The notes under the pieces: generated by a model | What the model saw: only the letters and a program-made list of their open reading frames with translations | The model's database searches: none | What the model was told of the DNA's origin: nothing | Assembly (NCBI GenBank): GCA_012697465.1 | Contig: GCA_012697465.1_4985.1 | Direction: 5' to 3' (one strand) | Source of the DNA: a phage | Length of the DNA stretch: 42,429 nucleotides | Position numbers and translations under genes: made by a program | In this document: positions 1 through 42,429 of the stretch, piece by piece | How the letters are laid out: every line of letters begins with the position of its first letter | Numbering within the stretch: position 1 is the stretch's first letter

Positions 1-1371
1 AAAAAAACCATGCTTGTCATTCTCAAGCAGGTTGCAAAACTGCGGAAACACGAACAGTCAGCGGTTCTGACGCAGCTTTTTGGCAAAGAGGTTGTGGGTT
101 CAATTGCGCCATTGCTGACGAACATCAAGGAACTGGAAAAGAATTTTGACGCTGTAGCGGACAAAATGAAATATGCCGGTTCGATGGAAAAAGAATACCA
201 GGCACGTGCCGCAACAACGGCAAACGCACTGGTAATATTCCGAAACCAGATCACCGCACTTGGTATCACTATTGGCAGCGTGCTGCTTCCAGCAGTCAAC
301 AGCGTCCTGAAAACCATTAGTCCGTGGATTGGCAAGGTTACAGAACTGGCGCAAGCGCACCCGGTTGTCACCAAAGCCATTGTAGCAACGGCTGGTGCGC
401 TGATTACCATGCGCATTGCCACGTTTGCTGCTGGCTTCGCGTTCACTTACCTGCGCGGTGGTGCGCTTCGTGTTGTAGGTGCCCTGGCTGGTGCCCGCGC
501 ACAGATGGCACTGACGGCGGTTTCCTCGCGTGCGGTTGGTGCCGCAGCTACCGTGGCCAACGGCGGACTGTTGGGCATGGCAACGCGTGGAATCCCTGCC
601 GTTGTCGCTGGCGTGCGCGCCATCGGTGCAGCGTTCATTTCAACCGGCATTGGTGCCCTGATTACCGGCCTGGCGCTTGGCGGCCTGTGGATTTACCGCA
701 ATTGGGCTGGCGTCAAAGCGTTCATGACAGGCACGTTGCAGGGCATCCAGCAAGGGTTGCAGCCTGTAACGGAGAAATTCCAGGCGCTGTGGGATAAGTT
801 AGGACCAGTCAAAACCGCGTTCCAGTGGGTTGCTGACGCTGCTGGCAAGGCGTGGGATTGGTTTACCAAACTGGCCGAGCCTGTGAGTTACAGCGGCGAA
901 GAACTGAAAAAGGCCGGTGACGCTGGCCAGCAGTTCGGCAAGGCGCTGGCGGCAGGCATTGATTTTGTGTTGGGGCCGATTCAGTTCCTGATTGATAAGA
1001 TCATTTGGGTTTCTGACAACATTGGCGCGCTGACGCAAAAAGCCGTTGAGTTCAAAAACAGCGTTTCTGACATGGCTGGTGGTGCCTGGCAGAAAACGAA
1101 AGACTTTTTCAGAAACCCGTTTGGCGGTGATGACGTGCCGGAAGGAAACACTCTGGCGACACCGCAGACACCAGCAAGCGCATTGCCAGCACCGGCACTG
1201 GCTAACCGTGGAGGCAGTACCTACCAGGACAACAGCCAAACTACGATGCAGATCGTGCAGCGCCCTGGTGAGAACACCACAGACCTGGCCAAACGTATTG
1301 CCGACGAACAGGAGCGCCGCCGCCAGGTGCGGCAGCGCAGCATGATGAATGACGGAGTGACGGCACCATGA
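1..1371 (+). CDS. Tail tape measure protein, C-terminal part (gene start lies off the left edge; matching N-terminal part at 41455-42429)
   Basis: ORF open from base 1 in the frame of the ATG at 10; Ala/Gly-rich with hydrophobic stretches; sits directly upstream of gpU/gpX/gpD homologues as in P2-type tail modules. Confidence 0.7.
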   Translation, partial: KKTMLVILKQVAKLRKHEQSAVLTQLFGKEVVGSIAPLLTNIKELEKNFDAVADKMKYAGSMEKEYQARAATTANALVIFRNQITALGITIGSVLLPAVNSVLKTISPWIGKVTELAQAHPVVTKAIVATAGALITMRIATFAAGFAFTYLRGGALRVVGALAGARAQMALTAVSSRAVGAAATVANGGLLGMATRGIPAVVAGVRAIGAAFISTGIGALITGLALGGLWIYRNWAGVKAFMTGTLQGIQQGLQPVTEKFQALWDKLGPVKTAFQWVADAAGKAWDWFTKLAEPVSYSGEELKKAGDAGQQFGKALAAGIDFVLGPIQFLIDKIIWVSDNIGALTQKAVEFKNSVSDMAGGAWQKTKDFFRNPFGGDDVPEGNTLATPQTPASALPAPALANRGGSTYQDNSQTTMQIVQRPGENTTDLAKRIADEQERRRQVRQRSMMNDGVTAP

Positions 1372-1778
1372 CCAGTTTCACGATTTTAACCGGGCAGACC
1401 AACATCATGATGATGTTGGGCGGCTTCCAGTTCTGCATCCTTACTGCGGCATATCAGGAACTGAACCGCCACAGCGAATATAAGTGGCCATCGCAGCACC
1501 GCTTTGGCCAGCGCCCATCATCGCAATTCGTGGGCATCGGAGAGGAAACCATCACTCTGGCTGGCATCATTTACCCTGAATACCGTGGAGGATTTCAGCA
1601 GGTGGAGCAAATGCGCAGCATGGCTGGCCGTGGTCAGCCGCTGTTGCTGGTGGACGGCCTTGGTAAGCTGTGGGGCCGCTGGGTGATTGAAGCCATTGAC
1701 GAAAAACAATCATTGTTTGCCGCGTTCGGTGCGCCGCGCAAACAGGAATTCAATTTGCAACTGCGGCGGTTCAACTAA
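1368..1778 (+). CDS. P2 gpU-like tail protein
   Basis: 136-aa ORF, ATGA overlap with the preceding stop; sequence and position (after tape measure, before X and D) match the P2 gpU family. Confidence 0.75.
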   Translation: MTSFTILTGQTNIMMMLGGFQFCILTAAYQELNRHSEYKWPSQHRFGQRPSSQFVGIGEETITLAGIIYPEYRGGFQQVEQMRSMAGRGQPLLLVDGLGKLWGRWVIEAIDEKQSLFAAFGAPRKQEFNLQLRRFN

Positions 1779-1987
1779 TGCAAACTTACATTACCAAAGA
1801 CGGTGACACAGCGGATTACATCGCCTGGAAATACTACGGCAACCAGGACGATGGCACCGTGGAAGCACTGCTGGACGCCAACAAAGGGCTGGCAGACCGT
1901 GGACCTGTGCTGCCTGCTGGCCTGGTCATCAACCTGCCGGAAATCACGACACCAGCAACCACGCAGGGCATCAAATTATGGGATTAA
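1778..1987 (+). CDS. P2 gpX-like tail protein (LysM-like)
   Basis: 69-aa ORF with the GDT.D.IAW..YG...LL.AN..LAD.G..LPAG pattern typical of phage tail protein X. Confidence 0.7.
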   Translation: MQTYITKDGDTADYIAWKYYGNQDDGTVEALLDANKGLADRGPVLPAGLVINLPEITTPATTQGIKLWD

Positions 1988-3132
1988 CAGGGATTGCGCC
2001 AGCGTTTCGCGTGCTGGCCAACGGCGATGACATCACCGCCAAAATCAATGAACGCCTGATAAGCCTTAGTCTGTCTGACGGCGTAGGGCTGGAATCTGAC
2101 ACGCTGGAAATCAGTCTGGCGGATGATGAACCGGCTAACCCAATCCAGATGCCGGAAACAGGCGCAGAACTGGAACTGTTCCTGGGTTATGACAACTGGA
2201 CCCAACGCATGGGCCTGTTTATCTGTGACGAAGTGGAACTGGCTGGCTGGCCAGGCACCATGACCATCAGGGCGCGCGCTGCCACCTATGACAAGTCAAA
2301 GGGCGGCAAAACCGACCTGCAAACGCAAAAATCACGTAGCTGGACCAAAGGCACGAAGTTTGGCGACATGGTGAAGAAGATAGCCAGCGAACACGGCATG
2401 GAATCAGCCGTGTCAGATAGCATGGCCAAAATCACTCTTCCACACACCGACCAGGCCGATGAATCTGACCTGAACCTGTTACTGCGACTGGCCAAGAAAT
2501 ATGACGGCGTAGTGAAACCATCAGGCGGCAAAATCACGGTCACGAAGCGCGGCGAAGGTAAGACGGCCAGCGGCGAAGAACTGCCAACCATAACGCTGAC
2601 GGCGCAGGATTGCACCGCATTCCGGCTAACCAGCCAGAAGCGCGAAAACGCAGGCACGGTGGTGGCTTACTACCAGGTGACGAAGAAGGCAGCGCGCAAC
2701 GAAGTGAAGGTGGGAGAAGGTGAGCCGGTCAAACGGATTGGAAAATACTACCCAACGCAGGCAATGGCACTGGACGCAGCCAAAGCCGAATTGTCGAAGC
2801 GTCAGCGTAACCAGGTAACTGTTGCCGTGACGCTGCCGGGTGACCCGACCATTGCCGCTGAATGCAAACTGGTGCTGGCTGGGTTTCGTGACGGAATTGA
2901 TGGCGAATGGCTGATTACCCGCGCAGATCACCGGCTGGATGACAACGGTTATTCGTGCGACGTGGAAGCAACGAAGCCGAACAGCGAGGAAGAACCGCAT
3001 GTGCAAATCATCGAGCGCAGGAAGCCGCAAGAAAGCGACCCGCCTGATGATGATGGTCCAGGACACGTGATCGAAGAAAAGGACATTAACGAAGGCGATG
3101 ACGGACCTGGTCACGTCATCGAAGAAAAATAA
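1978..3132 (+). CDS. P2 gpD-like tail protein (late control D family) with C-terminal tandem repeat
   Basis: N-terminus AFRVLANGDDIT...LSLSDGVGLESDTLEISLADDE fits the gpD family; C-terminus carries two copies of DDGPGHVIEEK (about 3049-3129). Confidence 0.8.
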   Translation: MGLTGIAPAFRVLANGDDITAKINERLISLSLSDGVGLESDTLEISLADDEPANPIQMPETGAELELFLGYDNWTQRMGLFICDEVELAGWPGTMTIRARAATYDKSKGGKTDLQTQKSRSWTKGTKFGDMVKKIASEHGMESAVSDSMAKITLPHTDQADESDLNLLLRLAKKYDGVVKPSGGKITVTKRGEGKTASGEELPTITLTAQDCTAFRLTSQKRENAGTVVAYYQVTKKAARNEVKVGEGEPVKRIGKYYPTQAMALDAAKAELSKRQRNQVTVAVTLPGDPTIAAECKLVLAGFRDGIDGEWLITRADHRLDDNGYSCDVEATKPNSEEEPHVQIIERRKPQESDPPDDDGPGHVIEEKDINEGDDGPGHVIEEK

Positions 3133-3149
3133 CAACAAACATTGTTGCA

Positions 3150-3165
3150 ATCATTCTGCATCATC
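3150..3165 (+). repeat. 16-bp exact direct repeat ATCATTCTGCATCATC, left copy
   Basis: Identical 16-mer also at 5777-5792; the two copies bracket the accessory genes and the tRNA. Confidence 0.6.
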
Positions 3166-3226
3166 GTATATCATTACCTTAACCGGGCGGAATACCCGCC
3201 CGGACTACTAACGAGGTAATGCCCAC

Positions 3227-3973
3227 ATGAACACATCAAATAAAACCCTGCTGCAAATACTGGTTGAAGAACTACCGAAACGTGGAGGATGGCCTGATGG
3301 TGCGCTAAATGCCACACAAGATAAAGATGGCGAAGTATGCTTTTCTGACGGTGCAGTCCCTGAATTTGGCCTCGCTGCTTGGGAGGGTGGCAACTGGTGC
3401 GGAAATGAGTTTTACACAATTACGGCCATCGACTACGCCACTGCCATCATAACCCGCGACCAGTACGAAGCCGCGCTGGCAGCCAGTAAAGAACTGCGCC
3501 CGTATCAGGTTTCAACCGAACACTACACTTCTCACGCAAGCGCAGGCAAAACCGCCAGTGCCGACGACACTGACGGCTGGATTCAATGGGCTGGTGGTGA
3601 ATGCCCGGTGGAACGTGGCACGCTGGTTGATATCAAAGACCGTGACGGATTCGTACATTTAGGTGTTGAAGCATTAGACAATAACAATGCCGATGATGTT
3701 TTTTGGCAGCGTGGCGTTTGTGGTGTCAGCGATAACGAAATAATCGCCTACCGCCTGAACCAGACGCAGGACACCAACACCCGCGCGAACGATGACATCC
3801 TGGAAGCCGGCCTGAACGACTGCATTGGCCAGGCGCAAAGCAATGACCATGCGCGCGATGAAATTCTTTACGAACTGGCTAACTTTGCAGCCACTACAAA
3901 AACCAGTCTTGACATTGGTGTTGCCACAGAAATTGCAATTTGGCTTTCTGGCAAAGGTTATCGTAAACAATGA
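3227..3973 (+). CDS. Hypothetical protein (accessory/moron candidate)
   Basis: 248-aa ORF with ATG start in the att-proximal accessory locus; no recognisable motif. Confidence 0.5.
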   Translation: MNTSNKTLLQILVEELPKRGGWPDGALNATQDKDGEVCFSDGAVPEFGLAAWEGGNWCGNEFYTITAIDYATAIITRDQYEAALAASKELRPYQVSTEHYTSHASAGKTASADDTDGWIQWAGGECPVERGTLVDIKDRDGFVHLGVEALDNNNADDVFWQRGVCGVSDNEIIAYRLNQTQDTNTRANDDILEAGLNDCIGQAQSNDHARDEILYELANFAATTKTSLDIGVATEIAIWLSGKGYRKQ

Positions 3974-4053
3974 TTGTTAAAAAACGCGATCTGCCCATCA
4001 TTATTGTATGGGCTTCATTTCTAATCACTTCATTTGTATTGGGGTTTATTTAA

Positions 4054-4935
4054 ATGGCTACTATTGGACAACTCTATAAAGCAGGTGCCACCGAAGCAAA
4101 GCCGCGCAAGGTGTTTTGGGTGCCGCTGGCTGAACTGTATGTGGAAAATGGCTACAACATCCGTGACGTGGACCAGGCGCACGTTGAAGAATTCCGCGAT
4201 GCGTACCTGGCAGGTGAATATGTACCTCCGCTGACCGTGGAAGTGACGCAGCATGGCATCAAGGTGATTGACGGGCACCACCGCTTTGCCGGTGCCAAGA
4301 TGGCCGCAGAAACCGGCTTGGAACTGCGCCTGGAAGTGAACGACATCACCGGCACCAGTGAGGCTGACAAAATCGCGCTGATGGTCACCAGCAGCCAGGG
4401 CAAGCCGCTGGAACCGCTGGAACGCGCCAAAGCCTATGCGCGCCTGAAAGCGCAGGGCTGGACCAATGACGAGATAGCCAGGAAGGTAAAGCGCAGCCCG
4501 TCAGACGTGGCCAACATGCTTGCCCTGGCTGAATGCCCGGAACCCATCAAAGACATGGTGCGCGGCGGCCAGATGTCCTACGTGACCGCCACCGAACTGA
4601 CCCGCCAGCATGGCGCCGAAGCCGAAGCCGTGGCCGCACAGGCGCTGGAAGAAGCCAAAGCCGCTGGCAAGGATAAAGTAACAAAGAAATTCACCGAACC
4701 GAAGGCACCGAAAGCGCAGAAGTCCAAGCCGGAAGCCATCCAGCCACCGTTCGGCAAAGACAAGCTGACGCGCATGGCTGACCTGGCTGTGCATATCGAA
4801 CTGGTTCACAGCGATGAACGCCTGGAAGATGCCGAGGATGACGAATCCATGACCCTGCGCGCACCTGCTGGCGTGGTGCGTGAATTCATGGCGCTGGTGG
4901 CTGACTACGTTGGTGGGGTGAATGATGACCAATAA
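4054..4935 (+). CDS. ParB/Srx-like nuclease-domain protein with HTH region
   Basis: N-terminal region with IKVIDGHHRFAGA (ParB N-terminal domain GxxR-type box) followed by a helix-turn-helix-like segment WTNDEIARKVKRSPSDVANMLAL; acidic C-terminus. Confidence 0.6.
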   Translation: MATIGQLYKAGATEAKPRKVFWVPLAELYVENGYNIRDVDQAHVEEFRDAYLAGEYVPPLTVEVTQHGIKVIDGHHRFAGAKMAAETGLELRLEVNDITGTSEADKIALMVTSSQGKPLEPLERAKAYARLKAQGWTNDEIARKVKRSPSDVANMLALAECPEPIKDMVRGGQMSYVTATELTRQHGAEAEAVAAQALEEAKAAGKDKVTKKFTEPKAPKAQKSKPEAIQPPFGKDKLTRMADLAVHIELVHSDERLEDAEDDESMTLRAPAGVVREFMALVADYVGGVNDDQ

Positions 4936-5164
4936 CGAATTCAACACACTACGTGACAGGATGCGCACCGAAAAGGTGATGGCAAAATCCAAGCTGCGCG
5001 AACTTTTTTACAAGGATGTGAAGGCTTTAACCCGCTCGCCTGAATTTGCCAGCGGTGGTTATGCGTCAATAAAAGCTGGCGGTGATTACCCGTACAAGAA
5101 CCAAAGCAAAACAGTAAAGCTGAAACTACGTTGCGGATACCTGAGCGCAAAGGTGATCGTATGA
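4922..5164 (+). CDS. Hypothetical small basic protein
   Basis: 80-aa ORF overlapping the end of the ParB-like gene; Lys-rich; no motif recognised. Confidence 0.35.
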   Translation: MMTNNEFNTLRDRMRTEKVMAKSKLRELFYKDVKALTRSPEFASGGYASIKAGGDYPYKNQSKTVKLKLRCGYLSAKVIV

Positions 5165-5454
5165 AAGGCGAACTGAAAGCCGGTGGCCTGGCGCTGGTTT
5201 ACGGGCTGAGTGAAGATGTTCAGCAATGGAATGGCCGGTCAGTCACACTGCTTGAAAGACGCGATGATATACCAGACGACTATTCGGCGACCTGGTGGCG
5301 TTGCGAATACAGCGCAGGCATGGTGATTCACGTGGCACCAAAAAACCTGCTGCCAATAGGCGGCGACGATCAGTTTCTGGCAAGCGCAACAGGCGAAGGG
5401 CTGAACAGACTGGCTGAACAATTTGGATTCAAACCCGCCGAACTGACGGCGTAA
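5161..5454 (+). CDS. Hypothetical protein
   Basis: ATG at 5161 overlaps the upstream stop (ATGA); last gene of the accessory operon; followed by a terminator. Confidence 0.4.
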   Translation: MKGELKAGGLALVYGLSEDVQQWNGRSVTLLERRDDIPDDYSATWWRCEYSAGMVIHVAPKNLLPIGGDDQFLASATGEGLNRLAEQFGFKPAELTA

Positions 5455-5465
5455 GTGTAACCAAC

Positions 5466-5492
5466 AGCCCTCCACCTGGAGGGCTTTTTGTT
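5466..5492 (+). terminator. Rho-independent terminator of the accessory operon
   Basis: AGCCCTCC-ACCT-GGAGGGCT hairpin followed by TTTTGTT; abuts the 3' end of the tRNA. Confidence 0.6.
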
Positions 5493-5495
5493 GGG

Positions 5496-5572
5496 TGGCG
5501 ACCCCTACAGGAATCGAACCTGTAACCTACAGCTTAGAAGGCTGTCGCTCTATCCGGTTGAGCTAAGGGGCC
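5496..5572 (-). tRNA. tRNA-Arg (anticodon UCU)
   Basis: 77-nt cloverleaf folded by hand on the minus strand: 7-bp acceptor stem, D arm, anticodon stem ACAGC/GCUGU with loop CUUCUAA, T arm ACAGG-UUCGAUU-CCUGU, encoded CCA end. Confidence 0.8.
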
Positions 5573-5616
5573 GTGTAATTATGTGGCGTGATTCGCGGTT
5601 AAGGTTTTGCACTACC

Positions 5617-5640
5617 GTACCCTAAACCATACCCTAAACC
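5617..5640 (+). repeat. Tandem direct repeats (G/A)TACCCTAAACC x2, candidate integrase arm-type sites
   Basis: Two adjacent 12-mers between tRNA and int; a third copy plus a partial copy at 5841-5860. Confidence 0.4.
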
Positions 5641-5776
5641 GTTTTGCCTATCGGCTAAGTATCTGTAATTCCTCGCTTATTAACTTTGTTGCAATCCGCT
5701 TAGAAGGCGGTTACAGTGGCTTAATCGCAAGTCATTACAAATCACGCGAACAGCCACTAAGCCACTGCGTTTAAAC

Positions 5777-5792
5777 ATCATTCTGCATCATC
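5777..5792 (+). repeat. 16-bp exact direct repeat ATCATTCTGCATCATC, right copy
   Basis: Identical to 3150-3165; 84 nt upstream of the int start codon. Confidence 0.6.
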
Positions 5793-5840
5793 CCCGGCTA
5801 AGTGTTTGCGTTCAGATCCTGTTTTGACTTGTGCCGAACC

Positions 5841-5860
5841 GTACCCTAAACCGTACCCCA
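5841..5860 (+). repeat. GTACCCTAAACC plus partial copy GTACCCCA just upstream of int
   Basis: Same 12-mer as at 5617-5640, 17 nt before the int ATG. Confidence 0.4.
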
Positions 5861-5876
5861 ATTCGAGGCATAAGCC

Positions 5877-7088
5877 ATGCTGACAGAACGCCAGATACAG
5901 GCGGCCATGCGCGCCGTGACCAGTGAAACAGTGTTGAACGATGGGGCCGCAGGACGTGGCAGCGGAAGCCTGCGCCTGCGCATTCGTGCCGGTGCAAAAG
6001 GGCCGAACGCTACCTGGCAGGCCGTCTGGTGGAACGCCGGAAAACAGACCAGTAAGGCGCTTGGCCGCTACCCGGATTTGAGCCTGGCCGACGCGCGCCG
6101 GAAGTATGAAACCGAAGTGCGCGACGTGCTGACGGCTGGCCGTGACCCAAACGCAGTGGTTGCAATGGCCGAAACCCCGACCATTGAAAAATTGTTCCAG
6201 TCTTACATCCAGTACCTGCGCGACAAAGAGACGGCGACCACCCACACATCAGAACACCTGCTGCTGACCGGCAAATACAACGCCGCTGATTTGCTTGGCC
6301 GCAACACCATTGCGTCAACCATCGAACCTGCCGACATCGCCAACGTGCTGGCCAAAGGCGTGAAGCGTGGCGCACGCCGAACCACCGACATGCAGCGCAC
6401 CGCCATGATGGCCGCATTTAATTGGGCGATGAAATCGACACACGATTACACGCAGGAAAACCGCATGGATTGGGGGCTGAAATATAACCCTGTTGCAGCC
6501 GTTCCGCGCGACCAGGCAGCCAACCGCACGCTGGATAGAAACCTGTCAGCGGAGGAAATGAAACACGTATGGGATAACGCGCCGGAACAAAGCGGCGACG
6601 TGATGCGCCTGGTGATGTGCACCGGCCAGCGCGTGATTGAAGTCATGCGCATAGCTGGTGCTGACGTGGACCTGAAAGCCAGGCTGTGGACGATGCCAGC
6701 CAGGAAAACAAAGGGCCGCAAGCAAACCCACATGGTGCCGCTGACCACGCAGGCGGTGGACATCCTGGCCACGCTGATTGACCTGTACGGTGACGGTTAC
6801 CTGTTCCCTGCCCGCGCTGGCGCTAAGGGTGACATTATCGGAATCCCAAGCGTCAGCCGTGGTGCCAGCCGCATGGCAGGCATTAAGCCGTTCACCCCGC
6901 GCGACCTGCGCCGCACCTGGAAGTCACGCGCCGGTGACGCTGGCATTGACAGGTTCACGCGTGACCTTATCCAGCAGCACGCGCAGACTGACACCGGCAG
7001 CAAACATTATGACCGCTTTGACTACCTGCCGCAGATGCGTGACGCGATGACCAAATGGGAAGCCTGGCTGGCTGACGCGCTGAAATAA
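5877..7088 (+). CDS. int: Tyrosine site-specific integrase (P4-type)
   Basis: 403 aa; N-terminal arm-binding-like region (GSGSLRLRIRAGAKG...WQAVWW...YPDLSLADAR), catalytic-domain motifs TGQRVIEV, RDLRRTW, and C-terminal H...HYDRFDY...WEAWL tail; next to a tRNA gene. Confidence 0.85.
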   Translation: MLTERQIQAAMRAVTSETVLNDGAAGRGSGSLRLRIRAGAKGPNATWQAVWWNAGKQTSKALGRYPDLSLADARRKYETEVRDVLTAGRDPNAVVAMAETPTIEKLFQSYIQYLRDKETATTHTSEHLLLTGKYNAADLLGRNTIASTIEPADIANVLAKGVKRGARRTTDMQRTAMMAAFNWAMKSTHDYTQENRMDWGLKYNPVAAVPRDQAANRTLDRNLSAEEMKHVWDNAPEQSGDVMRLVMCTGQRVIEVMRIAGADVDLKARLWTMPARKTKGRKQTHMVPLTTQAVDILATLIDLYGDGYLFPARAGAKGDIIGIPSVSRGASRMAGIKPFTPRDLRRTWKSRAGDAGIDRFTRDLIQQHAQTDTGSKHYDRFDYLPQMRDAMTKWEAWLADALK

Positions 7089-7290
7089 AGTTGCGTGTAG
7101 GACAAATCTGATATACAGTTTCTTTATGCACTATGATGCGCTTTTGCGAACACTTCCAACCCCCTGGGTGTTACCTCGCAACGTGAAAGCGCATCGCAGT
7201 GCGACATTCGCACAGACTGGAACTTACCCGACAAGTGATTCCAATAAGGCAGGTGATCTGTATCTCGCATCACAGCGTCACGTGACACAA

Positions 7291-7318
7291 AACCCCGCTT
7301 AGGCGGGGTTTTTCTTTG
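7291..7318. terminator. Bidirectional rho-independent terminator between convergent int and early-left operon
   Basis: CCCCGC-TTAG-GCGGGG hairpin flanked by A-run and TTTTTCTTTGG. Confidence 0.55.
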
Positions 7319-7319
7319 G

Positions 7320-8003
7320 TCATTCGTCGCTGCTTTCGTCATCGCCTTCCGGCGTCATCGCGCCATGTTCCGGGCAGTGAGGCGGCCCGACTTCCAGCCA
7401 CTTTTGCGTAACGCGCACCGTGTAGCCACATTCCTGGCATTCGCACTTTTTCAGCCTGGTGGTTTGCTTAGGCTTCGCCGTGGACGCGCCGCCGACCGGT
7501 GCCACTTCGATTTCTTCCCCTTCCCCATCGTCACCGCCTTCATCCAGGCCGATGCGCAGGCGCGGCACCTTTATGGACATGCCACGGTCAAACGTCAGCT
7601 TGGCGTGTGGCATCGGGCCAAGTTCGTCCAGGAACGGTTTGACGTACTCTTTGAATTTCTCGCCAGGCGTGGTGGCGGTCATCGGTCCATTCAGGCCAAC
7701 AGCCTTGCACACCGTGGCAAACGCACCCTTATGGCCACAGTCAAAACCAACGGTGGCGTGCGTCAGTTCGTGCCACAGGTGGTTTGCGACCAGGTACGGT
7801 TCCACCTGGTCTGGCATGATGAAGATTTCAAAGGTGTTGTCTGAACTGCACTTGCTGTGCCAGCACTGTGCTGCCGTACTGGACCGCGCGCCGCTGCTGC
7901 AAAAGCCAACTGACACGCGGAATTTTGGCATTTCATAGCCGAATTCTTTAAAGCGCGGCGCAAACTTCGCCGCCAAAGCATTTAACCAACCTTCACGGTC
8001 CAT
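7320..8003 (-). CDS. SprT-like zinc metalloprotease-domain protein with C-terminal zinc ribbon
   Basis: HELTH (HExxH) motif and C-terminal CxxC...CPEH ribbon; acidic tail. Confidence 0.5.
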   Translation of the reverse strand: MDREGWLNALAAKFAPRFKEFGYEMPKFRVSVGFCSSGARSSTAAQCWHSKCSSDNTFEIFIMPDQVEPYLVANHLWHELTHATVGFDCGHKGAFATVCKAVGLNGPMTATTPGEKFKEYVKPFLDELGPMPHAKLTFDRGMSIKVPRLRIGLDEGGDDGEGEEIEVAPVGGASTAKPKQTTRLKKCECQECGYTVRVTQKWLEVGPPHCPEHGAMTPEGDDESSDE

Positions 8004-8049
8004 ATATATTTCCTCGCAATGCGTTTAAACGTGTTTAGATTATACAAAG

Positions 8050-8078
8050 CCAAAGAAAAACCCGCCATAACGGCGGGC
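8050..8078 (-). terminator. Internal terminator/attenuator after ssb (minus strand)
   Basis: On the minus strand: CCCGCC-GTTAT-GGCGGG hairpin followed by TTTTTCTTTGG, the same tail as the terminators at 7291 and 20441. Confidence 0.45.
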
Positions 8079-8101
8079 TGATTACTTATAATTATTTGGA
8101 A

Positions 8102-8596
8102 TTAAAACGGGATGTCATCGTCAAAATCCATCGGGGGTTCGTTGCCTGATGGTTTCTGCTGCTGGCCGCCGCCGCTGTGTGTTGGCTGCTGCGGCTGTCC
8201 CCATCCGCCTTGCTGGCCGACCTGGCGTTGCCAACCGGCCTGGTTATCGTTTGCCGCTGACAGCATCAACATGCGGCCATTCATGCCCACCACGATTTCA
8301 GTTGTGTAGCGTTCAACGCCAGCCTGGTCCTGCCACTTTCTGGTTTGCAGTGCGCCTTCAATGAACACCTTGCTGCCTTTGCGCAGGTACTGGCTGGCGA
8401 TTTCTGCCAGCTTTCCGAAGATGACCACGCGGTGCCATTCCGTTTTTTCTTTCTTCTCCCCTGTCTGCTTATCCTTCCAGGTTTCGGACGTAGCAATTGA
8501 TAACTGCGCAACGCCGTTGCCGTTCGGCAGTGTGCGGAATTCTGGATCGTTGCCTAAGTTGCCAATCAATTCTACTTTGTTCAATGAACCGGCCAT
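8102..8596 (-). CDS. ssb: Single-stranded DNA-binding protein
   Basis: OB-fold SSB N-terminus ([14 protein letters not shown]...), Gly/Gln-rich linker and acidic tip DFDDDIPF. Confidence 0.9.
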
Positions 8597-8604
8597 AATT
8601 GCCC

Positions 8605-8814
8605 CTATTTACGTTTTAAGTGTGCGGCGTGGTCGTTGGCACAATCCGCATCGCAATAAATTTTCTTGCTGCCTTCCGGGAAATCTTCCCCACAGTTCAG
8701 GCAGTAACCCTGCGGCACGGCATGAATCGCCGGTTCCTTCTGGAAATGCGCGGCAATAGCCGCCGCGCGTTCCCGATCTTCACGCTCGCAAGCGCGGTCA
8801 ATATCATCAGCCAT
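8605..8814 (-). CDS. TraR/DksA-family C4 zinc-finger protein (putative)
   Basis: 69 aa with CLNCGE...(13)...CDADC spacing and acidic N-terminal helix typical of phage TraR-like proteins. Confidence 0.45.
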
Positions 8815-9223
8815 GTTCTGCCACCGTGCATTTTGGATGGTGGAAGCCGTCCTGGTGCTGGCACACAGGGCAGCAATCGCGCTGCTGTTCGTTGTCGTTA
8901 CCAGCTACCGGCTGGCGGTGACGTTCCAGCCAGATAACTGCGCCAGCCAGGTAGTTGATTGCGCCTAACAATTCGCGCACTGCGGCGTCAACTTGGCCAC
9001 GGTTGGCCATGCCCTGCGCTTCTTCGGATTTCTTATCCGCTTGGCCCAAAATGAAGCCAACGCCACGGCGGTCACCGATGGCCTGCATAGGCTGCTGGTG
9101 GAATGGCTTGTCATCAGCGTGACGTTCTGCGCCTTTGCCTGTTGCGGCCTGGTCAAAGGCGCGTTCCAGTACATCAGCCAGACGTTCATAACCTTTAACA
9201 TCTTTCATTGTCGTTTGCCCCAA
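8807..9223 (-). CDS. Hypothetical protein
   Basis: 138-aa ORF in the early-left operon; start may be the internal ATG (MKDVKGY); weak resemblance to all-alpha NTP-pyrophosphohydrolase proteins not trusted. Confidence 0.4.
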   Translation of the reverse strand: MGQTTMKDVKGYERLADVLERAFDQAATGKGAERHADDKPFHQQPMQAIGDRRGVGFILGQADKKSEEAQGMANRGQVDAAVRELLGAINYLAGAVIWLERHRQPVAGNDNEQQRDCCPVCQHQDGFHHPKCTVAEHG

Positions 9224-9416
9224 TCATGTGTTTTGCTTCATACGCTTCCACGCTGTTGATGGAGTAGCGAACGCGTGAGCCAAATTTTGTATAGGCTGGC
9301 CCTTTGCCTTTGTTGCGCCAGTTCGCCAGGGTTCCGGTGGTAACTGCGCCATTCCAGCGCAGAACCAGTTCCTGTGGCGTCAGATACGTGCTTTGTTTCT
9401 GTGCCAGTTGTGCCAT
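9195..9416 (-). CDS. Small HTH DNA-binding protein (excisionase/AlpA-like, putative)
   Basis: 73 aa; helix-turn-helix-like LTPQELVLRWNGAVTTGTLANWR segment; could be excisionase or early regulator. Confidence 0.4.
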   Translation of the reverse strand: MAQLAQKQSTYLTPQELVLRWNGAVTTGTLANWRNKGKGPAYTKFGSRVRYSINSVEAYEAKHMIGANDNERC

Positions 9417-9429
9417 TTTCTACCCTTTC

Positions 9430-10419
9430 TTACTGTGCGCCGGTGCCCATCACCTGGCTGTTTAAATCTTCAACGTCCTGCGCATCGCCGTTTGCGTTGG
9501 CGCGCTGTTCGTCATATGCGCGGGCGGCTTGCAACAATGATTGTTTGAATTCATCGCCCAGCTTTTTGCGAATTGCTGGTGGCGTTTTGTCCCAGCATTC
9601 CTGCGTGTACTGCTCACCCTGTTCTGTAACGCCGCGCAGCTTGTTGCGGTAGGCTTCTACCTTCGGATCCAACTTGTTGCCGCCCTGAACCCACTGACGA
9701 AGCGCCAAACCGTCCTGTGCGCTGATGTAGCCGGTTTCACGGCCCAAGATGCCGCGCAATTCTTCCGGGCACTTCATGACCTGCTGCGCGCTGCCAGAAT
9801 CCCACATCATCAGGCTGGCTGTCATTTCAAACATCACGTTCTTTTCCGTCACCGGCATGATGCCTTGCGGTTCATATTCCGTCTTACCGTTAACCTTCAC
9901 CAGTTTCACTTTTTCACGTGCGCGGATGCAGCAGATGATGTGCATGTTTGATTGTAGCAACGCGTTCATGAAGCGCTTGTGTTCAGCCTTCGCGCGGTTC
10001 CACTGCGGCTTCATCGGGTTGGCCAGCGTGGCGATTTCTTCGCAGCCGCCTGTTCCTTCCCATTCGTGACTGATGGAGTCGATCACCAGCACTTCAACGC
10101 TTGCCTGTTCAAATTCGCGGATGGCGTCAATGTATCGCTGCGGGCTGAAAGGCGGTTCTAAATCTCCAATCCAGAACGCGTCCGGGCGTTCTTTCAGTCC
10201 AAGTGATTCCTGGATTTTTTCATAAGTGTCATCACTGGCGTACAGTGAGCCACGGCGGTTTTCGGTATCCAGAAAACCAACCTTTGTTCCGTCGCCGTTG
10301 GCCAGCCCATACGCCAGCATAAGTGCTGACAGGGTTTTGCCACTGCCGCTGATACCTGCCAGGCCGATGACCAGGCGCGCGCCTTCACGTTCCGCTTTAC
10401 GAATATTAATTACTGCCAT
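9430..10419 (-). CDS. RecA-like/AAA ATPase (Sak4-like recombination mediator, putative)
   Basis: Walker A GLAGISGSGKT and Walker B-like LVIDSIS; sits between exonuclease and SSB. Confidence 0.5.
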   Translation of the reverse strand: MAVINIRKAEREGARLVIGLAGISGSGKTLSALMLAYGLANGDGTKVGFLDTENRRGSLYASDDTYEKIQESLGLKERPDAFWIGDLEPPFSPQRYIDAIREFEQASVEVLVIDSISHEWEGTGGCEEIATLANPMKPQWNRAKAEHKRFMNALLQSNMHIICCIRAREKVKLVKVNGKTEYEPQGIMPVTEKNVMFEMTASLMMWDSGSAQQVMKCPEELRGILGRETGYISAQDGLALRQWVQGGNKLDPKVEAYRNKLRGVTEQGEQYTQECWDKTPPAIRKKLGDEFKQSLLQAARAYDEQRANANGDAQDVEDLNSQVMGTGAQ

Positions 10420-10446
10420 TATTTTTAATCTCTCAGGTTATGGAAA

Positions 10447-11589
10447 TTAAGCCGCACCAATCAGGTGGGCGTTTTTGTTCGCGTGCCACGCTGGCAGGCT
10501 GATGGTCTGGATTTTGTCACCGTAGCCAGGCCATTCACCTGTGCGCACGCATTCTGCATAAACGCGCAAATCATGCTGGTACTGAGCGCGGCCAATTTCT
10601 ACGCCTTCGCTATCCAGTACATAAACACCAACTGCGTAAGGCGGTTTTTTCTCAACGGCGATAAACGCAAAGTGTTTAGGATAACCACGCCAGAAATCAG
10701 GGCGGCAGCGGCACAGAACGCCGGTCACCGGATCAGTCCAGTAAACTGATAATTCTGCTTTGCCTTCCTGCGGAGGATTGCATTTTCCCTGTTCCAACGC
10801 CAGGCGCGTGCCGTCCATGTAGTATGCGTGTTGCACATCATAGCGCCAGTTGGCTATTGATTTTGCAAACCCTTCCGGGCTGGCATCTTCGGTGGTTTTC
10901 AAGTCACCAATGATGTCTTTGACGTGGTGCAGGATAGCGAACGCAGCCTGGTGATTCATTACCGCGTCACGCATGGCAAAAATTTGTTCAAACGCTTCCG
11001 GTGACAGCACTTTGCGTTCGCTGTTATTCCGCTGCCATTCTTCCAGTACGTCTGACCACAGTGTGACTTCCACGCCGTTTTCGCGCAGCAGGTTGGCCAG
11101 TTCATGACGGCTGCCGCTGGTAGACAGTTTGCCAGGACGGTCAACATTCAACTGGTTGATGATTTCTTTCAGGTCTGGCGCTTTCATCGCGTTAAGCTGT
11201 TCAGTAGTCCAGGTTTCAACAGGCTGGTTTTCCAGGATGCGTTCAACCAGTTCGCCTTTGTTGCCACCAGTCAGCAACTTAGGCAGGCGGCCTTCGTTCA
11301 GCTTGTTGACCATTTCCACCAGCACTTCGCGGTCATCAATAGCATCAGGCACATCAGAACGTCGCAGCGCCAGGCAATAGGTTTTTGCGAATTCTTCCGG
11401 TTCAAGAATTGCCATATGCACAGCCGTGCCGATTTCCTGTGCTGGTGTTGGCGTACGGTCATTAGCAGCAGTCACAACAGCGTTGTAGTGCATCGGGCTG
11501 CGGTGCACCAAATCCAGGCCAGACTTACTGATGCCTGGGCCGCCGTGGTATTCAGCGTTTGGAATGCCTTCGTAAACTCCTGGTTTCAT
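10447..11589 (-). CDS. PD-(D/E)XK-type exonuclease (exodeoxyribonuclease VIII-like domain)
   Basis: N-terminus MKPGVYEGIPNAEYHGGPGISKSGLDL is characteristic of prophage exonuclease VIII-like nuclease domain proteins; first gene of the leftward operon. Confidence 0.55.
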   Translation of the reverse strand: MKPGVYEGIPNAEYHGGPGISKSGLDLVHRSPMHYNAVVTAANDRTPTPAQEIGTAVHMAILEPEEFAKTYCLALRRSDVPDAIDDREVLVEMVNKLNEGRLPKLLTGGNKGELVERILENQPVETWTTEQLNAMKAPDLKEIINQLNVDRPGKLSTSGSRHELANLLRENGVEVTLWSDVLEEWQRNNSERKVLSPEAFEQIFAMRDAVMNHQAAFAILHHVKDIIGDLKTTEDASPEGFAKSIANWRYDVQHAYYMDGTRLALEQGKCNPPQEGKAELSVYWTDPVTGVLCRCRPDFWRGYPKHFAFIAVEKKPPYAVGVYVLDSEGVEIGRAQYQHDLRVYAECVRTGEWPGYGDKIQTISLPAWHANKNAHLIGAA

Positions 11590-11861
11590 TCGTTACCTCG
11601 CAATTATTATTCAACGTGACTTCCGATTAACTGCGGTGAATTATGGCTGACGTGTTGTTATACTGTCAACTTCTTTATAACTAACATTGTTTAGATCAGC
11701 GTCACGCGGCCTGATCAACAAACCTTAGCTGTACATCAGCCATGCGTTTTTTGCACATCGCGGTTTGATTGACGTCAATGACCATTACTACTGGTTGCAA
11801 CTTCGCCACGTAGTAACATACAATTGCGAATACTTTAAATGATGGCGAATGAACGATAATT
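11590..11861. promoter_or_regulatory. Divergent early control region (leftward recombination operon / rightward replication operon)
   Basis: 272-bp AT-rich non-coding gap between divergently oriented operons; candidate -35/-10 hexamers (TTGACG, TTGCAA...TACAAT); no repressor gene adjacent. Confidence 0.35.
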
Positions 11862-13280
11862 ATGGGCGTAATACTTAGGGACTATCAATCCGACATTATC
11901 AATAGGGCGCGCCTTTCTATGCGGCGCAACCGGCGCGTGTTATTGCAGGCACCAACAGGCGCGGGGAAAACTGCGCTGGCGTCATTCATGGCTGGGGAAG
12001 CATCGGCCAAAGGCCAGCAGGTGTGGTTTATTTGCCACCGCGCTGAACTGGTATTACAGACCAGTTTGACATTCAGGAAGTTCGGCATTGACCACGGATT
12101 TATTGCCGCAGGCTATCCCATGAACCTGCGCGCCGGGGTGCAGGTGTGCAGCATCGACACCCTGAAAAACCGCCTGCACACCCTGCCCGCCCCTAAGCTG
12201 GCCATCATGGACGAAGCGCACCACTGTGGCGCGGCGGGTTGGGCGCGCGTCAACGCCTGGCTGTTTGAGAATGGCGCGTATGTCATCGGCCTGTCAGCTA
12301 CGCCAAAGCGCCTGGACGGCACCGGCCTGGATGACCACTTTGACGACATCGTGTTAGGGCCATCTGTGCGATGGCTGATGGATAACGGCCACCTGTCTGA
12401 CTATCGCATGTTCTGCCCGGACATCCCTGACATGAAGGGTGTACGCAAGCAGATGGGCGATTTCTCAAAAGGCGAAACCGCCGAGAAGATGGATAAGCCG
12501 AAACTAACCGGCAACATCATCAGCCACTGGCTGAAATACGCCAAAGGCATGAAAACGGTTGGCTTCGCGGTCAACATAGCGCACAGCCGCCACTTAACGC
12601 AGGCATTCGTTGATTCAGGCATCCGTGCCGCACACCTGGACGGCGGCACCGATAAGGCGGAACGTAAGCGCATCATCCAGGACTACGCCAACGACAACCT
12701 GGATGTGATTTTCAACGTGTCGCTGTTCGGTGAAGGTTTCGACCTGTCAGCCATCGCACAAACTGACGTGACGATTGACTGCCTGATTGACGCGCAGCCT
12801 ACACAATCATTGTCGCTGGTGTTGCAGAAAGATGGGCGCGTGTTGCGACCGTCCAAAGGCAAAACCGCCATCATTCTGGACCACGCAGGAAATGCGCTGC
12901 GTCATGGCTTCCCTGACGACGAACGCGAATGGTCACTGGCTGGCGATGACAGCGGCAGCAAATCCAGCAGTGCTGGTGGCCCACCGCCGCCAGTCATTTG
13001 CAAAGGCTGTTTCAACGCCATCCGCCGACCACTGCCGCCGAAGTGCCCGCACTGCCAGAAGGAACTACAGGCCGAAGCCAGAGAAATTGAAGTGGCAGAA
13101 GGCGAACTGCGCGAAATGGACGAACGCGCCAAAGAAAGCCTGCGCGCGAAGATGAAACGCGAGGAAGATGCTTGCAAGGATATTGGCGCACTGACCGCCC
13201 TGGCGATGAAACGCGGGCTGCCGAACCCATCAGGGTGGGCCATAGCGAAGATGGGCGGAAGAAGATTTAAGCGTAAATAG
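11862..13280 (+). CDS. Superfamily-2 DEAH-box helicase with C-terminal zinc ribbon
   Basis: Motif I APTGAGKT, motif II DEAHH, motif III SAT, motif VI QKDGRVLRP; CKGC...CPHC ribbon near the C-terminus. Confidence 0.8.
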   Translation: MGVILRDYQSDIINRARLSMRRNRRVLLQAPTGAGKTALASFMAGEASAKGQQVWFICHRAELVLQTSLTFRKFGIDHGFIAAGYPMNLRAGVQVCSIDTLKNRLHTLPAPKLAIMDEAHHCGAAGWARVNAWLFENGAYVIGLSATPKRLDGTGLDDHFDDIVLGPSVRWLMDNGHLSDYRMFCPDIPDMKGVRKQMGDFSKGETAEKMDKPKLTGNIISHWLKYAKGMKTVGFAVNIAHSRHLTQAFVDSGIRAAHLDGGTDKAERKRIIQDYANDNLDVIFNVSLFGEGFDLSAIAQTDVTIDCLIDAQPTQSLSLVLQKDGRVLRPSKGKTAIILDHAGNALRHGFPDDEREWSLAGDDSGSKSSSAGGPPPPVICKGCFNAIRRPLPPKCPHCQKELQAEAREIEVAEGELREMDERAKESLRAKMKREEDACKDIGALTALAMKRGLPNPSGWAIAKMGGRRFKRK

Positions 13281-13287
13281 CTTATGT

Positions 13288-13328
13288 ATTAATAGGTATA
13301 ACCGATTAGCGATATTTACCAAAGTAAA
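13288..13328 (+). promoter_or_regulatory. Conserved ~40-bp promoter/operator-like element, copy A (ATTAATAGGTATAACCGATTA...TTTACCAAAGTAAA)
   Basis: Near-identical element at 19131-19169; contains dyad TTTAC-N4-GTAAA followed 2-3 bp later by a -10-like hexamer (TATAGT). Confidence 0.5.
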
Positions 13329-13384
13329 GGTATAGTTATTTCACCGGCACACAGGTGCCCAACAACAAAAGAGGAAACACCCAA

Positions 13385-14053
13385 ATGGCACGTTTAACCG
13401 CTGCAATCCGTGATGGCATCATTGCCAACGCAATCAAAACCAAAGACTTTGCAGGCCGTGATTTGGCTATCGTTCAAAAGCGCGCTGATTTTGCTGAACG
13501 TCTGCGCCTGTTCATCCTGGGTGAATATGGGCTGACCGATGCGCGACTGGATGAAATTAAGGCGCAGGTTGATGAACTGGCAAAAGAAGTTAAGCACGAA
13601 GGCTCTAGCTATGTGCGAGTAGATTTTAGTGGCTGCGTATACCGACTGGACGTTAACTTATCTGGCCAGTCTCGTTACATTTACCGTAACGGTGTGAGCA
13701 ACGATAAACGATATGAGCCGCTATTCAATACATCGGTTGCTGAATACGACGAAACAAAGTATTCACCTCACACCAGCGAATGTGACTTCACAGTGCGCGA
13801 TCCTAAATGGCGCGAAGAACTGGACGCCATTGACCTGGAGGCCGCGCAACTGCGTGAAGAATACAACACGCTGAAATCAACGCTACGGGCCACAATTTCA
13901 GCATTCACGACTGTGGAAAAACTCATGGAAGCATGGCCAGACGTGAAAGAACTGATTCCAGAAACTACGCCGATCGCTAAACAGCCAGGCACTGGCATTG
14001 CGCTGTCAGTAGCTGACCTGAACGCGCTGTGCGGAATTCCTACTGGCAAATAA
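13385..14053 (+). CDS. Hypothetical protein
   Basis: ATG at 13385 preceded by AAGAGGA; the track ORF begins earlier at a GTG (13355); no motif recognised. Confidence 0.5.
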   Translation: MARLTAAIRDGIIANAIKTKDFAGRDLAIVQKRADFAERLRLFILGEYGLTDARLDEIKAQVDELAKEVKHEGSSYVRVDFSGCVYRLDVNLSGQSRYIYRNGVSNDKRYEPLFNTSVAEYDETKYSPHTSECDFTVRDPKWREELDAIDLEAAQLREEYNTLKSTLRATISAFTTVEKLMEAWPDVKELIPETTPIAKQPGTGIALSVADLNALCGIPTGK

Positions 14054-14095
14054 CAACCATGCCCGGTGCGCCGGGCAATTCTCACAGGTGACACC

Positions 14096-14488
14096 ATGAA
14101 AAAACTTATCATCGCCGCTTTCATCCTGGCGGCCACCAGCGCAGCAGCACAGGCGAGCGAATGCCTGCCAGGAATGGATCCGGCAAAGGACAACTGCCAG
14201 GTGACGGAAGAACAGGAACCGGCACCACAGCCGGAATTACAGGACGTGGACCAGGTTTACTACTGCCTTGAACTGCAAAAAATCGCCGTCAAAATAGCTG
14301 AACTGCGTGACAAAGGGGCAGGCGAACAGGGCGTGGTCACCATGCTGGCTAACAACAACCAGAACCGCATCATTTGGGTGGCGCGCCAGGTGTTCTGGCC
14401 GCAATCGACTGACCTGTCACCAAAACAAATTGGCTTGCGTGTGTGGATGCGCTGCAATTCCGGCGAGTATCCGGGGGTAAACTTCTGA
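14096..14488 (+). CDS. Secreted/periplasmic small protein with signal peptide
   Basis: MKKLIIAAFILAATSAAAQA signal peptide (AQA-SE cleavage context) and four Cys in the mature part. Confidence 0.5.
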   Translation: MKKLIIAAFILAATSAAAQASECLPGMDPAKDNCQVTEEQEPAPQPELQDVDQVYYCLELQKIAVKIAELRDKGAGEQGVVTMLANNNQNRIIWVARQVFWPQSTDLSPKQIGLRVWMRCNSGEYPGVNF

Positions 14489-14898
14489 TGGCTAACAAAG
14501 AACACGCGCTACAGAACGCAATCCGCAACGCCCTGGCTGGCCGCTGCCTGCTGTTCCGCGCCAACGTGGGCAAGGCGTACACCAGTAATGACATTGTGAA
14601 GGTTCCACGCCAGATGCCGGTTGTGATGGGTCCGCGTGACGTGCTGCTGAAAAACGCCAGGCCATTTGACACCGGGCTGCCACCAGGGTTTTCCGACCTG
14701 TTCGGAATGGTCAGCGTGGAAATCACGCATGACATGGTTGGGCAGAAAGTGGCTATCTTCACCGGCCTGGAAGTCAAAGACGGTGCCCGCGTGTCACCGT
14801 TGCAGCGAAACTTCATCAACGCGGTGAACGATAACGGGGGCCGCGCCGGTGTTGTGCGGTCAGTGGCTGACGCTGAAAAACTGGTGTTCGGCAAATGA
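14488..14898 (+). CDS. VRR-NUC domain nuclease
   Basis: PD-(D/E)XK core GFSDL...GLEVKDG...Q motif arrangement typical of VRR-NUC; start overlaps the upstream stop (TGATG). Confidence 0.6.
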   Translation: MANKEHALQNAIRNALAGRCLLFRANVGKAYTSNDIVKVPRQMPVVMGPRDVLLKNARPFDTGLPPGFSDLFGMVSVEITHDMVGQKVAIFTGLEVKDGARVSPLQRNFINAVNDNGGRAGVVRSVADAEKLVFGK

Positions 14899-14973
14899 GC
14901 ATAAAACAGATAGCATCCGACGCACTGCGCTACAGCGTAGACACCGGACGATCAATGATGGAGTGGCTAAACC

Positions 14974-15138
14974 ATGATGACAATCGAAAGCATTCGCAGA
15001 CTGTTTGCAGAAGCACTGGTGACCAGGAACCACATCACGTTCCTGGCAGCAAAAACGGCAATGTGGAATCTGAACCGTTACGGCATGTTAACGGCGCTTG
15101 AAGTGGAAAACCTGAAACAGACGTGGGGTGTTGAATGA
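14974..15138 (+). CDS. Hypothetical small protein (54 aa; alternative to track ORF 14895-15101)
   Basis: Helical-looking translation MMTIESIRRLFAEALV...; stop overlaps the next start (ATGA); below the 60-aa cutoff of the track. Confidence 0.3.
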   Translation: MMTIESIRRLFAEALVTRNHITFLAAKTAMWNLNRYGMLTALEVENLKQTWGVE

Positions 15139-15371
15139 ATATTTTGAAAGTGGCAATGCAGCGGCTGGTTGACGCCTGGAAGGTATCAGCCAGGGAAATC
15201 AGCCTGGGTTTTCAAATGGCGCTGGTGCGCGCTGGATGGCGTCCAAAGGTGCGGTCAATGCAAGTGGTGCTGGACTATCCGAAGCCAGGGCCACGCCGTT
15301 CACGATTCACCGGCATTGCAGCTATGCGCCGAAAGGCACGGAAGGAGCGCAACAGGAGGGCGGCCGCATGA
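15135..15371 (+). CDS. Hypothetical small basic protein
   Basis: 78-aa ORF, translationally coupled on both sides. Confidence 0.35.
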   Translation: MNILKVAMQRLVDAWKVSAREISLGFQMALVRAGWRPKVRSMQVVLDYPKPGPRRSRFTGIAAMRRKARKERNRRAAA

Positions 15372-15592
15372 ACCCGGTAGACTTCATCAAAAAACAAGTC
15401 ATGGCCGAACTGGTGAAGCAAGGCGCATCACCTGGCACAGCGCAGCACGCGGCTGACTACGCGGCGCAACAGTACCGCACCACGTCAACTATCGGCAAAG
15501 ACCCTTTCGCTGAACTGATACGCCTGGCAGGCGCAATGGCCATGAAGCACCAGGCCGGTTTCCGTTTCGTGATGCCGAAATCATCAAGATGA
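15368..15592 (+). CDS. Hypothetical small protein
   Basis: Internal ATG (MNPVDFIKK...) overlapping the upstream stop (ATGA); 74 aa. Confidence 0.35.
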   Translation: MNPVDFIKKQVMAELVKQGASPGTAQHAADYAAQQYRTTSTIGKDPFAELIRLAGAMAMKHQAGFRFVMPKSSR

Positions 15593-15626
15593 CGTAAGAT
15601 TATTTCAAAAGATATTTACTTTAGGA

Positions 15627-15652
15627 AATGCGCCCTGTACTATGGGCGCATT
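15627..15652. promoter_or_regulatory. Perfect palindrome AATGCGCCC-N8-GGGCGCATT (candidate operator)
   Basis: 9-bp arms, 8-bp spacer, 20 nt upstream of the small HTH gene start. Confidence 0.4.
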
Positions 15653-15672
15653 GTTATTACGAGGCTATTACT

Positions 15673-15861
15673 ATGGACGAAAGGACCGAACGACTTCACG
15701 ACATTATGGCTAAACATGGCTTAACCTGCCGCGATGTTGGCCGTTTACTTGGCCGCACTGAACAAACGGTGCTTATCTGGCGCTGTAAGGGCGGGAAAGT
15801 CATTCCGACCCACCAGCTTGAATTGCTTGAGTATAAATTGTCCGGGGGTAACAAATTATGA
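15673..15861 (+). CDS. Small HTH DNA-binding protein (Cro-like regulator, putative)
   Basis: 62 aa from ATG with GAGG RBS; HTH-like LTCRDVGRLLGRTEQTVLIWR. Confidence 0.45.
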   Translation: MDERTERLHDIMAKHGLTCRDVGRLLGRTEQTVLIWRCKGGKVIPTHQLELLEYKLSGGNKL

Positions 15862-16556
15862 GTAAAGGAATTATTATCTGCCTGTGTGACATCACTGGCG
15901 TAATGGCAAAGCCGTGGGTTGACGCAGGTTATGAAGCCGTTCTGGTTGACCCGCAGCACCCGGAAGGCGTTCACGTTGATGGCGCAATCACCCGCGTTGG
16001 CCATATTATCGACCATCCAGCTACGTGGGATATTTTGCGCCGCACCGTGTCCACTGGTCACGTTGTTTTTGTTATGGGGTTCCCTCCATGCACTGATTTG
16101 GCGGTAAGCGGTGCTCGCTGGTTTAGCACGAAACGTGAGGCTGACCCGGCTTTCCAGTTCAAAGCAATGCACGTTGTGTGGCAGTGCCAGATTATTGGCG
16201 AGATGGCCGGTGTGCCGTGGGCCGTTGAAAACCCGGTAAGCCAGATTAGCAGCCTGTGGCGTAAACCCGACTACGCTTTCAACCCGGATGACTTTACTGG
16301 ATATTGCGCAAACGACAATTACACAAAGAAAACATGCCTTTGGACTGGTGGCGGTTTCGTTATGCCGGAAGCGTTCCGCGATGAAACGTTAGGCGCGCCA
16401 GATGACAGAATCCATAAATGCCCACCTGGTCCAGAGCGTGCAAACATCCGCAGCGCAACGCCATTGGGCTTCGCCATTGCTGTTTTCAACGCCAACGCGC
16501 CTCACCTGCGCCACGCTAACGACAATGAACCGTCAAGCGGTGAGGCTGTCGCGTGA
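15858..16556 (+). CDS. Compact DNA (cytosine-5)-methyltransferase-like protein
   Basis: GFPPC (motif IV-like with catalytic Cys), AVENP (ENV motif VI-like), C-terminal RSATPLGFAIAVF (motif X-like); only 232 aa. Confidence 0.45.
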   Translation: MSKGIIICLCDITGVMAKPWVDAGYEAVLVDPQHPEGVHVDGAITRVGHIIDHPATWDILRRTVSTGHVVFVMGFPPCTDLAVSGARWFSTKREADPAFQFKAMHVVWQCQIIGEMAGVPWAVENPVSQISSLWRKPDYAFNPDDFTGYCANDNYTKKTCLWTGGGFVMPEAFRDETLGAPDDRIHKCPPGPERANIRSATPLGFAIAVFNANAPHLRHANDNEPSSGEAVA

Positions 16557-16783
16557 ACGCCTGTACCTGGCAGCCCACCACAGTGACGCTGCACGATGGG
16601 CGCGAAGTGTTGAGCGATAGCCGGGAATGGTTGCTGGAATGCGAAGCCAAATACGTTCTGAATCAGCCAACCATTGAAGCACGGCGCACCCTGCTGGCAG
16701 CGATAGAAAAACGGCGCGGAGCAACAGCCCGCGAAGAACTAGAACAACGCGCACTGGCCATATGGCGCGCTAACAGGCCATAA
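16553..16783 (+). CDS. Hypothetical protein
   Basis: 76-aa ORF with non-ATG start overlapping the upstream stop. Confidence 0.3.
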   Translation: MNACTWQPTTVTLHDGREVLSDSREWLLECEAKYVLNQPTIEARRTLLAAIEKRRGATAREELEQRALAIWRANRP

Positions 16784-16795
16784 AATCGGGGTTCT

Positions 16796-19099
16796 ATGAG
16801 TGCACAACAAAACTATAAGGATTTGACTGAACAGGAAATTGCAGAAGCACTTTCCTACATTGACGCCGGTTGCGACCGTGAAACATGGGTGCGCATGGCT
16901 ATGGCGGTCAAATCGGAATTAGGCGACGGCGGTTTCACCGTCTGGAATGACTGGTCACGCCAGTCTGACAAGTACAACAGCAAAGACGCGCGCGACACCT
17001 GGAAATCAGTGAAGCGTCACGGCGGCATTGGCATTGGCACCCTGATTGGTGAGGCGCAGTTATTTGGCTTTTCGCTGAACGATAACGAACGCACACCGAT
17101 TTCTGCCGAAGAGATTCAGGCGCGTAAAAAACGCCGCGAAGAAGAAGAGCGCAAAGAACAACAACTGCGCGCAGAACGTATGGCGCAGGCAGCAGAGCAG
17201 GCGCGCAACATATGGGAATCAGCTACCGAACTGGAAGGAGATGAACACCCATACCTGAAACGCAAACTTGTTAAATCATTCGGGCTGCGCATCGGTCGTT
17301 TTCGTAACCAGGATGGCGCGCTACTGGTGCCAATCAGAAACATTGACGGGCAGATCACCAGCCTGCAAGCCATATTCCAGAACGAAAACCCACAGCTAGG
17401 GCGTGACCGTGATTACCTTCCTGGTGGTCAGAAACGTGGGTGCTTCCACGTCATTGGCAACAAACCAACTGGTGCAAATCCGGTTATTGTCATCTGTGAA
17501 GGCTATTCCACCGGTGCATCCATTCACATGTCTACCGGTTACTGCGTGGTGGTCGCGTTCGATGCCGGTAACGTGCCGACCGTAGCCAAGTTGATGCGTC
17601 AGCAGTTCGGACGCGCAACAATTGTTGTGGCAGCCGATAACGACCAGTGGCACGAAGATGGCAAGCAAAATGATGGTGTTCACTACGCGCGCCAGGCATC
17701 AATCACCACTGGTGGCCTGCTGGCGGTTCCTAAATTTACGCGCCTTAGCGATAAGCCTACCGACTTCAATGACCTGCACGTACTGGAAGGTTTAAACGCT
17801 GTAAGCAACCAGATTAACGCGGTGATACCGGAACCAGTGAATGATAACTTTCTGCCACTTGATGCCAGCGTAAACCCGTTCATGTTCCCGCACATGAGCC
17901 ACCAGCAAAAACCGCTTAACACGTGGGAAAACCTGGAATGGCTGCTTACCCAGTACGGCATCAAATCGCGTTACAACGAAATCAGCAAAGATGTGGTAGT
18001 TACGATCCCCGGCAAGGATTACGGCAACGACGCATCAGCTAACAGCGCATTGACTGAAATTGTCAGCCTGTGTGCCCGCAACGGTATGCCGTCTGGTTCC
18101 TGTGCTGAGTATGTAAAACTGATTGCCATGAGCAATCGCTACAACCCGGCATCTGAATTTATCACCGCAAAACCGTGGGATGGTGTGAGCCGCATTTATG
18201 ACCTGTGCGATACACTGGAAACGGCGGAAGGTTTTGACCGCAGCCTGGTGTTGATGATGGTTCGCCGCTGGTTGATTTCCGCCGTTGCTGCCGCGATGCA
18301 GCCAACTGGGTTCTACTCAAAAGGCGTTCTGGTGCTACAGGGTGAACAGTCGCTGGGGAAAACAGCATGGTTTCGCTCGCTGGTGCCGCCTACACTGCGC
18401 GAACTGATTAAGGTAGGGGCAACAATCGACCCGGCAAACAAAGATAGCGTCAGCAGCGCAATAGGCCGCTGGATGGTGGAGCTTGGCGAACTGGATGCAA
18501 CTTTCCGTAAATCGGACATCGCACGCCTTAAATCATTCATCAGCCAGGACCGTGACGAAATCCGCAGACCTTATGACCGGCTTGAATCGACCTACCAGCG
18601 CAGAACCGTGTTTTTTGCGTCAGTGAACCCGAAACACTTCCTGGCGGATGACACTGGGAACGTTCGCTGGTGGACTATCCCGGTAACGCGCATCAACTAC
18701 GAACACGATATTGATATGCAGCAGGTTTGGGCTGAAGTGGCGCAGTTGTACCGAGAAGGCGAACGCTGGTGGATGAACGCAGAAGAAGAAGCCATGCTGG
18801 AACAAGTTAACAAGGAACACGAAGCTATTGACCCGGTAGAGGAAATGATACTGATGCGTTACGAGTGGGGTTGCGACAGACCAGCAGCCTATACCGACCG
18901 TACAGCAACGCAGGTGCTGCAAGAAATTGGCTACGACAAGCCGAACAAGGCACAGACTACACATTGTGCAGGGGTGCTGAGAAAACTCACTGGTAAGCCT
19001 GCCAGGAAGTCTGGAAGCAATCGCCTGTTCAGCATTCCGCCGAAGGTGCCAAACCCTGACCACCGGCGATTCAATGACGATGATGACCGGCCATTTTGA
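16796..19099 (+). CDS. DNA primase (PriCT-2 + Toprim + VirE-like P-loop domain), P4-alpha-like replication protein
   Basis: N-terminal PriCT-like segment (DRETWVRMAMAV...FTVWNDW), Toprim core (VIVICEGYSTG...AADND), C-terminal Walker A QGEQSLGKT. Confidence 0.75.
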   Translation: MSAQQNYKDLTEQEIAEALSYIDAGCDRETWVRMAMAVKSELGDGGFTVWNDWSRQSDKYNSKDARDTWKSVKRHGGIGIGTLIGEAQLFGFSLNDNERTPISAEEIQARKKRREEEERKEQQLRAERMAQAAEQARNIWESATELEGDEHPYLKRKLVKSFGLRIGRFRNQDGALLVPIRNIDGQITSLQAIFQNENPQLGRDRDYLPGGQKRGCFHVIGNKPTGANPVIVICEGYSTGASIHMSTGYCVVVAFDAGNVPTVAKLMRQQFGRATIVVAADNDQWHEDGKQNDGVHYARQASITTGGLLAVPKFTRLSDKPTDFNDLHVLEGLNAVSNQINAVIPEPVNDNFLPLDASVNPFMFPHMSHQQKPLNTWENLEWLLTQYGIKSRYNEISKDVVVTIPGKDYGNDASANSALTEIVSLCARNGMPSGSCAEYVKLIAMSNRYNPASEFITAKPWDGVSRIYDLCDTLETAEGFDRSLVLMMVRRWLISAVAAAMQPTGFYSKGVLVLQGEQSLGKTAWFRSLVPPTLRELIKVGATIDPANKDSVSSAIGRWMVELGELDATFRKSDIARLKSFISQDRDEIRRPYDRLESTYQRRTVFFASVNPKHFLADDTGNVRWWTIPVTRINYEHDIDMQQVWAEVAQLYREGERWWMNAEEEAMLEQVNKEHEAIDPVEEMILMRYEWGCDRPAAYTDRTATQVLQEIGYDKPNKAQTTHCAGVLRKLTGKPARKSGSNRLFSIPPKVPNPDHRRFNDDDDRPF

Positions 19100-19104
19100 T
19101 TAAT

Positions 19105-19130
19105 AACCCGCTTCGGCGGGTTTTGTTTTT
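19105..19130 (+). terminator. Rho-independent terminator after primase
   Basis: CCCGC-TTCG-GCGGG hairpin followed by TTTTGTTTTT. Confidence 0.55.
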
Positions 19131-19169
19131 ATTGATAGGTATAAGCGATTATGTGTTTACCAAAGTAAA
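19131..19169 (+). promoter_or_regulatory. Conserved ~40-bp promoter/operator-like element, copy B (ATTGATAGGTATAAGCGATTA...TTTACCAAAGTAAA)
   Basis: Matches 13288-13328 at about 36 positions; followed by TAATAT -10-like hexamer. Confidence 0.5.
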
Positions 19170-19219
19170 TACTAATATGTGTTTAAGAAGTTAAATGCAT
19201 CAAAACGAGGTAATGCGAA

Positions 19220-20122
19220 ATGAAACAAGTAACGATTGACACCGTGCGCGAGCGCATAGCGGAACTGGAAATGGTCAACAGTCACGGTGAACTGTCACTG
19301 CGCGGCGAATTTGAATTGGCGTGTTTGCGGCAGTTGGCGGCATTACAAGAGCGAGTTGCGGAACTGGAAGAAAACGACCGCGAACAAATGGATGAACTGT
19401 ACCGAAGAAATGCGACGATTCACCGGCTGCAACAGCAGGCATCGCAGGTAGTGACGGTCGCGCCGGTAGTGCCGGATGAAATGACACCGGAAATGATGCG
19501 CGCAGTCCAGTTGAATAGCGAACTTGGTGCGTATGCAGTGTCAAACTTATCTGGCGCATATGACCTGTTCTCCGAATTCTGGAAGGTGGCCCGCAGCGCC
19601 GCCATGCTCAACCAGGCGCACCAGGAACCAGACACAGACAACACCGCGCAGCAGTTCGAGGCGTTGGCCACCAGCGCGCAGCGTGAACCAGTGGCTGCGG
19701 TGAAGCACTACACCGGGAATGAATACCCCACTCTGAAATTTGCGCAGAATGAATGGTGCGTATGCGGTGACCGTGATGATGCGCAGGAACTGGCTGACGC
19801 CATCAACGCACTGGCCACCAGAGCGGGAAGCGGCAAGAGTGAACACATGTTGAATGCGGAACGGATAGCCAGGGAAGCGCAAGCACTGTCTGACAGGCTG
19901 AACGCCACCAACGCGGTGCATCCCCGCGTTAGTGGTTGGTCAGAGCGTCAGCAAAAGGTGATTTCTTATGCGCTTTGGCGTTTCAGTTGCGCCGCTTATC
20001 AAAAGGCCAATCAGGCTGCACAGACAAATAACAAAGACATGTTTGATCGCTTTATTCGTGACGCACGATGCGCCGAGGAAATACGCGAGGAATTCACCAG
20101 CGCGTGGGTCGGCAAGCTATGA
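19220..20122 (+). CDS. Hypothetical protein (coiled-coil N-terminus)
   Basis: 300-aa ORF downstream of conserved element copy B; no motif recognised. Confidence 0.5.
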   Translation: MKQVTIDTVRERIAELEMVNSHGELSLRGEFELACLRQLAALQERVAELEENDREQMDELYRRNATIHRLQQQASQVVTVAPVVPDEMTPEMMRAVQLNSELGAYAVSNLSGAYDLFSEFWKVARSAAMLNQAHQEPDTDNTAQQFEALATSAQREPVAAVKHYTGNEYPTLKFAQNEWCVCGDRDDAQELADAINALATRAGSGKSEHMLNAERIAREAQALSDRLNATNAVHPRVSGWSERQQKVISYALWRFSCAAYQKANQAAQTNNKDMFDRFIRDARCAEEIREEFTSAWVGKL

Positions 20123-20436
20123 GCCTGGCAACCGATATTCTGTGGCACGCTTTTGTTACGCAGCATAAACGGAAGTCGAAGCCAAAACCAGCACCAGTGG
20201 TGGCAAAACCAAAACCGGCAGTCACAGCAATCAGCAACCGCAACCTGCACCTGGCGCGCGTTCCATATTGTCAAAGGCGTGATGAAATGTGGCAGACGCG
20301 ATTGATTGATGGAAATCGGAAGATAACATTGGGAAGATTCCACACACTGCAACGCGCACAGATAGCATTGCGACTTTGGCACCTGTGGAAGAAAAGAGGA
20401 TATACCGACATCCCAACCGGACCAAACCGCGATTGA
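20119..20436 (+). CDS. AP2-like DNA-binding domain protein (putative)
   Basis: ATG overlapping upstream stop; MWQTRLIDGNRKITLGRFHTLQRAQIALRLW resembles the AP2/ERF-type beta-sheet DNA-binding fold. Confidence 0.35.
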   Translation: MSLATDILWHAFVTQHKRKSKPKPAPVVAKPKPAVTAISNRNLHLARVPYCQRRDEMWQTRLIDGNRKITLGRFHTLQRAQIALRLWHLWKKRGYTDIPTGPNRD

Positions 20437-20440
20437 AAAG

Positions 20441-20467
20441 TAACCGCCTTCGGGCGGTTTTTTCTTT
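20441..20467 (+). terminator. Rho-independent terminator
   Basis: AACCGCC-TTCG-GGCGGTT hairpin followed by TTTTTTCTTTGG. Confidence 0.6.
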
Positions 20468-20523
20468 GGTTGATTTAACAATATTAACCACTTTTTCTGG
20501 TAAGTAATTGTCATACAAATGCT

Positions 20524-20800
20524 ATTTGGGACTATCTATGGTCCCAAATGGGACTATCTTTTTTTGAGCTGGTCCCACGTTAAGTTACTGATATTAATAA
20601 CGAAAACACCATTTGGGACTATAAGGGACTATCTTTTTATAAAACATTATTTATAAATAAAGGGGGAGTAATAGTATATATAGGGAAATTTGGTCCCACT
20701 TGTCCCAAATCAGCCAGAAAATGGCGTTTTCTTTAAGTTAATCAATAGCATAACAGTGGGACTATCTTTTGCTGAGATAGTCCCAAGTTAGTCCCTTGTT
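20524..20800. repeat. Iteron-like array: about 11 direct and inverted copies of TGGGAC(T/C)ATCT around an AT-rich core
   Basis: Copies at about 20528, 20538(inv), 20550, 20571(inv), 20615, 20625, 20692(inv), 20702(inv), 20758, 20775(inv), 20791(inv); includes two perfect inverted-repeat pairs; no ORF. Confidence 0.65.
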
Positions 20801-20865
20801 ACTTTCGTATATTCTGTGTGCTACAATCCCCATATTGACTTTTATTTATAATTATTGGGGGTTAC

Positions 20866-21300
20866 ATGGAATTACCGCGCACTGTGCAGGAAATAGCTGA
20901 CGTTATTGGCCGTGAACGTGCGCTTTTTCTTATCGGACAACTGCCAAAACTGTGGGTGCCATCGCAGCAATACCACAAAGTCATCCTGTATGTACCAAAG
21001 CGGATTCGACCCAATGACCCACTGGTGAAAATCCTGGGGTGGCATGATTCCAGCAAGATGGTGCAGCACTTCGGAGGTGAAATGCTTCACCCGGCTAATT
21101 GTGAATACATTTACCGCCATTTCATTCACCGCAGCATTAAGCGGATGCACAGCGAAGGAATGGACGCAAAAGCTATTGCGGAACTTCTTGACGTGTCAGA
21201 GCGCACCGTTAAGCGCCATTGCACTGACAAACCCCACAAAGACACATCACCTGCAAATGACAACCATCAGCACCGACTACTAATGACTACGGGGCAATAA
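20866..21300 (+). CDS. Mor/C-family transcriptional activator (putative late-gene activator)
   Basis: 144 aa; central ...ILYVPK... segment and C-terminal HTH AIAELLDVSERTVKRH; directly upstream of the lysis and packaging genes. Confidence 0.4.
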   Translation: MELPRTVQEIADVIGRERALFLIGQLPKLWVPSQQYHKVILYVPKRIRPNDPLVKILGWHDSSKMVQHFGGEMLHPANCEYIYRHFIHRSIKRMHSEGMDAKAIAELLDVSERTVKRHCTDKPHKDTSPANDNHQHRLLMTTGQ

Positions 21301-21305
21301 CTGGC

Positions 21306-21629
21306 ATGAATATTTTTGAGAGGTTTCTGGATAACATTGGATGGGCAATCGCTGGTTTAATGGGTGCGTTGATTGCTGTTCCTTTTCACGATGATAAGAG
21401 CATCAAAGGCCGTCTGTGGTTTGTTTGTAGCGGGCTTGCTTGCTCTTACTTCCTGACTGGCTGGACGTCATGGTTTTACAGCATCCCGCAGCAATACACT
21501 TCGGCTATTGGTTTCCTGCTGGGATCATTTGGCGGTTCGATGGTGGTGGCTGTTATCAGGAAGATTCAGAACGCCGACATTGCGACCTTAATTGAGGCTA
21601 TCAAAAGCAAATTCGGTGGTAACGCATGA
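21306..21629 (+). CDS. Holin
   Basis: 107 aa with three hydrophobic segments and charged C-terminus; first gene of the lysis cassette. Confidence 0.55.
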   Translation: MNIFERFLDNIGWAIAGLMGALIAVPFHDDKSIKGRLWFVCSGLACSYFLTGWTSWFYSIPQQYTSAIGFLLGSFGGSMVVAVIRKIQNADIATLIEAIKSKFGGNA

Positions 21630-21901
21630 CAACTTTTGCCATTAACTTTATCGCCGTCTGTTTCATCTTCATCTGGGCATCATGGTGCGTGGTGTACAGC
21701 GGAGTAAAAGACGGCATTGTTGGAAAACTGTTCTTTTCGCTGGTGGCAATATCAGCACTGGCGGTCATCATTCACACCATCACTGGCCATTACTCACAAC
21801 GGCCATTTGTCACCATGAACGTCAGCATTGCACTGGTTGGCGCTCGTCACGTTTTTTTATCATGGCTTAAGCATTTCAAAGCCGCACATGAGAGGTATTA
21901 A
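21626..21901 (+). CDS. Small membrane protein (second holin/antiholin-like)
   Basis: 91 aa, two to three predicted TM helices, between holin and endolysin. Confidence 0.4.
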   Translation: MTTFAINFIAVCFIFIWASWCVVYSGVKDGIVGKLFFSLVAISALAVIIHTITGHYSQRPFVTMNVSIALVGARHVFLSWLKHFKAAHERY

Positions 21902-21903
21902 CA

Positions 21904-22392
21904 ATGGCTGTTATTACTCCACAACAGGCAGGCGGTAAGAACGTTTGCGCGTTCCTGGATATGATCGCCTACAGCGAAGGCACTGACAACGGCAGACAGC
22001 AAACCAATGACCACGGCTATGACGTGCTGGTTGGTGGTGGTCTGTTCACCGGTTATGCAGACCATCCGCGCAAACTGGTGGCACTGCCTAAGCTGGGCAT
22101 CAAATCCACGGCTGCTGGCCGTTATCAGCTTTTGAGCCGCTATTATGACGCCTACAAAAAGCAATTGGGCCTGAAAGATTTCAGCCCGCTGTCACAGGAT
22201 TTGATTGCAATTCAACAAATCCGTGAACGCCGAGCCTTGCCACTTATTCAGGCCGGTCAGTTTGAACAGGCAGTGCGGCAGGTTCGCAACATTTGGGCTT
22301 CCCTGCCTGGTGCTGGTTATGGGCAGCACGAACAGAAGATTGCCAACCTGCTGGCAGCGTATCGCAACGCCGGTGGAACGTTGGCGGCATAA
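21904..22392 (+). CDS. Endolysin, lambda R-like lytic transglycosylase
   Basis: Colinear with lambda R as I remember it: AFLDMIAYSEGTDNGRQ...HGYDV(L/I)VGG...FT.Y.DHPRKLV...GRYQLLSR..DAY(K/R)KQLGLKDFSP.SQD...NIWASLPGAGYGQ. Confidence 0.85.
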   Translation: MAVITPQQAGGKNVCAFLDMIAYSEGTDNGRQQTNDHGYDVLVGGGLFTGYADHPRKLVALPKLGIKSTAAGRYQLLSRYYDAYKKQLGLKDFSPLSQDLIAIQQIRERRALPLIQAGQFEQAVRQVRNIWASLPGAGYGQHEQKIANLLAAYRNAGGTLAA

Positions 22393-22910
22393 TGGATAAA
22401 TACGCTACTCCTGTGAAACTCATTGTGGCGATAATCATCGCCTTTGCGCTGGTAGCCTTTGGGTATGTATCAGGGTTCAGCAAATCAGATCGTGAATGGC
22501 AGGCCAAATGGTCTGCCCGCGACGCTGCTGACGCACAGGCACACCAGCAATTTACCGAACAACAACGCCGCATAGAACTACAGCGGCAGGGGGCTATTGA
22601 TGCAATTCATGAACAAGCACAGCAAGACATTGCTACAGCGCAGCGCAATGCTGCCATTGCTGCTGCTGAGTCTAAGCGCTTGCAAGACGGTATCGCAGGC
22701 GCCATCACCAGACTACAGGCAGATAGCGGCCATTCCAGCACTGCCATCAGCAGCAAGGCAAGGGCCAGCACCAGCAGCCTGCTTGCCGAGTTGTTCAGAG
22801 AGATTGACGCAGCTGCGGGCATCTATGCAGCAGAGGCTGACAGGGCAAGAGCCGCAGGGCTGACGTGCGAACGGGCTTACGACGCAGTGAGAGCGACATC
22901 ACAACAATGA
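22392..22910 (+). CDS. Rz-like inner-membrane spanin
   Basis: N-terminal TM segment then long coiled-coil periplasmic domain; start overlaps the endolysin stop (TAATG). Confidence 0.6.
   Translation: MDKYATPVKLIVAIIIAFALVAFGYVSGFSKSDREWQAKWSARDAADAQAHQQFTEQQRRIELQRQGAIDAIHEQAQQDIATAQRNAAIAAAESKRLQDGIAGAITRLQADSGHSSTAISSKARASTSSLLAELFREIDAAAGIYAAEADRARAAGLTCERAYDAVRATSQQ
22609..22863 (+). CDS. Rz1-like outer-membrane lipoprotein spanin embedded in the +1 frame of Rz
   Basis: Signal peptide with lipobox LSLSAC then Pro-rich mature part; entirely inside the Rz gene in another frame; start codon choice uncertain (22609 or 22648). Confidence 0.5.
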   Translation: MNKHSKTLLQRSAMLPLLLLSLSACKTVSQAPSPDYRQIAAIPALPSAARQGPAPAACLPSCSERLTQLRASMQQRLTGQEPQG

Positions 22911-22949
22911 AAATATTTTCACGAACGACGCAAAAAATGCTTGACAATC

Positions 22950-23016
22950 TCGATTTTCTCAAAAATCGAAGGTACTTCCGAGGGGGGTACAGCCTGCGGG
23001 GTCATGTTCCCCGCAG
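22950..23016. other. Structured non-coding segment upstream of small terminase (candidate cos/terminase-binding region)
   Basis: Inverted repeat TCGATTTT-CTCA-AAAATCGA (about 22950-22969), G-run GAGGGGGG, inverted repeat CTGCGGGG-N7-CCCCGCAG (about 22994-23016). Confidence 0.3.
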
Positions 23017-23080
23017 AAAGTGACATCTGAGTGAATGTTAAAAACTATTACAACGACTAGTTTGAGAGATAAAAACTATC

Positions 23081-23611
23081 ATGGCCAGACCAAGCAAAAC
23101 CGCCACGCAGCGCGGTTCAATTGTAACAAGGGCGGAAATTGCTGACCTGTTCGGTGTAGCAACGACAACCGTTGATCAATGGGTGCGTTCAGGTTGCCCA
23201 ATTGTTGAAAAAGGCAGCAAGGGCATACCGGCAAAATTCAATACGGCGGAAGTGGCGAGATGGCGAGTAGAAAAGGCAGCAGAGGACGCTGGTGGGCAAG
23301 CAAAGGCCAGCGAGCATGAATTAAAACTGCGGAAACTAGCCGCAGAGACGGCAAAATCTGAACTGGAACTGGCAAAGGCAAAAGGAGAGGTTGCGCCAAT
23401 AATGGAGTTTGAACGAGTTCAGGCTTCCAGGATGTCATCCATCAGGGCAAACCTGCGCAACGTTCCTGCTCGCGCCGTCCTACAACTTCTTGGTTGTACC
23501 GATGAAGCTGAGTTCAAGAAAACGCTTATGGATGAAATTAATCTGGCGTTGGTTACATCAGCAGAACAAGACATCGAAGTTGAAGAAGAAGAACAAGACG
23601 AAGAAACCTGA
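23081..23611 (+). CDS. Terminase small subunit (lambda Nu1-like)
   Basis: N-terminal winged-HTH ADLFGVATTTVDQWVRSGCPIV...GSKGIPAKFNTAEVARW parallels lambda Nu1 as I remember it; acidic C-terminus. Confidence 0.55.
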   Translation: MARPSKTATQRGSIVTRAEIADLFGVATTTVDQWVRSGCPIVEKGSKGIPAKFNTAEVARWRVEKAAEDAGGQAKASEHELKLRKLAAETAKSELELAKAKGEVAPIMEFERVQASRMSSIRANLRNVPARAVLQLLGCTDEAEFKKTLMDEINLALVTSAEQDIEVEEEEQDEET

Positions 23612-23683
23612 TACAATAATTATTGTGGCTAGGGGGCACCCAAAAAGCAGCTTGTCACTGCCTGCCACAACCTTCCGACACCT

Positions 23684-24286
23684 TTGACTGAGGGCAAAAA
23701 AATGGAAATAATCTCTGCAAGCGCAGCAAAAGAGAAAGGGCTTAAATTCTACTTCACCGGCAAACCCTGCAAAAACGGTAGCATTTCACCACGCTGGGTG
23801 TCTGACCGTCATTGTTCATGCGAAAAATGTTCTTCTTCAAAATACCAGCGAGAATTCTCCAGAAAGATGGCCGTCCAAAGGAAGAACGCTGACGCTTACC
23901 GCGCCAGGTTCAAGAAACACAGGGACAAAGACCCAAACGCCTATAAAGAAAAGAAGGCCATCTATCGCTTGGCAAACAAACCCATGAAACGACTTAGCGA
24001 CTCCAAGAGACGGGCAATGGAAAAGAACGCCATTCCTTCATGGTTTGGTGAGTTTGACGATCTTGCCATGAAAGAAGCATTCAACCTGGCAAAAGAACGG
24101 GAAAGCCAGACAGGTTTCCCCTGGAATGTTGACCACATGGTGCCATTGCAGTCGCCAATCGCATGTGGCTTGCACTGCGCAGCCAATATCCAGGTAATTC
24201 CAGCAACAATAAATTTGCAGAAACATAACAAGATGATTCTAACTGAGCCGAACGAATGGATAATAAACAGCAATTCAGCAACCTAA
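23684..24286 (+). CDS. HNH endonuclease
   Basis: C-terminal VDHMVPLQ...H...NIQVIP...N..KHNK HNH motif plus N-terminal Cys cluster; AT-rich, Lys-rich; overlaps the start of the large terminase gene. Confidence 0.55.
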   Translation: MTEGKKMEIISASAAKEKGLKFYFTGKPCKNGSISPRWVSDRHCSCEKCSSSKYQREFSRKMAVQRKNADAYRARFKKHRDKDPNAYKEKKAIYRLANKPMKRLSDSKRRAMEKNAIPSWFGEFDDLAMKEAFNLAKERESQTGFPWNVDHMVPLQSPIACGLHCAANIQVIPATINLQKHNKMILTEPNEWIINSNSAT

Positions 24287-26283
24287 CCAGCGTGCTTGAG
24301 GCTGACCAGCGAGCGGCCCAGAACCTGATACCGCCGGAAGATTTAAAGCCGAGCGAATGGGCTGAAAAAAACGTACAAATCCCGGTTGGTAACGCCAAGC
24401 CTGGACCTATCCGTTTCGCTAACGCGCCTTACCAGCGAGGTATGCTTGACGCCATCAAGGAACCTGGCGTGCGACGCATTAGCTACATGACTGGCGCACA
24501 GCTTGGAAAAACAACAATCCAGCAGTGCATTACTGGATATTTCATCGAACACGAACCGAGAAGCCAGATTTTTGTTCAGCCGACGCAGGGCGACGTTCAG
24601 ACATTTCAGGAAACCAAACTGCGCCCAATGCTTGACGCTAACCCTAAAATCAGCCGCCTGATGGCCAAGCAGCGCGGGCGTGAAGGGGTGAATAACAGCA
24701 GGATTATTTCCTATATCGGCGGTTGGCTGATGTTTAGCTGGGCAGGTAGTCCAAAAACTCTGCGCGGGCGTTCCGCACCAGTCACGCAAGCTGACGAAAT
24801 CGACGGTTTTGAAGCAACGGCAGAGGGTGACCCCGGCGAACTTCTGGCACAGCGTGCTGCGTCATTTGGTGATGATGCTCTGCGTACTGAATCAAGTACG
24901 CCGACCATCAAGGGTGAAAGCCGGATTGAAACTGCGTTTGAACTTGGTGACCAGCGTCGTTACCACGTGCGTTGCCAAGATTGTGGCACACTGCAATATT
25001 TCCACTGGCAAAACGTCACGTGGGTTGGCCGCAAGTCAACTGGTATTGATGATGCAGAAAACGACCTTAACTGCGAGCATCAGCCGGAAACAGCGGCATA
25101 CGTTTGCGAGGGCTGCGGATCATGTTGGGATGATGGCCAACGTGTAGCAGCTATCCGCGAAGCCGAAAGCAACGGAGGTGGCTGGATAGCTTCCAAACCG
25201 TTCAAAGGTCACATCTCTTTCCATGCGCCGGAAATGCTTTCGACTTTTCGCCGGTTACGCGACATTGTTCAATCATATCTGGATAAACTTGCGCTTGGTG
25301 ACCTGCAATCTTTCGTCAACGTCAGCCTTGGTGAAACTTACGACGAACAAGGCGACAAAGTTGACCCGGATTCACTGATGGCCCGCCGAGAGGAATACGC
25401 AGCGCCGGTTCCTGCTGGTGGTCTGTATATCACCGCAGGCATAGACATGCAGGTTGACCGCCTGGAATGTGAGGTGGTGGCCTGGGGCGTGGGTGAAGAA
25501 TCCTGGTCATTGGGTTACCACGTATTGTGGGGCGACCCGCTGACGCCTGACCCATGGGATGCGCTGGATGACCTGCTGGCGGAAACCTACCAGCATGAAA
25601 CCGGGGCCATTATGCCTATCATGGCCGCCTGCCTCGACACAGGGGGCACCAGTGGTTACACGCAGGCCGCCTATGACTACGCCAGGGGGCGCACAGGCCG
25701 CCGTCTGTTCGCCATCAAAGGTGTTGGCGGATGGGGCCGCCCTATCGTGGAGAAGCCGCAGCGCAAGCAATCCGGGAAGGATGCCCGCAAGGTGGATTTA
25801 TTCCTGGTTGGCACCGATGAAGCCAAGCTGATAACCGCACGGCGTTTAAACAAGACGGCACCGGGGCCGGGTTATTGCCATTTCCCTGCTGACCGCGATG
25901 AAGAATGGTTCAAGCAGATCACCGCTGAAAAACTTACCATGCGTTACGTGAAGGGCCAGCCAATACGCGAATGGAAGAAGCCGGACAAGGCGCGAAACGA
26001 AGCACTTGACTGCCGCAACTATGCGCTGGCCGCGCTGAAAATCATGCAGCCGTCATTCCGCCGCCTGGCTGAAAAGTTTGGCGTAGCGAACGACAACGCG
26101 CCACCGGAACGCCGCAAGCGGCTACCGAACGTCAAACCCATCGTGAAACCGGCAGAACCACCGAAACCGGCCAATGACAAACCCCAAGAAGAAGAAAAAC
26201 AGCAAGTCACAGAGACTAAGACCATTAAACGTTCCGCCATGGCCGCAAAACGCCGTGGCGGTGGATGGGTTAGCCGCTGGTGA
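24256..26283 (+). CDS. Terminase large subunit (lambda GpA family)
   Basis: 675 aa; N-terminal ATPase region and overall layout of GpA-type terminases; follows a Nu1-like gene. Confidence 0.8.
   Translation: MDNKQQFSNLTSVLEADQRAAQNLIPPEDLKPSEWAEKNVQIPVGNAKPGPIRFANAPYQRGMLDAIKEPGVRRISYMTGAQLGKTTIQQCITGYFIEHEPRSQIFVQPTQGDVQTFQETKLRPMLDANPKISRLMAKQRGREGVNNSRIISYIGGWLMFSWAGSPKTLRGRSAPVTQADEIDGFEATAEGDPGELLAQRAASFGDDALRTESSTPTIKGESRIETAFELGDQRRYHVRCQDCGTLQYFHWQNVTWVGRKSTGIDDAENDLNCEHQPETAAYVCEGCGSCWDDGQRVAAIREAESNGGGWIASKPFKGHISFHAPEMLSTFRRLRDIVQSYLDKLALGDLQSFVNVSLGETYDEQGDKVDPDSLMARREEYAAPVPAGGLYITAGIDMQVDRLECEVVAWGVGEESWSLGYHVLWGDPLTPDPWDALDDLLAETYQHETGAIMPIMAACLDTGGTSGYTQAAYDYARGRTGRRLFAIKGVGGWGRPIVEKPQRKQSGKDARKVDLFLVGTDEAKLITARRLNKTAPGPGYCHFPADRDEEWFKQITAEKLTMRYVKGQPIREWKKPDKARNEALDCRNYALAALKIMQPSFRRLAEKFGVANDNAPPERRKRLPNVKPIVKPAEPPKPANDKPQEEEKQQVTETKTIKRSAMAAKRRGGGWVSRW
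26176..26192 (+). repeat. 17-bp element GACAAACCCCAAGAAGA, copy 1
   Basis: Exact 17-mer, inside the 3' end of the terminase gene (codons DKPQEE). Confidence 0.7.
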
Positions 26284-26289
26284 TAAATA

Positions 26290-26829
26290 GTGAAAAACTG
26301 CCAAGTACCGCAGAAAATTACTGCTGGATTGACATTTGAGACGCGTCTGACGCTTCCCGGCTATCCTGCAACTGAATGGGCCGTTCAGCTACTGCTGCGC
26401 GGCCCGCAGTCAATTAACATCAACGCCGTCGCTGATGGTAACGATCACGTCATCCGCGCAGCCGCTGGCGTCACTGCAACGTGGCCCGCAGGCGATTACT
26501 GGTATTCGCTGCGCGCTACCAAAGGCGATGACGTTATGGAGGCCGGAAACGGCCAGATTACCATCCTGCCAGACCTGGCCAGCGCCAGTGATGGATTTAA
26601 CGGGAAAACTCACGCGCAACGCACCCTGGAAGCCATTGAAGCGGTCATAGAGAAGCGCGCGACGATGGACCAGGAACGCTACCGCATCAATAACCGCGAG
26701 TTATATCGCACCCCGATTGCGGATTTGCTGAAACTGCGCGACTTGTACCGCCTGGAAGTAGCACGCGAGAAGCAGGCGCAGTGCGGCAAAAACCCGTTCG
26801 GGCGTAAAGTTCGGGTGAGCCTTCGCTGA
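26290..26829 (+). CDS. Head-tail joining/head completion protein (gpW-like C-terminal region, putative)
   Basis: Position between terminase and portal as for lambda W; C-terminal 70 aa resemble gpW-type proteins; N-terminal 100 aa unassigned. Confidence 0.35.
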   Translation: MKNCQVPQKITAGLTFETRLTLPGYPATEWAVQLLLRGPQSININAVADGNDHVIRAAAGVTATWPAGDYWYSLRATKGDDVMEAGNGQITILPDLASASDGFNGKTHAQRTLEAIEAVIEKRATMDQERYRINNRELYRTPIADLLKLRDLYRLEVAREKQAQCGKNPFGRKVRVSLR

Positions 26830-28385
26830 TGAAACTGTGGCCATTTACCAGAAACAAGCCTGCCGAACAGGCACAACAGCCGCGCACGCGGCGTTTACCG
26901 CTTAACCGCCTGGCGTCCCGTATGTTTACCGGTGCCAGTGTTGACCGCTTCGGCACCGCATGGGGTACGCAGCCGCTGACGGCTGATGAAGTCATTACCA
27001 AAAATCAACGCATCCTGGTGGCCCGTTCCCGCGAACAGGCCTCCAACAATGATTATGCCAAAAAGTTCCTGCGCCTGTGCCGCACAAACATTGTTGGGCC
27101 AAAAGGCGTTCTGTTGCAGGCAAAAAGCCAGGATAACACCGGAAAACTGGACACCCTGGCGAATGAAGCCATTGAACTGGCGTTTAACGCATGGGGCAAA
27201 AAGACCAACTGCGACGTGACCGGGAAACTGTCATGGCGTGCCATCCAGGCCGCCTGCGTCAACAGCGTGGCAAAAGACGGTGAATTCTTCGTGCGCCTGG
27301 TGTTCGGGGCTGACGCAGGGCCGTGGGGCTTCTCGCTGCAACTGCTGGACCCTCAACGCTGCCCGGTGGACATGGTTGAAGATCGGCTGCCAAACGGAAA
27401 TTTCATCCGCCAGGGCATCGAATTTAACCGCTACGGGCGGCCTATCGCGTATTATTTCAGCACAGTTGATGAATCGGATGAAAACTACCGTTGGGCTGGG
27501 CGTGACTTTGTGCGCGTGCCTGCGGAAGAAATCCTGCACGGCTTTTTTGATGACATGGTGGGCCAGAAACGCGGCCTGCCCTGGATGGCAACCAGCCTGT
27601 TTCGTATGCGCCACCTGGGCGGCATGGAAGAAGCCGCACTGGTCAACGCGCGAGCAGGTGCAAACAAAATGGGGTTTATCGAATGGGATGAAAACGGCGC
27701 TGGACCTGAATTCGACGATGAAGACGAACTGATCATTGACAGTGAACCTGGTGAATTCCAGGTGCTGCCACAGGGCGCACGCATCAAAGACTGGTCACCG
27801 CAATACCCCAACGGCGAATTTGCCGTGTTCACCAAACAGATGCTGCGCGGAATGGCTTCTGGCATGGGCGTGGCTTACAACAACCTGGCCAACGACCTGG
27901 AAGGTGTCAATTTCAGTTCCATCCGACAGGGCACGCTTGACGAGCGTGAAAGCTGGAAGGAATTGCAGGAATGGCTGATCGAAAACCTGCACCAGCCTGT
28001 CTTTGACGCCTGGTTGCCGCGCGCCCTGCTGTCTGGACGCATCACGGTGAAGGGCCGCAGCCTGAAACCGGAACGCATCGACCGCTACAGCAACATTGAA
28101 TGGCAGCCACGCCGTTGGGCCTGGATTGACCCATCATCTGACGTGGCAGCGGCTGAAAAATCCAAAAACAACATGCTGCAATCGCCTGGCCGCATCATCC
28201 GTGAAGGTGGCAGCGACCCTGACACCGTTTGGAAGGAAACCGCCAGCGACGTTGCGCGCATGATTGAGGCGTACACGCAGCACGGTATCAGCCGCGAAAT
28301 GGCGGAAAAACTGGTCATGCAAAGCATGGGCATGGACAAACAACTGTTAATGGGGCAGCAAAATGCAGAAAAACCCGCTGAATAG
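26829..28385 (+). CDS. Portal protein (lambda gpB family)
   Basis: 518 aa, position after terminase and W-like gene, acidic and aromatic-rich portal-like sequence. Confidence 0.7.
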   Translation: MKLWPFTRNKPAEQAQQPRTRRLPLNRLASRMFTGASVDRFGTAWGTQPLTADEVITKNQRILVARSREQASNNDYAKKFLRLCRTNIVGPKGVLLQAKSQDNTGKLDTLANEAIELAFNAWGKKTNCDVTGKLSWRAIQAACVNSVAKDGEFFVRLVFGADAGPWGFSLQLLDPQRCPVDMVEDRLPNGNFIRQGIEFNRYGRPIAYYFSTVDESDENYRWAGRDFVRVPAEEILHGFFDDMVGQKRGLPWMATSLFRMRHLGGMEEAALVNARAGANKMGFIEWDENGAGPEFDDEDELIIDSEPGEFQVLPQGARIKDWSPQYPNGEFAVFTKQMLRGMASGMGVAYNNLANDLEGVNFSSIRQGTLDERESWKELQEWLIENLHQPVFDAWLPRALLSGRITVKGRSLKPERIDRYSNIEWQPRRWAWIDPSSDVAAAEKSKNNMLQSPGRIIREGGSDPDTVWKETASDVARMIEAYTQHGISREMAEKLVMQSMGMDKQLLMGQQNAEKPAE

Positions 28386-30411
28386 CATCATTGGTGCCGA
28401 ATTTACCCGCAAATCCGACAGCAAAACGCTGCCTGATTTCAACAAAGGCGGGCTGGTTCGCACTATGGAAGTGCGCAAGTTTGACACCGAAAAACGCACC
28501 GTAGAACTGGCTTTTTCATCCGAAATCGAGGTTGAACGCTGGTACGGTATCGAAATTCTGGACCATTCGCCGGAAAGCGTGCGCCTGGACCGTCTGCGTG
28601 ACGGTGGGGCGCTGCTGGTTGACCACGATTGGACTGACCAGGTGGGCGTTGTTGAATCCGTCAGCATTGACGCTGACCGCCGGGGGCGGGCTGTGGTGCG
28701 CTTTGGCCGAAGTGCACGCGCTGACGAGATTTTCCAGGACATCGTTGACGGCATTCGCAAGCATGTTTCCGTTGGCTACCGCGTGTTAGCGGCCAAGCTA
28801 CAGGAAACGCGTGATGAATGGCAGGATGTCTACCGCATCACTGAATGGGAACCGTTCGAAATTTCAATTGTGAGCGTTCCCGCTGACACCAGCGTTGGCA
28901 TTGGGCGTGCGTTTGACAAACCCCAAGAAGAACAACGCGGCAGCAAATCCGATACTGCGGGCACCGTAGAGGTTCCAGCACCAACAAATATTGCATCTGA
29001 GGGCATTAGAATGGAAAAAATTCTGCGCGACGCAGCCGGTAACCTGGTGCGCGCAATGGTAGACGAAAAAGGCAACATCACGCAGGTTCTGGAAATGCTG
29101 GAACGTGCTGGCGATGATGCGCGCAACGCTGAACAGCGTGGCCGTGAAGCCGAAAAGGCGCGTGTTCGTGCCATCACTGAAATGGGCGAGAAGTACAACG
29201 CACGTGATCTGGCTTTGAAAGCCATTGGCGAAGGCACCACCGCCGAAGATTTCCAGCGTTCCTTGCTGGACCACCTGAACAAGACGAAAGACCCTGCACA
29301 ACAGGCTGATGGCACCCGTTCGGGCGGCAAGCCGCTGTCAGAAATGCCGTCCAGCGTGATCGGTATGTCTGAAAAAGACATCCGCCGCTACAGCATTTTC
29401 AACGTGGTTCGCGCGCTTGCTAACCCGAACGATGCAGCCGCACAGCGTGCCGCAGCATTTGAGATCGAATGCAGCCACGCAGCGCAACAGCAATATGGCC
29501 GCAGCGCAAAAGGCATTCTGATCCCTGACGATGTTCTGCGTGCATTCAACGCTGGTGGCGCACCAAACACCCCGACAGGCGCGCAAACCGGTTCAAACCT
29601 GGTAGGCACTGACTTTATGGCCGGTTCGTTCATCGACCTGCTGCGCCCGCGCACCACCATCATGCGCCTGGCGCGTACTATGGGCGGACTGGTGGGCAAC
29701 GTTGAAATCCCGAAACAGACTGGCGGCGCTACTGCCTACTGGATTGGTGAAGGTGATGACGCCACAGAAACCACGCCGACCATCGGCCAGCTTGGTTTGT
29801 CACCGAAAACCGTTGCGGCTTACACTGACATTACCCGCCGCCTGCTGATGCAATCCACCCCGGATGCGGAAGCTATCGTGCGCGGTGACCTGGTGGCAGC
29901 TATCGCGCAGGCGATTGATTACGCTGGTTACTACGGCACCGGCACCAGCAACCAGCCGCTGGGCCTGGCGAACTACACCGGCATTAATGCGGTAGACTTC
30001 GCAGCAGACAACCCGACTTATGCGGAACTGGTGCAGATGGAAACCGAAATTGCGGCTGACAACGCTGACGTGAACAACATGGCTTATGTGCTGAACGCGC
30101 GTGGCCGTGGTGCTGCGAAAACCACGCCGAAGTTTGCCAGCGGTTCTTCCGTAGCTGACGCTGGCGTGATTTGGGAGCCAGGCAACACCCTGAACGGTTA
30201 CCGCGCCGAAGTAACCAACCAGGTGCAGGATGGTGACGTGTTCTTTGGCAACTTCGCTGACCTGGTGGTTGGTATGTGGGGCGGCCTGGACATGACGGTT
30301 GACCCGTACAGCCTGAGCAAATCCGGTGGTCTGCGAATCGTGGTATTCCAGGACGTGGATTTTGCGGTGCGCCGCGTTGAATCCTTCTGCCTGGGCCGCA
30401 ACTCAGCATAA
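28363..30411 (+). CDS. Prohead protease - scaffold - major capsid protein fusion (HK97-fold capsid)
   Basis: N-terminal 180 aa with prohead protease features (LLVDHDW...VGYRV...EISIVSVPAD), coiled-coil middle, C-terminal 300 aa major capsid-like; internal in-frame Met with RBS at 29011. Confidence 0.75.
   Translation: MQKNPLNSIIGAEFTRKSDSKTLPDFNKGGLVRTMEVRKFDTEKRTVELAFSSEIEVERWYGIEILDHSPESVRLDRLRDGGALLVDHDWTDQVGVVESVSIDADRRGRAVVRFGRSARADEIFQDIVDGIRKHVSVGYRVLAAKLQETRDEWQDVYRITEWEPFEISIVSVPADTSVGIGRAFDKPQEEQRGSKSDTAGTVEVPAPTNIASEGIRMEKILRDAAGNLVRAMVDEKGNITQVLEMLERAGDDARNAEQRGREAEKARVRAITEMGEKYNARDLALKAIGEGTTAEDFQRSLLDHLNKTKDPAQQADGTRSGGKPLSEMPSSVIGMSEKDIRRYSIFNVVRALANPNDAAAQRAAAFEIECSHAAQQQYGRSAKGILIPDDVLRAFNAGGAPNTPTGAQTGSNLVGTDFMAGSFIDLLRPRTTIMRLARTMGGLVGNVEIPKQTGGATAYWIGEGDDATETTPTIGQLGLSPKTVAAYTDITRRLLMQSTPDAEAIVRGDLVAAIAQAIDYAGYYGTGTSNQPLGLANYTGINAVDFAADNPTYAELVQMETEIAADNADVNNMAYVLNARGRGAAKTTPKFASGSSVADAGVIWEPGNTLNGYRAEVTNQVQDGDVFFGNFADLVVGMWGGLDMTVDPYSLSKSGGLRIVVFQDVDFAVRRVESFCLGRNSA
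28915..28931 (+). repeat. 17-bp element GACAAACCCCAAGAAGA, copy 2
   Basis: Exact 17-mer inside the protease/capsid CDS in the same codon phase (DKPQEE), 80 nt upstream of the internal Met. Confidence 0.7.
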
Positions 30412-30416
30412 TGAAC

Positions 30417-30444
30417 ATGGCCGCTTCGGCGGCCATAGTCTTTT
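30417..30444 (+). terminator. Stem-loop/terminator after the capsid gene
   Basis: ATGGCCGC-TTCG-GCGGCCAT hairpin followed by a short T-run. Confidence 0.5.
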
Positions 30445-30462
30445 CCGACAGGAGACAGTTTT

Positions 30463-30765
30463 ATGTCTGGTACTTACGTACTGAAATTGACTTCCGCCAT
30501 TGCTATCAGCGGCGAAGTAATGAAAGCAGGTTCACTGGTTGAGGTTTCAGAGATTGAAGCCAAAAACCTGTTGTCACGCGGAAAGGCCGTGATGCACGAC
30601 GAACAACCGGCGCGTGATGACGATATTGAAATCACGAAAATGAATAAAGATCAGCTTATCGCTATTGCAGAACAGATGGAAATTGAAGGCGCTGAAAAGA
30701 TGACCAAAGCGCAGTTGATTGAAGCCATCGAAGCCGCAGGCGAAACCAAAGAGGACGCAGAATAA
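30463..30765 (+). CDS. Hypothetical head-associated protein
   Basis: 100 aa, AGGAG-type RBS; C-terminal helix-extension-helix-like segment (KDQLIAIAEQMEIEGAEKMTKAQLIEAIEAA). Confidence 0.4.
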   Translation: MSGTYVLKLTSAIAISGEVMKAGSLVEVSEIEAKNLLSRGKAVMHDEQPARDDDIEITKMNKDQLIAIAEQMEIEGAEKMTKAQLIEAIEAAGETKEDAE

Positions 30766-31127
30766 TGATCCGTCATGGCACATCCGTGAAAGTGCTGGCA
30801 GCACCAGCAACCGTAACCGCTAACAACAACGGCACCGCTGTTGATGTCAGCAAATATGAAAGCCTGGTGCTGCTGCACGCCGTTGCCGCAATCACCGCAG
30901 GTGAAAACACCATCAAACTGCAACACAGCGACGATGAATCAACCGGCTGGACTGATGTTCCTAACGCAGTGTTTCCGCAACTGACTGCGACCACGAAAGA
31001 AGCGTCACTGCTGTTCAACTCTGATCGATTCAAAAAGTTTGTGCGCGTGGTTGATACGGTGAGCGGCACCTCCCCGTCTGGTGTGCGTTCTGTTGTCCTG
31101 GTTGGCGTAACTAAAGAGTCACAGTAA
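30765..31127 (+). CDS. Hypothetical head completion/adaptor protein
   Basis: 120-aa ORF between capsid and FII-like gene; function inferred from position only. Confidence 0.35.
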   Translation: MIRHGTSVKVLAAPATVTANNNGTAVDVSKYESLVLLHAVAAITAGENTIKLQHSDDESTGWTDVPNAVFPQLTATTKEASLLFNSDRFKKFVRVVDTVSGTSPSGVRSVVLVGVTKESQ

Positions 31128-31459
31128 TGCCAGCGCCGTCCTGGGAAAACCTGGACGACTTTTTTGACCTTGACACCAACGGCGGGTTTGCATTTCCCGC
31201 CGTTATTCATTCGCAAAAAGGTTGGACCAGAACAATTAACGCCATCTTTGATGACCCGTACTTCAACGCGCAAATTGGCGAGTATGAAGCGGACACCAGC
31301 AGCCCACGCATCACGGCAAAGGAATCTGACCTGGCCGGTATCCTGCGTGGTGACACAATCATTGTGGCCGGTGAAACATTCGACGTGCTGGCATCACCTG
31401 AACAGGATGGCACAGGCACTGCCGTTGTGAGGATGACGCGCCAAGATGCTGCATTTTGA
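31127..31459 (+). CDS. Head-tail joining protein (lambda gpFII-like)
   Basis: C-terminal ...LRGDTIIVAGETFDVLASPEQDGTGTAVVRM parallels lambda FII as I remember it. Confidence 0.5.
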   Translation: MPAPSWENLDDFFDLDTNGGFAFPAVIHSQKGWTRTINAIFDDPYFNAQIGEYEADTSSPRITAKESDLAGILRGDTIIVAGETFDVLASPEQDGTGTAVVRMTRQDAAF

Positions 31460-32003
31460 CCTGGATTGGCAACAACTGCGCGGCGTGGCTGCTGAACTGG
31501 AAGCCAGTGAAAAGCAGTTCAAAGCCGCATTAAGCCGCGCTTGCAACCGCACGGCAGCTACCCTGCGAAAAATGTCTGGCCGTGGCCTGAAAGATGAACT
31601 GCAACTGCGCACGCTGTCAGCGCTGCGCAAGCGCCTTAAATCCATCAGGCTACGCACGCGCCAGCAGGGCGTTGTTCTGTGGTACGGCCTGAACGATCTT
31701 CCGGTGAGTAGCTTTAAGGGCCGCGCAAAGCAGACCAGCGACGGTGCCACGTTCCGTGACCAGAAGTTTGACGGCGCATTTGTGGGCCGCAGCACAGTGA
31801 AAGGTAAGCGCACTGTGTTTAAACGAGCAGGAAAAGCGCGCCTGCCAATAACTGAACAGTTGATGCCGATTAAGGACAAAGCCGAAATCTTCATTGAAGA
31901 TGAAATTTTCACGCAGGTAGAGCAGATATTCTGGAAGCATTTCGAACGCGATTTAAGGGCGCGCGTCAAATACTTTGATACATCTGACAGGTGGGGCAAA
32001 TGA
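31446..32003 (+). CDS. Tail completion/virion morphogenesis protein (putative)
   Basis: 185-aa basic protein between head-tail joining gene and baseplate genes; assignment by position and composition. Confidence 0.35.
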   Translation: MLHFDLDWQQLRGVAAELEASEKQFKAALSRACNRTAATLRKMSGRGLKDELQLRTLSALRKRLKSIRLRTRQQGVVLWYGLNDLPVSSFKGRAKQTSDGATFRDQKFDGAFVGRSTVKGKRTVFKRAGKARLPITEQLMPIKDKAEIFIEDEIFTQVEQIFWKHFERDLRARVKYFDTSDRWGK

Positions 32004-32569
32004 ACGCCGATACTCACATTGATTTAGAAGTGCTGCACAGCGCCATTGTGGCAGACATTAAAGCCGCATTCCCGCAACTGGTCACCGTGGAGTTTTACCA
32101 GGATGACCCGGAGGAGCGCAAAACGCTTCCTATCCCTGCCTGCCTGCTGACCATCAGCGAACTGGAGGCAGACAACGACACTGACCCTGGCACCGAACAA
32201 CTGGCTGTAGTGGCCACGTTTGAGGCGCATTTTGTCATCAACAGCATCAGGACACCCCGCGCCGCCATGGCCATCAGGACGCTGGCCGCTGCCTTCATGG
32301 CCTGGCTGCGCAAGCGCCGGTGGACCAATCCCGCAGACCACGCCAGGAAACTGCCCACAGGGCCAGCCAACGTGGTTGGCGGCTTCCCTGATGACTTCAC
32401 CCCGGAAATGGACAAATACGAGGTGTGGCGCGTGGAATGGCAGCAGGTTATCCACCTGGGGGAAAGCGTGTGGAACGATGACGGCATAACCCCATCAGAG
32501 GTTTATTTCAGTTGGTCGCCTGAAATTGGCTACGGCAACGAAGAAGATTACGAGAAGGTGAACCCATGA
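31991..32569 (+). CDS. Tail completion protein (putative)
   Basis: 192-aa ORF directly upstream of gpV-like gene; assignment by position. Confidence 0.35.
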   Translation: MGQMNADTHIDLEVLHSAIVADIKAAFPQLVTVEFYQDDPEERKTLPIPACLLTISELEADNDTDPGTEQLAVVATFEAHFVINSIRTPRAAMAIRTLAAAFMAWLRKRRWTNPADHARKLPTGPANVVGGFPDDFTPEMDKYEVWRVEWQQVIHLGESVWNDDGITPSEVYFSWSPEIGYGNEEDYEKVNP

Positions 32570-33219
32570 GCGCAGAAGTTAGCGAACTGAATCGCCAGCT
32601 AAACAACGTTGTGCGCATCGGCACCATCAAACAACTGGATCTGGCCAACGCGCGTGCAAAGGTTTCCGTTGCTGGCTGCACCACTGACTGGCTACCATGG
32701 GGCACCAACCGCGCCGGTAAGCGCCGCGACTGGTCACCGCCTGTCATCGGTGAACAGGTGGTTTTGTTTGCGCCTTATGGCGATTTGGGACAGGCGGTCA
32801 TTGGGCCGTCAATCTTCCAGGATGACCACGCCGCGCCAGCAGCCAGCGCCGACCAGGAAACAACCGTTTACCCTGACGGCACAACGGTGGACTACAACAG
32901 CGCCAGCAACACGCTGACCATCACCGTGGCTGGTGCAGGTAATGTCATCATCAACTGCAAACAAGCCAACGTGAACACTGAAACAGCCACCGTGACGGCA
33001 TCCACCAGCGTAACACTGGACACGCCTGACACGTTTTGCACAGGCAACCTGACAGTGGCCAAAAGTTTCCAGATGGGAAGCGAAGGCGGAACGGCTACGA
33101 TGACTGGTAATGTGGCGATTGAAGGCGGAAGCCTGACACACAACGGCAAAAACATTGGCAGCAACCATGCTCACAGCGGCGTGCAGTCTGGTGGAAGCAA
33201 CACCGGCGCACCGGTATGA
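32566..33219 (+). CDS. Baseplate spike protein (P2 gpV-like)
   Basis: Colinear with P2 gpV as I remember it: ...TDWLPW..RAG..R.W.PP.IGEQV...GDL..A...PSI...D...P..S......DGT...Y......LT.T......V..PD...CTGNL...K...M......EGG.L..NGK...HAH. Confidence 0.8.
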   Translation: MSAEVSELNRQLNNVVRIGTIKQLDLANARAKVSVAGCTTDWLPWGTNRAGKRRDWSPPVIGEQVVLFAPYGDLGQAVIGPSIFQDDHAAPAASADQETTVYPDGTTVDYNSASNTLTITVAGAGNVIINCKQANVNTETATVTASTSVTLDTPDTFCTGNLTVAKSFQMGSEGGTATMTGNVAIEGGSLTHNGKNIGSNHAHSGVQSGGSNTGAPV

Positions 33220-33222
33220 CCT

Positions 33223-33239
33223 GACAAACCCCAAGAAGA
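33223..33239 (+). repeat. 17-bp element GACAAACCCCAAGAAGA, copy 3
   Basis: Exact 17-mer starting 4 nt after the gpV stop codon, 34 nt upstream of the gpW start. Confidence 0.7.
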
Positions 33240-33251
33240 TAAACCACCACC

Positions 33252-33275
33252 CATGCGGGCATCATTGCCCGCATG
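33252..33275 (+). promoter_or_regulatory. Perfect inverted repeat CATGCGGGC-N6-GCCCGCATG enclosing the gpW start codon
   Basis: 9-bp arms; the right arm ends in the ATG of the gpW-like gene; no obvious Shine-Dalgarno upstream. Confidence 0.45.
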
Positions 33276-33611
33276 AAAGGAACAAACGCGGCTACAGGCG
33301 CGCCGCTGGATGGCATTGACCATCTGCGCCAATCCATACGTGACATACTCACGACGCCAATTGGCACGCGAGTGATGCGCCGCGACTACGGCAGCCGGTT
33401 ACCGTACCTGGTTGATGCACCGATGAACCGCAGCACGTTGCTGGACCTGTACGCAGCGACTGCGGAAGCACTGGAAGCCTGGGAGCCACGCATCAGCGTG
33501 CAGCAGGTGACAGCAACATCAGCAGAACCAGGACGCGTGGAATTGTCCATTACCGGCGAATACCTGCCAGACGGCAAACAAATAACAATTGACGGCATAG
33601 TGGTGACATAA
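33273..33611 (+). CDS. Baseplate assembly protein W (P2 gpW / gp25-like)
   Basis: 112 aa; gpW/GPW_gp25 family pattern (IRDILTTPIGTRVMRRDYGSRL...). Confidence 0.8.
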   Translation: MKGTNAATGAPLDGIDHLRQSIRDILTTPIGTRVMRRDYGSRLPYLVDAPMNRSTLLDLYAATAEALEAWEPRISVQQVTATSAEPGRVELSITGEYLPDGKQITIDGIVVT

Positions 33612-34514
33612 ATGGCGGGTGCCTTCACAGTTGTAAACTTATCCGAATTACCAGCGCCAAACGTTGTTGAGGCGCTGGACTTTGAAACGATCCTGGCGGC
33701 CATGATTGCCGATTTGCAGGAGCGTGACCCCACATTCACCGCAATGGTTGAATCTGACCCGGCTTATAAAATCCTGGAGGTTTGCGCCTATCGTGAATTG
33801 TTAATCCGTAAGCGCGTCAACGAATCCGCAAAGGCGGTGATGCTGGCTTATGCCACCGGAGCTGACCTCGACCAGCTTGGCGCTAACGTTGGAGTTCAGC
33901 GCCTGGTTATCAAGCCAGCAGATGACACCACCGTGCCGCCAACGCCTGCCGTCATGGAAGATGATGACGCTTTCCGCGCACGCATCCAGTTATCACCGGA
34001 GGGATACACCACTGCCGGTTCTGAAGGCAGTTACGTGTTTCACGGCCTGGGGGCAAGTTCTGACGTTAAGGATATTCAGGCGATCAGCCCTACACCTGGC
34101 AAGGTGACCGTTTACGTGTTATCGCGCACCGGCGACGGTACAGCGCCAACGGAAACCATTAACGCAGTAGCCAGCACCCTGAACGGTGAAACCGTGCGCC
34201 CGCTGACCGATGAAGTCACCGTGCTGTCAGCGAACATTGTTGATTACACTATTGACGCAGAACTGACGCTGTACCCCGGCCCGGATTCCAGCGTGGTGCT
34301 GCAATCGGCCATTGACGCCGTGACGGCTTATGCCGAAGCGCAGCGCCGCATCAGTTACGATGTGCCGCTGTCTGGACTTTACCGCGCATTGCATCAGCCA
34401 GGCGTGCAGAACGTGACCCTGAACCAGCCAACGGCATCGCTGGTGCTTGGTGAGGGGCAGGCCAGCTACTGCACAAACATCAACGTGACCCTGGCGGATA
34501 CAACTGATGTCTGA
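33612..34514 (+). CDS. Baseplate assembly protein J (P2 gpJ-like)
   Basis: 300 aa, colinear with the gpJ family; follows gpW. Confidence 0.8.
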   Translation: MAGAFTVVNLSELPAPNVVEALDFETILAAMIADLQERDPTFTAMVESDPAYKILEVCAYRELLIRKRVNESAKAVMLAYATGADLDQLGANVGVQRLVIKPADDTTVPPTPAVMEDDDAFRARIQLSPEGYTTAGSEGSYVFHGLGASSDVKDIQAISPTPGKVTVYVLSRTGDGTAPTETINAVASTLNGETVRPLTDEVTVLSANIVDYTIDAELTLYPGPDSSVVLQSAIDAVTAYAEAQRRISYDVPLSGLYRALHQPGVQNVTLNQPTASLVLGEGQASYCTNINVTLADTTDV

Positions 34515-35094
34515 TTTATTGCCTTATAACGCCACAGACCATGAACGCGCACTGGCCAACACCATAGCGCGCATCAGTGATGTGCCGGTGCTTGTTCGTG
34601 AAGTCTGGAACCCCGACACTGCGCCAGCATCCGTTCTTCCCTGGCTGGCGTGGGCTTTCAGCGTTGATGATTGGGATGCGAACTGGACCGACGCGCAAAA
34701 GCGCAACGTCATTAAGCAGTCAGTATATTCGCAGCGCATTAAGGGAACCATCGGTGCTGTTACGCGCCAGCTTGCTGCGCTTGGCTACACCATCCAGATT
34801 CTTGAATGGTGGCAGCAAGTGCCGGAAGGGCAGCCGTACACGTTTGATGTTTACATCACCGCCAGTCAGTACCCGCTGACAAAGCGCGATTACAACAAGG
34901 TTATGGAAGTCATAGACACCAACAAAAACCTGCGTTCGCATATGGGTATAGTTACGATTGTTGCACAATCATTGTCGAATGTAACTTGCGCCACAGTTTC
35001 AGCGTTAGGAGCTGAAATTTCGGTGACAAATTACGGATACGTTCCGGCAGCCGTGAACGATTACGCACTAATGAACAACACGATAAGGGTTTAA
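34507..35094 (+). CDS. Tail protein I (P2 gpI-like)
   Basis: 195 aa; position and sequence (PWLAWAFSVDDWD...) as for P2 gpI. Confidence 0.75.
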   Translation: MSDLLPYNATDHERALANTIARISDVPVLVREVWNPDTAPASVLPWLAWAFSVDDWDANWTDAQKRNVIKQSVYSQRIKGTIGAVTRQLAALGYTIQILEWWQQVPEGQPYTFDVYITASQYPLTKRDYNKVMEVIDTNKNLRSHMGIVTIVAQSLSNVTCATVSALGAEISVTNYGYVPAAVNDYALMNNTIRV

Positions 35095-35095
35095 C

Positions 35096-37153
35096 GTGGA
35101 ACTGAAAACATATTTCGCGCAAGACCGCGCCGGAAACCTGATTCCAAACGCTACGGTCACTATCTACCTGACCGGCACCAATACGCTGGCGACAGGTCTG
35201 AAAACCGCAACCGATGCGGCATTGTCTAACCCGTTCACCGCCAGCCCTGATGGGAAAATTCAGTTCAAAGCGGCTGACGGCATCTATGACATGCAGATCT
35301 CATACAGCACGCAGATCGGCCCGCGCATCACGATTCAATGTCTTGACCAGGCTGGACAGGTTGCAGCAGCACAGCAGGCTGCAAATGATGCTGTAGCTAT
35401 TAAAGGCGAAATTCAGCAGATCATCAATAACGCAGGCGAACAGTCAACGCTTGTAGTATTGGCGCAACCGGACGGGGCCGACAAAGTTGGTTCGCCTTAC
35501 GGCGGCACTATCTCTAGCGACATGATGCCATCGGTTATCAAAAAAATCGGCACATTCCAAAGTGGAGCATTGATTACAGACAGTTTGCAAGCATTGTACG
35601 ACGCGTCGTCTGGTGACTGGTATATGTACATTGGCGCTATACCTGGCGGCGGCCTCACCGTCCTTGCTGGATCGTCACCTAATTCATCCTGGGTATCCGT
35701 CGGGCTATTGAACGGATCGCCCATTAACAGTATAAAAAACTGGGTTTTGGACGCGTCACTAGCGAATGCCAGTGCAACGACCAGCCGGATAAATTTAATG
35801 CTATCCTCACTGGTTAAACTGAATATCTTTTCGTGCAGGATAAACGATTTTAGCGAGACACATATTAATGGCACCCTGACCTTTAGCGCAGGTATGCGAA
35901 TTATCGGTAATGGGATGTTCAGAAACCCTCTTGTGTATCATGGCACTGGAGATGCGATTGTTTATGACAGCCAAATTTACTTTGAGAATTTTAACCTGAA
36001 GCAAGGCGACGAAGCCTGGACGGGTAGCGCTATCGTTTGCCGTGGTCAGCAAGCATATTGCTCATTCCATAACGTCAATGTTGAAAGGTTCAGATATGGG
36101 CATATCTCGCGATACTCTATCTGGATTAAATACTCCAATGTCCGAATGAAAAACGTGGCTTGTGCGTTCAGATTTTTACGAAACTCTACAGCTACAGATA
36201 AAAATGACCCTATAGCCTCGGGTGGATGGAACCTTAATGGAGGTTGGTTCCATAACGTAATGGATATGAGCCTGGTAACGATAGACGGCTGTGAAGTTGG
36301 CATATGGGGTTCACCTATGTGCGCGGTTATCAATGCCCCAACAGTACAGAATGTTGCGGCCAGGGGCGATGGCACTAACTTAGTTCTTCCCGATGGCATT
36401 GAGCCGTGTGCGATGTATTTACAAGGTGGTACTACCACCACTACTACAAATAGTGCCGTAAACTGGAACCTGCAAATAAATCAGCTTTACATCGAGTGGG
36501 CTAACGCTGGAGTGCTAATAGAGGGTTATAGGCTGTGCAAGATAAGTCTGTTCGCCCAGGGTGGTCCCTCTGCGACAAGGATGAAATTCGCGGTAAAGGC
36601 AACATCAGGTTCCAATGTGATCGTTACTGACATTGTGGGGCAGGACTACTTTGAGTCTTTATTTGTTGCAGATAGTAAGTCCACGATTGAGGTTCAGCGG
36701 CGAGTTGGCCCTATGGTTGGCACCATGTCGTCGGGCGATTCGACGGGATTAATAACGTACAAAGAACAGGACAAAATTTTCAATCTCAATGCAGCCGCAG
36801 GTGTTTCAGGCCGTAAATACCTTATAGCTCCTGTAGAAGCGGGATCGTATGAACTGGAAGTACAAGTAGTAGTGGATGGTATATCTATCGCCGGTGGCAT
36901 ATTTGACATCTCCATAAGGAATAACACTTTATGGGCTAGTGCTTACACATCCCTACAGCCGTTGAGTCTCAATACTACAACGCCAATATATCCTGACGGA
37001 AAAACATCAACCCCTATATCGATAGATGTGTCTGGAGGAAACTTATACTTAATTGTTGGCACGGGACTTAGCTATTCCGCCAGGATAATTTTGAGGAACA
37101 AGGTTAGATGGAATTACTCTTCACCTATAGAGATACCTGATTCCCCAATTTGA
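35096..37153 (+). CDS. Tailspike / tail fibre protein with beta-helix-like C-terminal domain (putative depolymerase/receptor-binding protein)
   Basis: 685 aa, GTG start; conserved fibre-like N-terminus then markedly AT-rich Ser/Thr/Asn/Gly-rich repetitive region. Confidence 0.55.
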   Translation: MELKTYFAQDRAGNLIPNATVTIYLTGTNTLATGLKTATDAALSNPFTASPDGKIQFKAADGIYDMQISYSTQIGPRITIQCLDQAGQVAAAQQAANDAVAIKGEIQQIINNAGEQSTLVVLAQPDGADKVGSPYGGTISSDMMPSVIKKIGTFQSGALITDSLQALYDASSGDWYMYIGAIPGGGLTVLAGSSPNSSWVSVGLLNGSPINSIKNWVLDASLANASATTSRINLMLSSLVKLNIFSCRINDFSETHINGTLTFSAGMRIIGNGMFRNPLVYHGTGDAIVYDSQIYFENFNLKQGDEAWTGSAIVCRGQQAYCSFHNVNVERFRYGHISRYSIWIKYSNVRMKNVACAFRFLRNSTATDKNDPIASGGWNLNGGWFHNVMDMSLVTIDGCEVGIWGSPMCAVINAPTVQNVAARGDGTNLVLPDGIEPCAMYLQGGTTTTTTNSAVNWNLQINQLYIEWANAGVLIEGYRLCKISLFAQGGPSATRMKFAVKATSGSNVIVTDIVGQDYFESLFVADSKSTIEVQRRVGPMVGTMSSGDSTGLITYKEQDKIFNLNAAAGVSGRKYLIAPVEAGSYELEVQVVVDGISIAGGIFDISIRNNTLWASAYTSLQPLSLNTTTPIYPDGKTSTPISIDVSGGNLYLIVGTGLSYSARIILRNKVRWNYSSPIEIPDSPI

Positions 37154-37256
37154 TTTACGGTAGTTGGTGATTTTCTTTCTGTGTCAGCTATCATAATAGA
37201 TAGCCGACACTCCATGATGGCATGGTATTCTTCTTATAATATTATGGAATATAAAA

Positions 37257-38594
37257 ATGGCATACGCAACAATTCATACTAACTACGGCCTGCAACGGTT
37301 AGCGCAGGCCGAAACAACCGGCGTTCCAATCAACCTGATTGAAATGGCTGTGGGTGATGGCAACGGTAACGAAACCACACCGTCACAGTCGCAAACCCAA
37401 CTGGTGCGCGAACGTTTTCGCGCCACCATCAACCGTGTTTATCAGGACGCCAGCGACCCGCTGCGCTTCACGGCTGAATTGATTATTCCGGCCAGTGTCG
37501 GTGGATTCACGCTGCGCGAAGTCGGTGTGTTCGATGATACCGGATCGCTGTTCGTGGTTGGCAACCTGCCATCCACTTACAAGCCGGAAAACGACGAAGG
37601 CGCGTATTCTGACACGGTTGTGCGCGTTGACTTCCTGGTTAGCAATGCCAGTACCATCACGTTGCAGGTTGACCCAAACGTTGTGGTTGTTACGCAGCAG
37701 TGGATCAGCAACAACGTGACTGCGGCGACTATCATTCCTGGCGGTACGACTGGCCAGATTCTGGCGAAGGAATCCAACGCTGATGGCGACTACATTTGGA
37801 AAGACCCGACTGACGCAATTGTTGTGGTTGACACCATCGCGGAGAAACAAACCCTGGCGGCGTCGCAAACCATCGTTGACCTGACTGAAACGATCACCTA
37901 CGGCCTGGCGGTTTACATCGATGGTGTTCGCCTGCCGATGGGTAGCGGTGTTGACGAATGGCAGCCAGACCCTGCAATCACAACCCGCGTTATCCTGGGT
38001 AAATCCTACCCAGATGGATCAGTTTTCCAGGGTGTGAATAACGAACCAGCAGGCAGCGCACCGGCACCGCTGGAACGTGCAAAAAACCTGTCTGATGTTC
38101 AGAGTGCTTCAACATCTCGCACCAACCTGGATGTGTTCAGCAAGGAGGAAACACGACAGATGGCACCTGCTGGTCTGGTGGCTACGTTCGCAAGAAGCAC
38201 CGCGCCAACTGGCTGGCTGAAAGCGAATGGCGCAGCCGTGAGCCGTACCGCATACGCTGACCTGTACGCGGCCATTGGCACGCGATTTGGCGCTGGTGAC
38301 GGCATCAATACGTTCAACCTTCCAGATCTGCGCGGTGAGTTCATTCGCGGATGGGATGATGGCAGGGGCGTTGATTCAGGCCGTGCACTTGGTAGCGCAC
38401 AGGGCCAACTGATTGAGTCGCACGATCACGGAATGGACCCATACAAACAAGTTAACGCAAACATTCTGCAACCTGTCACCGGTGGCGCTGAACTGTCATC
38501 GGTTGGCGTTGGCGGCACGGTACGAACAAAAGCCACCGGCGGTTCCGAAACCCGACCGCGAAACGTTGCATTGCTGTATTGCATTAAATTCTAA
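37257..38594 (+). CDS. Tail fibre protein (P2 gpH-like N-terminus, tail-collar-like C-terminus)
   Basis: N-terminus MAVGDG...AELIIPASVGGF.LREVG..DD.G.L..V.N...SYKP parallels P2 gpH; C-terminus FNLPDLRGEFIRGWDDGRG...R.R.. Confidence 0.75.
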   Translation: MAYATIHTNYGLQRLAQAETTGVPINLIEMAVGDGNGNETTPSQSQTQLVRERFRATINRVYQDASDPLRFTAELIIPASVGGFTLREVGVFDDTGSLFVVGNLPSTYKPENDEGAYSDTVVRVDFLVSNASTITLQVDPNVVVVTQQWISNNVTAATIIPGGTTGQILAKESNADGDYIWKDPTDAIVVVDTIAEKQTLAASQTIVDLTETITYGLAVYIDGVRLPMGSGVDEWQPDPAITTRVILGKSYPDGSVFQGVNNEPAGSAPAPLERAKNLSDVQSASTSRTNLDVFSKEETRQMAPAGLVATFARSTAPTGWLKANGAAVSRTAYADLYAAIGTRFGAGDGINTFNLPDLRGEFIRGWDDGRGVDSGRALGSAQGQLIESHDHGMDPYKQVNANILQPVTGGAELSSVGVGGTVRTKATGGSETRPRNVALLYCIKF

Positions 38595-38603
38595 GGCGGT
38601 ATC

Positions 38604-38885
38604 ATGACCACAAAGATTGTTTATCAGCATGACATAGCCGGAATGTTCACCGGCGAAACGGAAGCCGATGAATCACCACTGGAGCCGGGTGTGTTCCTGA
38701 TTCCGGCGAGATGTGTTGAAGTGGCACCACCAGCATATTCTGGCGACCAGTGGCCGCGCTGGAACGGAGCAAATTGGGAACTGATTAACGCATCACCAGC
38801 AAACGAAAATCAACCTGCCAACCCGGTTGATAAACTTCGGGATTTTCTGATGGCAAATCCTGACGTTGCTGAATTGATTAAGTAA
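38604..38885 (+). CDS. Tail fibre assembly chaperone (putative)
   Basis: 93-aa ORF immediately after the fibre gene; W-rich motif DQWPRWNGANWELI. Confidence 0.45.
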   Translation: MTTKIVYQHDIAGMFTGETEADESPLEPGVFLIPARCVEVAPPAYSGDQWPRWNGANWELINASPANENQPANPVDKLRDFLMANPDVAELIK

Positions 38886-38932
38886 TATTGTGACTAATCA
38901 CATTATTCGCGCCTGGTATTATTGTCGCCTTT

Positions 38933-38955
38933 GCCCGTATCACGCGGGCTTTTTT
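38933..38955 (+). terminator. Rho-independent terminator after the fibre genes
   Basis: GC hairpin GCCCG...CGGGC followed by TTTTTT. Confidence 0.5.
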
Positions 38956-38958
38956 ACG

Positions 38959-38975
38959 GACAAACCCCAAGAAGA
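38959..38975 (+). repeat. 17-bp element GACAAACCCCAAGAAGA, copy 4
   Basis: Exact 17-mer between the terminator and the sheath start (73 nt upstream of the ATG). Confidence 0.7.
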
Positions 38976-39047
38976 AGCCACGCACTGTTCCTGCGACCAT
39001 CACACTGCGAATTTTCACTGTGTGCACAGTCAATAGGAAACCGAATA

Positions 39048-40472
39048 ATGGCAGGTACTGATTTCTTACATGGCGTGGAGGTGCTGGAAATTGATTCCGG
39101 TTCACGCGTCATTCAAACCGTTAAATCCAGCGTCATTGGCATTGTAGGCACAGCGCCGAATGCCGACCCTGACGCATTCCCGATTAACACCCCTACCCTG
39201 ATTGCTGGCAGCCAGCGCGAAGCGGCTAAACTGGACCTACTTGGAACCGGTGAAGGCACCCTGCCAAAAGCACTGGATGCCATCCTGGATCAGATCGGCG
39301 CGGTAGTCATCGTTGTGCGCGTTGAAGAAGGAGACGACGAAGCCGCAACACTGGCCAACATCATGGGAGGTGTTAACTCATCAACCGGCAAATATGAAGG
39401 CGTTCACGCACTGCTTGGCGCTGAATCCGTTGTGGGCTACTCGCCGCGCATTCTGTGCGTGCCTGGCTTCACGCATACCCGCGTTCAGGATGGCGTCACA
39501 GCTATCACCATTGGCAATGGCGGCAGCGGCTACACCACGGCACCGACAGTCACACTGACTGGTGGCGGCGGTTCTGGCGCAACTGCGGAAGCCACTGTGG
39601 TTGGTGGAGTCATCACCAAAATCACCGTCACCAATTCCGGTATGGGTTACACCAGCGCGCCAACCGTAGCCATCACTGGCGGAAACGGCACCGGCGCAAC
39701 TGCAACCGCATCCGTTGGCGTTGCAGCCAATGCCGTGGTTTCTGAACTGCTTGGCATCGCCAACCGCCTGCGTGCTGTCATTATCGCTGACGGCCCTAAC
39801 ACCAACGACGCTGACGCCATCGCCTACCGCAAAGACTTTGGCAGCAAGCGCGTTTATGTGGTTGACCCAAAAGTGCTGGTGCTTGACGAAGATGGAACCA
39901 CGATTACTGATTGGGCATCTCCGCGCGTGGCTGGCCTGATTGCCCGCATCGACAACGAGCGCGGTTTCTGGTGGTCACCATCAAACCAGGAAATCTATGG
40001 AATCCAGGGCACGTCCCGAACCATTGATTTCACCCTGGGTGACACGTCCAGCCGTGCAAACCTGCTGAACGAAAACGAAGTCACCACCATCATTCGCCAG
40101 GATGGTTTCCGCCTGTGGGGAAACCGCACATGTTCCAGCGATCCGAAATGGGCGTTTCTGTGCGTTGTTCGCACGGCTGACATCATCAATGACAGCCTGC
40201 TGCGTGCGCACCTGTGGGCCGTAGACCGTGGCATCACCAAACAATACGTCAATGACGTGATTGAAGGCGTGAACGCGTACCTGCGCAACCTGGTGAGCCT
40301 GGGAGCAATTCTTGGCGGCACGTGTTGGGCTGACCCTGACTTAAATACTGCTGACCAGATCGCTGACGGTAAGGTATACTTTGATTTTGATTTCACGCCT
40401 GTTTATCCGGCTGAACACATTATCTTCCGCAGCCAATTGACCAACGATTATATTAGTGAGGTATTCGAATAA
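39048..40472 (+). CDS. Tail sheath protein (P2 gpFI-like) with inserted tandem-repeat segment
   Basis: Start at the ATG with RBS (track ORF extends upstream from a TTG across non-coding DNA); sheath-like N- and C-terminal regions; insert with two about 24-aa repeats GYT(T/S)APTV..TGG.G.GATA.A.V (about 39528-39719). Confidence 0.8.
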
Positions 40473-40978
40473 TGGCCGCACGTGACGTTTTGAAAAACAT
40501 CAACTTATTTGTTGATGGCCGTGGTTACGCGGGCCAGGTGGAGAGCGTCACGCCGCCCACCTTAACCCTGCAAACCGAAGAATTCCGCGCAGGCGGCATG
40601 GACGCGCCCATTGATGTGACGTTGGGCATGGAAAAGCTGGAAGCCAGCTTTGCGCTGCGTGCTTATGATTCTGACGTGCTGGCGCTGTTTGGCCTGTCAG
40701 AAGGTGCAAGCGTTCCGCTGACGTTTCGCGGCGCGCTGGAATCCTATGACGGCAGCGTGAAAGCTGTTGTCATGAACATGCGCGGCAAAATCACCAGCAT
40801 GGAGCCAGGAACCTGGACGCCTGGGGAACTAAGTTCCCTTAACGTCACTGTCAGCCTGAACTACTTCAAGCAGCAGCATGACGGGCGAGCCATCCACGAA
40901 ATCGACGTGGAAAACATGGTGCGCATCATCAACGGTGTAGACACCCTGGCTGCCATCCGTTCTGCGCTGGCGATGTAA
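40472..40978 (+). CDS. Tail tube protein (P2 gpFII-like)
   Basis: 168 aa, directly after sheath with overlapping start and stop; tube-family sequence. Confidence 0.8.
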   Translation: MAARDVLKNINLFVDGRGYAGQVESVTPPTLTLQTEEFRAGGMDAPIDVTLGMEKLEASFALRAYDSDVLALFGLSEGASVPLTFRGALESYDGSVKAVVMNMRGKITSMEPGTWTPGELSSLNVTVSLNYFKQQHDGRAIHEIDVENMVRIINGVDTLAAIRSALAM

Positions 40979-41038
40979 TTTTTACGGCCAGTCATTTGGC
41001 TGGCCATTTTCAACAATCATTGTTTAAGGCGATAAGAA

Positions 41039-41323
41039 ATGGCTAAATTACCTGATTACCTGAAATTCAACCACGAAACCGGCCACTGTGACATCACCCT
41101 GTCACGACCGCTGAAAATCGCAGGCGTTGACGTTTCCGTGCTGCGTATGCGTGAACCCACCGTGGCTGACCAGGAAATTGCAAGCGACATGGGCGGCAGC
41201 GATGCTGCGCGCGAAATCCAGACGTTTGCCAACCTGTGTGAACAGGCACCTGATGACATCCGCCGCCTGCCGCTGAAAGACTATAAGCGCCTACAGGCTG
41301 CCTACGTAAATTTTATCGACTAA
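41039..41323 (+). CDS. Tail assembly chaperone (P2 gpE-like)
   Basis: 94 aa, between tube and tape measure; ends with slippery heptamer A AAT TTT. Confidence 0.65.
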   Translation: MAKLPDYLKFNHETGHCDITLSRPLKIAGVDVSVLRMREPTVADQEIASDMGGSDAAREIQTFANLCEQAPDDIRRLPLKDYKRLQAAYVNFID

Positions 41324-41448
41324 GCCCGGAATACATCCGCGCGGGCGCTTTGGCACTTGCCAGCCACACCGGCTGGCAACTGTCAGAGATTCAACGGTTG
41401 CGGGTTTCCCGCTTTGTCTGGTGGTTGGAAGGATTGCCGAAGGCTTAA
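41308..41448 (+). other. Programmed -1 frameshift site (AAATTTT at 41308-41314) and E' extension in the -1 frame to the stop at 41446-41448
   Basis: Canonical X XXY YYZ heptamer in 0-frame phasing near the 3' end of gpE; the -1 frame stays open for 44 further codons and stops 6 nt before the tape-measure start. Confidence 0.55.
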
Positions 41449-41454
41449 AAATAA

Positions 41455-42429
41455 ATGGCAAATAAGAAGCTCAATGCAACGATCACGATAGGCGGGGCAG
41501 TTTCAAGCAGCCTTAAAGGCGCATTCAGCACCGTTAAATCTTCCGTTGACCAGGTTGGCGCAGCAATGGCCAAACTGGAACGCGAACAACGCACACTAAC
41601 CAACGCAATCCAGACGTTTGGGCGCCAGGGCAAAAATGTTGATTCACTGCGCGCCAAATATGCCGCCAACGTTGCTGCGGTGGACAAACTGCGCACGGCT
41701 ACAGAACGCCTGAAACGCGTGGAGGATGCACGCCAGCGAAATCTTGATAAGCGCGAAGAATACAAAAGCGGCATCATGGGCACCATCGCCCTGGGTGCCA
41801 CTATCGCCGCACCGGTCAAAGCCGCGATTGATTTTGAATCCACGATGGCTGACGTGAAAAAGGTTGTTGATTTCGACACGCCTGACGGATTCAAAAAGAT
41901 GGGGCAGGACATTATCAACATGTCAAAAGTTCTGCCGATGACAGCCAACGACATTGGCAAGATCGTTGCCGCTGGTGGTCAGTCTGGCATTGCAGCCAAA
42001 GAACTGATGACGTTTGCGGAATCAGCCATCAAAATGGGCGTGGCGTTCGACATCACCGCTGACCAGGCAGGCCAGGCGATGGCAGAGATGCGCTCTGCGT
42101 TCAAGATGAACCAGCAACAGGTTGTCGTCCTGGCTGACAAAATAAACTACCTGGGCAATAACACTGCCGCATCAGCCAAAGACATCATGGAGATCGTTCA
42201 GCGCATCGGGCCACTTGGCGAGGTTGCTGGTACTGCTTCCGGTGAGATTGCCGCACTTGGTGCGACACTGCGCGGCATGGGTGTGCAAAACGAGATTGCC
42301 GCCACTGGTATCAAAAACCTGATGCTGTCACTGACAGCTGGTAAAGCTGCGACCAAATCGCAGCGCGAAGCATTCGCACGGCTTGGCTATTCCTCAACAG
42401 CAGTTGCAAAATCCATGCAACTGGACTCC
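41455..42429 (+). CDS. Tail tape measure protein, N-terminal part (runs off the right edge)
   Basis: ATG at 41455 with the ORF open to the last base (325 codons); sequence (MANKKLNATITIGGA...VAAGGQSGIAAKEL...) resembles tape-measure N-termini; absent from the track only because it has no stop. Confidence 0.75.
   Translation, partial: MANKKLNATITIGGAVSSSLKGAFSTVKSSVDQVGAAMAKLEREQRTLTNAIQTFGRQGKNVDSLRAKYAANVAAVDKLRTATERLKRVEDARQRNLDKREEYKSGIMGTIALGATIAAPVKAAIDFESTMADVKKVVDFDTPDGFKKMGQDIINMSKVLPMTANDIGKIVAAGGQSGIAAKELMTFAESAIKMGVAFDITADQAGQAMAEMRSAFKMNQQQVVVLADKINYLGNNTAASAKDIMEIVQRIGPLGEVAGTASGEIAALGATLRGMGVQNEIAATGIKNLMLSLTAGKAATKSQREAFARLGYSSTAVAKSMQLDS

Follow-up and report, generated by a model that had tools for sequence, protein, structure and literature searches.

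The closest described counterpart of the locus is found in Escherichia phage vB_EcoM_ECOO78, a Jilinvirus in which ORF42 encodes Dpo42, a virion-associated capsule or EPS depolymerase; depolymerase activity of this protein and haloes of the phage have been reported (PMC5539073). The Dpo42 gene lies between a gpI-like gene and the gene of a 445-aa collar fibre, the same slot as that of the spike gene in the window, which is the whole stretch of 42,429 nt of phage DNA analysed here. The cloning primer of Dpo42 begins with GTGGAACTGAAAACAT, as found in the window spike gene (PMC5539073), and both proteins have the same GTG start and the same N-terminus, MELKTYFAQD. Past residue 120 or so, however, the window spike is unrelated in sequence to Dpo42. 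With the gpH/gpG pair of phage P2, the locus has in common the V-W-J-I neighbourhood and the PF12571 N-terminal domain of the fibre.

Tail module and neighbouring genes

Judged by its sequence, the window is a complete genome, of about 42 kb, of a Jilinvirus-like (Iiscvirinae) myophage. Outside the cassette described below, the DNA is 85–93% identical to that of Alux-21 and 82% identical to that of ECO1230-10; these two are named relatives together with ep3, ECOO78 and Arya. The tail module shows the Jilinvirus/Iiscvirinae order V, W, J, I, spike, collar fibre, ~100-aa protein and sheath, with nucleotide similarity to the named members, and is syntenic with those of ECOO78 and of two family relatives, L004 and L005. 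The features described from 34507 to 38949 lie on the + strand. The genes V (32566–33219), W/gp25 (33273–33611) and Baseplate_J (33612–34514) were assigned with Pfam, as was a P2 gpI-like baseplate protein (34507–35094; Tail_P2_I, E 2.4e-48), which closes the run of conserved baseplate genes upstream of the spike and has a DNA identity of 85–86% to L004 and L005. In the list of open reading frames, the tailspike gene (35096–37153, 685 aa) starts with GTG one base after the gpI stop codon. It is followed by the genes of a 445-aa tail fibre (37257–38594) and of a 93-aa protein (38604–38885). A terminator-like hairpin with a T-run, located by consensus scan at 38933–38949, separates the latter from the sheath gene, of which the start was placed at 39048 based on the called genes of L002.

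The first-pass annotation had described the 685-aa ORF as inserted in the P2-type gene order, after J and I and before the fibre, and both the ORF list and the Pfam matches confirm this. The spike is extra in comparison with P2, but not within the Jilinvirus/Iiscvirinae, where I, spike, fibre, ~100-aa gene and sheath is the standard order; relatives of 42–43 kb, to which the surrounding genes are 85–90% identical in DNA, have I, spike, 445-aa fibre, ~100-aa gene and sheath. A layout of spike plus fibre is already documented in this phage family and comes as no surprise to a specialist. The exact 685-aa protein is also present on Logan contig SRR11124264_73 (42,459 bp).

The fibre gene shows 90% DNA identity to L004 and L005, and its product is 71% identical to ORF41 of ECOO78. 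The protein matches PHROG 327 (E 3e-114), PF12571 (E 5.1e-49, profile positions 2–150 of 150) and the tail-collar domain (Collar, PF07484, E 2e-22). The name ‘P2 gpH-like’ given to it earlier holds for the N-terminal part, with its PF12571 match, but not for the distal part, where PF07484 was found and no gpH-type distal region. With its tail-collar domain, this distal part presumably resembles T4 gp12, a likeness for which the BASEL paper is a source.

The 93-aa protein always follows the fibre gene, is 80% identical to ORF40 of ECOO78 and has 743 homologues of about 93–101 aa. Its best PHROG match is PHROG 1766 (‘tail fiber protein’, E 2e-12), with a weak match to PHROG 105 (‘tail fiber assembly’, E 2.7e-4), and in one source the Arya homologue is named ‘tail fiber assembly protein’. 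No Pfam or NCBIfam match was obtained, and none to the chaperone family Caudo_TAP even at E <= 5, which sets the protein apart from P2 gpG. Pairwise comparison with Gp16 of HeidiAbel, annotated as a tail fibre assembly protein, and with a Caudo_TAP protein revealed no similarity. The 93-aa protein is possibly a fibre assembly factor.

A transferred cassette with mosaic borders

Over its first 417 nt, the spike ORF has a GC content of 0.535, equal to the window mean. After codon ~139 the GC content drops, to 0.455 over positions 35513–37153, with a GC3 of 0.461 versus 0.56–0.62 in the flanking genes (0.57 being used as comparison value). This is 2.8 SD under the mean of all 1641-nt windows, and the 1.9% of these windows with a lower GC content all fall within one other region near 20265. 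The AT-rich shift claimed in the first-pass annotation is real and significant in this windowed analysis, and its onset, which had been put at about 35500, is consistent with the DNA homology breakpoint at 35459–35479. The richness in Ser, Thr, Asn and Gly turned out to be mild: these residues make up 34.0% of the AT-rich part versus 26.9% of the other structural proteins, with Ser at 10.5% versus 5.8%. Ser, Asn and Gly are indeed enriched, but Thr contributes nothing.

Horizontal exchange, proposed earlier on composition, is shown directly by DNA homology. L003, a contig from an unrelated phage whose baseplate module is different, is 93.4% identical to positions 35459–37295, the low-GC segment matching part of a tailspike gene there, and family relatives are 85–90% identical up to 35469–35478 and again from 37256. 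This identifies the low-GC part as a cassette brought in by transfer, with mosaic borders, and C-terminal swapping of this kind occurs family-wide. Amino-acid and codon constraint in a beta-helix protein evolving in place, with no horizontal transfer, is hardly conceivable as the cause of the low GC content. The C-terminal part is somewhat enriched in Ser, Asn, Gly and Ile, which favours AT-rich codons, but the fall in GC3 is as large as that in total GC (0.46 versus 0.57) and the non-coding spacer behind the gene is lower still, at 0.33. Moreover, it is this segment together with the spacer, and not the flanks, that shares 93% identity with a contig from another type of phage, and relatives with flanks of 85–90% identity hold unrelated sequence in between. 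On GC3 and DNA homology, compositional constraint was rejected in favour of transfer. The cassette would have been acquired by homologous recombination, with crossovers in the neck motif and within the ~70 nt that open the fibre gene, and its import by recombination would account for the low GC content.

Upstream of the cassette, the spike has an N-terminal anchor domain (~aa 1–85, 35096–35350), presumed to be the baseplate attachment module, and a neck (~aa 86–128, 35351–35479) ending in GEQSTLVVLAQPDGA, as delimited by DNA homology to relatives. The anchor was recognised by homology to the spikes of relatives and to Dpo42, with residues 1–85 of which it aligns at high similarity (whole-spike alignment E 6e-36); it is also homologous to the spikes of MTx and Arya. 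In the 30–40 or so best-scoring spikes, mostly from contigs of 40–44 kb, the conserved N-terminal stretch (~aa 1–130) is 64–89% identical and the C-terminal parts differ. The ends of the N-terminal homology cluster at about aa 90–99, 130–139 and 200–209. Dozens of family spikes with the common anchor diverge at residue ~128, and in 31 of the 120 spikes examined, the neck motif at residue 122 is followed by unrelated sequence. The 5′ recombination junction was located at 35459–35479, with L004/L005 matching up to 35469/35478 and L003 from 35459, and the crossover falls in the neck motif STLVVLAQPDG. The same neck is found in the Klebsiella depolymerase Depo32 (PDB 7vz3, E 6e-7), and the neck DNA is 77–80% identical to Webervirus and Pylasvirus depolymerase genes.

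An AT-rich spacer of 103 nt (37154–37256) separates the spike from the fibre gene. From its GC content and the L003 alignment it travels with the cassette, lying inside a 196-nt stretch (37100–37295) that is 92% identical to L003. Folding predicted hairpins at 37181–37210 and 37211–37248, of only mild stability (−26.6 kcal/mol, z = −2.3). Since the spacer hairpins reach no more than this z-score and promoter- and terminator-like sites in the region were not more frequent than in shuffled sequence, no regulatory element is proposed; an Rfam scan of 34500–39500 gave no match.

The 3′ recombination junction (37253–37328) takes in the start codon of the fibre gene and its first ~23 codons and was defined by DNA homology across unrelated phage taxa. 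Homology to L004/L005 resumes at 37256, that to L003 extends to 37295, and the crossover lies no further than ~70 nt into the fibre gene. The junction sequence was found at 80–94% identity in 96 phage records, 82 of which are Klebsiella phages. In L003 and in the Webervirus, Pylasvirus and Mydovirus genomes examined, this fibre-start segment is a truncated or non-coding relic downstream of the stop codon of a depolymerase or tail fibre gene, at a distance of 0–55 bp in most and ~100 bp in L003; in phi1_146037 it is located beyond an extra 87-aa ORF. Both cassette borders flank depolymerase genes in Webervirus and Pylasvirus too.

Predicted fold and function of the spike

The structure of the cassette product was predicted with AlphaFold as a monomer from an alignment of 54 sequences (pLDDT 90.3, pTM 0.83), redone in this way because an earlier run with 8 sequences was too weak (pLDDT 64) and was set aside. 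The first part of the imported cassette is a small beta domain (aa 140–205, 35513–35710) with strands at model residues 10–62 (pLDDT ~95); PHROG matches span aa 121–228 of the spike, and the domain aligns with the PF18668-type segment of Dpo42. It is followed by a cap helix and a right-handed parallel beta-helix of the pectin-lyase-like fold (aa 222–547, helix ~246–547, 35759–36736), presumably the glycan-binding and glycan-cleaving body, and by a C-terminal beta-sandwich domain (aa 552–671, 36749–37108) with strands at model residues 413–532 (pLDDT ~80–92 except for loop 483–498). The C-terminal beta-helix suspected in the first-pass annotation is borne out by this prediction, and a PDB profile search matched cap regions of the pectin-lyase type.

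At the sequence level, neither the 685-aa spike nor its C-terminal part had a Pfam match at E <= 0.01, PF12708 (Pect-lyase_RHGA_epim) included. As PF12708 is matched by 21 of the 54 distant relatives and not by the query, the relationship holds at superfamily level only. Searches of the spike against Pfam, NCBIfam and PDB sequences gave nothing in the beta-helix, the sole PDB match being the neck. Precomputed matches to PF27183 and PF27114 are present on some homologues. The cassette family is rare, with eight detectable relatives (six full-length) among 5.8 billion clustered proteins. No match was found in 5,426 complete E. coli genomes, searched in near and distant modes, or in IMG/VR, and the 185,579 species genomes of GTDB yielded one distant Vibrio prophage only.

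Six residues, R339, W378, N379, N387, Y465 and E467, are invariant in 84 relatives, E400 is present in 82 of them and R362 is conserved too. These residues resemble a groove-type signature, in which E400 and E467 are candidate catalytic residues, with R339, R362 and Y465 completing the candidate set. Right-handed beta-helices have been solved for Acinetobacter phage AS12 gp42, CBA120 TSP2, K5 lyase, Depo32, HK620/P22-type spikes and the AlgE4 epimerase, but the window spike shares only 7–13% sequence identity with them in the helix, and no known catalytic motif of these spikes and epimerase could be mapped on it.

The reading to which we assign a probability of roughly 80% is that of a glycan-targeting tailspike system, made up of a spike with conserved anchor and neck, an imported cassette from LAQPDGA onward, and the conserved fibre and baseplate. 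The anchor (~aa 1–85) and the neck (to ~aa 128) would fix the spike to the P2-type baseplate; the attachment module is homologous to known virion spikes, and the gene lies within the tail cluster, between the gpI and fibre genes. From the motif LAQPDGA, the imported receptor-binding cassette would comprise the small beta domain, the beta-helix (aa ~246–547) and the C-terminal beta-sandwich. As Dpo42 and other beta-helix spikes suggest, the spike is most likely a trimer whose role would be to attach to a variable polysaccharide on the surface of an enterobacterial host (O-antigen or capsule), probably with cleavage, and in this way to bring the baseplate and the conserved 445-aa collar fibre into contact with the cell surface. 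Virion attachment, substrate and division of labour with the fibre are what we infer from this arrangement.

The best structural neighbours include hydrolases, lyases and epimerases but also the non-enzymatic adhesin PfbA, and for this reason the fold alone is no proof of an enzyme. A binding-only spike of the adhesin type, recognising a glycan or protein without cleaving it, is nevertheless rather unlikely. Across the 84 distant relatives, two Glu, invariant but for the two exceptions at E400, and invariant Arg, Tyr, Asn and Trp lie about one beta-helix turn apart, as expected of an active-site groove; most structural neighbours are glycan-cleaving spikes, and enzyme activity is known for Dpo42, the homologue in the same position (PMC5539073). 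Clearly less probable still is host recognition by just one of the two proteins, with the spike as a decaying passenger or the fibre as a purely structural part of the baseplate. The relative HeidiAbel infects through O-antigen although it has no spike, and the third small fibre gene (Gp53-like_C) present in relatives is missing from the window, which shows that the locus can lose genes. However, neither ORF is truncated and each can be aligned with its homologues over the entire length, all signature residues of the spike family are intact, and the fibre retains both Pfam domains with strong scores.

With a glycan-targeting spike beside a conserved fibre as the preferred reading, what is new relative to the known layout is the receptor-binding end of the spike, a rare imported cassette. 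This domain is rare, uncharacterised and without a curated family, which makes it a candidate source of a new glycan specificity. The locus offers a clean natural example of retargeting in a small myophage, in which a cassette of ~1.8 kb is exchanged and anchor, neck, fibre and baseplate stay fixed. Spikes of this phage group and of Webervirus could be made chimeric at its two resolved borders, which are practical cut sites.

Cassette borders across phage groups

In other proteins, the same receptor-binding domain is joined to either a P22 head-binding domain or PF18668 adaptors, or has no fusion partner. Tentatively, the neck motif GEQSTLVVLAQPDG and the ~70-nt collar-fibre start might be shared homology arms around the depolymerase cassettes of myo-, sipho- and podophages, with the non-coding relics retained for the capture of new cassettes from unrelated phages. 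This proposal, which we consider possible but somewhat doubtful, covers Jilinvirus-like phages, Webervirus, Pylasvirus, Mydovirus and the L003 type. If true, it would amount to a cross-family cassette-exchange system with defined borders, and the relics would be more than scars. The fibre-start relic behind many Klebsiella depolymerase genes makes a usable marker of which way and how recently cassettes have moved from one phage family to another.

Modular receptor-binding proteins have been described before (PMC10408124; Latka et al. 2019, PMC6872550; bioRxiv 10.64898/2026.05.12.724579). Shared by the present locus and the passages of these sources on modularity are a swap boundary located in conserved anchor and neck regions and the recurrence of one receptor-binding domain across adaptors and morphotypes; no mention of the 3′ fibre-start relic was found in these passages. 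In comparison with them, the DNA borders are here resolved to ~20 nt on the 5′ side and ~70 nt on the 3′ side, and the border on the latter side coincides with the beginning of the adjacent fibre gene, a segment that recurs as a non-coding relic in Webervirus, Pylasvirus and Mydovirus.

Gene order around the spike

The tail genes run from spike/hub protein V (32566-33219) through gp25/W (33273-33611), Baseplate_J (33612-34514) and Tail_P2_I (34507-35094), all assigned with Pfam, to a 685-aa spike ORF at 35096-37153, which has a GTG start and no Pfam match. It is followed by a 445-aa fibre (37257-38594), in which Pfam finds the PF12571 N-terminal domain (E 5e-49) and a tail Collar domain (E 2e-22), and by a 93-aa ORF (38604-38885) between the fibre and sheath genes. 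The ORF list agrees with the first-pass annotation of 35096-38885. An identical 685-aa protein was found on Logan contig SRR11124264_73 (42,459 bp) with the same neighbours, so the window is essentially a whole phage genome.

The tail genes around the spike are 79-93% DNA-identical to Escherichia phages Alux-21, ECO1230-10, ep3, ECOO78 and HeidiAbel and to Enterobacter phage Arya; ep3 and ECOO78 are included in the genus Jilinvirus, subfamily Iiscvirinae. Two metagenomic relatives of 42-43 kb, L004 and L005, share 85-90% DNA identity with the window and the order I, spike, 445-aa fibre, ~100-aa gene, (small Gp53-like_C fibre), sheath. The spike was first described as breaking the order J-I-H-G. 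This holds with P2 as the yardstick, but the same order is standard in ECOO78 and its relatives, and within its own phage group the layout is therefore normal.

An extra fibre-like gene (Pfam Gp53-like_C, 120-249 aa) lies between the ~100-aa and sheath genes of L004 (8842-9204), L005 (8572-9321) and contig L001 (8034-8726). The window has no such extra small gene, and the ~160 nt at 38885-39048 hold only a terminator-like hairpin (38933-38949). Elsewhere in the window, a seemingly intact tyrosine integrase with Arm-DNA-binding and Phage_integrase domains (5877-7088, + strand) adjoins a tRNA-Arg(TCT) gene (5496-5572, - strand). These genes bear on whether Jilinvirus-like phages are temperate, a question discussed for HeidiAbel in passages of PMC11990801.

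Across the family the spike cassette varies, but the fibre is intact and conserved. This would fit a division of labour in which the variable spike is glycan-specific and the conserved fibre serves a secondary receptor that is itself conserved. For the 93-aa protein, 743 homologues of like size were found. It is a tentative candidate for the chaperone suggested at first: its match to PHROG 105 ('tail fiber assembly') was weak (E 2.7e-4), and its best PHROG match, PHROG 1766, is named 'tail fiber protein'; no match was obtained in Pfam or NCBIfam, nor any similarity to two annotated assembly proteins in pairwise comparisons.

Fold and candidate active site of the spike

Beyond its neck the spike had no match in Pfam, NCBIfam or a PDB sequence search. 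Residues 140-685 have very few close relatives, eight proteins in a database of 5.8 billion clusters. HMMER, run exhaustively on 1.84 billion representatives, found 114 relatives, most of them 25-37% identical across the central 250-350 residues. AlphaFold with eight sequences gave a weak model (pLDDT 64), agreeing in fold class with that from 54 sequences (pLDDT 90.3, pTM 0.83). The model (protein residue = model residue i+139) consists of a small beta domain (aa 140-205), a cap helix (aa 222-241), a long series of short strands (aa 246-547) and a beta-sandwich (aa 552-671). The BFVD matches were tailspikes and pectate-lyase-superfamily proteins, in the PDB the family profile aligned with pectin-lyase-type structures at their cap and initial coils, and PF12708 was matched by 21 of the 54 relatives. 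Since model, BFVD, PDB profile and PF12708 matches agree, the beta-helix proposed for the C-terminal part is supported.

Residues R339, R362, W378, N379, N387, E400, Y465, E467 and Q488 are invariant or near-invariant in 84 relatives. They lie about one coil apart, suggestive of a groove in which E400 and E467 would be the obvious candidate catalytic carboxylates. The structural neighbours of the spike comprise hydrolases, lyases, epimerases and one adhesin.

An imported cassette and its borders

The first 417 nt of the spike ORF have a GC content of 0.535, equal to the window mean, followed at 35513-37153 by 0.455 (GC3 0.461). This is 2.8 SD under the mean of all equal-sized windows, 1.9% of which are lower, and confirms the AT-rich shift reported inside the ORF. 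The accompanying Ser/Thr/Asn/Gly richness is modest (34% versus 27% in other structural proteins) and is mainly due to Ser, Asn and Gly. The 103-nt spacer 3' of the spike gene has a GC of 0.33. The lowest-GC stretch of the genome lies below the cassette in GC, at ~20265-20960 (0.36 over 500 nt at 20458); the ORFs overlapping it (19220-20122, +; 20011-20514, -) are without a Pfam match, and the stretch could represent either a further imported segment or regulatory DNA.

By BLASTN, L004 and L005 match the window unbroken from the capsid gene to 35469/35478, and the match restarts exactly at 37256, one base ahead of the fibre start codon. The segment 35459-37295 is instead 93.4% DNA-identical to L003, a 6.2-kb contig (GC 0.48 overall, 0.46 in the cassette). 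Horizontal exchange of the C-terminal part, earlier suspected from composition, is thus borne out, and import of a foreign cassette explains the low GC of 35513-37153. In L003 the spike gene, P0001, lies between sheath-initiator and Baseplate_J-like genes, in a baseplate module different from that of the window. The 5' crossover falls within the codons for LAQPDGA and the 3' crossover within the opening codons of the fibre gene; after the shared spacer L003 carries a truncated copy of the fibre-gene start (MAFSATNTNYGLQAHVIAM*), yet has no such fibre gene. Among 120 related spikes, 31 have GEQSTLVVLAQPxG at residue 122 with divergence right after, and N-terminal homology tends to end around residues 90-99, 130-139 or 200-209.

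Elsewhere the receptor-binding domain is joined to a P22-type head-binding domain (P0003) or to PF18668 adaptors (P0001, P0004, P0005); it is also present within a lambdoid-type prophage fragment (L010) and as a stand-alone gene on a chromosome (P0006). The window's receptor-binding cassette is rare and recently imported.

P0001 (L003 1592-3865) has both the MELKTYFAQD anchor type and the cassette of the window spike (35096-37153), separated by an additional PF18668 (TSP1/Gp66 N-terminal) domain; the window spike resembles a form from which this adaptor has been deleted. P0006 (540 aa; contig L009 1420-3042), 46% identical to the receptor-binding part, is without a phage adaptor and lies on an apparent bacterial chromosome, with a tilS-like gene on one side and FTR1/FtrD iron-uptake and MacB-type transporter genes on the other; possibly it is a glycan enzyme of host origin or one that has been domesticated. 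The AT-rich spacer at 37181-37248 holds two adjacent hairpins conserved with L003, the first being GTGTCAGCTATC...GATAGCCGACAC and the second overlapping a weak promoter-like and a terminator-like site; their stability is modestly above that of shuffled sequence (z = -2.3).

The ~70-nt fibre-gene start (37253-37328) has 80-94% identical counterparts in 96 phage records, and Klebsiella phages account for 82 of these. This relic was located in L003 (3968-4007) and in the comparison sequences L012 (5001-5070), L014 (3501-3573), L015 (3501-3570), L016 (3501-3550) and L017 (3501-3565). In the genomes examined, Webervirus pKP-BS317-1.1, JY917, phi1_146037 and MUC-5.2, Pylas (Schitoviridae) and NDO71 (Mydovirus), it lies 3' of the stop codon of a depolymerase or tail fibre gene, in unchanged orientation, in unannotated DNA or a tiny ORF. 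Between stop codon and relic, most of these genomes have 0-55 bp; an extra 87-aa ORF separates the two in phi1_146037. The ATG is lost or the frame is truncated by stop codons. One relic is a 33-codon ORF annotated as 'tail collar protein'. The neck segment (35386-35508) is 77-80% DNA-identical in Webervirus and Pylas genes, 1.7-2.2 kb upstream of the relic, as in the window. The two cassette borders thus also flank depolymerase cassettes, unrelated to that of the window, in three or more other phage taxa. Receptor-binding domains common across morphotypes and sharp N-terminal swap boundaries are described in passages of PMC10408124 and bioRxiv 10.64898/2026.05.12.724579; the literature passages searched hold no mention of the 3' relic. 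The most valuable results are the recombination borders, resolved precisely, and the fibre-gene-start relic as a mark of depolymerase cassettes in other phage families.

Comparison with Dpo42 of phage ECOO78

In this Jilinvirus-like phage the spike is a beta-helix tailspike of modular build, beside a conserved collar fibre; two receptor-binding proteins in Jilinvirus have already been noted in a passage of PMC11990801. According to passages of PMC5539073, ECOO78 produces growing haloes and its ORF42 product Dpo42, as expressed protein, degraded capsule and biofilm. ORF41 and ORF40 of ECOO78 are 71% and 80% identical to the window's fibre and 93-aa protein, respectively. Dpo42 occupies the position homologous to that of the spike, and both have a GTG start and begin with MELKT; similarity is high at residues 1-85, whereas further on the two proteins are unrelated.
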